64,000 bases of DNA, taken from NCBI GenBank assembly GCA_047495785.1, contig JBLDXI010000061.1:87575-151574 (forward strand), in the 5' to 3' direction. A program made the translations under genes and the position numbers. Source of the DNA: Lepidodermella squamata. Lineage: Eukaryota > Animalia > Gastrotricha. Shown here piece after piece: positions 1-64,000 of the stretch (positions within the stretch are counted from its first letter, which is position 1; each line of letters starts with the position of its first letter). Below the pieces are notes generated by a model. That model worked only from the letters and a program-made list of their open reading frames with translations. It was not told where the DNA came from and did no database searches.

Positions 1-1039
1 GATTAATTCAATGATTTTAGATGTGGTCGATAGTATTATTTGATATGCAAAGTTTGGTCATTTGAATTCCAATCATTTTAAGCTGGCTGAAAATTTTTCA
101 AAATTTTCCAAACCATTTCTGAAACATATTTCATTGAATAATTCCTTCATTTATGATCATGACCATTCGGATGTGTGAATGTACCCAGCCATATTTGATA
201 GCCATTAATTATCTGAATTTAATTTATTTGATCCAATTCTGAAATTTGAAGGTTAACAAAGCTTAAAAGCCTTCATTTGTATTCAATGTAGCAATTAAAT
301 TTGATTCAAAGACAAACCATGAATCCACTAGCAGATAAGCGAACAATTTTTGGTAAAATTCGGCTAGAAGGCTGTGATGCCCACAACCCATCCAAAGTTG
401 AAATTAATCTTTTCTCATAAATCCGTGACAAAAAAAACTGAAGGAGTCGGAGGCGAACCTTGCTTGGGAATCCTGTCCAAAGTTTGCTTGAATCTTCAGT
501 CGAAGATGCATCCTTACTTTATTTTTTCAGAATTCTATTTCAGAAATTCTAATGAATTAACACAGATTCACGGCAATTCCTCGTGATGTGTTTTTGATGG
601 AATCGAAAAAGCTTGAATGCCACCTTCATCTGCTCTCAGCACTGCAGTCAAACATTAGATAATTAGCGGTGTGCTTTTTATCGCTCATTTCAATCATTTT
701 TCCTGACACGTAATCACTACCATTCTCTAAATCATCTCATCAATTACTAGTAGTATTGTTTGTGAATGAAAAAATACGAGAGACCAAACGCGCGCGCACG
801 ATCTCAATCTTGAAGTGCTGAGATAAAAAACATCGATCTGTAAAGATCAAAGATGAAGAGATCACGGCGCGCCGCTGTCAAACTCAAAAATTGGAAACGC
901 CAGGAGCAGCGTTACAATTTTGTTGCTAACGTAAACAAATTTTTCACGTAAATTAAAAATTATCATGTAAAAAATTTTAATTTGTCGAAAAATAATTTTT
1001 CAACAAATAAAATTAACGGAATTCAAAAAAAGTTGCTAG

Positions 1040-1089
1040 TAGCGAGGGATTGCTCTTATCGGGGTTGCTTATATCGAGGGAGCACTGTA
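1040..1089 (-). mobile_element. Tigger/pogo-like terminal inverted repeat remnant
   Basis: Minus strand reads TA|CAGTGCTCCCTCGATATAAGCAACCCCGATAAGAGCAATCCCTCGC, resembling Tigger-type termini; partner end not found in the window. Confidence 0.4.
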
Positions 1090-1728
1090 CTTCCTTGTTT
1101 GTGTATTTTTTTTCTTATGTTGTGAATATTCACACATTCACAAAGCTGTTGCTATCATTATTACCAGGTCACCAATGCGCATATAAGCAAAACGTGGAGA
1201 ATGGAGCGATTTTTGCGATAATATCGCGAGGACTAACTCTCTTGACCAGCCAATGCATTCATATGAGAGCTAGAAGCCACAATCCGAATCAGCAATTAAT
1301 ATTAGGTTTCAATTAAGTTAATTACCATCTTTTAAAATTAATTTAAAACCGCTTAAATTGAAAGTAAGCACTCCCATATCCCACAGCTGATTAAGTTGAT
1401 TTTATGGAATAAAAAAGAAATCACCTATGGTTCCTACATCTCCTCATTCATTTCTCGAAATTGCAAGAACATTTTAATTTCATGATGAAATATCGCATTA
1501 AAAATTAGTTAAATTAAATGCTCACTGACATTCTTATTCGCATCACTTTCTTAATGAAGAAGAAAAAAATGCTAATGAGCCCCCCGCTAAACATCGTTAA
1601 GGGATAGCAATGATGCCATTTTTATGAGGCTGCAATAAAAAAGGTATGTTCGTATTCCAGTGCGCGGAAACATAGAAGTGTCGGGCAGATAATTTTGAAA
1701 CGCACGGTAGAAGTTTGCTCATTGATTT

Positions 1729-2999
1729 ATGTCTCTCGTGTTCAGAGACTCGACGGAGCCAACATTTGACGATGATTGTCGATTGTCTCCAGAGTTTCGT
1801 GACTTCGTTTTATCCATGCTTCGGAAAGAGAAACTACTACGAGCCACAGGAGATGATTTGCTCAAGAGACCCTTTTTGACGCTGAAACCGGGGGTCAGCA
1901 TCGTAACTACAACCATTCCAACGCAAGATACCAACGCTGTAATTGCTGCAAGAGAAGCTTTAGAGGCAAGTGCATAAGCAGTACACTGATCAATACTCTA
2001 TATCTTTTTTTACAGTTGCTTTTCAAATACTCGATGCAACGAACAATGTTGCCCGATATTGAAAAATTGCTGGAGGATCAGCGCTTAAATGTGGACGTGA
2101 ATAGCCGAAACGATGACGGCTTCACGCCGCTGATGATTGCAGCTCAAATGGGATTCCATGAATTTATGACGCCACTGGTGGTTAAGCATGGAGCCAACGT
2201 GGAATTGAGGGACAATTACGGCAAAACAGCAATTTACATGGCGGCTAAAAATGGGCACCACAAAGTAGTGGAAGTTCTTGCCAAAGCATTGGGCGCTAAT
2301 GTTGAAGCAGCTAGTGATAGCGGAGCGACGCCTTTATTAGTCGCTGCTAAAAATGGCCACTTGGAAATTGTGAAGCTACTCGCTGGAGAGTTCAAAGCAG
2401 ATGTGAATGCAGCGACGAATGATGGTGCTTCGCCACTATTAGCTGCTGCTCATAAAGGCCACTTGGAAATTGTGAAGCTACTTGCTGGAGAGTTCAAAGC
2501 AGATGTGAATGCAGCAATGAAACATGGTGCTTCACCGCTATTAGCTGCTGTTCATAAAGGCCACTTGGAAATTGTGAAGCTACTCGCTGGAGAGTTCAAA
2601 GCAGATGTGAATGCAACGATGAATGATGGTGATTCACCGCTATATATCGCTGCTCGAAAAGGCCACTTGGAAATTGTGAAGCTACTCGCTGGAGAGTTCA
2701 AAGCAGATGTGAATGCCGCGACGAAAGAGGGTGTTTCACCGCTATATATCGCAGCTCAAAATGGCCACTCGGAAATTGTAAAAGTTTTAGTTTATGAATT
2801 CCATGCAGATGTTTGGTCAGATGATGGGTCGTCGTTGGTGCTCGCATCCGAAAAGGGTTATCGCCGCGTTATTGAATCTTTATTGAAGGTGCCTGACATA
2901 AAAGTTGATTCCGAAATGCATGTAATGGGAGTTTCGGCTCTATCACCAGTCTATCATCCTATTTCGAAAAATATACAAAAAACGAATAATTTACATTAG
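1729..2999 (+). CDS. 5'-truncated kinase-tail + ankyrin-repeat protein (probable partial gene/pseudogene)
   Basis: Exon 1729-1965 encodes a kinase subdomain XI tail (LSPEFRDFVLSMLRK...RATGDDLLKRPFL). A 50-bp phase-0 GC-AG intron (1966-2015, GAG|gcaagt...tacag) joins it to exon 2016-2999 with ~8 ankyrin repeats (G.SPLY.AA.KGHLEIVKLL). No upstream kinase exons visible. Confidence 0.75.
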
Positions 3000-3059
3000 T
3001 TTAGGGCTGAGTCTCCTAATGATGCATAAATGAGGGGTCAACATTTTGAAAAGTTGTTT

Positions 3060-3062
<3 letters not shown>

Positions 3063-3143
<81 letters not shown>
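3063..3143. repeat. (ATT)n microsatellite
   Basis: Perfect ATT run of ~27 units. Confidence 0.97.
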
Positions 3144-3179
3144 TCTATTCTAAGTTATGTCTACCGATGTCCCGTTTCG

Positions 3180-3640
3180 GGCGATTTGATCGAAAACGGG
3201 GTTTCTGTAAATTTCTACTGCATTCAAATTGATAAAAATCTGAATTTCGAAAGCCACTGTGCTATCTTTAGAAGCAAATGCGCTCAATTAATTGGTTATA
3301 TTTTTAAAGCTTTCACATCTGAATCTATGCGCTTACAAGCCTATAAGACCTATGTGCTACCTATATTGTTTTCGCTATATTGTAAAAAATCCTAATGATA
3401 CGTTCCGAAATGCTACCAAACCAGCGTATAAAAATTTCTTTCTTAATCGTAACATTGATATATGGAATAATCTGATTCTCTCCCTGTTGAAATACGTAAT
3501 GAAATCTCCAAAAGAAATATTTTCCGCGTGGATCTTAACTCCTATATAAAATGTGAACTATTACTGGGTTAGTGTTAGTGGCCTGCCCTTCTAATCCTGA
3601 AAGTAATTTCGAAATACAAGTATTATTATTATTATTATTA
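3180..3640 (+). mobile_element. Decayed non-LTR (CR1/L2-like) retrotransposon 3' end
   Basis: Fragments IDKNLNFESHC...LIGYIFKAF...AYKTYVLPIL and FFLNRNIDIWNNL typical of the LINE RT C-terminus; ends in a (TAT)n tail. Confidence 0.6.
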
Positions 3641-3651
3641 GACTACAAAAG

Positions 3652-4548
3652 GGTGTGCCGACAAATGAGTACCGCAACACTTAAGCCCCGTCACTTGCGC
3701 CCCGACAAATGAGCCCAAAAACACTTGCGCCCCGTTTTAAAAATGACACTTGAGTACGCGACTTTTGAGCCCAAATTAAAATATTCAGGGGCGACATTTG
3801 CACACACGACAGATGCGCCCAGCGACACTTGAGTTCAGCCCGCGACATTTGCGCCCTATTTATCTGCGACATTTGCGCCCAGATATACCGTATTTGTGCC
3901 TATAGCAGCCCGGGCTACTAAAATTTCAACCTAGAAATTTTGAAATTTTTTTGATATCTTTGATATTATTTGTTTGCCTTCGCATAATTTAAAATAGCTC
4001 CTGAACCAAGAGGAAAAATGTGATGCGGTTTTTACCAGGCGATAGATCTGAGAGCGCGGTAAACTTAAGAGCTTTGGATTCGTGAGAGAAAACAGGTGAA
4101 AACGACTTTGGTTGAAAATTTCCATTTTTGAATGCTATTTTGGGGTCCACAACACGCAGAACCCAATCGCTGGTTATTTCCCCAACTTCCATTGAGGGGT
4201 AACGCTAACGAAAACCGCTATGATAGAGATAGAGATAGCATAACTTAATGGAAGTTGGGAAAATAACCAGCGATTGGGTTCTGCGGGTTGTGGACCCCAA
4301 AATAGCATTCAAAAATGAAAATGGTCATTACATTTGCGACCTGTACTCCTTTCCCGTTATTTCTATCTATTTATTTAACTTCGGCGACAGTTGAGCCCTG
4401 GGCGCAAGTGTTCCAGGACGCAAGTTGAAATAAATTTATTATTTTTATAAATGGGCGCAAGTTAAAGCTGGGCGCAAATGTCGGTACTCAATTGTCGGGG
4501 CGCAAGTGTCGCGGCGCAAGTGTCGCGGTACTCAAATGTTAGGCGACC
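3652..4548. mobile_element. Non-autonomous DNA transposon (MULE-like) with long repetitive TIRs
   Basis: Flanking direct repeat ctacaaaagg (8-10 bp TSD depending on boundary). Left arm has many acttgcgccc/atttgcgccc units and right arm the reverse complement gggcgcaagt. Confidence 0.8.
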
Positions 4549-5706
4549 TACAAAAGGCGTGCCTACCCACTAACAAACAAAAATGACAATAAAAATTGAA
4601 AAATCTATAAACTTGTGTGAAAAAAAATATATATAAAAAAAATTCTGAAAAATACTCAAAAAAAATGAAAAAATGAAAGAAAATTATAATGAAACTATGC
4701 TGTGTGATTGTATACGTTCTAATTCATTGTACGAACCAACTCTTATATATATTTTTTGTGCATATATGTGCCTATGTAATCAGTGTGTGCATAATATTAC
4801 TAAAAGATATTAGATATGATTGAATAGTAATAAAGCAGAAAAAAAAAATTTACGCAACAACTCTCTAACTAAATATACGGAACGAAATATAACCAATTCT
4901 CATTCACGTTTATTGCTAATTAAAAATTTTGTAAATGCTTGGCGCCTTCGGGCTGGCATATTATATCGAAATAATGAGAAAATAAAATAATCATGTTGTT
5001 GTTGTTGTTGTTATTATTATTATTGTTGATGTTGAGTTTTCAAATTTCTTTATTTTTTTCTACAAAGTATGCTCCTTTTCATAGTTTACAACAAACCTAA
5101 TGCCGTCGTGACTGCAAAAAGTTTTCCTTAGGAGGATTGTTAATTTCTGGAATAACCTGAATTTTAACACTATTAATGCTAGCTTGAACATGTTTAAAAA
5201 CACCATAATGTCAAGTGATTGTTCGAAATTTCTTACCTCATCAGTGAGGCGCCAGCTCTAATATTTCTTTGTTTTCTTATCATTTTGCTATAATTGCCTC
5301 GGCGATGGTTGCAAGTAACATTAAAATAAAAATAAAATAAATAAAATTCTGACATCGGAATCGTGATCTACGTGGTCGATTTACCCTATCCAGCCAGGAC
5401 AAAATCATGAGACGCAGTATAACTGAATGAACACAGCTTTACTGTTGGCTACGCTTTTAGGCCCTGTAATATTTTCCAGAGTAATTCGCTTTTGTCGGAT
5501 CGGAGCGCAGGTGCCCGCATAACAGGAAAAATAGCCAGCTTTTGAGGTGGTAGTAGTGACGTCACTGCTTCCTCATTTCGTCAGTTCGTTACTCTGTTAT
5601 TCCCGAAAAAGCTAACACACTTCAAAAAATAAGAGAGACAGTTGCAGCCGAACTCAAAAACTATTGGTTCAGTTTTGAGACCCACGATGCGATGCCGCTA
5701 TACAAT

Positions 5707-5853
5707 CAGGGTGCGAAGTACAGGGGTGCCTAACCGGGACTTTAATCAGAGGAAGGCTGAATAAAACCACAGGGGGACCCTTTGGTTTCGTCGGCTGGGT
5801 CGTAGAAAACAAGTAAAAAATACCTTAGCTCCCGGATCCTACTTCGCACACTG
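5707..5853. mobile_element. hAT-type MITE, family A
   Basis: TIR cagggtgcgaagta...tacttcgcacactg, perfect 8-bp TSD tatacaat. Related copies at ~11787, ~32416, ~36560 and ~45619. Confidence 0.9.
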
Positions 5854-7745
5854 TATACAATGGGTGGTTTCGATCAAATGTTCGTAGCTACCGAATCTTC
5901 CTTACTAAAGATGACATACAGGTAGGTTCAGGATCAGTTTCATCAAATTACTCACTTCTTTTGCTCAGGGGCCTTCTTATCGGAAGCATCAGCAGCTTTC
6001 ACCTGTTCCATTAACGCCAACATAGCCTCATCGTTTTGCCAGATCGAGCTCGGCGTGTCGACTTTAGGGTTGAACTGATTTCGAAACTTTTCTTTGAGCT
6101 TGGCCTTTCAGTTGCTCAATATCGATCTTGGGTGCTTCGACGGCATCGCCGACAGCAGCCTCTTGGTTAACAACTACTGGATCAACTTCCTCCATTTAAA
6201 AATGAATTATGACTCTAAGGGACTACTTTGCGCCTTGACTTGTTATTTTCAGAAACATCTGTTAAGCGTAATCACTCAAAAACACCATCTGGCTCACATT
6301 ACATAGCTGTTTTCATTTAAATGCCATTAAAAGTTAACTCTAAATATCTAATGTCAACATCAAACGTGTTAAGTCGACATTACATAGGCTGGGTCTATGT
6401 AAAGTTAACATTACATAAAAATCGACATTATATACGACATATACGAATTAATCACGGCTGCGTGATTAAACAACGTGTTAAATTAAATTGAATTGTATAC
6501 TGGTTGAACTTTGAATGATGGACTGCCTAAGGAATTGCGCCTGTAAAAAAAACGAATGAAACATAATTTGAAAAAGCAGGATCTTGAACCGTGGAGGTAG
6601 GTAAGGATTAATCTTTGTCAGCCTTCACCCTTTTCAAAACCGGAAACGGTAAATGACGGCAGTCTAGGAGGGGTTAATTAAAAACTATTGTTATTTTAAT
6701 TTATCTGCCTAGACACCATGGATATGCTTTTTCTCATCCAGATTTTAAGTAGAGAATGTGTTTTTCTTCAGGAAATAACCAAACATATAGGAACAGGAAT
6801 CCTGAACTTGTGCTTCGTGCGAAAACTCGATTTCAGCGCTTGAATCTCGTTTCAGCCCTTATCATCGTTAGGGATTCCATTTCGCATTGTTTTCTGAACA
6901 CTAGTGTATCCATCTGTCCATTTATCTGACCATTTGTCCCAAAGTAACATAGACATCTTTCAAGTCCTTGCCTCCATAACAACAAAAGGATTTACATTTT
7001 TCGTAAATACACCATGGTTTACATACGGTTTTACTTTTGCTGGTAATAACGTGTATTCATGATGTTTAAAGCTACCAACACACACCGGCTTGTCAAAATG
7101 GTTACACACTACACACAACGTGCTCGGATAGCATTATAACAAAAGCCATTAGCTTGCAGCTTTCACTATCAATTTTCGATCACGTAGCTACGAACTACGA
7201 GCACACCAAACGAGACAATTGTTTTGCGACGACTGTGTTGCCTTGCGACTCCAGATAGACTAAACCTCTCACATCAACTTCAACCTTCAATCAATTTTGC
7301 AGTTGTCTTGACCTGAAGAGGCCTGTTCCTCGCCTTGCAAGGGCTCTAGCGTTGGAGGATCGATCAAAAGCAGCGGCCGGGATTGACTGTGGCATACGTA
7401 AGTCTAGGAATAAAATGTTGATTAAATTCAGACCTAATCCCGCGTTTATATCATGGTAATGTACCTATAAGGGCCACGAAATCAGGACTCTAAGGGACGA
7501 GTTCAAATTCCATTGTGGTTCTGGCTATTGATTATTTGAAATGTCCTCGAAGATTACCAGGGTATATTTCATCTCGCGGAAAATTGATTTTCAATTGTGA
7601 AAATTCTGCTTTATTTTTTGTAATTGGATGGGATTAGCTACTTAGGTCGCAATACATCTTTAGTTAAAATCCCATGTGTCATTCTGACCATTAACCATTC
7701 TGAGAGAAAATTCAATTTTTATCCGCGATTTAACCGAAGAAATAC

Positions 7746-7799
<54 letters not shown>
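7746..7799. repeat. (AAT)n microsatellite
   Basis: Perfect AAT run. Confidence 0.95.
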
Positions 7800-8189
7800 G
7801 TTTTATTTTTCCTCTTCGAAACTGAGCGTCGTTCTTTAATCTTTACCCTTATTTTTTATCATTGGTTTTCTTTTTCCAGCGAATTTCCTTAGTAAGACCT
7901 ACTTTAATTTGGTTTCTATGCACTCCGTTGATCCATCTGGCTCGAGGTCTACCCCTGGGTGCGAACCACCCAATCAGAGGCCTCCAAATATATATTTTGT
8001 GTATTAGTCCTTCTACATCGATTTTCGAATTCTAAGACATTTTTAGATCTTGTTTTTACTTTTTCTAACTTTGAAACTATAAAAAATGTACCGAAGAAAA
8101 CCCGGAAAACCCAGACTCATTCTAATATCTCAACCAAATATCCCCAGACTCATTCGATCCCTTTAACAAGTGACATACTTCATTGTGTG

Positions 8190-8509
8190 ACCACTTAAAA
8201 GTCCAATCTAATGCGCACGTTGATTGGTCAATCGATCGTTGCTATGACTCCCGGATGAAACGTTCTGTCGTGCGATCCATAAGATTTTTTGCAACAAGTG
8301 TTTTTTTCCGCAGCAATTTACCACAATTTATATGGAGTTTACGCTCGTTGTCAATGGAAACCGGGCAGAGGGTGTGGCAAGGTCATTTTTGTCATAAATA
8401 TAAAATAATTTATTAGTGGATCGCACGACGGAAATGTTTCATTTCGGAGTCATTAGCAACGATAAATTGACCAATCAGCGCGCGCGCCAAGGTTCAACTT
8501 ACCAGTGGT
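8190..8509. mobile_element. MITE-like element
   Basis: Imperfect ~60-bp inverted arms (accact...gattggtcaat.gatcgttgctatgactcc / ggagtcattagcaacgat.aattgaccaatc...agtggt). Confidence 0.6.
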
Positions 8510-9186
8510 TCCACAATGTTGATTATTCTTCTCGTGACTTTTGTATTTTTTCTGATTTTTTCTTGCCATCAGATTTAAGAGTTCTGAATTCTCATCTCTA
8601 TACTTATGGGACGCGCTGTAGCTTCATTTCATGTCCTCCGTTCAATCAGCTAGCTAGTAATTTATAACTGTTGATAGCTAAGTGAATGAGGGCGACTTTA
8701 TAGATAATTTCGGCGACAGGCGAGCAGACCTGTTACTTGCAAACTGTTAATCGCACAAGAGTCCTCTGTCGAATGGATGTAACCCCGTAGAAAAAGTCCT
8801 CGAATTTACGAAATTGCAGGCCAAAAACTTTAATCATAATTTATTTGACACTCATGCATGTTTTAAATAAAAGATGCGCGCATACACACACAAAAGTTCT
8901 TGTCTCAAGAAAAAAACGTGCGCATGCAGATCATTACGTTATTATTTTATTTTTTATAAGCTTCGCCCGAGGTAGGTAGATTTTTCGGTAAGCTGTAATA
9001 ATAATGAAGATATTGACAGCGCCAACTATCGTGGAAGCTTCCAATTAAATTTGCCACACAAGTACTAGAACTGGCAGAGAGAAAGCGATGCATCCATCTA
9101 CATTAGCTGAAGCTAACTACTTGGTGTACAGTGGGTGTTTTCATTATCACTGACGTCTTTGTTTTCGAGAATATCATTTCCACAAA

Positions 9187-11566
9187 ATGAGCCTGTTCTT
9201 GATAGTCATAGGTAAATTTTGATCATATCGTCTTTGAATAACTTGGATTCAAGTTTTTCAAAGCAAATTGCTTCCTCCTCTTTGTTAACAGAAGTTAGTT
9301 CCCTAAACTGACTAAATCCCAGTTGCTGAGCATCATTGCCGAGGGATTAGAGCCTAGATCCGGGTTAGTAATCCGGCCAGCAATAGGAATTCCTTTACCC
9401 TCTTTATTTATATGGTGCCAATAATTACTGTCGCCATAAACTGATTGAAAACAGCTGAACTTCCAGTTGCTCAATGACGCTAATTATATGTTCTTTTTCG
9501 CCATGAAAGGCCTGGCCAGCATCGGCTATTCCTCTTGCTGCTCTCCGACCCTGCAAAAGACCGCCCTTGTATGTTTCTTCCAACTGGCTTCTCTCGAATC
9601 AGTGTACCAATGGTTTTCCAGGCATGTAAGAATGGTGGTACGTACGATTCTTCTTCTGATGCATGTCGATGCCCGTATGGTTACAACGGCACGCAGTGTG
9701 AAAATTGTAAGTTCTACTTGCGAGCTCATAATCGATGTCAAATGTAACCTAATCTTTACAGATTGGTGTGCGGGCTGCAAAAACGGAGGGACCTGCAGTG
9801 GTCCTAACACCTGCACCTGCGCAAGTGGCTGGCGTGGATCGACCTGCGACGAATGTGAGTTGTTGGCCTCCGACGAGAAAAATCAAATGCTTATTTTCGC
9901 TGGTTAGATTATTGTCAGTCGGGCTGCTGGAACGGTGGCGTATGCACTGGCTCCAACGCCTGCCAATGCCTGCCTGCGTGGACTGGGCCGAATTGCAACA
10001 TATGTAAGCTCATCGAAGTCGAAAAATTACATAACTATTGACATTTTCACTGTGTTCTAATTTCAGCCTCGTGTACGCCACCATGTTCAAACAATGGCGT
10101 TTGCCTCTCCGGCAATCAATGTAGTTGCGTGAACGGTTATACCGGCTCGCGGTGCGCGGATAGTAAGACCTAGCACTGGATTAATCCCAGTTGACTCATA
10201 ATTTATTTTTCCAGTTCCCTGCCCTACACCCTGCCAGAATGGCGGTACCTGCTCAGCCCCGAACACTTGCACTTGCGCATTTGGATATTTAGATGCTGAC
10301 TGCTCCAGGGGTAAGGAGTTTCGCCATGGAATACAACCATGATAACCGATTTCATTATTCAGCCAAGTACTATCTAGCTGGGACCACGTCTGATTTCCGC
10401 ACAGCTACAACTATATGTGAGAAAGCAAACAGCCGTGCTGTTGTGATTTATACGCAAGGTGAGTTGGACAAGGCAAAAGCCAGCTTAGGGGCAAGGGCCG
10501 CAGTTTGGATTGCGCTATCGGCCGGTTTTCGCTGGGCCTATGACAACTCGGCAGTTGGACTAACAAATATTTGGGGACCTGGCGAGCCGAGTGGTGATGG
10601 CAGCTGTAAGTTTTGAGCAATAGCGTAAAGTAGGCTTTACTGAGTTTTGAGGACCGAGGGCCGAGGATTTAGGGCGACCGGTCGAGGCTTTCGCAGGAAA
10701 TCCTTTGATGTTTTTCCGAGAGGTATCGAGTATGTATCCTCCATCCTAAATGGTGTTAAGAAAACCCCAACAATTAAAGGGGGCCCTTTCCTTAAATAAA
10801 TTCGGGGCTGAAAATTCCTCACCCTGAGGATACTACTTTGCCCACTGTTACAGCTGGTTGACCACCTTGCTGGTTGATATTGCCGCCGATTAGGGACATT
10901 TCCGGCAGCCAAAATCACCCGTAGCCGGGAAAGTTTCAGCATTCTTTCAATTAAGATTTGAATTTGGTTATAAATGACGATTTTTGTTTGCGCTGTTCTC
11001 GCTGACTAATTGCGTTTACTTTTCAGGTGTCACTCTGTATGGCCCGATCAGTGGGCTTAACGACGAACCATGTACCTCTGTTAACAAAGTGCTTTGCCAA
11101 AGTTTAACCGATGTGAGTCTTTTTATTACCGTGACTTATTTCCTTAAAACTGTTCTGTATTTTAGGATACTGATGTTCAAAACGTCGCGCCTGATGCTAA
11201 TTGGGCGACTGCTAAAAGCAATTGCGAAGGAAGAGGACTCAGACTGGCCGTCCTGAAGACGCGAACAATCGTTCAGTCGATGCTTGACGGTAGTAAAACT
11301 GGATGGATCGCCGCGAAACGTCCTGATGGAAGTAATTTCTACTGGTCGACGGGCGTCGCTGTCACGCCGAGCAATACCATTCCACCATGGGCAACAGGCC
11401 AGCCTGAAATAAGCGATAGCAAGCAATGTAACCTTCTAGAAAATGTTGTTCTCATTGTTTAAATTCGATTTCCTGTAATTCAGGCGTCACGATGGACACA
11501 TCGGGTCAAATGACGGTTACAAAGTGCAGCGATAGCTACGATGCGCTATGCGAGTATACATCCTAA
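9187..11566 (+). CDS. Secreted 5xEGF + 2x C-type lectin domain protein (paralog 1)
   Basis: Multi-exon gene, one EGF per ~95-bp exon (e.g. CKNGGTCSGPNTCTCASGWRGSTC). CTLD1 has WGPGEPSGDGSC and CTLD2 has WATGQPEISDSKQC; GT-AG introns. Confidence 0.85.
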
Positions 11567-11786
11567 AGCGGAAATCAACAAGATGCATTGTAGATTTAAT
11601 AACTTTCCCAATTATTTGAATCCAGTAAGATAAAATGTATGAAAAATGATAAATATATCATCAAATTTATCAATATCTTCGGCAACCCTGAATTGCTTTC
11701 ATGATGAATTTCGTTCGTAAATTGATATGATTTCGAAGACAGTATTATATTGGAGATTTTATTGGAAAAGTTCTAATCACAATGCC

Positions 11787-11948
11787 CAGGGTGCGAAGTA
11801 CAGGGTGCTGGGGCAGCCAAGCTGCGATTTGCAAACTACAGCAAGAAGAGGCGCAAGAAGGTTGGCTGAAAAAGCCACAGGGGGCTCTCTTTTCTTCCCT
11901 GGACTGGGCTTGGGAAAACATGCCTCCAGAATCCAACTTCCTACCTTG
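11787..11948. mobile_element. hAT-type MITE family A, degenerate copy
   Basis: Starts cagggtgcgaagtacagggtgc; internal similarity to 5707-5853. Confidence 0.7.
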
Positions 11949-12441
11949 TGTTGTAGGCTCGCATGAATAAACATCTAGAATTTGGTGATAACAGTTCTTC
12001 GGCAAATCTGCTATTCTTCTGCCGGGATTGGCTCATCCGGAAATTTTTGAAAATTCCAAGAAAATTAGTTTATCAATGTGGAGAATTTTCTCATTCCAAC
12101 AATATCAAAAGTGTGCGGTAATGATTTTATTTTGATTTTCCGATATTTTTTGCTATTAATTATGCTGCGTATGAGCCAACCGCGGCAGAAGAACGGCAGA
12201 TTTGCCGAAAAAGGACTAGTTGGTCAGTCGATTTATGGGCGGATAGGGCGTTCGGTGGCATAATAAATGGTCGCGTGCCGCGCTTCATGCAATAACAGCT
12301 CAAATAAATTCACTATAGGAAGATCGTTTGCTTCCTATCCGTTACAGTGATGTATATGAAGTGAAGCTAACCACTTGGTGTATAGAGTGCGCTTTTACTC
12401 TCATTGACACGTTTTATGTTTGAAAATATCATTAAGACTAA

Positions 12442-15400
12442 ATGACCACGTTACTGATTGTTATAGGTAAATTCAACATTTCCGCTTCCTGTTGCTTCGA
12501 ATCCTTTCGCCATTGACCTTGTATAACTTGAATTCACGTTTTTCAAACTCAGTTTAATGTGAGACCAGTAACAGGAATTCGTTTGAGCCTCGTTCCTTTT
12601 TAAAATTCTGAATGAGGATGCGATTCACGATCGCCTTAAACTGAATGATACAAACTTAAATCTGAGTTTACAACGCTAATGATATACTTATTGCCATCAA
12701 AGGATTCGCAAGCATCGGATTTGCCACTGGCTGCTCTCCGAGCCCGCAAAAAAGCGCTCTTGTACGCTTCTTCTCATTAGCCTTTCCATAATTAAGCGTA
12801 CCAACAAACCTTCAGGCGTGTAAGAATGGTGCGACGTACGATTCTTCGGCTGATGCCTGTCGATGTGCGTATGGTTACTACGGAACACTATGCGAAGCAT
12901 GTGAGTTCTAACACTTGAGAGCTCATAGCTAGATTTTGGTGAATTGGGCCTAGATTGGTGTTCGGGCTGCAAAAACGGAGGGACTTGTAGCGGTCCTAAT
13001 AATTGCAATTGCACGAGTGGCTGGCGTGGATCGACCTGCGAAGACTGTGAGTTGATGGCCTCCTATGGGTAAAATCAATTGCTCATTGTTTTCTGGATAG
13101 ATTACTGCCCCGAGCTGAGGTGCCGGAACGGTGGTTTGTGCAACGGCCCTAACACTTGCTTCTGCCTGCCTCCCTGGCGAGGGTTGAGCTGCAATATATG
13201 TATGTTCGTCAAATTTATCATTCATTTTGACAAATCCCGTAATAACTGCCTGTCGCCAGGGGACAGACAGTTGTCGTAGACTGTCATAGTGCATTGTGCC
13301 AAGTGGAATATCACTTATTGCACCGCTGCGCATCATAATCGCGGCCTCATATTTTAGTGCTTTTTCCAACTACCAGCTCCGCGATCTCCAGTGTTCGGGG
13401 AAAACATGTTTCTTCCGACCAATGTCTTTTTATATCCGACCAATGTCTTATTTCATCCTACAACCAAAAATGTGACTAAAACCTGCCCAGTTGCTTTTTC
13501 ATATTTTCAAAAAATTACAGTGAAAAAGTGACAGCTCGGATCGCCATAAATCCTTTCCCATAACATTCTGCCGGTTCAGGGGCCAAATTAGGGTGCATAA
13601 AAGGGGTACTTTCCTACGGAAAATTCGAACTCGGGGAATACGAGAAAATCGATATTTTCATGGCGGATGATTTTAGTCACAATTTTGGTTGTCGGATGAA
13701 GTAAGACATTAGTCGGATTAAAAAAGTCACACCCCAGTGTTCTTGATTAAACAAGCTCTCTTTGATTTGTGATTTCAGCCTTGTGTACGTTACGATGCGC
13801 AAACAACGGCATTTGTTTCTACGGCAATCAGTGTACCTGCGTGAACGGCTACTTCGGCTCGCTCTGCACAGATTGTTAGACCATGACAATAAATTAATCT
13901 CAGTTCAATTATCTGTTTTGTTCTCCAGTTACTTGCGTTAAACCCTGCCAGAATGGCGGATCCTGCATCGCTCCGGACACGTGCAAGTGCGATGTTGGAT
14001 GGAGGGGGCCTACTTGTTCAGAGAGTAAGGAGTTTCTTTAATACCAAACCACATTGAGGACGGAGTTACACGGGCCTGACCTGATGCGTTCGTACTGATT
14101 AAGTCGTTTTTGTATCATTTATAGTATACTCGCATTTGAATCTCCTTTGAAATTCGAATTGTCTTCCCCTTGAGAATGTTAACATTTTCTTGTAGTCACC
14201 TGTTATCCGACTTGTGCGAATGGGGGTCGATGCTCCGGGCCGAATACTTGCACGTGTGCCGATGGCTGGACTGGAAAAAATTGTACCACACGTAATTTTT
14301 ATTCCCAATCATTGTCATCGATTCGAAATGTTGTTTTTGGCTTGGTTTATTATGTTATTATCTAACTCTCGTTATAACGTGTATCGTGAATTTTACAGCT
14401 ACCTGCACACCGGCTTGTCAAAATGGCGGCACCTGCCTCGGCGGCAACGTGTGCAAATGCGCGAATGGCTACGCAGGCTCAACGTGCTCAGATGGTATAG
14501 CAATAACAGTCGCTACAAGTTGGCAGCTCTTTTTGATAATTTTCTTATGACGCAGCTGTTTGCTCACCAACTTGCAAAAAGGGCCAATGCGCTGCTTCAA
14601 ATGTGTGTTCTTGCGACTCAGGATGGACTGGATCGGATTGCTCAATTTGTAAAGCCATATCTAATGTTTTGTCTATTCAATTTACTATTTATTTTATTCT
14701 GTAGCGGCCTGCTCATCGCCTTGTCTGAATGGAGGAACTTGTACAGGAACGAACAAGTGTATTTGCGTTAACGGATACACTGGAGCAACTTGCGCTGAAT
14801 GTGAGTTTTCTTTCCTCGATACTATCCCTGTAGCTAGTGAATTTTCGATCATCCTAGATACTTGCTCACAAACGTGCAAAAATGGAGGTTCCTGTATATC
14901 ACCGGACAAGTGCAGCTGCGGCGATCAATGGGCTGGCACAGACTGCAGCATACGTAAGTTGGAATAATTCACCGTGATCTGTAGTACATGCTTTTGGTCT
15001 GTAGCATTTGCACATCCTTTTCGAATATGCTGAGTGTAAATTTCTATTGTAATTTCAGCCAAGTGTACTCCGGACTGTGCAAATAGCGGCATTTGCTCCT
15101 CCGGCAATCTGTGTACCTGTGTGAACAACTACTCCGGCTCGCGGTGCTCGCAATGTGAGATTAGCAATCTTTCAATTCCATTTCAAACCTATGATTTGTT
15201 CTTCAGTTTCCTGCATTAAAACTTGCCAGAATGGCGGTACCTGTACAGCCCCAAACACTTGCACTTGCGCTGCCGGATGGAAAGGAGAGGACTGCGCTAC
15301 TCGTAAAGAGCTCATTTTGATGCTGGGCTAATTAACTGACGTTTCCATATTTCCCTAGCAATTTGTAATTCTCTGTGCCAGAATGGAGGGACTTGTATCG

Positions 15401-16344
15401 CTCCGAACACGTGCAAGTGTGATGGTGGATGGAGATGGCCTACTTGTTCTCAGAGTAAGAAGCTTCTTCAATGAAATGCAAAACTGATAAATGATTTTAT
15501 TTGTCAGCAAAATACTATTTATCCTCTAGCCCAGCTAATTTTCGAGACGCCACTAATTACTGCGAGACATCGAGCAGTCGCGCTGCTGTGATTAACTCGC
15601 AAGGTGAATGGGAAAAGGCGAAGATCAGTTTGGGGAGTCAAAGCAAAGTTTGGCTTTCGCTATCGGCCGGCTTTCTCTGGATCTACGACAATTCGCCAGT
15701 TGGGTTGTCTAATATATGGGGAAGTGGCGAGCCGAGTGGCGACGGCAGTTGTAAGTTTTGATCAGCAGCTCTAGCTAGTCTACTTGCTTTTACTCTCTCA
15801 ACTTCAGGCATGGAAGTTTTAGGTGGCGTGCAAGGCATAAACGATGAATCTTGCACCTCAAGTCGAAGTTCACTGTGCCAAGATCCAAGCAATGTGATGA
15901 CTTTCTTGTTAATGAAAGTCCTCAAATTTTGCTTTATTTTCTTAGGAAAATGACGTCACAGTTGTCGGCCCGGCTGGTATTTGGGATTCAGCCAAAGCAA
16001 AATGTGAAGCAGTGGGTCGAAAATTGGCAGTCTTGAGGACGAGAGCACTTGTTGATGCAATGTTGAGCTCATCAAGGAATGGGTGGATAGCCGGTAAGCG
16101 TTCCGATGGCAATAATTTCTACTGGTCCACGGGCGTCGCTGTCTCGCCGAGCAACGTCATTCCGCCGTGGGCTCCAGGCCAGCCTGAAATAAGCAATAAC
16201 AAGCAATGTAAGTTGGCATCGTGGCCTTGCATTAATGTTGCGTTAATTCTGTTTTTTTCAGGCGTAACGATGGACACAACGGGTCAAATGACGGTAGAAA
16301 GGTGCAGCAACAGTAACTATGCGCTATGCGAGTATACAAATTAA
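12442..16344 (+). CDS. Secreted ~13xEGF + 2x C-type lectin domain protein (paralog 2)
   Basis: Same promoter/first exons and CTLD exons as paralog 1, but ~13 EGF exons; EPS and QPE lectin motifs. Confidence 0.85.
13390..13740. mobile_element. MITE in intron of EGF-CTL paralog 2
   Basis: ~55-bp inverted arms (tccgaccaatgtcttatttcatcctacaaccaaaaatgtgactaaaa / ttttagtcacaattttggttgtcggatgaagtaagacattagtcgga). Confidence 0.7.
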
Positions 16345-17190
16345 CGAGAGAAGCAGAGGCAGCTGTGATGAGCCTTTGATAAATCCAAAAAGACAGGCTT
16401 TCAGCTTATTTCATTTTTTTACCACACTTTACCCGCAATATTCTGTCAATATCTTCCAGCTCGTTTAGTATACTTTGAACGCACCGCTCATTTTAACAGT
16501 AAAAACATTAACGTTACTGGCAGAATTGGTTTTCAATCATGTTCTCAAAATAACCAGAATTGCAAATTTGCATGAAAATATTTCATGCAAATTGACATTT
16601 TAAAGGAAGCATGTTGCTTTTTATGTGTAAAAAATGCATTTTTTCATGCGATTTTTTCGCATCAAAATTATTGATTTTTTTCCTGTCCAGCAGAAAAGTG
16701 GCTAGTGTCGAGTCCACACAGTATTAGTCCCGAGGCATCGGCCCATGCAACATGCAATTCAACTCCAGAACAGGTTCATCATCCAATTTGGCCAGACAAA
16801 AAATTGTTCATTCTTCGTGTGTAACAAGAATTTTGGTTTGCAATTTGGGCTCAATTGTCATTGAAGCAATCGATTCTTTGGAGAGTTGAACCTTCCGTAA
16901 GACATTGAACATTGAAGGCTTCCGTAAGCACGTTCTTGGTAATGTGATCTTGTGCGAGCGCTCCTCCCGGCATCCGTGGCAAGCTGAGCTGGAAATCGGT
17001 CTTCAAATGCAAAAGAAGAATCAGCTTCATTAGTAGCTACTATTCTAAGATTTTTGATATTCATTAGTACAGCAATGTACTTTTTAGTTCAATTTGCGGA
17101 TGAAACCTAATAATGCACGTCTCAACCGCGTGTCTCACTGCGAAGCATATAAATTCACCTTTCGATATACTAAAACATCCGAAATTATAA

Positions 17191-20057
17191 ATGTCAATTT
17201 CGCAAATAATTTTGATACTCGCCTCCTCTCTCGTTGTTAACGGCGAGCTTTCGAAATTGAGAATAGCCAATTTCATGCCATTTACTGGGTTGGAACCCAA
17301 CCGGTGCCAAACATGCAAGGTTATGGCTGAACTAGTCATAGGGTTGGTCAACAATCGCAGCGACATTCTACCAAATTACAAAATCGAGCCTCAATTCATT
17401 GATGACAACAACGGACCAATGTTAGTTCGCCGTTTTCTCGAATTCGACAACCAGTTTAATGGGAACAAACTCGGTGAGAATACCTTCAAAGCTCCTGTTG
17501 TTGTTGGCCCAGTTAATTCTTGCGAGATGATAGCTTCGTTTGTTAACAAGCTTGGATATGTTGAGATTGCTCAATGCGCATCAGATGGATTGAACAACCG
17601 AGCCCGTTTCTCGAATTTGTACCTAATCCGACCTTTAGCAGCTCAAGCTTGGATATCTAGACTTCGTTTCATCGTCGATATTGGGAAATGGAGCTACTTC
17701 GCGCTGATTGTCAACGCGAACCAAGAGTATTCCGGGGCTAAACTCATGCAGAGGCTGGCGATTCTAAACGGTGTTCAAGTCTATCTCAACGCAGTCCCGG
17801 AATTCGATGACGACGCGGCCTTGGCCTTGAAGAAATCTGAAGCCCGCATAATCGCTCTTTATGCTGCGGGTTCGATGAATTATCAAGTCCTGTGTCGATG
17901 TTTCAATCTCGGAATGACTGGTCCGAGGTACGTTTTCATCCTATCCGGGAGCTCATTTGCAGATCCAAGGACTTTGCCAGCTGTAATCTACCCTGGATGT
18001 ACAAGGGAGATGATTTTCACTCAGAGCCTCTACTCAATCATGGTTATGTCTCAAAGCATAACAGACGAGCCTTTCGTCAAGTCTGAGTTGGGCTTCAACC
18101 TGTTTGAAATGGATAAAATGTTGGATTTATACACGAATAACTCGCGGCTTCCCGAATACGGGAACCGATACATATGCCATGATGCTACCCTTCAAAGCCT
18201 GCTATTGCTGAATCGGACGGAATATCGACTGGAAAGGATCGGGTTGAGCTTGCAGAATATCACCACCCACCCTGATTTGATTTCTAGAATAATTAATGAG
18301 TCGGCGGTGCGAATGAGTTACGTAGGCCTGAGAAAGAGCGGCCCGAGCTTTTACAGCCAGGATAGGGGTGAGATGATGGGCTCGAAATGGCCTGTGCTTC
18401 AATGGAACCCAACCGATGGCCTGAGGACTATTTGGATGGTAGTTCAGTCCGAAACCAACGATTCCTGCAACGAACTCGCAATGTATTCAACTTATAGCGT
18501 TCTCAAATCGAAATGGCCAACATTGGATGGGAAACCGCCATCGGACAGAGCTAAGATAAAACATGAAGTTCAGGAAGTTCACCTCGCGCTAAAAATCTCT
18601 ATTTTCGTGCTAAGTGCAGGCTTAATCACGGTTAAATTCGGTCTTTTTATAATAATTTCGCGCTACAAATCTCCAGACAAGTTCAGACGGATGCCATTTC
18701 TCTCGACATTGCAAATCGCTTTCCTTTGCCTCGCCGATATCTCAGCCATCATTTTCGCATCGGATGTCGATGAATCACGAATTATAGCAACCCACGTAGC
18801 TAGAGTTTTGACCCTCATGATCGGTCTAAGCCTATCGAACTTCTGCATGATTTTCCGGACAATGGCTACGAGTTCATTAGTGGCTAATATCAAGCAGAAG
18901 GCTGTAAGTGAGAGGGTTAAAACGACCCCCAAAAAATCAAACCCGAGCCTTGGGAGAGCTAGTAATGGTACTTTGGTCGCTTTTCCCCAACTCAGTAACG
19001 ACGACTTTTTTGCGAAAAAATTAAGCCAAAGAAAGTTCGTGCAACTCCAGAAGATATGTGCGCTGTTAACAGGGATAGGATTTGCTATTCTAGCTGCTTA
19101 TGGAGCGATTTGGGAGAGTGTTGCCCCTACCAAGTGTGAAGGCATCACAATAACGCCTAGCCCGGTATATTTCGACGAAATCGATACTTACATATTCACC
19201 TCAGCCGTAAATTGTCACGGGGATTCTCAAGATATTTGGTCTCTTGTGATTCTCGGGGTTAATGTAGTGCTACTAGTTATCGGATGCTACTATGCCAGAA
19301 AAATGACTCGAGATACAAGGTTCATTTTGCACCATTGGGACTTCACGTATTTGCTCTATGGCAGGGCTTCTCAATACCTGACCCTCGGCGACCCCAAAAT
19401 TTACATTCTCACCAGGCTGCGACCCCTACCGATTTTTTTTAATTTTTATGGTTTTTTGGTATAGCAAAAGATGCCTCAAATTAAGAAATTCTACGACAAA
19501 ATGGTCAAATATTGCACAATTTCGATCCATTTTTCTAAAAATTTCCTGAAACTTCTACATATATGAGGTTCGAAGCCGCATTTTCGACCGGTTTTAAGTC
19601 AAATATTGTGGGTGGCGAGCGAAGCGAGCTTTAGCTGACGCTATTTGTCACACATTTTCTGGAAGAGTGACCATAAAATGGATCAAATCTTCTAATTTTT
19701 TAGTTTTTTCAAAATGATCATTCGACCCCCGCGACCCTTGGACCGGTCCGCGACCCCTCAAAAATTGGCCCGCGACCCCCGCGGGGGTCGCGACCCACCG
19801 TTTGAGAAGCGCTGCTCTATGGGATGACGAATTGTATCATAACTATGTTAGCTTCCTGTCTGGTTTTGCTGGCTGTTCCCAAGAATCCGGTAACGATCAG
19901 GATTGTCGTGGCATTTTCTGCGATTTGGATATCAGCTACAACATCAGCTATTTGTTACTTGCCGTATCGAAGGAAACCAGCTCCAGTCAGTGGCGTAGCT
20001 GGCCTTTCGCGGATAGGAGGACATGTGTCTCGGAATTTAAACCAGCCAAGAACGTGA
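17191..20057 (+). CDS. Intronless class C (GABA-B-like) GPCR, interrupted by a hAT MITE
   Basis: Signal peptide, ANF/Venus-flytrap domain (NNRSDILPNYKI, LKKSEARII, LGMTGPRYVFIL), WPTLDGKPPSD linker and TM helices. Removing 19362-19822 restores the frame YLLYG-MTNCIIT with the last two TMs. Confidence 0.85.
19362..19814. mobile_element. hAT (Charlie-like) MITE
   Basis: TIR cagggcttctcaa...ttgagaagcgctg, 8-bp TSD ctctatgg, subterminal cgacccc repeats. Confidence 0.93.
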
Positions 20058-20878
20058 TACCAGGCCCCGGCTAGTTACGCCCCTGCTATACGCTATAATA
20101 CATACTGAATAATTTAAAGAAAAGCGTCTGCGCTTCACGGAGCGACACTTTTCCATTTTCTAACGCTTGAGCCGGGCTTTCGTCATTCGTTATTTCCTCT
20201 CAATCTATGAATGGGTTTGAAATTCCGATGGAAATCTGAACCGTTTATTGTTTTCCTGGTAGTCGTCCAATAAATTCAAAGTCCAAGTGAAAGTCTAAAC
20301 CATGAGGCATTGGCAGGAACATCAATTAGAGATTTTACTAATTCGTAACGCAGAAAAGAAGATCCGTTTTCACCCAATAAATCAGAAGCGTCTTCACGAA
20401 CAACAAATGCTTATCGTCACGAACAGACAGCCGTAATTAGCATTCATTCAGAAATAGGATCTAGGATCAATTAACAGAGTTCGTTCGCAGCAGAAAGCGT
20501 TTCGAAGCTGCAACGTGCAACGTAGCACAGATAATTTTCAAACTTATCATCGAGACATTGGACACAGTCGTTGCAGTCATAAATCCGAAATTTTTGGCGT
20601 CGTGAAACAGCTACATAATCGCACCCTGCGCTGAATTTCCTAAGACTCAATGTTGATTTGATCCATCACAAATTCGGTGTCCATGCGGTTTGAAAGCTTT
20701 GCTATATAGGAGGGGTTCCTCAATCTCAACCTTTGCTGGTACTCGAATTTCTCGAATTTCAAAGGAAAGCGAAAATTTATGCAACAGATTCAAAATTCAA
20801 GTTTTATTTGGTTACTTTTTCACGCGGACTGATGTGAAAGATCTACGACTACCGGTCTATTTTTTATCAAACAATAAA

Positions 20879-21574
20879 TTAGTCAGAATATTCAGGAATA
20901 GGAATCGGCCTTGTTACTATTTCAATTAGCTTCGGCCGTGGAGCGACGTACTTTTCCATAAAATCAGACGGCAAGCGCTCTGTCAACGAATACATCGACG
21001 TAGCAGTTTGAGGCCGCCATCTCTGTTTCGGTACATCATCCAACTCAGCCGGGCGTTGAATCGCTGCGATTTGCAGCGGAGACAATTGACTGTTTTGAGG
21101 CATCCAAATTACTACAGAATTCGTACGATAAGGCGACTGGCTCGACCACGGCCTTCTCGGGCTGGTCGGTGGAGTCCTGCCATTTGTAAAGGGGCCTTTT
21201 TCCTGGATAGTTTTCGGCTTACCGCCTGGTCTTGGGGTAGAAACTCGCAGATTGCCGGGTGTGCTCATTCCAGTGATTGTCAAGGTGCTTTCAAGCCATT
21301 CAGTAGCATGTCTGTAGAAGCCCTGAGAGTGCCATGGGTCGAACATGTTGAGCCTTGCTCTAGTCAGCTGGACTTCTTTGTTCGATCTCGGAGTCGCAGA
21401 TTTCACTGAATGCAAGCAAAACTACAGTTAGGTTTGAAATGAGAATCGGCAGTTACCTCGTCTCTGAGGGGTGAGCAATAACCGGGGTGAATATTGGATG
21501 GAAATTCGCTCCCTTCTCCTTATATCTTCTTCCTCCTCCGCTGTGAGGGGAACGATTCTGTTTATTGGCTGCAT
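20879..21574 (-). CDS. Two-exon uncharacterised Pro/Arg/Ser-rich protein
   Basis: Exon 21574-21457 splices in frame (phase 1, GT-AG, 21456-21406) into the 20879-21415 ORF; no family recognised. Confidence 0.5.
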
Positions 21575-22018
21575 TTTATGTAGACTGAAAAAGTGCGAGT
21601 AGAAACTGAGCAGCTGAATGCTGAATAGATGTAGAGCGAATACTTATTTGTACGTGTGTGCTGTTGAATAGCCGCTTTTACAGGATACTCGTTGATGAGG
21701 GTCGCTATTCAGGAAATAGGTTTTCAGCAAGTTGAAAACATATCAATGCCGAAGAAACACACAAAACACCGTAAGAGGCAATTCTCTAATATCTTTAATC
21801 TCAAGTAATTTTTATTAGGTAAATATCATGGAGGGGACACGTACCATTATGGCTCACTGCGAAAATGTGTCCAATTTTTGAAAAGAAAATTGTCCTCATA
21901 CTGGAAATCTCACAGAATGTATTATTTAATTTATTAAGGTAACATTTCCCGAATATGATCTGATTAAAATTCTCAAAATTCTTACAAAAATTCCTGAAAT
22001 TATTAGAAAAATAATGAA

Positions 22019-23407
22019 TTATGAGGTCATGAGACTCAAGTAAACAGCATCTGAAATAAGAATTCCCAAAAATACAACAGATCCAAATATCACATCAACC
22101 AGCCTCATTATTTGCAAACGAAATTTCCCAAGAATACTACATGTTTTATCCTCATATCTCTGCGAAAGAGGGACTGCTAACAAACAATACGCTGTCAAGC
22201 CAACTCCAGTTACAAATTTCACTGCAACCATCCAAATAAGGTAAACATGTTCTGAGGTACGAGGTATGGATGAGAAAACCATGGATAATATCACTGAATT
22301 TGCGAGAACGACAGTTACCATGAACGCAGGCCGATCAGGTAGATCAGGCGGTAGGAGCAAACCTAAAATTTGCATGAGGAACATTGCCATTACAGGCACG
22401 AAAATGCTGTTAACAAAATAGAAATAATTTCGAGTAAATTTCAGGTTGAAATACAGGCCCTGGTAAATTGTCCCATCAAATATTGGAACGTTGAGAATCG
22501 TGTAATTCAACGGCGTCTCTACAGACCAAATATCAGTCTCGCCAATGAAAGCGTCCATAGAGCGAATTAGGACCGCGGAACTGGTTAGGATCGCCAAATT
22601 CGACATAAGGGTCCCCCCTTTGGTCTTTGAATGAGCTCACCGTACGGACCGATGGAACTGGTAGGGATGATCCCTACCATCCCTAGCGGTACTTCGCTCT
22701 CTGAAAGCGTCCTTACCAAGAACAAACACGAAATCAATCCCAGAAAATGTGATGATATTCGCGGGAAATTCTGACGTAAGGGAAATACTACAGTCAACAA
22801 AGTCGAATGGGAATTTCTTGAACTGAAAGTCGCAATCTGAAACCAGCAGTCCAGAGGCACTCCAAACTGCCCGGCTGAAGCACATGTATAGGTCGATGAG
22901 GTTTGCCATTTCTTCGAAGGGTCGAGCCTTATTGTGGAAGTTAAGATGAACGATTCGGGGTCGCCATATTTCGTAGACGTTCCTCGGGAATGAGATCAGT
23001 TTGTAGTTCTCAGGCAGCATTTTGCCGTTGAAAATTGAGCTGCAAGGGTCTGGTGGGCACTGCAAGTCCCAGCTGAACTGGACGGATACCACTGCTGATA
23101 GTCTGGAAGTTCAAGCCATGATTTAGCCTCTAATTCTAGGAAATTTAGCAACAGCTTACGTTTGCTCAATATCATCGATGCCACTAAATCGGTAAAGCAC
23201 TAGTTTAACCCCGACATTGATTGGGCCTGTAAAGTTATTGCGGAATTGCTGCTCTAAAGGTAGGTTTGTTGAAGTGGCAGTGGGGCATATTTCAATGAAA
23301 GCCCTCTCAAACTCGGCGGAAGTCCAGTTTTCGAAGGTCGATCCAGCTTCGAGAAATCTCATGGCTAAATTCATTATAAAACAGATCAGAGTCACAAAAC
23401 GTTCCAT
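22019..23407 (-). CDS. Divergent Cys-loop ligand-gated ion channel subunit
   Basis: Signal peptide, IWRPRIV, Cys-loop C-x13-C (CDFQFKKFPFDFVDC) and four TMs (LLLPPDLPDR, IPRTSEH). Introns 23159-23103 and 22640-22581 remove the apparent stops. Confidence 0.88.
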
Positions 23408-23674
23408 CGTCAAAATACGATGTGAATCTCTGCACATGGTTGGGAATATGCCCTTCGTTTGTTCATCAATTATTCATTATAAAGCTGCTATGCTCTTCAC
23501 CGGTTATGACTGATGATCGAATCAGGGATAAAAACAGTTAGAGCCCCGGCTTGTGAATTATTGACATTACAATTGACAAATTTGAACCCAATTTAAATGA
23601 CAAAGAGGTTGATATAAACTTGGCGACATCATTTGCGATAAGGCAGACCCCCTTATCAAACCCCAAGTGGAGAA

Positions 23675-25038
23675 ATGAGATACGAGAAAATTCCAAAAAC
23701 CATGTTTGTTTTCATAGTTTTGTTCTCTATAGCTTTCCTAGGGCCAATTTTAGCTGAGCAAAAGCGTTATGATGGCGATCAAGTGTATCGAATCATACCC
23801 GCGACACCCCAGCAGCTCGATTTGCTTCAACAGGTCTATTCAAGCGAGGGCGAGGAGCAGCTGGATTTTTGGACGGATCCTGTTCTTGTGAATAAGCCAG
23901 TTCACATTCGAGTCCCGGCTCAATTTCGCGAGTCAGCCACGAGATTTTTCAACGAAACGAAGTTGAACTTCAGAGTTGTTGTACCCGACGTTCAGAAGCT
24001 TATCGAGAATGTTGATCAGCTGAATGCTGAAAGACGGAAGACGCTCAACTATGAATCAGATCCATCTTCTATCGTCAACACTTATGCTTCGTATGCGGAT
24101 ATTTCGAATTGGATGAGCTCTGTTTGTTCTAAGAACCCAAATTTGGCAGAATGTGGCAATATTGGAGAATCCTTTGAGAAACGGCAACTGAACTACATTA
24201 AACTCGGTTCTTCAAAACCTGATAAATCTAAGCCCAAAATATGGATCGAAGGAAATATTCACGCAAGGTTTGAGTTAGAAATTATTCTTAAACATACTTC
24301 ATTGCCTAATCTTCTAGAGAATGGCTCTCTTCAGCAACCTGTGTTCATTTGATCAATCACATGGTAACAAGTTACAACACCGATCCAGCCGCTAAGCGGA
24401 TGCTGGATAATTACGACTGGTACATCTTCCCCGTCCTAAATCCTGATGGTTATGAGTTCAGCAGGGCTAAGGAACGTCTGTGGCGTAAAACCCGGTCGAA
24501 AACCGATATTGAATACTGCGATGGCGCTGATCCCAACCGAAATTGGGACTACAAATGGGGAACAGTTGGCAGCCAATCGTTTGCTTGCTCTGAAACATTT
24601 AGAGGGGTGAAGCCGTTTTCTGAGCCTGAAACTAAGGCTCTATCGGATTTTGTTATGGCAAATCGAGAGAACTCTAAGGCCTACTTCTCTCTTCATACTT
24701 TCTCGCAGTATTGGATGACCCCATATGGAGTGAAGCCTAACCCTGACGACTACAACGAGCTTATGCGAGTCGCGAATATCGGAGCGAGTGCATTAATGGC
24801 TGTGAATAAGACGAAGTGGAAGGTTGGCAGTATCGTCGAGTTGTTGTATGAAGCATCTGGTGGCTCGAATGATTGGGCGAAAGCTGTTGCGGGGATTAAA
24901 TACAGCTATTGCCTTGAACTCAGGCCCGCAAATGGCCAATTCGCAAACGGCTTCGTGGTTCCTGAGAGCGAGATCGAACCTAGTGGTCGTGAAGTTTGGG
25001 CCGGCCTTGTCGCAGCTATAGACGCAATTCCGGATTAA
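23675..25038 (+). CDS. M14A zinc carboxypeptidase (A/B-like) with propeptide
   Basis: Propeptide LDFW; HAR|EW across 50-bp intron 24268-24317; NPDGY, RLWRKTR, GADPNRNW, SLHTFSQ, GGSNDW, ELRP. Confidence 0.95.
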
Positions 25039-25063
25039 AACTATGATAAATACTTCCGATTAA

Positions 25064-28000
25064 CCCTCCAGCGCCCACGGCGAGTATACACGCGTTTTTC
25101 ACTTTTAATACCCGACAAATTCAGATTTTATCAATCAGCCTTTTCTTTTCACCTGATAATTTATTTCACTATGATTGCGATGCAAAATATCGACCTCAAA
25201 AAATTTTTGCTGAAACACCTGTGCCCTCTGTCGACGCAAAGTTGGCAAGTGCCTAATCGCTGGTTTACACGCTTATGGTGCGTCTTAACACGCAAAGTTG
25301 GCGTCTTAACACGCCACAATGGTCAGACAGCTAGTGCGTGTTCACACGCGAACAATGTTGCGTCACAACACGCCAAAGACATTAATTAGGGAAAAAATAG
25401 CAATAAAAAGGCGCATTTACCATGGGTAAAAAAACAGTTTTATCGCGCATTTTTTAATCGTTTTTCTCGCTGCTGTTCTTGCTAACAACATTTTCAATGG
25501 CTGATGCTGCTGATGCTGCTGTTGCCGCTGCCGCTGCTGCTGCTGTTGAAGTCGTCTTCGACGACAACCTTGGCGATACCGACTCCGATCTATCAAGCGA
25601 TGACGATGACGATTTGCCTCTGGCAACGCTGAAGCCGGATATCAAGGGCGCCTGGGGAAAGCTGAATGAAGTACCCAAGAACTACACGCAACCTCAAGTT
25701 TTCAACCGCCCTCAAGGTCCAACCTATAAAATTCGGGCTGCATATCGTTCGGCTACAACGACCGCCGATGACGATGAACCCTGTCGGAAACGGATAGCCC
25801 AACTTAGGCTATTTTTGGAGCGAAAATTTTTGGGCCCAAATACACTCCAGTTTTCGTCCAACTATTTTAGCCTATGGTGAGCCTAAAAAATTCAGAATTT
25901 TTTTGGCTATTTAACCGCCAATTTAGCCTATTTTAGGCTTTTGATAAAGAATTATGAAAATATATATTACATTAGCGCCAAAGTTAGGCCATTCTGGAGG
26001 TTCGCAACTGCCATGTTAGGCTAAGTTAGAGTTTCAGCTTTTCCGTTGGAAAATGTGCAAAATTAACGTCTAATTTAGCCTAAACTGGAAGTTAATTTTT
26101 CATTTAATTAGGCTATTAAAAGCTCTTTCCTTCCGGTTCCTTTCCTCTCCTTTCCTTCCCGCTCTCTGCTTTTCTTCGCCACTTTAGACCCGAAATGAGA
26201 CATTAAATCCACAATTAATCATTTTTATTTCACCAATCAAATGATAATTTAATTTGTTTCACAAGTTATAATTTATGAAGACAAATAACAACAGTCATTA
26301 GTTAGGCATCGAAGCCTGTTGTTCTTGCTCCGGCTGGCCGCTGATTGCTGTGACGGTGAAACATTGTTTTAGAACTGAAGCCTTGAGCTGCTTGATAACC
26401 AAAACCGCATCGCTCCATTGCTAGAAACCAATCCAGCCATTCATCGAACCAATCTGAAAAATCCGGAATTAATTCCAGTGAATTTTCAAATATGGGGAAA
26501 ATTTATTTTACACTTTTTTAATGAATTTAAAAAAGCTGACTTTGGATGAGAAAAAATTGGAAAATATTGAAAATTTTCAAATTTCAAATTATTAAAATCC
26601 CAAAAATATTTGAATTTCCCTGAATTTTGAAATTTCTAATATTTTTTGAAATTTGAGTTAATACGCATAATTTTGATCGATATTTTTCTATAATTTATTA
26701 GCATCGACTTGCTAGATGATCATTTCGTGATAGCCCAGGGAAAACACGATATTCGCCTTGCGCTAACGTTACCGCATGTCAGCAGAATTCTGTTTAAAAA
26801 TAGAAAATTCATGCAAACTTAATTCATTGTAATGGCGACCTGATTTTCAATCGATTTAGGACGAATTCGATCGATTCTGTAAAATAAGTAAATAAATAAA
26901 TAAAAAGAGTGGATCAAATAGCTATACCAATCGGAATTAGCTGCACTTAGCTTATGCCAAGTGAAACATTGCATGAGAAAATGGTCAGCAAGTTAGACTC
27001 TAATCTTCATAAAAATAAAAGTAAGAAAAATAACTTGCTTTTGTGAAGCAAAAAACTGAAAATGAGAGAAAATAATTCTTGCTTTTCGACGTCGTTACTG
27101 TTTACATCACAATGAAAGCCCTCTGCGTAACATTCGCGCTTAATAACGCAACAAGGAAATTTGACCTCGAAAACTGGGTCGTTAATTTAAAAGCAATTTT
27201 TGGTTGATTTTTTGTTTCAAGGAGCTATACGAGCCAACAGCCAACGGCTATATGGGATATCGGCTATCGGCTACGCCGCTCAATTATTTTACTAATTTCA
27301 TATTATACTTCATCCAAAATTGAAAACTGTGGCTCTGAATTTCCAAAGAAGTTAATATTTTTCCGTTTTAATTTTCAAAGCAATTCAACCACATTTTCTA
27401 TCCATTTTTGGCCTGTGCTCTCATTTTTCGAAATTCATTGCATGCGCGACTTGAGTAATAAAATCTCAAACTAATTAAACCAAAAAACCAGCCACAAATT
27501 GTGTATTTCGGGAAAATTTAAAATTCGAGTAGATTTCGGTAATTCCCTCAATGCCTGAGGTTTGGAATTTTTTTGGTATTTGTTCTCTACCAAAATGCTT
27601 TATTAAAAATTCACCACAGTATTCAACAATTTATTTGAATTTATTCAATATTGTTTAAATGGGCAGTATTTTACGTCAACGCAGTATTTTTGCCAAGTTA
27701 TCCTAGACAATTACTCTGTCTCAATTACTCTATTTTTCGTCTATAATCTGTTCATCTCGGCATCTGCCCATTAATACCAACCACATAAATTATAATTCAT
27801 TCCAGATTTTCGAGCCCGGAAACAGCGCTTCATAAAAAACTATCAATTCTGTTTATTCGCTGATTTATTTCCAATTTATTGGGGATTTTGCTGAAAGCCG
27901 CGTAGAAAGCCGCAGTATTGCTGGAAGAAATTGATGAAAAAATCGAAAGAGTAAAATGACTGAAAAATCACAGAAGTCGTGAAAAATAGAGAAAATCGCG

Positions 28001-29940
28001 TGTCGTTGGCTATTCTAGGCTGCTCCAATGCCTAAGCCTATCCGAGGCCAACTTTGAATTGATCTGAAAAAGGCTAAAATCGTCAAATTGTTGAAAAAAT
28101 GAGCAAAGGCTAAATAAGGCCAAATTAGAGGTTGCGACTTCAGGTCATTTTTAGCCGAATCTCAGGAAGCCCATCGAAGCCTAAATTGGAGGTTGCTCTT
28201 TTTGGCGAGAGCCAACGCAAAAACACTTCAACATGGTAAAAGCCTATCGACGGCTAAATTAGGAGTTCGACTTAGTGGCTAAGCCCAAAAACCCTATCTG
28301 AGCCTACGGATTTTCGACAGGGAACCGGCAGGTGACGATGAACCGATCGCCGGGCCTAAACCTCGCCGAGCCATTGGTAACCAACGATTCGGAAGGTTGG
28401 TCATCTTGGAACTCATGTTTCCCGTCTTCGCGTTGATTATCGCTCAAACGAACCAATACTCGCACCAGTCTTATCAACCGGGTATGCAGCAGTTCAATCA
28501 CCTTGAAGAGCCTGAGCTGTTGCGATTCATTGCGATTCTGATTTGCATGGGACTGGTCGACTTGCCTGGCATTCGTCTGTACTGGAGGGAATCTGATGGT
28601 CTTTTTTATCAAGGTAGTTTTTTGTCTCATTTTCATGCTTTTTACTGAATTTTTGCTGTTATAGAGTACATCGCCACAATCATGCATCTCGCTGATAACA
28701 CCAAGGCTGCTAAGAAAGGCGAGGAGGACTATGACAAAATCGCCAAGGTTCGAAATTTTCTAAGCCAGCTTCGCGAGGCTTTCCAAAGCTGCTACCACCC
28801 CGATGAAAATGTAGGTATTTGGTATTTTGAGCATTTTTCATTTCAAATTTGTTCCCTCTAATTTTAGATGTCAGCCGATGAACAGATGGTCGCCTGGAAA
28901 GGCCGGTGTAACATAAAGCAGTATATGGACGCGAAGCCCACAAAGTGGGGCCTCAAGTTCTGGGCACTGGCTGCCTCAGTTTCGGGTTATGTCTATAACT
29001 TTTCGCTTTACACCGGCAAAGACAGAAGTAAGTATTATTGTGAAACTCGCGCTTGAATTTGATTTCATCTCAATTAGCTCGCGGCGACGACGCTGCCAAA
29101 GCAGGAGTTGGCGAGCGCGTCGTGTTGGATCTGGTTCGCCCGATTATTGGCTTCTTCCATAAGGTAATAATGGATAATTTCTTTTCGTCCCCTTCGCTGT
29201 TTTTGAAGCTCTTGGGACAAAATGTTCTTGCCTTGGGAACGGTGCGAACTAATCGCGTTGGGCTTGAAAAATCGGTGCCAATCAAGGCCCGGAAACCAGT
29301 CCGGGGTTCGTACCAGTTCAAGTTTCTGTCGAACAATCTTATCTACCTGAGCTGGGCAGTGAGTCAATTTTGTGTTTTCCTATTTTCGTGATTATTATTT
29401 TTACCCTAGGATAAAAGGGTGGTCAATTTCTTGTCAACCTGGCACAATGGGGCAAAAGCCGCTGAAGGCGTGAAGCGCAGAACTGCACACGGCCAGAGCA
29501 TCGACGTCGATTGCCCAACCCTGGTGAAAGCGTACCAAGGCCTCATGCGTGGCGTCGATATGGCCGATCGCCTTCGTACGACATACAGCATCTACATTCC
29601 GGGTCGGAAATGGTGGCGAGTGGTGTTTTACTGGGGTCTCGAAACTGCTCTGAACAACGCCTTCATTGTATGGCGGCAGGTGAGCGAGGACGCTGACGCC
29701 ACGGCGCTCGATTTTCGGCGCGAACTCATCGCTGAACTGCTTGCTGCCGCGCAATTGGAGCAGCCAACGGCTCCAAACACGGCCACTGGGAAACGCCGCA
29801 AGTGCGATGTCAATATCGCGTTGACGCCTACGACGGCTTGGCGAGCTGGTGGCCACTACCCGGAACACAACGGCTACCTGCCCGGAAGCACGACTTCGGT
29901 AATGCGCCGTTGCCGACTCTGCCACGCCCAGGGCAAGCTT
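25064..29940 (+). mobile_element. piggyBac-like element, intron-containing, disrupted and 3'-truncated
   Basis: TTAA|CCCT left end at 25060-25067; acidic N-terminus from ~25497; motifs DKIAKVR, SADEQMV, QYMDAKPTKWGLKFW, MDNFFSS, GTVRTNR, MRGVDMAD; four GT-AG introns; C-terminal Cys domain cut after RRCRLC; right TIR not found. Confidence 0.88.
25779..28322. mobile_element. CMC/CACTA-like non-autonomous element nested in the piggyBac ORF
   Basis: Termini ccctgtcggaaa / tttcgacaggg with 2-bp TSD AA (or 4-bp GAAC if termini are CCTG/CAGG); subterminal ttaggct/agcctaa repeats; removal restores DDDEPAGDDEP. Confidence 0.85.
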
Positions 29941-30185
29941 CATAGTTGTTTTGGCGATAAGAGCCCGGAATAACTGCTAGACTTCGAGCTTTATTAGATA
30001 GCAAAACGCCAACTCGCTTTTGTAAGATGAGTAATAATGTGTTATCACAAATGCGCATGAACTATGTGACCTTATCTCAATCCTTTAGGGGTGACCATCA
30101 ATTTTCATTGCTACTTTTTTGATGACGCACAGGCGTACAATAATTTTTTGTGTGAAATTAGGTTTAATGGTATTTTAGAATAATC

Positions 30186-31148
30186 ATGTCCGAAACACAC
30201 GAGCTGCATCCGGGGGTGGATGGCAACATCAGAGATCAAGTTCAGCAAGCTGTAACCAGGCCGAAAGCTGAAAGGGTCGAGATAACTAAGGATATTGTCA
30301 CTGCTAAACAACCGCGCCAACTGTTTGGTGATTTTATCGAATCGCAGTGGGAGTCGTTTTTAAGCTTCGCCTTAAACAAAGCCAAGTTGCTGCTGGATGG
30401 GGATCGACCGGTAAAAGTGTGGATCAATGAATCGGGATTTGTGCGAATCCACGTCGGCTCTTACCAGACGGACTAGCTCGGGCATGAATTCCAATTTACG
30501 ATTCGTATGAACTATTGGCCGAACTCTAAGGCTGATGCTGCCAGGGGTGACTACAAGGAGGAGAGTTTGCACGACCACCCTCTTCCTTTCTTGTCAAAAC
30601 TTCTTCGGGGCAAGTACATCCACAATATTTACAAACTTTCGCAGACCGGGGAGATTTGCGCCTGCTACGACGATTACACAGTGAGCAGGGATTCCCATGC
30701 GAACACAATGAAATCCGTTAAAACGAAATCAAATCAGCCGCTTACGAACTGCGGCAATAAGTGCGTGCAAGCAACCGATAAGACTCCCATTCATTTGGAC
30801 ACAGAAGTCATTCATAAAGTGGTCGATTTTAACGCTGGAACACTGTCGATTAACGTAACTTACTCCGATGCTGAGACCGACGAAAAAATCTTCCATATAT
30901 ACACAATGGACATGAGTGATCCGGTCAGCAAAGAGCGAGGAACTGTTAATAAAGAGGCGGCTAAACTGTACCTTTGCAAAATTTCCAGGGTGGTCGATTA
31001 TTTCCTTGGATTCGTTTCGAAAGACGATGAGATTTCAGCCGAAGAAATTGTGATACCTAACGGCGAAGCTCCCGAGCAATTGAATGACATGGCTGCCGAC
31101 AACGAACTCGGGGTCGGAAACGGCGAAATATTTGAAGTCCTCAAATGA
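30186..31148 (+). pseudogene. Intronless cupin-like ORF with one in-frame TAG
   Basis: ORFs 30186-30476 and 30507-31148 share a frame, separated only by TAG + 10 sense codons. Motif LHDHPLPFLSKLLRGKY resembles the HDHP-x-F-x-S-x(2)-L-x-G-x-Y cupin signature. Confidence 0.55.
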
Positions 31149-32063
31149 AGCGGTGCTGTTTCAAGAGGCGATAGTCACGTGACGCAATATCTTTATCTAC
31201 CACATGGTCGTGGAAGGTGAATGGCGAATTCAAATCAATATCCTAGCTTTATTACGGCGATTAACTACTGGTGTAGCTGGATATGGCATTTTCCATGAGT
31301 CCATCGGCAATTATGATAACAAACGCTGATATAGCAGCAAAGTATAGCAGCCGATTTTTCCAATCCTGTATATAAGTTTCCCAGTTGATTTTCGTTACAG
31401 TGGCATGCATTGATACATCATCGCAACTTTACTTTTCTTTGATTTGCCAGCTTTGCCAGTGATATCCTCGTTTTTTGGGCTTACATTTTGCTTGCAATTC
31501 TGATATTCAGGAGTGAAAATTGTTCGTAACCAAATCATGAATAGAATCAAATGAGTTATCCGGATCATAGTGGATCATAGTGGTCATAGTAAATACGCCG
31601 TAAAACAGCCCGGAATATTTTCTGCTATCCCGGGCTGTTTGAGCCAGGATATCATGCTATCCGGGCTGATTTAAACTCAGGTCATGGCTGGAAATTTTGG
31701 CAGCATTTACCCCTATTTTCGATTTCTTTGAGCACGGAAACAAAAGTCACCAAAAATACTGAGGCGCCGAAACCCCCGCGACCCCCTGAATTTTATTATT
31801 CTGTAATTACGAGAAAATTAAAAAGTTGAAGGATTCGCCGCAAAGACACGGGGACAAGCGGGCCAAGATATTTTTGCCGCTATTCCGACCTTCGGCTGCG
31901 CCTCAGGTCTCCATAGCTGGCCTTCAGGCGAATATTTTTCGCTATCCGCTACAAAGCTCCCAGATATTGTATACTACTGTTGCCATGAATGCAGGCCGAT
32001 CCAGGGTGATTTATTTATTTATTTATGAGCCATTCATCCATAGTGAGTTGGAAAGCTCAGCTG

Positions 32064-32320
32064 TATGGGGTGAAGCCTAACCGGCTTTGTGGTTCCTGAG
32101 AGCGAGATCGAGCCCAGTGGTCGTAAAGTCTGTGCTCCCCGTATCAACAATTTTCAGTATTACGTAGGATGAAATATGCTAATGAGCACTTTTCATTGTG
32201 ATTTCACTCACTGAACAATGAAAAGTGCTCATTAACATATTTCATCTTACGGAATACTGAAAATTGTTGGTACGGGTCGCCTTGTCGCTGCTATTGAAGC
32301 AATTCCAGATGAAAACTAAT
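32064..32320 (+). pseudogene. Deleted duplicate of carboxypeptidase 3' end
   Basis: tatggggtgaagcctaac (cf. ~24724) fused to cggctttgtggttcctgagagcgagatcga... (cf. ~24949-25040). Confidence 0.85.
32138..32276. mobile_element. Fold-back MITE with CCC/GGG termini
   Basis: Near-perfect ~62-bp arms cccgtatcaacaattttcagtatt... / ...aatactgaaaattgttggtacggg; 2-bp TSD TC. Confidence 0.9.
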
Positions 32321-32415
32321 AAAGTGTGCTAGCACAATTGCCAAGTTTCGAATATTCAGCATTCAGCTGATCAACATCAACAACATCTCAGCCAATTTCT
32401 TGACTGGAAGCAGGA

Positions 32416-32580
32416 ACAGGATGCGAAGTATAGGGGTGCTGGGGTATTGCGACTCCCCAACTCCGGGACTACAACCAGAGGAAGGCTGAAAAAACCAAAG
32501 GGTGCCCTTTGGTTTCTTTCGCTGGGTCCTAGAAAACAAGTAGATAAAACCTCAGCTCCTGGATCCTACTTCGCACACTC
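32416..32580. mobile_element. hAT-type MITE family A copy
   Basis: caggatgcgaagtataggggtgc...ggatcctacttcgcacact matches 5707-5853. Confidence 0.8.
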
Positions 32581-33229
32581 CCAGACGAAAATCAGTAGAC
32601 CGAGAGCTCAGTAGATCGTACGTAGATCCAAAAGGCAAAATATTCGTCTGAAATAGCTGTTTTTCTGACCTATTGTCGATCTATTAGACTGGATCTACGG
32701 GCATCGATCCTGTGTAGGTCCAAATTTTACCACTGGATCTACGTAGGGTCGAACTCATACGATCTATCCCAGTGTCAAATTTACCCATGGTCTACTTTTT
32801 TTCGACTGAGGCTGAGCAGGAAAAAGCTTCTGTAACTCAAGGGTAAATCATTGATGGAAGCAAACATTGTAATTAATCCTAAAATTATTTAATCGCGCGA
32901 CGCCCTAGCCTCCATGTACTTCACTCTTCTTCCTTCGCTTTGAATCAAACTTATTGCTTTTGTGCTTGAATAAATTACAATCACTATAAAGTAAATTATA
33001 TTATCAAATTGATGAGCTAATCAGCGACCAATGAGTAACCAAAGTTACTGATAACAGCAGATGATAACCGTACAAAAAATACCTCATAATAAATCGAGGC
33101 GTTAAGATGTAAAACTTTCACAAATTGCTGAATCAGGTAACAGAAATCCCGTTTGAATTAAATTGAACGATATTTCTTTACTTCTCACTTCAAATATCAC
33201 TTCATAAGCTTGTGTTCTCCCCAAATCAA

Positions 33230-34541
33230 TTAGCTCATCTCAGATTTCGATCTCCCAGCTGGTAATGGAATGTCGAATAGAGTTGGTCTGTACCGAATTT
33301 TGTTGTCGTAGTACGTCACAGCTGCATTGATGAATGTGACATTCGGCGTCCGAACTACGCCATGAGCTCCATGCATGTGGCCGAAAATGTGATACCGAGG
33401 CCGAACCCGATTGAGCACATGATTCAGAAGAGCAAGATCGCCCACATGGTGGCCATTCTTCCTTGTATCTCGAATGCCGAGTGGTGGAAGATGGGTGATG
33501 AGAACATCGGTATTTACAGGAATTTCGCCCCAGACACGATCCATTTCTTCACCTCGTTGTTTCACGAAAACATGCGGACCTCCTTCGATAGGACTTATCC
33601 TGAAAAAAATAGGAACATTTTAATCGGTCGAGATAGAACAGGGTCTACCTTTCTATACTACAGAATTTGGAGAAATTCGTAAAATTCTCTTACTTACTTA
33701 CCGTAATGCTGCAAATACTAACCCGGGCTTATGCAAAGTTGGAAGGCCGAAAATCGCCCAAAACTGGGCTTCTTTTCGAGGGTGGGCTTCTATTCGAGGG
33801 TGGGCTTCTATTCGAGGGTGGGGTTATACAACTAGAACTTGGGTTATAGCATGAGGCGTCTCCTCCGGCTCCACAAATAGGCTGGCGAAAGCATCGGAGA
33901 GCTCTTCGAGGAGCTCGCAATTGAGCAAAATTAAAACGAAAACGTATTTGCAGCATTACGGTATTCTCATTCTCACAACTATAACAAACCACGGGGATCC
34001 GTAAAAATTGATCCCGAACAGCGTAATAGCTTCGTCGAGTAGGTAAATCGCATTTGATAACGAGCGACGACCAAACATGCGTTGAGCGGTCCTGTTGTCA
34101 CCGAATTCCAAGCCGTTGTCATGGTTACCGGATATTACAATGATTTTTCTGAACAAATGAGCCAAAGCACCTGAGAACAAAATTTTCAGATGTTTTTAAG
34201 TTCAAGGTTAGGCTTATTATACCTAATTCTTTGTTCACTTGAGCCAGCTCCTTTTCAGTCCCGAAATTGCTCAAATCTCCACAGTGGATGAGTATATCTC
34301 CTCGAGGTATGTCAAGGTCGATCATCGAATTCATATGGGTATCACAGATCGCAACAATCCGCAGAGAATCGTTTCGTATCGGCTCAGCCTCGGACACGGT
34401 TTCATAGCTCCAAATGTTCTTCAAAGGCTCGACATCGCGTAATTGGTTGTACGCATCTTGAGCCATCAAAGAGCTCGTCCAGTCAACGCTTTGGCTTGAA
34501 ACAGCATTTAGCAATGTGAGAAGAGCAAAGAGCGAAAGCAT
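33230..34541 (-). CDS. Secreted metallophosphoesterase (MPPED/239FB-like)
   Basis: Signal peptide; DTH, HCGD, GNHD, THLPP, FGHMH motifs; exons 34541-34223, 34170-33990, 33599-33230. Confidence 0.92.
33701..33961. mobile_element. Tc1/pogo-type MITE in phosphoesterase intron
   Basis: TA|ccgtaatgctgcaaatac...gtatttgcagcattacgg|TA, with internal 18-bp tandem gggcttctattcgagggt. Confidence 0.9.
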
Positions 34542-35159
34542 GGTTAAAAATAACTAGCTTCACTTGGTGGAATCAACTGAGCGCGGCGTAATTTATAGCG
34601 CATCGGATGTTTACAACAGTATCCGGTGCGTATTTTTTAGGCGTATTTGGAAATTTTACGGGAAATTAAAAAAGCACCGAGAGATCTGGTTTAAAACGTT
34701 TCGCACTCGAGTCTTTTGTCGAAAAACAGAACTAACTTGGTTAATATTGGACGATTATAACTCGAGCTCATCGCCGGCTATAAAATTACCAGGAACCAAG
34801 TTAAGCTCTTGCGAATCGTCAATGATCGGTCTATCAAGTAAACTCATTGATTGGTAGGGTAAAGCAAGGAATTCCTTCCGTTTTTTGCTTCTTGATTTTT
34901 GAAACTCAAAAAATGAGCCTAATAGGCTAGTGAAAACCACAAATTACAAAAAGGTTTCGAATGTCAGTTAACTTTGAACTTCATGAGTCAAATGTAATTT
35001 TGTAATGATAAACTATGTGAATGGTGCGCAAATTTAAATTTAAATTTTGTCAAAAAATTTTATTTTAGATTTTAAAAGTTTCAAATTTAAAGTAATTAAA
35101 CTTAAAATTAAAATTAAAATTTGAATACAGCATGAAGAACCTGATTCACTCAAGAATAA

Positions 35160-35372
35160 AGTTGCATACCTTTTCGAAAGTTTAAGATCATCCTTTCCTG
35201 TTTGTTTCACCTTTCCCAGTCTCGCTACTTCCAACTTATCATCGCTCGTCTCTCGCCCTTCACCAGATCCATTTCTGAATTGAGCTATATAATATAGTAT
35301 TTGATAGCCAGCTAAGCAGCTGATTATAATGAGCAGTTTTCGCTTGCACGACTGTGAGACTGGGATTATCAT
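35160..35372 (-). pseudogene. Truncated tandem paralog of sulfotransferase 5' end
   Basis: SQSCKRKLLIIISCLA.YQILY matches the N-terminus of the 37251 gene, then runs into AT-rich sequence. Confidence 0.7.
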
Positions 35373-35579
35373 CGCTGTGGTTGATCACATAGTTATGTAA
35401 GCACACTAGAAAAAATGTAGCGCATCAGCCAACCTGAGATGGCTTACTAATAGGACCCAAGTTCTTGAGAATGATAGCTTTAAAAGAGACGTCTTCATTT
35501 TTTATTTTCGAAAGTTTGAGATCAACATAGCTCATAAACCTAGTGCGAAAATGAATGAAGCTATATGCTGTTCCTTCCC

Positions 35580-37251
35580 CTACCTTTTTGAGTGTTTAGG
35601 ACCAACTTTTTTCAATGATTGCAAGAGTGCATCTTGCTTCTCCTTTTCGAGTCTCGCCCGAATAATGCCACGCTGCCACTCGACCATCTCCCGATCAGTC
35701 AGCTCTTTCGCCAGCAGTTTCAACTGCGGAAGTGGGTACCCTAACGCAGCGAAATCGTCCCTGAACTTGTCGACGATCTGCTTTGAAAACGCAGCCGGCA
35801 TGCGAGATAGAAAATCTTCATAGCTGACCATCCGCCGCTTTGTTATATTCTCCTCGAGCTCTTTCAAAGATTCTGTCACGACAGTCCCAACAGGTATTTC
35901 GATATCTTCAAGAGGCAGCTTGTTGAAATTCGATTCAACCAGCAAATCACTCGATCGAGCCTTCAACTTCCAAGCCACGTAATCCAGCTCTTTCTTGATA
36001 TTCTCAGCTCTGACTATGTAGTCGTAATCAGCAGAGCATAACGAGCACAAATCCGTCTCGCTTGGGTACATTTTCGGCCGGATAATCATTAGGTAGAAGA
36101 ATCGAGTGAAATTCGCCCTCAAATCGTAGATATTAGCCGTTTTAGCATGAACTGCCGGTTCTATAGTCGATCTCCATAGGGTGAAGTATCGTTGTAGAGG
36201 TTCAGTTACAACAGCGACTTTGCGGTAGGTTTTGAGCTTCGAATAAATGTCAGATCTAGTATAGGTTACCAGAGGCCGTGATGCGAATCCTTCAACAACC
36301 GGAGGATTTTGTGGAAAATTCGAATTGGCAGTGGTTGATTTTGACTTCAAAGCAGCTAGTAGGGGCGAATTCTCGCCGTACTCTGAAAGGATTCGCTCGC
36401 GTTCATCTCGTTCTTCCTTTCGAAGACGTTTTGTTTCGACGTCTTGATTCTGCTTAATCGCAAAATACTGAAGAGGCTCGTTGAATTGGGCTGAATACAC
36501 ACCAGGAACGCTGGAAAACAAACGAAAGAGAAGCATTAAAAATAGCCAATCCAATTCGCAGTTCCCCCATACCAAGGGCAAAGGTGGAAAACCCCAAAAC
36601 ACCACAGGGGGGAATCTTTGGTCATAATATTTTGGCCCAAAAATACCCCCTTGTTCGGATCCTACATAGCGCCCTTACTCTGAGGCTTTTACTTAAATTC
36701 CAAAAATAAAGAGAAAAATGGTCCAGCGTGTAGGGCTTTATAATTTACCTGCATAAGAGCAAGTTGTTCGTATCATCACTGTAGGCCATCGAAACAAGAT
36801 TCTTCATGAAAGCTGAATCAAAAATCTTCGGCAGGAGTTTCAGATAACCAGCTCTTGAATTTGCATTCGAAGTACTACAATGCTTCTCCAGCGCCGTTTT
36901 ACGCGCCGCTAGTTCCTTTTCAATCTTCGCCGCCTCATCTGGATGGCCGTCGAAGTAGCTTGGAGGTAGTGTGGTCAGATTTTGCGGCCGCTGATTCGCC
37001 TTTTGAGACTTGTATTCGGCTTGTAATTTCAGAAATTTCCTAACAGCACCAGCGTAAGAATTTTCGTCCACTTCCGACTTGTCATCGCTCGGCTCGATTT
37101 GTTTAGTTTTCACGACCTTTATCGATTCTTCATGAGTTTCGCGAGATTCATGTCTTAATTGAGCTAGGGTGTATAAGATTTGAAAGCAGGCTAAGCAACT
37201 GATTAGAATGAGCAGTTTTCGCTTGCAAGACTGTGAGAATGTAGTTTTCAT
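35580..37251 (-). CDS. Type II membrane carbohydrate sulfotransferase-like protein (Sulfotransfer_2, degenerate)
   Basis: N-terminal TM; LLLC|SVPGVYS across intron 36748-36511; KVAVVTEPLQRY, LCSLCSADYDYIVRAENI and FRDDFAALGY resemble CHST8-14 family motifs. Confidence 0.7.
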
Positions 37252-37689
37252 TGTCGCGGCTGATCTCGTATAGTTAGGTAAGCACAATGCAAGGGGGCGT
37301 CTTACGCGTGTTATCTGCTAATTAATAATTTACGTACTACGCCATGAAGAACCTTTGTATTTACGCTTCATAGACAATATACAAAAAAAATCGAATTTTA
37401 GGCAAGAAGCACCAGATGTCAATAGGGCAGGACTTTACTGTAAAGAAAGGCTCAAAAATCAGCCCAATAAATAACCCGAAATTTATAGAAATTCAAAAGA
37501 AAAATAAAGAATAATTAGCTAATTAAATAACTAATATGTTCGTGATGAGCTTGCTTCCTCATCTCGAAGCCAAGTTGGGTACTCAAAGTTAAGTACTTGT
37601 TTACATTCAAGTAGCTGCTTCTCAAGTACTAACACTAAAAGACGCATTAATAGACTTTATTCATTACTCCTTAATAATTATTCATAAAA

Positions 37690-38535
37690 ATGCTTCCTCA
37701 GGCTTCTTACGATAATAAAACTGGCAAGCTACGATTTTCAGACACAAGTGACACGGCTTCGAGTTCTACCTCGAATTCCGTGATTCCCACGCAGTTTTAT
37801 TCTGGATTTCATGGAACTCCGTATACTGTACCAGTGCCGCATCTAATTTCCTCAAATTTCTGGCCTTTGAGGGATGCTGATCTGCAAGTAATTCCATCCA
37901 AGTCAAAATTCAGGCCAGTTTCTCCGGATTTGAAGACTTCAATCAAGCCATCGCCTTACAGCTACTTCAAATCAAATATCAAAAGCTGGTGGGGCCTTGT
38001 TTTCCTCGCTAAATTGGTAAGTCAAAAGCTGTTATTTCGATTCTTTCAAAGTTTTAAAGACTATCGAGGTGATGATGGGTGGAATCTACATCAAACTCAT
38101 CAGTATTGACTCAAGTTGGACCTACCTACTCGTTTTTTGGCTGCCCCCTCTTATCGTGATAGTCGGATGCTTCATCATCACCTTATCTCAATTTTTCCGG
38201 GATCTCGAAAGCGGGAAACCGAAAAAGCGGCTCATTTATGAGGTAGAGCTAGGCTCATTGCGTGGGATTTATCGTGAATTATCATTTCTTCACAGTTTTT
38301 GGCAATGGCCTTGGTGTCTGTCTTAGCTGGGGCAGCAAATATCGCGTTGAATAACCAGGGCGTGTATGACTATGTTTATTTCGACTCATTTCCTAATGGA
38401 ACGGCAATTGCTGGAGGGGTAATTTGTTATTCAAAAATAAAATCAAAATTAATTTTTTAATTTCAGGTGTTTTTTCTCATTCTCTCTGCCGTTAATTTTG
38501 CTGAACTTTTCTACTTATGGTGCTCGGCTCAGTGA
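37690..38535 (+). CDS. Four-exon four-TM membrane protein (MARVEL-like topology)
   Basis: Short GT-AG introns link four hydrophobic segments (WWGLVFLAKL|VMMGG..., YLLVFWLPPLIVIVGC, FLAMALVSVLAG, VFFLILSAVNF). Confidence 0.55.
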
Positions 38536-38581
38536 TTTTTCCAATAATTTATTAAAATCAATAATTTAACAATAAAATGGA

Positions 38582-41500
38582 TCAATTATCTTTTGCGTTA
38601 GCTTTTACCAATATGTTAACAATTTCTTTCTGTTCCCTACTTTTCGCAATAGCAAGCGGTGTTAAACCGTTACTGTTCTTCAAATTAACATAAAGCACCT
38701 GTCCAATTTTAAGGTGTAACCCCGCAAAATAGCGAACAACATCAATCGCACCGAAATAGCAAGCACAATGCAGAGCTGTATCGCCATCCTTATCCCTAGC
38801 CTTCCAATTCGCGCCGTATTCAATCAAAATTTTCACAATCTCAACATGGTCCATAACCGCGGCTTGGATTAAGGCGGTTCTATCGTGTTCGCCAGAATTT
38901 TCGATAGCATCCGAAGATTTTCCAAGTTTGGTAAGTAAGTACCGAGCTACCTCGAGCTGGCCGCAACTTGCTGCAACATTCAACGGCGTATCGCGATCTC
39001 CGTTCTTCAAAACCAGAAGGTCGGGCCAGTTTTCGACTAGGAACTTCACAACAGCGATGAAACCAAACGCTGAAGCTAGGTGGATAGCCGTGTATTTCGA
39101 TTTCGATGAATCTGCTAGTCTAACGTCAGCGTTGCAATCTCTTGCAAGGTATTTGACGATTTCGAGGTAACCCAGCGAAGCAGCGTGCATCAGAGCTGTT
39201 CGTCCTGTGTTGTCCCTAACATCGATTTTCGCCATTTTCCTCCCGGCCAAGTACTCAACTGCCTCTAGTCGATTCGCGAGAGCAGCTCGATTCAACGGCG
39301 TATTGCCCCGGCCGTCCTTAGCCTCGATTATCTCAGGCCTTTTCCTGATAAAGGCTGATAGGCAGTTTAGGAAGTTGTTAGATGCTGCGTAGTGGATAGC
39401 CATCGACCCTGCGCAGTTCGTTGACTGTTCGTACTCAGTTCTCGCCTCGATATTTGCCCCATTTTCTAATAAGAAATTGATAGCTGGTACCCCATCAACC
39501 ATCGCAGCTTGATGCAGTGGGGTTCGACCATTATGGCCCTTCGCGTCGATCAAATCCCGTTTCGCCTCAAGTAATAGCTTCACGATGTCCAAGTTCCCTG
39601 ATCCAACAGCTGTATGGATAGATAGACTGCCTTTCACGTTAGGTGTGTCCAGAGGTAGGGCGAATTCGAAGATGAGAACTCTGGCGGCCTTAACGAAGTT
39701 GTTACGAGCGGCGTGATGGATCAAAGTATCGCCCCCTTGCGTGAATTTGTTCAGTATGGATTTGTTTTCAGGCGCCAGAAGTTGCTTGCCGTGGTTTGAT
39801 GTCAATACAGCTCGGATCCCATTGGGATCATCGTTATTCACAGCAGCGATCAATTGTTTAGACTGAAAAATATATCAAAATATTTTAAAACAATAATTCA
39901 AATTTTTCAAAGTATTTTTCAGAAAACCCCAGACCCTACAAATGGGCTTTGAAGTTGGGACCCTTGATTAGGATTTCTTTTGTTTTGTAAAATCATGCAG
40001 GCGCTGAAGGAGCCACAGGTCAACAAGGTACGTGAATGAGCTCGGTTCGAAGCGAGAGCAAGCTTCTCAACTGGCGATTGTTCCGATTTCGCCCCGCTAC
40101 AGGTCCGACCGGTGTTACTGGTGCAACTGGAGAACAGGGTCCGCTAGGTTCTCAAGGGACAGTTCTGAGCTTTGCAGTTGAGGTTTGAAGCTTGCATGAA
40201 TCGATTCGTGATTTCCAGGCCCGCAAGGTGTCGTTGGCGCTCAAGGTCCCCAAGGCGTGCTTGGTGAGTTCGAGAATCTCGGCTTTCGAGATTCGATGCC
40301 TATGGCTGCTTATCTTCTGCTCTAAATGTTGGGTTCCGAAGGTCCTACGGGTGCACAAGGTCTACCTGGATCAAAAGGTGAGGATTGAACCCCTACTGAA
40401 CGTCATTAGGGTTAGGGTTAGGCTAAGGGTTCGGTTAGATTCGGGTTTGTGCACAATTTTGTAAAGGATCGCTGAATAGTTGTACGAGTTCTTCATGAAA
40501 ATTGCAAATTCACTCACTGCTCTTTTTAGATGATCACCTTCATCCAATGGATCGCCAGTATTTGGGGGCGTCATGGATACCGATTTCAGTGATAGATGCG
40601 AATCCGTATGCTCGATTTTCTGCTTGAAAATGCGATCGTTTCCGACCTCTTCGATTGAGGGTCTCTCCTTCGAGTTCTTGTTCAACATCCGCGAAACCAA
40701 CGACTTGAGCCCTTCAGAAAACCTGTCACCATACTGCAGGGGGTCTGGCGGAGCGGTGCAGATGACACCCTGTAGCGACATGGCGTCCTTTGCCCGGAAA
40801 GGTCGTTTCAGGTCCATCATTTCGTAGAGCACCACGCCGAGTGACCAAACGTCACTTTTCTCGGTGAATTCACTTTTGATGCACATTTCAGGTGCAGCAT
40901 ACTGCCACGTTGCAATGGCAGTTTTTGGATTAGTGTAGACTCTGAAATGGAAAAAGAAAGCAGATGAAAGATGAAAGCGGATGTACTTTGTGATATTATT
41001 TTCGAGTTTGGTATGTCATGGCTGAAAGATGAATTTATGATTTTTTTTGCGCAGACTAGCTTAGAAAACAGACCGTAATACGGTTGGATTAGAACCTTAC
41101 CCTCCATCATTCTCTTTTGCGATTCCAAAATCTCCAAGTTTCAGCTCTCCACTACCAGTGATGAAGACATTCTGTTCAACAAATTGAACGCTATACGTTA
41201 GAATCGATTTGCCTCAATCTCAAGGATTACCTTCGGCTTTATATCTCTATGGAAAATTCGATGACGATGTAGACATTTGACGGCCGAGACCAGGTTTTTC
41301 AGCCAATTCATGATTTTGTCCTCAGGAAAAGGCGTTTTAGCAACTCTCGCCTCCTGGATCGCAGTGTCCAAATCGCCTCCCTGGCAATACTCGAGAACCA
41401 AGTAGTAAAAGTCATTCAGGACAGGAACGCCCGAGATAATCAAGTCATCGCATGGACGAATCTCTGAAACAGGAAATTATCAATAGTTGTTAAGGATTGT

Positions 41501-41782
41501 CTTGATTTTCACACCTTTGAATGATCCAAATACTCGAATAATGTTAGGGTGGTCTTTGACTAATTCGTGCTCTTGCTGGCTCAAGGCGATGCATTTTGCA
41601 GCCATCTCCGGGTTGTCACCATACGTGTCCGCAATCTTAGTCAAATTGACCTCTTTCAGGACATATCTACCTAAATCCCATTCGACGAGTAAGGCCTGGC
41701 CAAAACTGCCCGAGCCTAGAATGCTCAACACTGTGAATTCGTCTTTTGACTTGAAAAGCTGCCTTGTGGTTCTCTGGGCCAT
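38582..41782 (-). CDS. NEK-like Ser/Thr kinase fused to ~11 C-terminal ankyrin repeats
   Basis: LGSGSFG, VLKEV, EYCQGGDL, HRDIKPK|NVF, DFG, YAAPE, KSDVWSLG. A phase-0 intron (40517-39863) joins the kinase to the ankyrin exon in frame. Confidence 0.88.
40001..40377 (+). pseudogene. Orphan collagen gene fragment (4 Gly-X-Y exons) antisense within kinase intron
   Basis: Exons 40001-40027, 40103-40156, 40219-40263 and 40342-40377 (27/54/45/36 bp, all phase 1) encode [54 protein letters not shown]. Confidence 0.88.
40406..40438 (+). repeat. Short interstitial telomere-like repeat
   Basis: ttagggttagggttaggctaagggttcggttag. Confidence 0.6.
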
Positions 41783-42543
41783 TTTAGTAACAGCTTCGTT
41801 GAGTAATTCACGATGAATAAAAAGGAGTAAATTGTTGCTAATATTCTTTTTTAGCTCTTTGCTTTTCTTATCGCCGGTTTGCGGGTTACACCCAAAATTC
41901 CGGGCAGAACAAACAATGCCCGGCAATTTTGGAGCCTTATCGCAGGTTACGGCGCGACGAACTTTTTTGGCTTTACGATAAATCCCATTCTAAGGCGGAT
42001 ACTTCGGCTTCTGTATGATAACTCGGGCACATAATGTCCGAAAAAACTGATTGAAATCCGGAGACATGAAAAAACCTAAATTTACACAAATTCCCAAAAA
42101 ATCCAGAAAATTCAAAAAAATCTCAGAAAATTCGAAAATTACAAACGTATTGTTTTATCAGTTTACCAAAAGTATTAATGGTATTAATCCTTTCGAAATT
42201 ACTGTCCTTATTTGTCTGTCAAATGAAAATACCCTGATCAATACTTTTAGGCATGATGAGTATCAAATGAAAGGAAAATAGGGACGGCTATTCATTAATA
42301 GTTTAGTGAGAGCGATTAATTTTTACTCATAAACAGAATGAATAGGCATAGTCTGAATTACACACAGTCCTATTATTTAGATAGCGTCGCTATAGGTGTT
42401 TAATCGATTAACACGCATGCCAACGCATCAATTTTTAATGTTCCAGTTTTGTGTTTATCACCGCCACATCGAGGCAACTTTGATAGCCTGGTGTTCTATG
42501 CGCATAAAATTTGCATGGGAAGCAATTTTGTTCCTAAATTATC

Positions 42544-43759
42544 ATGGCTATCGACTGGCATAAGGCTCACAGATTACTGAATTTGTCGAAAGGAGTGCTG
42601 AAAATCGACTATTACGACGAAGATTTCGGCCATGTATCAACTTACGGCTTGCTGTGCTACTTCAAACTGCGAGATCAGGGTGGGTACTTCTACGGCATCA
42701 TGGCGAATCATCATAATTTAGGGCATTACCTCACGCAATCGAAGAAGACCTTCAAAGACTTCAAGGCATCGTCAGCTAACGAAATGTCTGAGAATTTCAG
42801 CGAATTTCTTATTACGATTCATGAAGATACGGAGAATTGGTTCACAAACCGAGAAATGGACGTTACTTTCCTTGAATTTAATCCCAATTTATTGAAGAAA
42901 TTCCTGAGCCACCAATTCGAGTTTCTTGCCTTGGAACAGGAGGAGAATCCTGTGGGCTCTCCAATGGAAATTTTAAACATTTCAGACAAAATACCGGCAC
43001 TTACCCCAACGAAAATGTCGGAAAGTGAGACTTTGGATTCTGACAGCGCGAATGGTCCTGGGCTACCAATATTCAAGGCGGATTCTGATAGAGTATCAGC
43101 TATTTCCATTAGGAATAATAGTTCTCTAGCCGCTACAACAATTCCTGCAATCTTGAATCTTATTTCAAACGGAAAAGGCATGAAAAAGCCTTTGAAAGTT
43201 GTTTCTAAAGAAATCATTTACAAGGTAAGTTCAAGAATTTACTTGAAATTCTTCAGAATTTATTTTGACTTTCTAGGATTTTTCCAACTCATCAAATGGC
43301 TCAACTAAAAGCGATTCTTGTGAAAGTTTCACTCCGGATAATTCAAAGAATCGAATTTTCCTCAGCTACAGTTTACGAGACCGGCGTAAAGACATCGAAA
43401 CTATTGGAAACCATCTTCGAAGCATTGGATACCGTTGCGTTTCCGGGCGCGAGAATCGAAAAGGGAAAATCTACTCGCTGGAGAAGCCGAATGAAGACTT
43501 GGCTTCATGCGACGCTATGCTCATGTTTTTCAGTGCTAACTACGAACGCAGTGAAGCGTGCAAATCCGAGGCAGTTCAGGCGTTGAATTCCAAGAAAGCA
43601 ATACTACCGATTCTTCTCGACAAGAGGAATCTTTCATCCAGCTGGCTGAGTTTCCTGTTAAAGGACCGTATGTGGGTCGACTTTTGTGACTCGCAGCATC
43701 TGAGCGATGTGAAAGCAACTATAGCTGAACGAATAGACAGAATGGTCGAGTCTCAATAG
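42544..43759 (+). CDS. Trypsin-like (pseudo)protease fused to TIR domain
   Basis: Exon 1: GIMANHHNL, MDVTFLEF, DSANGPGLPIF. Intron 43225-43276. Exon 2: RIFLSYS...FFSANYERSEACKSEAVQA...ILPILL...WL.FLL..RMWVDF (TIR_2/SARM-like). Confidence 0.8.
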
Positions 43760-44358
43760 GTTTATTGCATACTGGCAAGCTAATAAAGTTTCTTGAACAA
43801 TCGAAATCATCTATTTATTTGGACCTATACGGTGGGACTGATGCTACTTCGGGAAATTCTGGATGAGGTTTTGAAGCAGAGTTACTAAAGAGTGTGAATC
43901 AGTATGAGCAAAATCACAGTAAATTATCTTAAACATTCAGCACGATCGACTAAGAATGTCTGAATGTCTGAAACTACGAACCGAGGTTTATATCCTTTAG
44001 CAGTGTTATACACCAAGAACCTGGAAGCAGGCGAATACCCGGAATGCTGGCGTAAAGCCTTGCTGATTCCTGTATATAAGAAAAACAGACCCTAAAAAAT
44101 ATAGACCTATAGACTATAGACGGACAGAAAGCTTCTGCCGGTATTTGCGAAAATATTCTCGAGTATCTTTTCAGTTTTTGCACGCAAGCCGATCAGAATT
44201 CCTGAAGTGCCAAGATTGGCACACGTATCAGGGTTTAAGAAGCACTTGCCCAGTTCAATTTAATGCGTTTAGCTCTTCACAGAGCCTTCAACCCGAGCCA
44301 AAACCTAGAGCCTATCCCCTACTCCTCGAGCCTCGAGCCTACTTCTTGTGATTTCTTG

Positions 44359-44542
44359 TGCCGGTGCGAATTTAAGTGGAGCCCTTCGTCTGAAATATTA
44401 ACACTAAAATTCCCTTCACATTGGGTCTGCTTCTCCGGAATCTTTCAGACGAAGGGCTGAAGTCTCTACAGAAGTGGACAACACGGAAAGCTGCGAATAA
44501 CATACTGGCTAGCTGCCTAGTTTCGTCAAATTCGCACCGGCA
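44359..44542. mobile_element. Nested small MITEs
   Basis: Outer IR tgccggtgcgaattt/aaattcgcaccggca; inner IR cccttcgtctgaaa/tttcagacgaaggg (~44382-44457). Confidence 0.6.
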
Positions 44543-44866
44543 GAGGGCGACTTAGGCTAAGTAATGCTAAGTTGGTTATGAGGTGAATAATAATTTTTAA
44601 CAAATATTTGCTGAAGTTAATTAATAATAAGCTTTTTGTTATGATTTAAGATCATTATTATTAATTCACCGTTGGTGCCAGCAAAAAATTCTTCGTATCC
44701 GCCCTCACAACCGAGTTGTTTTCGGTGGAAAGTATGCACAGTTGTCGTCAAGCTAAAATAGCTCTTTCCAAAATAACCTCATGCAGGTCGACCGGCTGAA
44801 TTGTCTTCTATTCATTCATCCGTTTTTCGTTTAAATTCCGCTGTCGATTAAAACTTGTTTAATAAG

Positions 44867-47537
44867 ATGAGTTTCAGACTAGCTGTTATCGCGGCGACCT
44901 TGGGCATCGCCTATAGTCGTGGGTTTCTGTCTCTTCATCAATCTTCAAGCTCACTTGAATTCATCTTTTCAGAGAGTCCAATCCAGTGCTCGAATGATGA
45001 GATTTGGTCTCAAGTAGCCACCGAAAAGGCATATAGTTTGTCCGCATTTGCTGATCACAATATCTACTGCGCCGATGGCAGCTATCTGAGTTCGTGGTGG
45101 GCCACGCTTTTTGTACCTTTTGGGGTATGGCCTTATCTGGTGCCAGCTATGACTATGGGATTCAAGTGCTGTAAGTCCCCGGTAGTGGGAAATTGCCGAA
45201 AGGTTATCAATGTCCCCACGGATGACAGCACGCTCGAGAATCTGGCTAGACAGGATATCAAGTGCAACGCCAATGAATTCCTGAAAGGCTTCCAGCCGAC
45301 CGATCAGAATGGTCAGATCAAATTTATCTACACTTGCTGCGAGGTAAGAATCAAGAAAGAATCAAGAATTTTAATTGGCGCTCTTGAAGCCAGTGGTCCG
45401 AGTAACGTCCGAGTAAGGGGGGAAGGGGGGGGGGGGGGGGGGGGGGGTAAACAAACCCCACTGGCGTTCGAAAATTTCTGAAAAACGTAAGGGTCCCCCC
45501 TGTTGATTTGCAAATTTTGGTATCAAAATGCTCGATTTACCCCCTCAGAACTGGACCTAGTCGGAACCCTGCTTGAAGCTCCACAGGAAACGGACGAAAG
45601 ACCTTTTTTCGGGCAGTGCAGTTTGCGAAGTAGGATCCGGGAGCTAAGGTATTTTCTAGCTACCAGTCGAAGAAACCACATGGTCTCCCTAGGGTTTTGT
45701 CATTTCCATTTTTTTTCTGGTTAGAGTCCCCGGAACCCCAGCACCACTGTACTTCGGCTGGCCCCCGGGCACTTCCTGGTTGGAGGCCCTAATCTTCATA
45801 TTTTCCCACAAAAACTAGGTTTTCATACCTGAAACTATGATCAAAATCTATTTTCTCAATTTCCTGACGGAATAGAAATTCATATAAGCGAAAAATCCTT
45901 TAAAATTTCATTTTGATATTTTGTTGCTACATCGCTAGAGGTGCGTTAATAAGTGCTTTCCATTTTCCAACAAAATAAACGCAAATTTGGAATTCGGAAT
46001 ATTTTCACATTTCCACGAGCGATGCGGGAAATTTTACAAGAATATTCCCGAAAATCGGTTTTTCTCATGGAAAACAATTCTTGCTTTTCCCGTTTCATCC
46101 TGATAGAGTAATCTCGGAAAACACTGAGGCCTGAGGCAAGAGGATTCAACTCCCATTCATGTTTCATTCGAACCCCTGAATGAGTTTACGCTTGTTCAAT
46201 GTGAACTGATTAGGGGTAGTAATTAGTAATGATGAAATAAATTGTGTAATAGTTGACCCAAAATAAAAATAAAATAAATTTTGAAAAAATGAAAAAATAG
46301 TCTGATCCGGATGCTTGGAAAGGCTCTCGCTTGAAAAGCATAACAACCTAATAAAATCTTCCGGGAATTTTCGGTAAAAGCAAACATTTGACCAATATCT
46401 GGCGGCCCCTAGGCCATATGGGCACGTGCCCTCTGTGCCTATGCGTTAATCCGGCCCTGCTCTCGGCTACATTTCGCGGGGAACTTGAGGTTTGGATTTT
46501 CTATGTTACCCAAACTACAGCACTGCACATTTCGACGGGACCATTAATGTGCACTAAGGTTGGGAAACTTTGGGAAACTAATGAGAATCTAGGCCAATCT
46601 CATATGTTGTCTCTGCACCCTATCATGCGTTTTTTTCCAGGTTGACGGAAAATATACTGTCAACAGCAGAGCGCGAACAACGAATTACGCCGCGGTTAAT
46701 TCCGGAATGAAAAATCTTAATGATCACCGCGTCTCCTGCGGGGACGGTGAGATCTTACAGAGATGGCACTTGCAACGCGACGAAACAACGCGCATGATAC
46801 GCTTTGAATACTTTTGTGGCAGCATCACTGCCGCACAAGGAACCGCCGTCGCTAAACCCCAGTGCCGTAAGTTGAAAGGCCGCCGGTTTTAATCAAATAA
46901 AGCTGCTTTTTCAGCTGCCATGTGGTACCAGAAGTGCTCGAGTGACGTTATGAAATCAACGGAATTCACGGGCATGCAAGCCGGGGTCACCTCGGTTCTT
47001 AGTTACCTTCCTGTCAAATGTCCCAGTGGGAGTTACATAACTTCATTCGGACTGAGCAGGCCTGGCGGCATGCAGTACACGTACACGTGTTGCGCTGCCC
47101 CTATCACGTCGTCGTGCCGCGATGTCACTACCCAAGGGACACCCGGCTTTTATGGAGACACCAATTTCCTCGACAGGCAAAATGTGCAATGCAATGCTGA
47201 CGAGATCATGAACAGATTCGTGTTAAACTGGGAAAGTATTGGCGAGGGTAGAATTAGCTACAACTACACTTGCTGTTCGGTGAAAACTTGAAACCGCATC
47301 AAACTGCTGATGTTTTAGATGTATACTTTTCAGGCCGTGGGTAAGATCAGCAGAACCAACCAAGCGACCGACTACGCCGATGAACAGAGTGGAAAAACGT
47401 TGTCTCTTGTCAGCCATCGCCCGACCTGCACTGATGGGAAATTGTTGCAACAGTTTCAACTGAAGCGCAGTGGTAGAGGCACACACCGTATCGAGTACAC
47501 ATGTGTCAAGGTCGAGAACGAGTCCTGTGCCCAGTGA
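44867..47537 (+). CDS. Secreted Cys-rich protein with six ~50-aa 'LDRQxVxC...YxYTCC' repeats
   Basis: Signal peptide MSFRLAVIAATLGIAYS; five exons; repeats such as NFLDRQNVQCNADEIMNRFVL...YNYTCC. Confidence 0.8.
45391..45571. mobile_element. hAT-type MITE with poly-G tract
   Basis: cagtggtccga...tcggaaccctg, 8-bp TSD cttgaagc. Confidence 0.85.
45619..45760. mobile_element. hAT-type MITE family A copy (reverse)
   Basis: gcgaagtaggatccgggagctaaggtatttt is the reverse complement of the 5707-5853 right arm. Confidence 0.75.
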
Positions 47538-48379
47538 AATTCAGAGGAGGTGCCGCTTGCAGATTTTTTCGACAGCTTGAAAGCTGAAGATTTGTGAGAT
47601 ATAACAATAAGACTGAAGGGAAAATAAGGTTGAGGAAGGAGAGTCGATAAATGATGCACGAGGAATGAATAAAGCGAAACGAGGGAAATAGGGAAAGGTT
47701 ACCTAAATATGCATACAAATTATCGAATTTTCTCAAACACTTGTTATTCTCTAACCTTGACTCACATTTTGACCATATACTGTGCGAACCCATATATGAG
47801 TAAGCCCACCAAATCTGACGAATTCCCCACTGTTGTTGAGCCATTGTTGTTCGAAGTTGGAATGGGGACAAGTTGAAAACCTCTTTGTGCCTTGAATTGC
47901 ATAAAAGCTTCATTTGGGAACCTAAACTCAGCTACAGCTTGCGAGCCATCGAAACTATCGCGAACCATCGAAACTACGAAGCGTTTCTACGCGCGAGAAT
48001 CGAAAAGAGAAAATATACGCTAGAAATCTAAGTTCTAGAGTTCTCAAATTCGAAAGGTGAAATTTCGAGTGAAATCCAAGAATCGTCCTTCTTCAAGCAA
48101 AATATAATGCAATTAATTACTCTCATGGTCATACTCATCCTTTATTGCGCAAGTCGTGTCTCGGCATTCAGCATTCGGATCACATGTCATCGCATATGAG
48201 CTCAGGCTTTCGCACCGAGTAGCCATCTGTTAATTGCCGCGTGAATGGCGTCCTACAACCGGCAGGCCGCGGTCTCGGAGGGACCGCTTGGCGGGAATTA
48301 CCAACAGCTTTCGAACTCGAGAATTGAATCCTTACTCGACTCCATAATTTGCCACATGACACTTCGTAACTTTGAAGAT

Positions 48380-48913
48380 TTACGGTCCTAATACAGCAGC
48401 AATTTTTTTGCCTTGCGAGAACAACTTACTGCCTTCTTCGATACTTGTCATGTCACATCGTGCCATTTTCAGAGCCACTTGAAGCGATGCTTCCTCGTCC
48501 TCCCCCGCTTTGCGAAGTGTTGCTGCATTATCCGCAAGATCTGCCAGGAATTTGGAAAGCCTATTGCCAACATCTTCTCCTCTATTACCAAGTTCGACTA
48601 AACGGTCACTGTATTTCTTCGTCCAAATGAGGTCAATAACGTCAGTTCCTACGTTGGTAGCCGCTCCCGCCGTAGCTGTAATTGCACCGACACCAGTTAG
48701 CAGCACAATTGAAGCCCCGCCGGTGAAGAAGGCCGCAGCGACACAGCCTAAGGTTAACGCCGCTCCTCCAACTGAAGCGACAGTCCCGCCTGTTTTGACA
48801 ACATCACATCTCAATTTGTGAGCCTTGATATCTTCCAGTAACTCTTTCAACAGCCTGACTGTTTCTTCCGTAATTTTGATATATTCTTTCAGGCAACTGT
48901 CCATTGGAATCAC
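48380..48913 (-). pseudogene. Apolipoprotein L-like, 3'-truncated copy A
   Basis: KTGGTVASVGGAALTLGCVAAAFFTGGASIVLLTGVGAITATAGAATNVGT is the ApoL hydrophobic hairpin; ORF ends by fusion into downstream duplicated DNA. Confidence 0.75.
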
Positions 48914-50879
48914 TTGGGGAAAGATACTATTGAAAATTTATATATATCATATGTATAACGGGCAGTGACTTTGGTTTGATTTGATTTTTTCAGTAAACCA
49001 CAGGTCTTTTTAAATCAATGAAATCAAATAATCATACCATCTGAATCAAGTCAAATCAAATCAAATCTTTTGTATAGAGAAACTCGAGTTCTAAAAGAGG
49101 TTTAATGTCTTCAGTTTTGTGGAAAACGGTGTTTTCAGTAACAGTTAGCTTAAAGCTTAGTTACAGTAACAGTAGGAGTAGTCTACACGAAAAACTGAGT
49201 TTTCTTAATTCCTAATTTCTCCTCGTAGGAAGCTGATTTTTGCATGCGGTTTTTTGCCGTGTACGATTTCTGATGCGAGGCATCATCTGGAATTCTTGTT
49301 ACTTATTGATAAATTCGAGGACTGATGGCTGAATTTGGTGTTTTTCTTGAACCTTGAAAATGAGGAAATATTATTAAAATTCCTTCTTAATGAACGAATT
49401 TACAATTCGCACACTTTGCGCATCGCACGCATTTATCCCGCCGTAAGTGCGAGCGCTGCGTGATGCTCGCTCTGCTCGCAACTTTTACAAATATTCCACT
49501 AAATCCACCAAATATATCAACAAAGATTGTGTAGCTTCTCTTAGACCTTAGAGTACTACGATGGGGGACTTTCCATAATATTAGATTTTGATTCTATTTT
49601 GGGCAACAGAAAAATGTTAAGGGAAGAAAAAAACGAGTAATTTTTATCAGTAAAATCAGTATCACTTCTCTTACCGCTCACAAGACAGCAACCACATTTT
49701 TATCTGTGAATTTCACTTTTTTATCTTCTGATATAAGTACAGCATTGTATAATGTATAACCTTTATTAGTCAACCTCATACGGAACACCCCTTCTCCCTA
49801 TTCTTTTTTTTACTTATTACTTAAGACGTAAGAATTGCGCAAACAAATGTTTTTCCTTGGAATTCAATCTTTATTTACACTGATAAGGTATATGGGGGCA
49901 CTACTGAAGAGCGGAACTGTAGCGAGTTGCGTGCGGTTGCGTGACATTTCCGTCCAGTCAACACCGCCGATAAACTTAGCCATTGCCGCCTAAGACCAAA
50001 GGAGAGTCGAACAACTCATATACCTTAGCTTCCATTGAATTTTGGAGTGCACTACGTTAATCTACGCAGAAAACTGTATAGTTTGATGTGTTACACGACT
50101 ATTTTCATGAAAATTCGATTAATTGCAATAAAGCAATAAAAATTATAAAAAAAGCTAATTATCTCCAGATCTGTGCTATGAAAATTCTGGAAACGGGATT
50201 GAGTTCCCCGTCCAAACTTTACTAAGGGGGATTTTGCGATCAAAAGACGGGGTTTTGCCGATTCCCGATTGCTTTGAAAAAAAATTTTCCACAATTTTCC
50301 GCTCAACAATTAAACAACCGGAAGTGAATTTTGATTTTGCGATATTTGCGTTATTTTTACAAATTTTGTAAAGATATTTGAGACGCTAGGAGTAATCTGA
50401 GGCGCTGAACACGATGAGCGCATCAGCTTTTATACTGGGAGTATCGGTAATCGAATATCGATTATCGATTATACAGCGAATGATTGATTTTATTTCGAAT
50501 TTGGCCGAATCTTACTTGGCAAATAAACCTTCACGCTAAGAATCAAAGCTGATTATCATAACTAATGCAACTCCTGATTTTGTAGCTGAACTTTGCGCCA
50601 ACACTGTCAGCTAGGACGACATAATCCTGGTGATATCTTACTATCTAACCGTCGGATTTGTCGGTTTACTTAAAACTACGCGGTTTTTACTGAACTGAAA
50701 AAAACCGGTTTATACCGGCACCGGTGTAAACTGGTAGGAACTGGTTTGGGTTTAACCGAATACCCAGTGTTTGGCAGCGGAGTAATCTTGAAAGTACCTG
50801 CGTTGACCATATGGCCGTTTGAGCGAGGATCTCGAATCGTGATGTTTCCGGCGGTTCTGAATATCAAAAATCTTGTGGG

Positions 50880-51260
50880 CTACCGTTGCGTTTCAGGGCG
50901 ATAGATTTGAAGGGAATAATACACTCGCTGCGTGGAAGCCGAACCAAAATTTGGCATCATGCGATGTAATTTGCAATGCTCATGCTATTCAGTGCTAGCA
51001 GCAGGTGCAGAGAAGCGTGCAAATCTGAAGCAGTACAGGCGTTGAACTCCAGCATCCAGCATAGAGAACTCCAAGCTAGCAATACTACCTGGAACCTCTC
51101 ATCCAGTTGGCTGAGTTTCCTGTTGAAAGACAGTATGTGGTTCGATTTTTGTGATTCGCAACATCTGAGCGATATAAAAGCAACTATAGCTGAAAGGATA
51201 GACAGAATGGTCGAGTCTCAATATGTTTATTGCATACTAAAAACTAATAAAATGCCTTGA
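50880..51260 (+). pseudogene. Duplicated 3' half of the TIR gene
   Basis: Close DNA match to ~43430-43800 incl. EACKSEAVQALNS and WLSFLLKD; indels and altered stop. Confidence 0.85.
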
Positions 51261-51535
51261 ACAATCGAAATAACCTATACTCATTTGGAACTTCATAACA
51301 GGGCGAGACTCAAGCTAAATTGATGAAGATATCAGAGAGACGATATATTAGACTCCAGGGTGAGGTTTTGAAGCTGGTTTTAAATCATGCCGCAGACTGG
51401 GTTACTAGGGTGATTACTAACAGAGTGTGGGTCAGCATTAGCAAGATTGAACAATCGAAGTATCCTAGCCGGTTACTTCGATTATAAGGAAAGTCATGGA
51501 ACATTTCACGGAAGTTACTGGAAGCACCAGATATT

Positions 51536-52170
51536 TTACGGGTTCCAGCAGTTGGCCACTTCCGTGTTGATTCTGGTCCAGAAGCGGGTGTTGGGCATCA
51601 GCTGTGAGTAGGCATAGAATCTCCATCCGCCGCTCGATCCGGCAGAAGCACTCCACGTCGATCCGCAGAACTTGGTCGCGCTCATTCCGATGACATTCAC
51701 GCCGGTCGCATGAGTACCCATAGCCCATCCGGGACCGTGTTGAGCAGCGCAAATAGCATCGCCCGCAGCGCCCGATGTAAGGGCAGTTCCTAAGAAGGGA
51801 AATTTCGTTAAAGAAACTAATCCGATACGAATTGATATGAAATACCCTTGACCGGCGTTGTAAGAGCAGCGTGGCCTCCGAACCAGTTGTTGTAGAACTC
51901 AGCGCTAAACGCCGCTCCTGCATACGAGTTCGGTACCATGGGGTAGCATGGGCGGGGTGAGTTGTCGGATTTCACGCACAGGATCGGTAGGAACGTAGTG
52001 CAGTTCGTATCACCGTTGTAGGCATCGCAGCCGTTGCAAGCCAATCGGTCGATGCCGAATTTCGAATCATGCGCCTCGACATTCCACGTCATGCCTTTAC
52101 CTCCGGCCGCTTGAACGGAAGCGAAAGCGAAACAAGCTACAAGAGCTGCGATGACAAAAGCTGTATTCAT
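51536..52170 (-). CDS. Secreted Cys-containing protein of a mainly bacterial family (GMTW...CDAYNGDTNC...NCW)
   Basis: Signal peptide; exons 52170-51846 and 51789-51536 joined by a 56-bp GT-AG intron; motifs GCDAYNGDTNC, LPILCV, GGWRFYAY, RFWTRIN..ANCW. Confidence 0.82.
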
Positions 52171-53154
52171 TGTAGAGTGAAGCTGTGGACGAGTGAGAGT
52201 GGATGTAAACTCGGAAATTTCGGCTCAATTTATAGAGGCAAAACGGAAGGAAGCAGCTTTTCCGGCTGCAAACAGGATAACATTGTACAAACAAGTTTTT
52301 TTTGGATTGATACCTCGATATAAAAAATTGAACACGAAATTGCAATTAAGTTTGTGTTACAGACAGGATAATCAGCGTAAAACTCTATAACGAGTAGCCA
52401 CGTTAGCCCCTTGTTTGTCTTACAGCTTTTTCATTATACTCAATCTTTGCGCTAAAAAGGATGCTTTTATTCCGTTTAGTATCAAGTTTGAAGCTTATTC
52501 AAACGATAATTTTTCTAAATCATTTTCGCATGGACTCTGTTGCTTTCAGTCGATTGGCTATGTCATTTTTGTTGGCATGACTCGCACAGACAGGATTTTT
52601 GCTTTGGTACCTTGCTAGTCATGGGGAGATAACTACTGCCAAGTTTATTGCGCAAGTCGCCATTCGACACTTAACACTTGGATCACAGTTCATATATTTC
52701 ATCACAGATATGAGGCCTAAGAGTCATCTATACATGAGCCGATTATTGCTGATCGATCCATGGTCCCCAGGTTTTTGCATTGAGTAGCCGTCTCTTGATT
52801 GCCGGCGAATGGCACCTGCTCCGGGAGGATGGGAGCCGCGGTCTCAGAGCAACTGCTTGGCGGGAATTGCCAGCAGCTTTCGCACTCGAGAATTCGATCC
52901 TTGGCTTCATTTGGCCACTTGACTCTTCATTACTCTGATTTACGGTCCCAAACCGGCCGAAGAAAACAGACGCTGACTTAAATCTATATACTTTCCCCTG
53001 GATTACGAGACGATCCAGAATATAAGTGAATTTTGTACTTCAGTGAAAAGGTAACACTTGCAGCATCATGTCTTCCTATGACTGTTGAATTTAACGTGAA
53101 AATTTTTTAGTTTTGATAAACGATATTATTATGCTTTTTCCGATCACAGCCCTT

Positions 53155-54000
53155 TTAATCATCCATATGATCGAGGAAATCGCTCAAGTCCTTGAAGTGT
53201 TCTAGTTGCTCGCGGATTGCCTTAATTTGCTCCTCCACGGCGTCGGCAACGGGGTTATTACTGCTCAAGCTGTCCACCAATGATTTGATGTCCCAGATAA
53301 TGAAAGCCGCATTGAAGATAACTGTAGCACCTTTCATCACGTTCATCGCGGTTTGTTTGGTTATATCCACACCAACTTTCGCTAACACACGAGTGAGAGT
53401 GACAGAGCTCAACCTCATCCCCTTCCACACTTGGCCACCATTACGCAACAGTGTAGACGTAGTGGTGCGTCCAGCATTTTTCGCTATGTCAGCAATTTTT
53501 GAACCTTGCAAGAACAAGTTTTTGCCTTCTTGGATGCCAGTTACGTCACCTAGTGCCATTTTCAGAGCAACTTGAAGTGATGTATCCTCGTCATCCCCCT
53601 CTTTGCGAAGTGCCGCTGCATTATCCGCAAGATCTCCCAGGTATTTCGAAAGCCTTTTGCCAACATCTTCTCCTCTTTTACCAAGTTCGACCAACCGGTC
53701 AGCGTATTTCTTTGTCCAGATGAGGTCAATAACGTCTGTTCCAATGTTGGTGGCCGCGCCTGCCGTAGCAGTGATTGCACCGACACCAGTTAACAGCACA
53801 AGTGAAGCCCCGCCAGTGAAGAAGGCCGCAGCGACACAACCTAAGGTTAACGCCGCTCCTCCAACTGTCCCGCGACAGTCCCGCCTGTTTTGACAACATC
53901 ACATCTCAATTTGTGAGCTTTGATATCTTCCAGTAACTCTTTCAACAGCTCGACTGTTTCCTCCGTAATTTTAATGTATTCTTTCAGGCACTTGTCCATA
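53155..54000 (-). pseudogene. Apolipoprotein L-like, full-length copy B with frameshift
   Basis: Paralog of 48380-48913 with complete C-terminus (FNAAFIIWDIKSLV...AVEEQIKAIREQLE); +2 frameshift at ~53867 (gaagcg replaced by gtcccgcg). Confidence 0.8.
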
Positions 54001-54869
54001 GGAATACCAACACTCCGTATTGACTATGAAATATTGAAAATTACTGAGAAAATATTATATTATTAAAAATTATACTCGGGATTCAGATTCTATTCGGGGA
54101 ATTTTTTAAGAAGTATGCTTCCGGAAAAAAAACATTATTTTTATCAGTAAAATCAGTATGTATCACTTGTATCAACATTAAGTCTCAATCAACCAACAAA
54201 AAAGCTCAATCACACGCTTATCTTTGAATTTTTTCATGTTTACATCATCTATACAACATTGTATAAGTTACCTTCATTTTCTTTCAGTCAACCTCATACG
54301 AACACCCCCACCCTTACCTTTTGTTTTACTTTTTATTTCGGGCTTTAGGATTGCGGAAACGAAAATTTTTCCTTGGAATTCAATCATTATTTACACTGAT
54401 AAGAAATTGGCGCGCCACTGCTCTTATGCCAACTAAGGCTAATTTTAGGGTTCAATTATAGACCTAAAGCTTGCCCCCAGTTAGCTTGAATATTCGACCA
54501 GCTATTTTACGATTCTTATATGACGTGCCTGAGAATTTTGCGCTCTCGAACTACCAATTTAGCCTATTTTAGGATTTTGATAAAGAATTGAATAACCGAA
54601 ACACCTAAGTGAGACCATTCTTGAGGCTCGCAACTGCCAAAATTGGCAAGTTGGACTTTTCCCTTACGCCTAACACGTCCCGGAAGCTACATCCGCTAAG
54701 GCGGGGCAACGCTTCCAATTTAGTTATTTTCTCGGTTTTTTCAGGATGTTATAGGCATGTTGAAAGCTTGCAGCTGACATAAAACTCGTCGAGACAGCTC
54801 AGCCATCCCCCAGCTCGGCCGGGCCAGACAATTACATGAGAATTTATCACAATGCTGCGTTAATCTTGA

Positions 54870-55170
54870 GAGGTTTTAGTTCAGTAGATAGCTGTCTGCT
54901 GTGCATTGAGCGTCAAGATCGATGGGCATTAGTTCGATCCTCACCCGGGTCGACCGTGGTTTATCAATGACGCTCTATCCTGACGGCGGCCGACCACCGA
55001 CCACTCCATGGTGTTACAAAAGTGAAAAGTGGTAGATTAGGAGTGTCAGCGAGACTGCAGTAATCGCAAGAGACCCCAACAAGCGACCCTAAGAGCGCTC
55101 ATTCAGGATTCAGGACCCATGGCCTCGGCCCATCCATTCAACGAATGGGACGTCTCAAAAATAACAAGGA
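54870..55170 (+). mobile_element. Possible tRNA-derived SINE
   Basis: A-box-like tagttcagtag and B-box gttcgatcc followed by a GC-richer body and A-rich end. Confidence 0.4.
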
Positions 55171-56618
55171 CGATTTCCTCCTTAATTAATATCACCTAAT
55201 TTATTATCGTACCGTTATCATTCTCTAAAGAATCTAAAGAATCTAAAGAATCAAGCCAATCGGTCGATGCCGAATTTCGAATCATGCGCCTCGACATTCC
55301 ACGTCATGCCTTTGCCTCCGGCTGCTTGAACGGTAGTGATGCGCTTCGATTTTTTGATAATCATGATTAATCGTGATTAAATCGAATCGAATATTAATCG
55401 AATTGCCTTGGGGAGAATCGCGATTATAATCGAATCGAGTCGGACTCGATTTATCGAGAATTTTGTTTCGATTATTTGCCTTTTTCTATCGATTTTACAC
55501 GTTCCATGGCGTTACTTAACTGGTTTTGGGAGTCTAAGATGCATTTTTTGCACATTATTCCTACTCTTCTTATTTTCCTATTCGGTTTGATTGCTGAACA
55601 CTTGGAATCCCCTGAAAACTGTAGTTCATTATTAAAAAAATAAAAAATAATAATAATAGAAATCAATCGATAATTTAAAACCATTATCCATAATCGATGA
55701 TTAATGAAAATATTTGCGATGAAACGAATGTTACCATTGTGATCAGCGTAAAATTTCACCCCAGTCCATTAATTTTCTCATGGATATTCGTTATAATAAG
55801 AAAGCTATCACAAGATCAACTTTTACTTCCTGTTAAATTAATCGGTCCATCTTAATTTCAAAATTTTAAATTGTTGATTCAAATCAAGAAAACCGTTACC
55901 TTTGGTGACAAAATCCCCCTTAGAAACCCCGGGGGGGGGGGGGGGGGGGGTAAAGTTAGCACGGGGAATCCGATAGCAATAGCAGAATTTTTGCAGCTAT
56001 CGCGATTTTTTTCTTGTTTGCTTCTGAATTTTTGTTCATGCTCCGGCTGGCTAAAGCATCAGTGGCCGACTCATGGAACAGAGCGCCGATATCAAGCCCC
56101 ATGATCATCAGTTGCCTCGGTTCGATCGAGTCTGGTGACTAACATTGCCTCAATGAAGCCACTCTCAATTCGGTCGCCTGCCAGCTGGGTTCGCACAGAA
56201 ATCAATGCATCCACATCGCGACGTTTGGAAGACTGGCAACAATCTTTGCAGCAATAGACAACACTGTAACAGATAGGAAACAAGCGATCTTTCAAATCAA
56301 AATTTTCGAAAGAGGTACCTGGGACTTTTTATTTTTGAAACTAATTAAAATTATAATAGGCGGATAGGGCGTTGGGTGGCATCCAGGTGACCTATTGCTA
56401 CAAAAATATTTGCGCAAGTGAAACCACAAATCACACTTTTTAATACGTTTGCAGTTTGGCACAGTTGCCCTCTACGAAGGAAATGATGGACAAAATAACA
56501 AAGGAAATGAGGGTTTCACCGACTGAATCTATGTGCGGTTTTTTATAAAATCGTTGCCATATGGTCCGATTTCCACAAGGGTTCACTTTTGGATAAATAA
56601 AAATGACAGCTTTATTTG

Positions 56619-57538
56619 TTAAAATAAGTCACCGATGTAAAAACTAGGGGTGGTATCCGATTTAGAATCGCCGGTAGCTGGGGGACGCTTGGGTCCAGTA
56701 GCAGCCGCATCGGATTTACCCTTGCCCGAGTTGTGGCCGGCAGTCGATGTCTTCATGGGTTCGGTTGCAGTATTCTTTTTGCCATCCTTCGCCTTGGTGG
56801 TCGTTTTCTTATCTGATCCTCCGGTAGTGGGAGGACGAGTAGGTCCAGTATTTGACGCATCGGCTTTACCTGAATTGCCCGAATTCTTGCCATCAGTTCC
56901 ACCATTTTTGGCGGTATCTTTGTTGCCATCTTTCGAGTTGGGTTTTGGCTTATCAGATTCAGAATTGCCAGAAGCTGGAGGACGTTTAGGTCCAGTAGGA
57001 GCCGCATCGGATTTACCCTGGCCCGAATTCTTGCCGTCAGCTTCACCATTTTTAGCGGTATCTTTGTTGCCATCTTTCGAGTTGGGTTTTGGCTTATCAG
57101 ATTCAGAATTGCCAGAAGCTGGAGGACGTTTAGGTCCAGTAGGAGCCGCATCGGATTTACCCTTGCCCGAATTCTGGCCGTCAGTCGATGGCTTCATGGG
57201 TTCGGTTGCAGTATTCTTATTCGAATTGGTGGTTTTTGGCTTATCTGATTCGGAATTGCCGGTAGCTGGGGGATGCTTAGGTCCAGTACCAGCCGCATCG
57301 CCTTTAGCCGAATTAGCTGCATTCTGGCCGTCAGCCGAGTGCTTCACGTATTTGGTTGTATTAGGGGTATCAGTTGCAGTGGGTTGCTTTGGCTCATCCT
57401 TGTTGACATTCGAACCAATAGGCTTAGCAGAGACCACGATAATCAAGCATGCCAAGGAAAAAAGCGAAGCTATATTTTAAAAGAAATCACATTTTCTGCT
57501 TTTTTGCTAACTTCTGACTTACCAGATAGGATATTCAT
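56619..57538 (-). CDS. Secreted intrinsically disordered G/K/D/T/P-rich repeat protein
   Basis: Micro-exon MNILS + 2nd exon; signal peptide; ~40-aa repeats GKSDAAPTGPKRPPASGNSESDKPKP. Confidence 0.8.
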
Positions 57539-57885
57539 GTTTTTTATTATCTGATAAATTGTTGCTTTGACAAATATTATAAAACGGCGGTCAGATAAGT
57601 ACTCCTGGTCACGGCTGGCGGCAAAGAACAATGGATATAGCGTCTTTATGCATTGACAATGAAGCTAGGGTTAAGGGTTATGATAAGTTCGGTTTTTTAT
57701 TTGTGTTTTTTCGGGCATGGACCTTGACAAAAAGTTCACCAATGGATGAAGGAGCAATGTAATGTAAATGGCAAAAGTAAACATGAACCAAAATATCGGT
57801 TTTCATGCTTGAAAAAGTGTGCTTCTTCTAACAAGATTCTGCAATATCATGAAAGAAAAATGGAAAAAAGGAATTTATTCACGTA

Positions 57886-58389
57886 CAGTGACAATCAAAA
57901 GATCCGCGCGGTGGGATTGAGGCGACGATAGCTGAAATTTTTCGCACGTGTGAAATGAGGCTGTTTATCTCCTTCAAAACGGACCAAAATGACGCCTTTT
58001 TCACGACTTCCGAAAATAGCTCCAAGGGGGATAGTTTCAACAATAGAATTATGTCATGAAACTAGGACATTCTTAGTTTAGCGCCAAAAATTGCGGAAAA
58101 ATGTGAATTCTTAGAATAAGGTTAAAACAAATCAAAAATAATTTTTCCGGAATTTTGCTGACATAATTATCAACTTGGAGGGCTTCGGAATATTAATTAG
58201 CACCTTATGAATATTCATAATTCATATTTTTAAAACTATTGAAAAATTCTTGGTCTGTCCGAGTTACATTTTTTATTTATAGCTGAGTTTAACCCAAGCT
58301 TGGAGCTAAAATTAGTTCGAGCGCGAGTGAGATATTTTTAGTTTCAGCTCAACAAATTCCTGAACGTGCGTAACTTTTAGTTTTCACTG
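57886..58389. mobile_element. Tc1/mariner-type MITE
   Basis: TA|cagtgacaatcaaaagatccgcgcg ... cgtgcgtaacttttagttttcactg|TA. Confidence 0.8.
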
Positions 58390-58878
58390 TATAATTTGAT
58401 TTCAAATTATTGTATAAAACCGTGATTATTGAACCGGTATTATCGACAGCCTTTTTCATTTTTTCTTCTTCTTTTCATTTTGATATAGATTTTGATTAAT
58501 TTGATTCCCTACAAATTGTTTCATATAATATATTCATATTAGGCAGCTCTCACTTGCTACATACATACTATACCAGAAGAGTCAAAAGTAGCTGCCAAAA
58601 AATTAAAGGATACGCCTCGTTCATAGGAAGTTCGAAATTACCCTCGGTAAACAGTCTGTATTCCGCAACTGATTCTACAATGAATGCTTACAAACAAATA
58701 AAGCTGGCTCATCCTACGTCATGAACTAACTAATCTATTGGTCACGGTTGATAAGCCTACCTGGATTATCAACGAGCAAATACGTTATTAATTGTTCTTC
58801 GCAGCCAGCCGTGACCGAAGAGAACTCATCTAACCGCCGTATTATCGCAATCGTCAAAAATTGGGTCATCACATAATC

Positions 58879-59744
58879 ATGAATATCAAGTCATGTAAGT
58901 CAGGATGTTAAATCAATTCAGAACTTATTGCCGTTTTTTTCATATAGTTTCGATAGTTTTTCTGGCGTTTTTGGTTCTCGTGGTCTCTGCTAAACCAACT
59001 ACTTCGACGGATAATAAGGATGAGTCGACGCAATCGGCCGCCACTGCTACAACTAATGACGAAATCACCTCGCAAATCAATGACAACAAGGCCAAGTTAA
59101 ATGCTGCCAAGGCTGGAATTGCCGATCTAGAGAAGGAGAGTAGAGCTGAACAAGCGAAAATTGAGGAGGATCGCAAGAAGACTGTCGAACAGCTGAGCAA
59201 GCAGATCGAAACCAACCGTAACAAAACTTCGGCTTCTTCGAAAAGTTTCCAGGAGGAGTTGAAGAAGATTGAAGAAGCTCGAGCTCAGGTTCAGAACGAA
59301 ACGAACCGAATGTGTGAGGCTGCTCGCGAGAAAGTTAAGGAGGCTAACAAAAGGGCTCAGGAAGCTCGGACTAAGTTAAATGATGCTCGAAAGGAGCAGG
59401 AATCTGGGGTCCGCAATGCAACTCTGGCTGATCAAGCCAAAATCGCCGAGGCCAACAAGAAAGCTAACGAGGAGCGAAAGGCCACGGCCGAAGAATACCA
59501 GCAGAAACTCGAAGCAGCGCGAAAGGAAGTGGACACTTTGAACAAGCAAAACGCTGAATACCAGCAGAAACTCAAGGACACGAAGGCAGAAAGCCAGAAG
59601 AAGCCGAAAGAGACTGGTAAATCTGAATCGGATAAGGATAAGACCATCTCGAAGGATAGCAAAAAGGAAACTACAGTGCGCACAAAAAGTCAGGTCCCAC
59701 CCCGCTCACCCGGAAATTCGCGGGTAAAATTTGAAAATAATTAG
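58879..59744 (+). CDS. Secreted coiled-coil protein, inverted paralog of 56619-57538
   Basis: Micro-exon MNIKS, intron 58895-58947, signal ...VVSAKP, long E/K/A/Q coiled coil, tail GKSESDKDK. Confidence 0.8.
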
Positions 59745-60009
59745 AAATATGTTGTCAAAATTGATAATTAATAATTTTTATGAATTAAAATTAAAATAAC
59801 GGACGTCTGTTGCCAGGGGAAACGGGGGGAAACGGGAAACAAAGGCGGTTTAGAAGTACATAGTAGGTCAGTTGCTCAGCCTTTCTCGCACTCGCCCGCA
59901 GTCGTCAGTTGCTATTTCCGTAGTCTCGACGCTGTAATCTCCTGCACATTTGCTCACAAGATCTTCTCATCGTCTTACCCTCATTCTAAATAGAATTTTA
60001 TAGAAAATC

Positions 60010-60442
60010 ATGGATGAATCTCCCCTTTGCCTTTTGTGGGCGATCTGCTCAACCCAACCGACCTTGCAACCTACCACAGTTACAGCCACAGCCACATCCC
60101 TACACAGCGCTGGAACGTCGGAAGAACCTGAACCAGAGGCCCAAAGCCATCCGTCAGCCAGTACCCCGGTGCAATTATTTGACCACAAGGAGTATGATAT
60201 TTGTTTTCGTCAACAATAATAGAGTCATATCTTCTTTTGTACATAGAGCAATAATCGGCCTTGCGGCTGTGGCGGCGGTGATGTTTTTAGTCATAATCAT
60301 CCTGTTCACATTACTAATTAAGAAGACGCTGAAAAGGCGAGTCCGTCCTGTAGCTGTCGAGGAGGGCAGAGGAGGTGCAATTGAGTTTGTTGCTAACAAC
60401 GAGCAAGTGACTTTTGATCGTGCGGGGGTGAAACTAGACTAA
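60010..60442 (+). CDS. Small single-pass membrane protein with S/T/P-rich ectodomain
   Basis: Two exons joined by a short GT-AG intron; TM AIIGLAAVAAVMFLVIIILFTLLI followed by KKTLKRR. Confidence 0.55.
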
Positions 60443-60590
60443 AATTACATGTTTACTATGCTCATTTTGCAACATATGTAATTTTTCTATTCAGATTTTA
60501 GCTCAAATTTTACTTAATAACTTTCTTTGATTCTAGATTGTATCTTTGATGTAGGAATTATTATATTAATTTTACTTGCAAGTTGCTGGA

Positions 60591-61544
60591 ATGATCCGTC
60601 TTATTGCAATCTGGCTGCCGATGTTAGTTCAGGGCGTTATCCCTGCCGATAAAACGAGTTCTCTTGAAGTTGACCAATTGCGAATCATTTCTGGAAGAAA
60701 ATTCAAAGAAATGCTCCTAACGAGAAAGCAAAAATGTTTCAAAGAATGGATTTCTAATGCTGACGCGAAATGCAAAAGTGATGAGACTCCTGATTATCGC
60801 CGCTTAGCATTCGAGCTTGTTGTTTGCGAAGCTGAGCGAGAAGGAAGGAAGACGCAAAATTGCAGCGCAGCCGAGAACTGGAAGACTTGCTATGCAAGTT
60901 ATGATGAGAAAGATCTGGACGTCTACGCAGCGTATTATCCTGAAATTCCGGGCTATTGCGCCGGTGTTAAATTTGATGCCAAATCGATTGCGATAGACAC
61001 GGTCAATGACTTTTTCGCCGGCTTTTTGGAAGTCAGGACAAAGTTTAACGAATTCATTCTGGAATATCCTCTTTGGAGAGTAGCTATCTCCCAAATTCTA
61101 ATGCTACCTCATCAGCAAGAATCGTTCAAAAAAGGCCAATTGATTTTTTACCTCATTATAATTGCGCTATGGATGATGTGCAAATCATTTCTCAAGCTTG
61201 GCTGCGAGGAATTGCTGCTACAAATATTATTTTGTGCCATCGGGGAGTTCATAATTGCCGCGACATATTACACGACTGTCGGTTTGGCTCTCGTAAGTAC
61301 CCAAGACAGACTTTCTCAATAAACCTGACTTCGATATTTTTAGAGCTTGATGCTGGAAGAATCCACCATCTGCATTATCATTAGATGGATTTTCGTCTTT
61401 ACGAAATCTGATGTCTGGTATATCATAATTGGCCTCGGAAAGAGGATGTATGAGCGTGCTAAGAGCTGGCTGCCTACTCAGCTCGTGGAAGAAGTAAGCA
61501 GAGACGGCACTGGACGCTTCACTGTCCCAAGAAGACGCAGATAA
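60591..61544 (+). CDS. Brambleberry/GEX1/Kar5-like nuclear-membrane fusion protein (shortened)
   Basis: Signal peptide; Cys-rich domain C-x11-C-x17-C-x11-C-x8-C-x22-C with LAFELVVCEAEREGRKTQNC, matching the Brambleberry CRD as I recall it; C-terminal TMs; intron 61293-61343. Confidence 0.8.
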
Positions 61545-61770
61545 GGTTTCATCTGCATGATCACTGCACTGACTAAAATATATTCGTTGCATTACAATCT
61601 TGCCTATAATTTCGTGCCTCAATAGTAAAAGTCTGGTGCTACAAGTCATTTTATTTTAATTTTAATATTGCATGCATGTTGACTAGGAAGACAGTAAAAC
61701 AATATTTGACTAGTAACTCAACATACAAATACAAAAATTCAAATAAATTATCGTCAACGAAAATAAACTG

Positions 61771-62898
61771 TCAAATGTGTTCGATGAAGTTTCCGTTTTC
61801 TTGACACACAAGTTTGATTCGTCTTTTCATTTCCACTGTGCAAATTTTTTCAATATAGTCCAGTGACATGGCTTTACACTCCTCTTCAATGAGCCATTTG
61901 AGATGAGGAAGAGTAGATGGCCGACGGCGATAAACCCGCGTACGAAGAACGCCCCAATAACTATTATCCAGTGGCGTTAAATCGGGCGAGTAAGGAGGAA
62001 AATTCATAGGCCCTTTGTTTCCTATCCAGCGCTCCGGAAAATGCAAGTTAAGCAGATACTTTGTTTGAGTGGCGGTGTGAATGGGCGCGCCGTCGAGTTG
62101 GAACCAAACATCAGATCGCAACTCGCTGTCGGTCATTGGAAATTGCCTATTAATTTCAGGAAAATAGCGCTCTTTAAGAAGCTGACAATATTTTTCCGCG
62201 TTGATCCTATCCTTGGGTCGGTTTGGCTCAAGCCGTGGCAAGTCATCAAAGAAGAATGGACCCAGAATGCCATATCTCCACAAACCAATGGATACCATGA
62301 CGCCACTGTGCTCACGGCGCTTTGAGTAATATTTCCTTCGATCAGCCGGGTCGCCCCAATAGCGCAAGTAACTAGTACGCACTGTTCCATTAAGCGTGAA
62401 CAGTGCTTCATCGGTCCACACTATCATATCCAGGAAGTTCGGATCTATCTCCAGCATTCTTCGAGCTGCACTACAAAAGTTTGCTCGGCGATAAATGTCT
62501 TGTTGATTCAGCTGATGGACTCTGCATGCAGTTTTGCATCGCCATTTCAAGTTGAAACGTATGATATTGCGCACGCTTTGTTTGGAAATCATAAGATGGT
62601 CCGCAATATCCTCGACACGCGGCCTCGTAACTGAAATATTAACTTCGGGGTCAGCAATGTCTTCACATAACGCAATCGCAGTGTGATAAATATTTTCGTC
62701 CGTTCTAGCAGAGCGCGGTCTACCTGATCGCGGCAAGTTATGGATCGATCCTGACTGATTAAATTTCTTGACAAGACGTAGGCGGTATTTTCTGTTCGGG
62801 GGGTTACTTTCAAACCGATTTCGCCAAGCTTCACAAAACTGTCGGTAGGGAACTTTGGTATTATTGAAAGCAAATATTCTCTCCTCAGTTGTGAACAT
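61771..62898 (-). CDS. Intact Tc1/mariner-superfamily transposase, DD41D (rosa/VS-type)
   Basis: N-terminal HTH (KKFNQSGSI..LPRSGRPRSART), WTDEA, FQLDGAPIH, PPYSPDLTPLD; 41 residues between the 2nd and 3rd Asp. Confidence 0.93.
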   Translation of the reverse strand: MFTTEERIFAFNNTKVPYRQFCEAWRNRFESNPPNRKYRLRLVKKFNQSGSIHNLPRSGRPRSARTDENIYHTAIALCEDIADPEVNISVTRPRVEDIADHLMISKQSVRNIIRFNLKWRCKTACRVHQLNQQDIYRRANFCSAARRMLEIDPNFLDMIVWTDEALFTLNGTVRTSYLRYWGDPADRRKYYSKRREHSGVMVSIGLWRYGILGPFFFDDLPRLEPNRPKDRINAEKYCQLLKERYFPEINRQFPMTDSELRSDVWFQLDGAPIHTATQTKYLLNLHFPERWIGNKGPMNFPPYSPDLTPLDNSYWGVLRTRVYRRRPSTLPHLKWLIEEECKAMSLDYIEKICTVEMKRRIKLVCQENGNFIEHI

Positions 62899-63080
62899 AA
62901 TAATATCTATAAAACAAAAGACTGAAAATTAGTAAAAATTTCATTTTCGTAGTTACACAATTACAGATTAGGGACATGAAAAATGGAGATGAAGAGAACA
63001 AAGTTAAATGCCTAATTGAAAGTCTCGCAATAGATTAGACTAGTTCGGAGTTGTGAGTAGAGAAATTACGGCATAAGTTC

Positions 63081-63728
63081 TCAATCCGAATCAAGTGAGC
63101 TAATGCTGTCAGCCTCAGATTTCTCATCACCGACTTCGGGCATAAAGTTGCAGTCCCTCATCTCATTGTTATCGATAGCATATGCGAACTGTGTTGCATT
63201 GCGAAGGCGCAGAACGAGGTTCCATTGATTGCATTGGGGACTCATGACGTAATTTCTCAGCTTTTGCAACTCCGAATTCGTGTAATCTATTGAAAGGCGA
63301 TCAAATTCGGCAAGCGAGATAGGTTTATCCGTAGAAGGAGGAAATTTCATCAGCAGAGCGCAATAATGCTTTGACTGAGTAAAAATATGAAGAAAAAACG
63401 GATGAAAATCAATGGCAAGAAACAAAAATCCAAGAAGAAAAGAAAATCCACTAAAAAAAAGCAACAAAGCCAGGATTAAAACAAGTCGAATGATGCAAAA
63501 GATGAGACTGAAAAATTTACCATACAGGGCGAAAGACGTGATCTTGAGGACGCAGAACATTAAAATGATCAAGGACGATGTCAGAGAAAACGAGAAGAAG
63601 TCGGAGAAGAAGTAAAAAATATATGGTGTCGAAAAGATTGAGGAAGGCGCGGGTTTCCGGCAAATATCGTAGACTTTGCAGTTAATTTCGTCCTGAAGAT
63701 CAGAACTGGCAGAGCTGGGCGAAGACAT
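63081..63728 (-). CDS. Truncated NEMP (TMEM194)-like inner nuclear membrane protein
   Basis: ~3 TM helices, then FPP...SLAEFDRLSIDYTNSELQKLRNYVMSPQCNQWNLVLRLRNATQFA plus an acidic tail, matching the conserved NEMP C-terminal region as I recall it; no luminal N-terminal domain; intronless. Confidence 0.72.
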   Translation of the reverse strand: MSSPSSASSDLQDEINCKVYDICRKPAPSSIFSTPYIFYFFSDFFSFSLTSSLIILMFCVLKITSFALYGKFFSLIFCIIRLVLILALLLFFSGFSFLLGFLFLAIDFHPFFLHIFTQSKHYCALLMKFPPSTDKPISLAEFDRLSIDYTNSELQKLRNYVMSPQCNQWNLVLRLRNATQFAYAIDNNEMRDCNFMPEVGDEKSEADSISSLDSD

Positions 63729-64000
63729 GGTGAATCTAGAAAAAGAACACGGAACCTTATGGATTTCTTTACGAAAAACTAATCTCATATCTCGATTCTT
63801 TAAAGCACGCAAATAAAAAGGACATGTTACCGTTTCAACTTTTGAATTGGGCTCAAATTTAATTTATCAATTTGGCTGGGATGTTGCAGGCGTTATTCAA
63901 TTCTTTAAGAACCTAAATTTTGAAAACGGTAACACAAGGGTTTTATGAACCAAAAATACTCGCGGAGTTTCAACCTTTAAGGCATGCTAAAAAAACTATG

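What the first reader, a model, noticed from the sequence alone, without database searches (positions are those of the whole stretch)
60591..63728. Transposase sandwiched between two shortened nuclear-envelope genes (Brambleberry-like + NEMP-like): candidate cargo-carrying selfish element
Seen: an intact DD41D transposase lies 226 bp from a convergent Brambleberry/GEX1/Kar5-type gene and 182 bp from a co-oriented NEMP-type gene, and neither gap contains an inverted-repeat pair or TA-flanked terminus. Both neighbours are shortened: the Bmb-like gene lacks most of the coiled coil and the NEMP-like gene lacks the luminal domain. Known: Bmb/GEX1/Kar5 mediate nuclear-membrane fusion (karyogamy, karyomere fusion), and NEMP is an inner-nuclear-membrane protein linked to fertility. 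Inference: the three genes travel together in one large Tc1/mariner element whose cargo alters nuclear-envelope access, pronuclear fusion or germline transmission. I know of no described system like this.
Basis: partly seen in the sequence, partly recalled or inferred. Interest (0 to 1): 0.92.

Follow-up and report, generated by a model that had tools for sequence, protein, structure and literature searches.

The report
Mariner-type transposon carrying nuclear-envelope genes
The three genes, plus a fourth small membrane-protein gene, appear to sit inside one roughly 5-kb Tc1/mariner-type jumping gene whose relatives have kept a shortened nuclear-fusion (Brambleberry-like) gene beside the transposase through very deep divergence, which has not been described for this normally single-gene transposon type.

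Summary
There is an intact DD41D transposase (61771-62898, -). It lies 226 bp from a convergent 300-aa Brambleberry/GEX1/Kar5-type gene and 182 bp from a co-oriented 215-aa NEMP-type gene. Neither gap holds a terminal repeat.

All three homology calls survive testing.

The structural inference is largely supported by relatives from metagenome contigs:
- Every member of the closest transposase clade (44-62% identity) with enough flank carries a short Bmb-like gene. This holds in the convergent and the tandem gene order.
- None of these has inverted repeats next to the transposase, whereas 13 of 15 ordinary relatives (~30% identity) do.
- In two relatives a conserved 26-nt terminal inverted repeat (TA-CAGTG..CAAAAG..GTCC) encloses the whole multi-gene block (4.9 and 5.3 kb).
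- The same motif occurs once in the window at 59672-59697, facing the block. It also bounds a 508-bp MITE-like element at 57884-58391.

The window copy therefore starts at 59672 and includes a fourth gene (60010-60442). Its other end lies beyond base 64000 and was not seen.

Whether the NEMP-like gene lies inside the element is less certain. What the cargo does is untested, and the host is an unidentified animal.

I rate it a new variant of a known kind, interest about 0.8.

The parts
59672..59697 (+). Outer terminus of the large element: TA followed by a 24-nt terminal inverted repeat, TACAGTGCGCACAAAAAGTCAGGTCC, pointing rightwards into the gene block.
   Evidence: It is the only match in the window to the pattern derived from relatives. 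No match occurred in 100 shuffles, even allowing one mismatch. It scores 16 of 17 against the consensus, the best site on either strand. It aligns with eight other termini, and similarity starts sharply at TACAGT.
60010..60442 (+). Cargo gene Y': a small single-pass membrane protein of 125 aa with a Ser/Thr-rich N-terminal part, one membrane span and a basic tail. Exons 60010-60191 and 60247-60442, with a 55-nt intron.
   Evidence: Splice model read from the sequence. Membrane span at residues 63-81. A homologue lies at the same position upstream of the Bmb-like gene in L012 (117-413): tblastn E 7.6e-4, 39% identity over 98 codons. Proteins of similar architecture lie inside the repeat-bounded elements L002 and L004.
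60591..61544 (+). Short Brambleberry/GEX1/Kar5-type gene of 300 aa: signal peptide, six-cysteine luminal domain, about 60-residue linker, three membrane spans and a short tail. Exons 60591-61292 and 61344-61544.
   Evidence: A profile of the family hits 398 proteins, including UniProt 'Protein brambleberry' of Nematostella at E 6.9e-12. The pairwise comparison gives E 5e-9. The cysteine spacing 12-18-12-9-23 is identical to that of canonical Bmb proteins. All six cysteines are conserved across 30 sequences. The cysteine-rich domain is modelled at pLDDT 93-97.
61771..62898 (-). Intact Tc1/mariner-superfamily transposase of 375 aa with catalytic triad D163/D269/D311 (DD41D) and an N-terminal helix-turn-helix region.
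   Evidence: Pfam DDE_3 and HTH hits, all below the curated cut-offs. The family profile matches Mos1 at 4e-9 and SB100X at 7e-6. The triad is invariant. The protein belongs to a 100/100-supported clade of cargo-linked transposases.
63081..63728 (-). NEMP-type gene lacking the N-terminal half (215 aa): about three membrane spans plus the conserved C-terminal region. It is probably cargo, but the terminus on this side was not seen.
   Evidence: Pfam NEMP at E 1.7e-8, 34.8 bits against a cut-off of 28.7, covering profile positions 133-239 of 249. A homologue sits in the same position and orientation in L003. A NEMP-type gene sits likewise on the P0001 contig.
57884..58391 (.). 508-bp MITE-like non-autonomous element bounded by the same family of terminal repeats.
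   Evidence: The arms 57884-57910 and 58365-58391 are 27 nt long and 78% complementary. They are the second and third best matches to the terminal-repeat consensus in the whole window, at 15/17 and 14/17, and they face each other. They align with the other termini.

Best explanation
The block is one copy of a family of composite cut-and-paste transposons of the Tc1/mariner superfamily, with a DD41D, Visitor-like transposase. They are about 5 kb long.

Their 26-nt terminal inverted repeats (TA | CAGTG-N5-CAAAAG-N4-GTCC) do not hug the transposase gene. They enclose a set of cargo genes for membrane proteins:
- always a shortened Brambleberry/GEX1/Kar5-type protein;
- a small mucin-like single-pass protein;
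- in the window's sub-clade, a half-length NEMP-type protein.

The window copy begins at 59672 and runs rightwards through Y', the Bmb-like gene, the transposase and the NEMP-like gene. Its second terminus lies beyond base 64000.

Shown: the gene content, the homologies, the recurrent linkage, the terminal repeats, and a MITE-like derivative in the same window.

Inferred:
- The transposase binds these repeats and moves the whole unit into TA sites.
- The cargo proteins insert into the ER and nuclear envelope. The Bmb domain would face the perinuclear lumen and the NEMP C-terminus the nucleoplasm.
- They serve the element's own propagation in germline or early embryonic nuclei. Both the cargo genes and the repeats have been kept intact while synonymous sites saturated, which fits that role.
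For: **Recurrent linkage.** A Bmb-like gene lies next to the transposase in every related locus with enough flank.
- Convergent: window, the P0001 contig, L012, L001.
- Tandem: L002, L004, L005, L007, L009.
- Head to head with a very distant transposase: L011.
- Sources.
- None of 80 loci holding ordinary relatives has a Bmb-like gene.

**Terminal repeats.**
- 13 of 15 ordinary relatives have repeats of about 20-290 bp close to the ORF. None of the 11 family loci does.
- Instead, L004 (54-78 and 4905-4929) and L002 (140-164 and 5387-5411) have inward-facing repeats around the whole block.
- L009 and L007/L008 have the left repeat.
- The left repeat lies 306-344 bp upstream of the transposase ATG in four distinct loci.
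- The motif occurs nowhere else in the 92 loci.
- In the window its three best matches are 59672 and the two MITE arms.
- Similarity among the nine termini starts exactly at TACAGT, and the flanks are unrelated.

**Phylogeny.**
- The cargo-linked transposases form one clade with 100/100 support.
- Terminal pairs in the Bmb tree match the transposase tree.

**Long-term selection.**
- All sampled transposases keep the catalytic triad.
- Synonymous sites are saturated while dN is 0.2-0.6.

**Possible insertion polymorphism.** Five contigs from two assemblers start exactly k bases before the first element base. This points to an assembly-graph branch at the TA|CAGT junction.
Against: - The second terminus of the window copy was not seen, so this copy may be truncated or immobile.
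- No terminus on the NEMP side was seen in any clade-A locus.
- No two near-identical copies, no empty site and no unambiguous target-site duplication were observed. Every sampled copy is at most 69% identical in protein to any other. That pattern also fits old, vertically inherited loci.
- In the Bmb tree L001 groups with clade A, whereas its transposase groups with clade B. This may be a long-branch effect.
- In L002 the contig runs 1 kb past the right repeat without a break. A simple filled/empty-site polymorphism does not predict this.
- The host species and the copy number per genome are unknown.
Confidence: 0.75

Rival explanations
1. A domesticated, immobile transposase sits in a conserved host gene cluster. 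The genes are ordinary host genes kept together by microsynteny, and the relatives are orthologues or old paralogues in related species.
For: - All copies are deeply diverged and intact, and none are near-identical.
- Introns are present, including one conserved at the codon of the third catalytic Asp in five clade-B loci.
- No repeats lie next to the ORF.
Against: - Conserved TA-CAGTG inverted repeats sit at the outer borders of the block in L002 and L004, and at one border in L009, L007/L008 and the window.
- Flanks outside the repeats are unrelated.
- A MITE-like derivative with the same repeats lies in the same window.
- Several diverged copies co-occur in single samples.
- The catalytic triad is fully kept.
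Confidence: 0.12
2. The composite element is real for the transposase, the Bmb-like gene and the small membrane protein. The NEMP-like gene is a neighbouring host gene outside the element, and clade-A copies share it because they are orthologous, vertically inherited insertions.
For: - The NEMP-like gene is found only in clade A (window, L003, P0001 contig).
- No terminus was seen on that side.
- Clade-B elements place their left repeat 306-344 bp upstream of the transposase, roughly where the NEMP-like gene sits in clade A.
Against: - The gap between the NEMP-like gene and the transposase holds no terminus (best score 8 of 17).
- The NEMP-like gene keeps its position and orientation at about 60% transposase identity with saturated synonymous sites, and it is itself 35-42% identical.
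- It is truncated like the Bmb-like cargo, not a full-length host NEMP.
Confidence: 0.25
3. Chance adjacency: an ordinary transposon copy that lost its repeats happens to lie between two unrelated host genes.
For: There are no repeats in the two gaps.
Against: The same neighbours recur at ten or more independent loci down to 44% transposase identity. No ordinary relative has such neighbours.
Confidence: 0.02

Closest known systems
Visitor / rosa-type DD41D family of Tc1/mariner transposons
   Same: DDD catalytic triad with 41-residue spacing, an N-terminal helix-turn-helix region, TA-flanked terminal inverted repeats, and superfamily-level similarity to Mos1 and Sleeping Beauty. The family name is taken from bioRxiv 10.1101/2022.10.13.512200.
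   Different: - Ordinary relatives fetched here have their repeats within a few hundred bases of the single ORF. Here the repeats are about 5 kb apart and enclose three or four further genes.
- The repeats start with CAGTG, as in Tc1, rather than the CAGGGTG seen in the ordinary relatives.
- Placement relative to reference Visitor sequences was not tested.
Mariner elements carrying Fanzor1, endonuclease or methyltransferase genes (Bao and Jurka 2013, PMC3627910)
   Same: These are Tc1/mariner-type elements with TA duplications that encode two or three proteins besides, or including, the transposase. They show that passenger genes are possible in this superfamily.
   Different: - Those passengers are nucleic-acid enzymes, in protists and giant viruses, and often in single-copy chimeric elements.
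- Here the cargo consists of membrane proteins derived from nuclear-envelope families, in an animal-type genome.
- Here the cargo has been kept through a deep radiation of the element.
Brambleberry / GEX1 / Kar5 nuclear-fusion proteins
   Same: Signal peptide, a luminal cysteine-rich domain with six cysteines at identical spacing, and C-terminal membrane spans. The family definition is from PMC4291462.
   Different: - About half the length, with only about 60 residues where the coiled coil lies, and a short tail.
- The short forms separate from canonical long forms with 100/100 support.
- The gene is encoded inside a transposon.
NEMP (nuclear envelope integral membrane protein) family
   Same: The Pfam NEMP domain scores above the curated cut-off in both the window and L003.
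   Different: Only the C-terminal part of the model is matched (positions 133-239 of 249). The signal peptide, luminal part and first membrane spans are absent from the ORF.

Membership tests
Tc1/mariner superfamily, DD41D (Visitor-like) | DDD catalytic triad with 41 residues between the second and third Asp | tested here: met
   D163, D269 and D311. The first two are invariant in 11 sequences. The third is present wherever the ORF or spliced exon covers it, and it aligns with the catalytic E of SB100X.
Tc1/mariner superfamily, DD41D (Visitor-like) | Sequence similarity to characterised Tc1/mariner transposases | tested here: met
   The family profile matches Mos1 at E 4e-9 and SB100X at 7e-6. 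Pfam DDE_3 and the HTH families are hit only below their cut-offs.
Tc1/mariner superfamily, DD41D (Visitor-like) | Terminal inverted repeats at both ends of the element | tested here: inconclusive
   Met for the relatives L002 and L004, which have both ends. For the window copy only one end (59672-59697) lies inside the window.
Tc1/mariner superfamily, DD41D (Visitor-like) | TA target-site duplication | tested here: inconclusive
   Every one of the nine termini is preceded by TA. Without an empty site, the TA cannot be told apart from a conserved terminal base pair.
Tc1/mariner superfamily, DD41D (Visitor-like) | Simple structure: one transposase gene between closely spaced repeats | tested here: not met
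   The repeats are 4.9-5.3 kb apart and enclose three or four further genes. Ordinary relatives meet this feature.
Tc1/mariner superfamily, DD41D (Visitor-like) | Groups with reference Visitor/rosa sequences in a tree | not tested
   No reference Visitor sequences were available. The nearest named proteins are arthropod transposase-like proteins at about 30% identity.
Brambleberry / GEX1 / Kar5 | N-terminal signal peptide | tested here: met
   Residues 1-19 are hydrophobic by a hydropathy scan. This is a heuristic, not a dedicated predictor.
Brambleberry / GEX1 / Kar5 | Cysteine-rich domain with six conserved cysteines near the N-terminus | tested here: met
   C49, C61, C79, C91, C100 and C123. 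The spacing is identical to Nematostella Bmb and other long forms, and the cysteines are conserved across 30 sequences. Profile E 6.9e-12 to UniProt 'Protein brambleberry'; pairwise E 5e-9.
Brambleberry / GEX1 / Kar5 | [quoted passage not shown] | tested here: inconclusive
   Only about 60 residues separate C123 from the first span, against about 115 in Nematostella Bmb. The model shows helices there at pLDDT 63-78. No coiled-coil predictor was run.
Brambleberry / GEX1 / Kar5 | [quoted passage not shown] | tested here: met
   Three hydrophobic spans at 183-201, 208-226 and 229-247.
Brambleberry / GEX1 / Kar5 | Match to Pfam Tht1 (PF04163) | tested here: not met
   No hit. The canonical animal and protist relatives tested also miss this model, so the miss says little.
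Brambleberry / GEX1 / Kar5 | Nuclear-envelope localisation and a role in nuclear membrane fusion | not testable with these tools
   Needs localisation and genetics.
NEMP | Pfam NEMP domain above the curated cut-off | tested here: met
   34.8 bits against 28.7 for the window, and 29.2 against 28.7 for L003.
NEMP | Full-length architecture: signal peptide, luminal N-terminal part and all membrane spans | tested here: not met
   Only profile positions 133-239 of 249 are matched. No coding potential exists in the 272 bp upstream. Exons beyond the window cannot be excluded.
Domesticated transposase | Loss of terminal repeats and fixation at one orthologous locus | tested here: not met
   Repeats are conserved at the element borders in several diverged copies, and the flanks are unrelated. 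Orthology of the loci could not be tested.

The most novel reading that the evidence does not exclude
The transposon uses its own truncated nuclear-envelope proteins to act on germline or zygotic nuclei. The proteins are a Bmb-like luminal cysteine-rich protein, a half-NEMP and a small mucin-like membrane protein. They might, for example, interfere with or exploit pronuclear or karyomere fusion, or inner-membrane mechanics, so as to gain chromatin access or bias the element's own transmission. That would make it a cut-and-paste element with a dedicated cell-biological 'transmission module', possibly acting like a drive.
Probability: 0.2. Interest if true: 0.92.

Novelty: new variant of a known kind. 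Interest (0 to 1): 0.8.

Why it matters
Tc1/mariner elements are the textbook minimal transposon: one gene between two short repeats. Their mobility is known to fall as size increases (my own knowledge, not tested here).

A lineage that has carried a fixed set of membrane-protein genes through a deep radiation suggests that the cargo serves the element. Two of those genes derive from proteins of nuclear fusion and of the inner nuclear membrane.

If so, it gives a tractable handle on how a DNA transposon deals with the nuclear envelope in the germline. It also gives natural minimal versions of the Bmb/GEX1/Kar5 and NEMP proteins, whose mechanisms are still unclear.

In addition, it shows that looking for repeats only next to a transposase can wrongly label such elements as domesticated or dead.

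Tried and rejected
**Searches that found nothing**
- An exact look-up of the window transposase found nothing.
- Word-indexed protein searches with the Bmb-like exon and the NEMP-like ORF found nothing. The exhaustive profile search was needed.
- Rfam found nothing in the window.
- Pfam Tht1 was not hit by the window protein or by canonical relatives.
- The PDB sequence search and a fold search with a good model of the cysteine-rich domain found no solved relative for the Bmb-like protein. The PDB sequence search found none for the NEMP-like protein either.
- Scans of bacterial/archaeal genomes and of viral contigs found no relatives. One scan could not run because the alignment was too diverse.
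- Paper searches for the sample accessions found nothing, so the source organisms stay unknown. Cluster look-ups of the nearest Bmb-like hits gave no names.

**Analyses of limited use**
- The JGI metagenome scan returned only ordinary relatives at 36% identity or less. These were useful as controls.
- dN/dS could not be estimated, because synonymous sites are saturated in nearly all pairs.
- No repeats enclosing the block were found in L001, L005 or L011. Their contigs are cut, or interrupted by MULE or Gypsy elements.

**Idea set aside**
- I considered that the element truncated the ORF at 58905-59744. The similarity to its paralogue is low-complexity and does not decide it.
Full report
**What is in the window**

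- The Bmb-like gene is on the + strand. Exon 1 is 60591-61292, the intron is 51 nt (gtaagt..tttttag), and exon 2 is 61344-61544. The product is 300 aa.
- The transposase ORF is 61771-62898 on the - strand, 375 aa, uninterrupted.
- The NEMP-like ORF is 63081-63728 on the - strand, 215 aa.
- The gaps are 226 and 182 bp. Neither contains an inverted-repeat pair that flanks the transposase.

The rest of the window carries animal-type genes with few and short introns: a class C GPCR, an M14 carboxypeptidase with its propeptide, a sulfotransferase and ankyrin proteins. The host is therefore an animal, but I could not name it.

**Homology calls**

*Transposase*
- It matches Pfam DDE_3 and HTH models only weakly.
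- The family profile hits Mos1 (E 4e-9) and Sleeping Beauty SB100X (E 7e-6).
- The catalytic residues are D163, D269 and D311, a DD41D spacing. D311 aligns with the catalytic E of SB100X.

*Bmb-like protein*
- It has no Pfam hit.
- A profile built from it and its relatives found 398 proteins in an exhaustive search. One is the UniProt entry 'Protein brambleberry' of Nematostella, at E 6.9e-12. The direct pairwise comparison gives E 5e-9.
- Its six cysteines (49, 61, 79, 91, 100, 123) have exactly the spacing of canonical long forms, 12-18-12-9-23. They are conserved across 30 short and long sequences.
- With a signal peptide and three C-terminal membrane spans, it fits the published family architecture (PMC4291462), except for the coiled-coil region. 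Only about 60 residues occupy that position.
- It also lacks most of the C-terminal tail of the animal proteins.
- AlphaFold models the cysteine-rich domain as an all-helical domain at pLDDT 93-97. It has no solved structural relative.

*NEMP-like protein*
- It passes the Pfam gathering score, but covers only positions 133-239 of the 249-position model.

**Relatives**

The nearest transposases, at 44-62% identity, all come from unannotated ENA metagenome contigs. Fetching their contigs gave the key result.

| Arrangement | Loci |
|---|---|
| NEMP-type gene, transposase, convergent 234-aa gene in the Bmb position (no DNA held) | P0001 contig (62%) |
| NEMP-like gene, then transposase | L003 |
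| Small membrane protein, Bmb-like gene, convergent transposase | L012 |
| Transposase with convergent Bmb-like gene | L001 |
| Bmb-like gene about 1 kb downstream on the same strand | L002, L004, L005, L007, L009 |
| Bmb-like gene head to head with a distant transposase (28% identity), plus a small Ser/Thr-rich membrane protein | L011 |

- None of the 80 loci with ordinary relatives (36% identity or less) from JGI metagenomes has a Bmb-like gene.
- In a tree, the cargo-linked transposases form one clade with 100/100 support. It splits into clade A (the window's, with the NEMP-like gene) and clade B.
- The short Bmb-like proteins separate from the canonical long ones with 100/100 support. Their terminal pairs mirror the transposase tree: window with L012, L004 with L009, L005 with L007. 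L001 is placed differently in the two trees.

**Terminal repeats**

As a control I searched for inverted repeats within 500 bp of the ORF.
- 13 of 15 ordinary relatives have clear repeats of about 20-290 bp, mostly starting TA-CAGGGTG.
- None of the 11 family loci has any.

Searching further out found 25-27-nt inward-facing repeats around the whole block in two loci:
- L004, at 54-78 and 4905-4929;
- L002, at 140-164 and 5387-5411.

Both share the pattern TACAGT[GC]-N5-CA[AG]AAG-N4-GTC.
- L009 has the left copy. L007/L008 has a slightly diverged one.
- In these four distinct loci the left repeat lies 306-344 bp upstream of the transposase ATG.
- Slightly widened to admit the window's variant, the pattern occurs nowhere else in the 92 loci.
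- In the window it occurs once, at 59672-59696, with no match in 100 shuffles even allowing one mismatch.
- Aligned, the termini are similar from TACAGT inwards, and unrelated outside.

The elements are thus 4.9 kb (L004) and 5.3 kb (L002). They hold the transposase, the Bmb-like gene and two small membrane-protein genes.

**The window copy**

The terminus at 59672 faces rightwards.
- About 310 bp inside it starts a fourth gene, Y' (60010-60191 and 60247-60442, 125 aa, single-pass). L012 has a homologue of Y' in the same place.
- Then follow the Bmb-like gene, the transposase and the NEMP-like gene.
- The partner terminus is not in the remaining 272 bp. From the geometry of the relatives, I expect it a few hundred bases beyond base 64000.

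The window also holds a 508-bp MITE-like element at 57884-58391.
- Its arms are the second and third best matches to the terminal consensus in the whole window, and they face each other.
- This indicates that the family's repeats have been mobilised in this genome.

**Age and selection**
- All pairs of copies are saturated at synonymous sites, while dN is 0.2-0.6 for the transposase, the Bmb-like gene and the NEMP-like gene.
- The transposases are intact and keep the triad. L012 may lack its first ~14 codons.
- Five clade-B loci share a phase-1 intron inside the codon of the third catalytic Asp. Splicing restores that Asp.
- Keeping both the 26-nt termini and the cargo ORFs over such divergence argues for selection on mobility and on the cargo, not for a decaying insertion.

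**An unexplained regularity**

Five contigs begin exactly k bases before the first element base:
- 55 bases in three contigs named 'scaffold' (L004, L007, L009);
- 141 bases in two contigs named k141 (L002, L008).

L007 and L008 are the same locus from two samples. A flank length that scales with k means the assembly graph branches right after the TA. An insertion polymorphism would produce that.

The right ends do not fit a simple filled/empty model. L004 ends one base after the TA, and L002 runs on for 1 kb. I therefore treat this only as a hint.

**Verdict**

The best reading (confidence 0.75) is a family of composite Tc1/mariner-type transposons with conserved membrane-protein cargo. The window holds one copy, cut by the window's end.
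- A domesticated transposase in a conserved host cluster remains possible (0.12). It explains neither the conserved outer repeats, nor the unrelated flanks, nor the MITE.
- Membership of the NEMP-like gene is less sure, since no terminus on its side was seen (rival at 0.25).
- The function of the cargo is not addressed by any result here. I favour a role at the nuclear envelope of germline or early embryonic cells that helps the element's propagation. This is inference from the parent families only.

**Comparison with what is known**
- Multi-gene Mariner elements exist: passengers such as Fanzor1, endonucleases and methyltransferases, in protists and giant viruses (PMC3627910).
- The four papers in the searched library that hold both 'brambleberry' and 'transposase' have titles and abstracts on unrelated topics; I did not read them.
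- I therefore rate this a new variant of a known kind.

Noticed in passing
window 58905-59744 (+), with paralogue about 56619-57491 (-): A secreted, low-complexity, Lys/Glu-rich protein gene runs 73 bases into the element's terminal repeat, so its last codons and its stop lie inside the element. A diverged paralogue lies head to head with it. Their upstream regions share a 31-nt inverted repeat (57607-57637 and 58786-58816). The MITE-like element sits between the two genes. Whether the insertion truncated the gene could not be decided.
   Followed up: partly
L002:1-141, L008:1-141, L004:1-55, L007:1-55, L009:1-55: All five contigs start exactly k bases (141 for the contigs named k141, 55 for those named 'scaffold') before the first element base after the TA. 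This implies an assembly-graph branch at the element border, which hints at insertion polymorphism. The right ends do not fit a simple filled/empty model.
   Followed up: partly
L011:39-3930: A very distant transposase (28% identity, about DD43D spacing, placed among the outgroups in the tree) lies head to head with a short Bmb-like gene and next to a small Ser/Thr-rich single-pass membrane ORF (1040-1360). A similar cargo set thus recurs with a far relative. No terminal repeats were found. A Ty3/Gypsy element follows at 5082-9113.
   Followed up: partly
L005:2786-4090 and L001:3274-4245: MULE-type transposase genes lie right after the Bmb-like exons in L005, which probably interrupts that gene, and right beyond the small membrane-protein ORF in L001. 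L005 and L006 begin at the same base in two different assemblies.
   Followed up: no
L004:1370-1415, and equivalent sites in L002, L005, L007, L009: A short (46-nt in L004) phase-1 intron splits the codon of the third catalytic Asp (G|AT) of the transposase in five clade-B loci. Clade A, L001 and P0010 lack it.
   Followed up: partly
L010:183-2213: The sister lineage of the cargo-linked clade (P0011, 36% identity) has no Bmb-like gene. An Arf-like small GTPase gene lies 280 bp downstream on the same strand. No terminal repeats were found.
   Followed up: no
window 23675-25038 (+): An M14 carboxypeptidase with its activation peptide is split into two ORFs that overlap by four bases (23675-24352 and 24349-25038). 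This is either a very short intron or a frameshift.
   Followed up: no
proteins P0099, P0110, P0111, P0115, P0235 (ENA contigs): Further short (277-348 aa) Bmb-like proteins from metagenome contigs group with the transposon-borne ones and not with canonical long forms. Their neighbourhoods could not be fetched, so it is unknown whether they are transposon cargo too.
   Followed up: no
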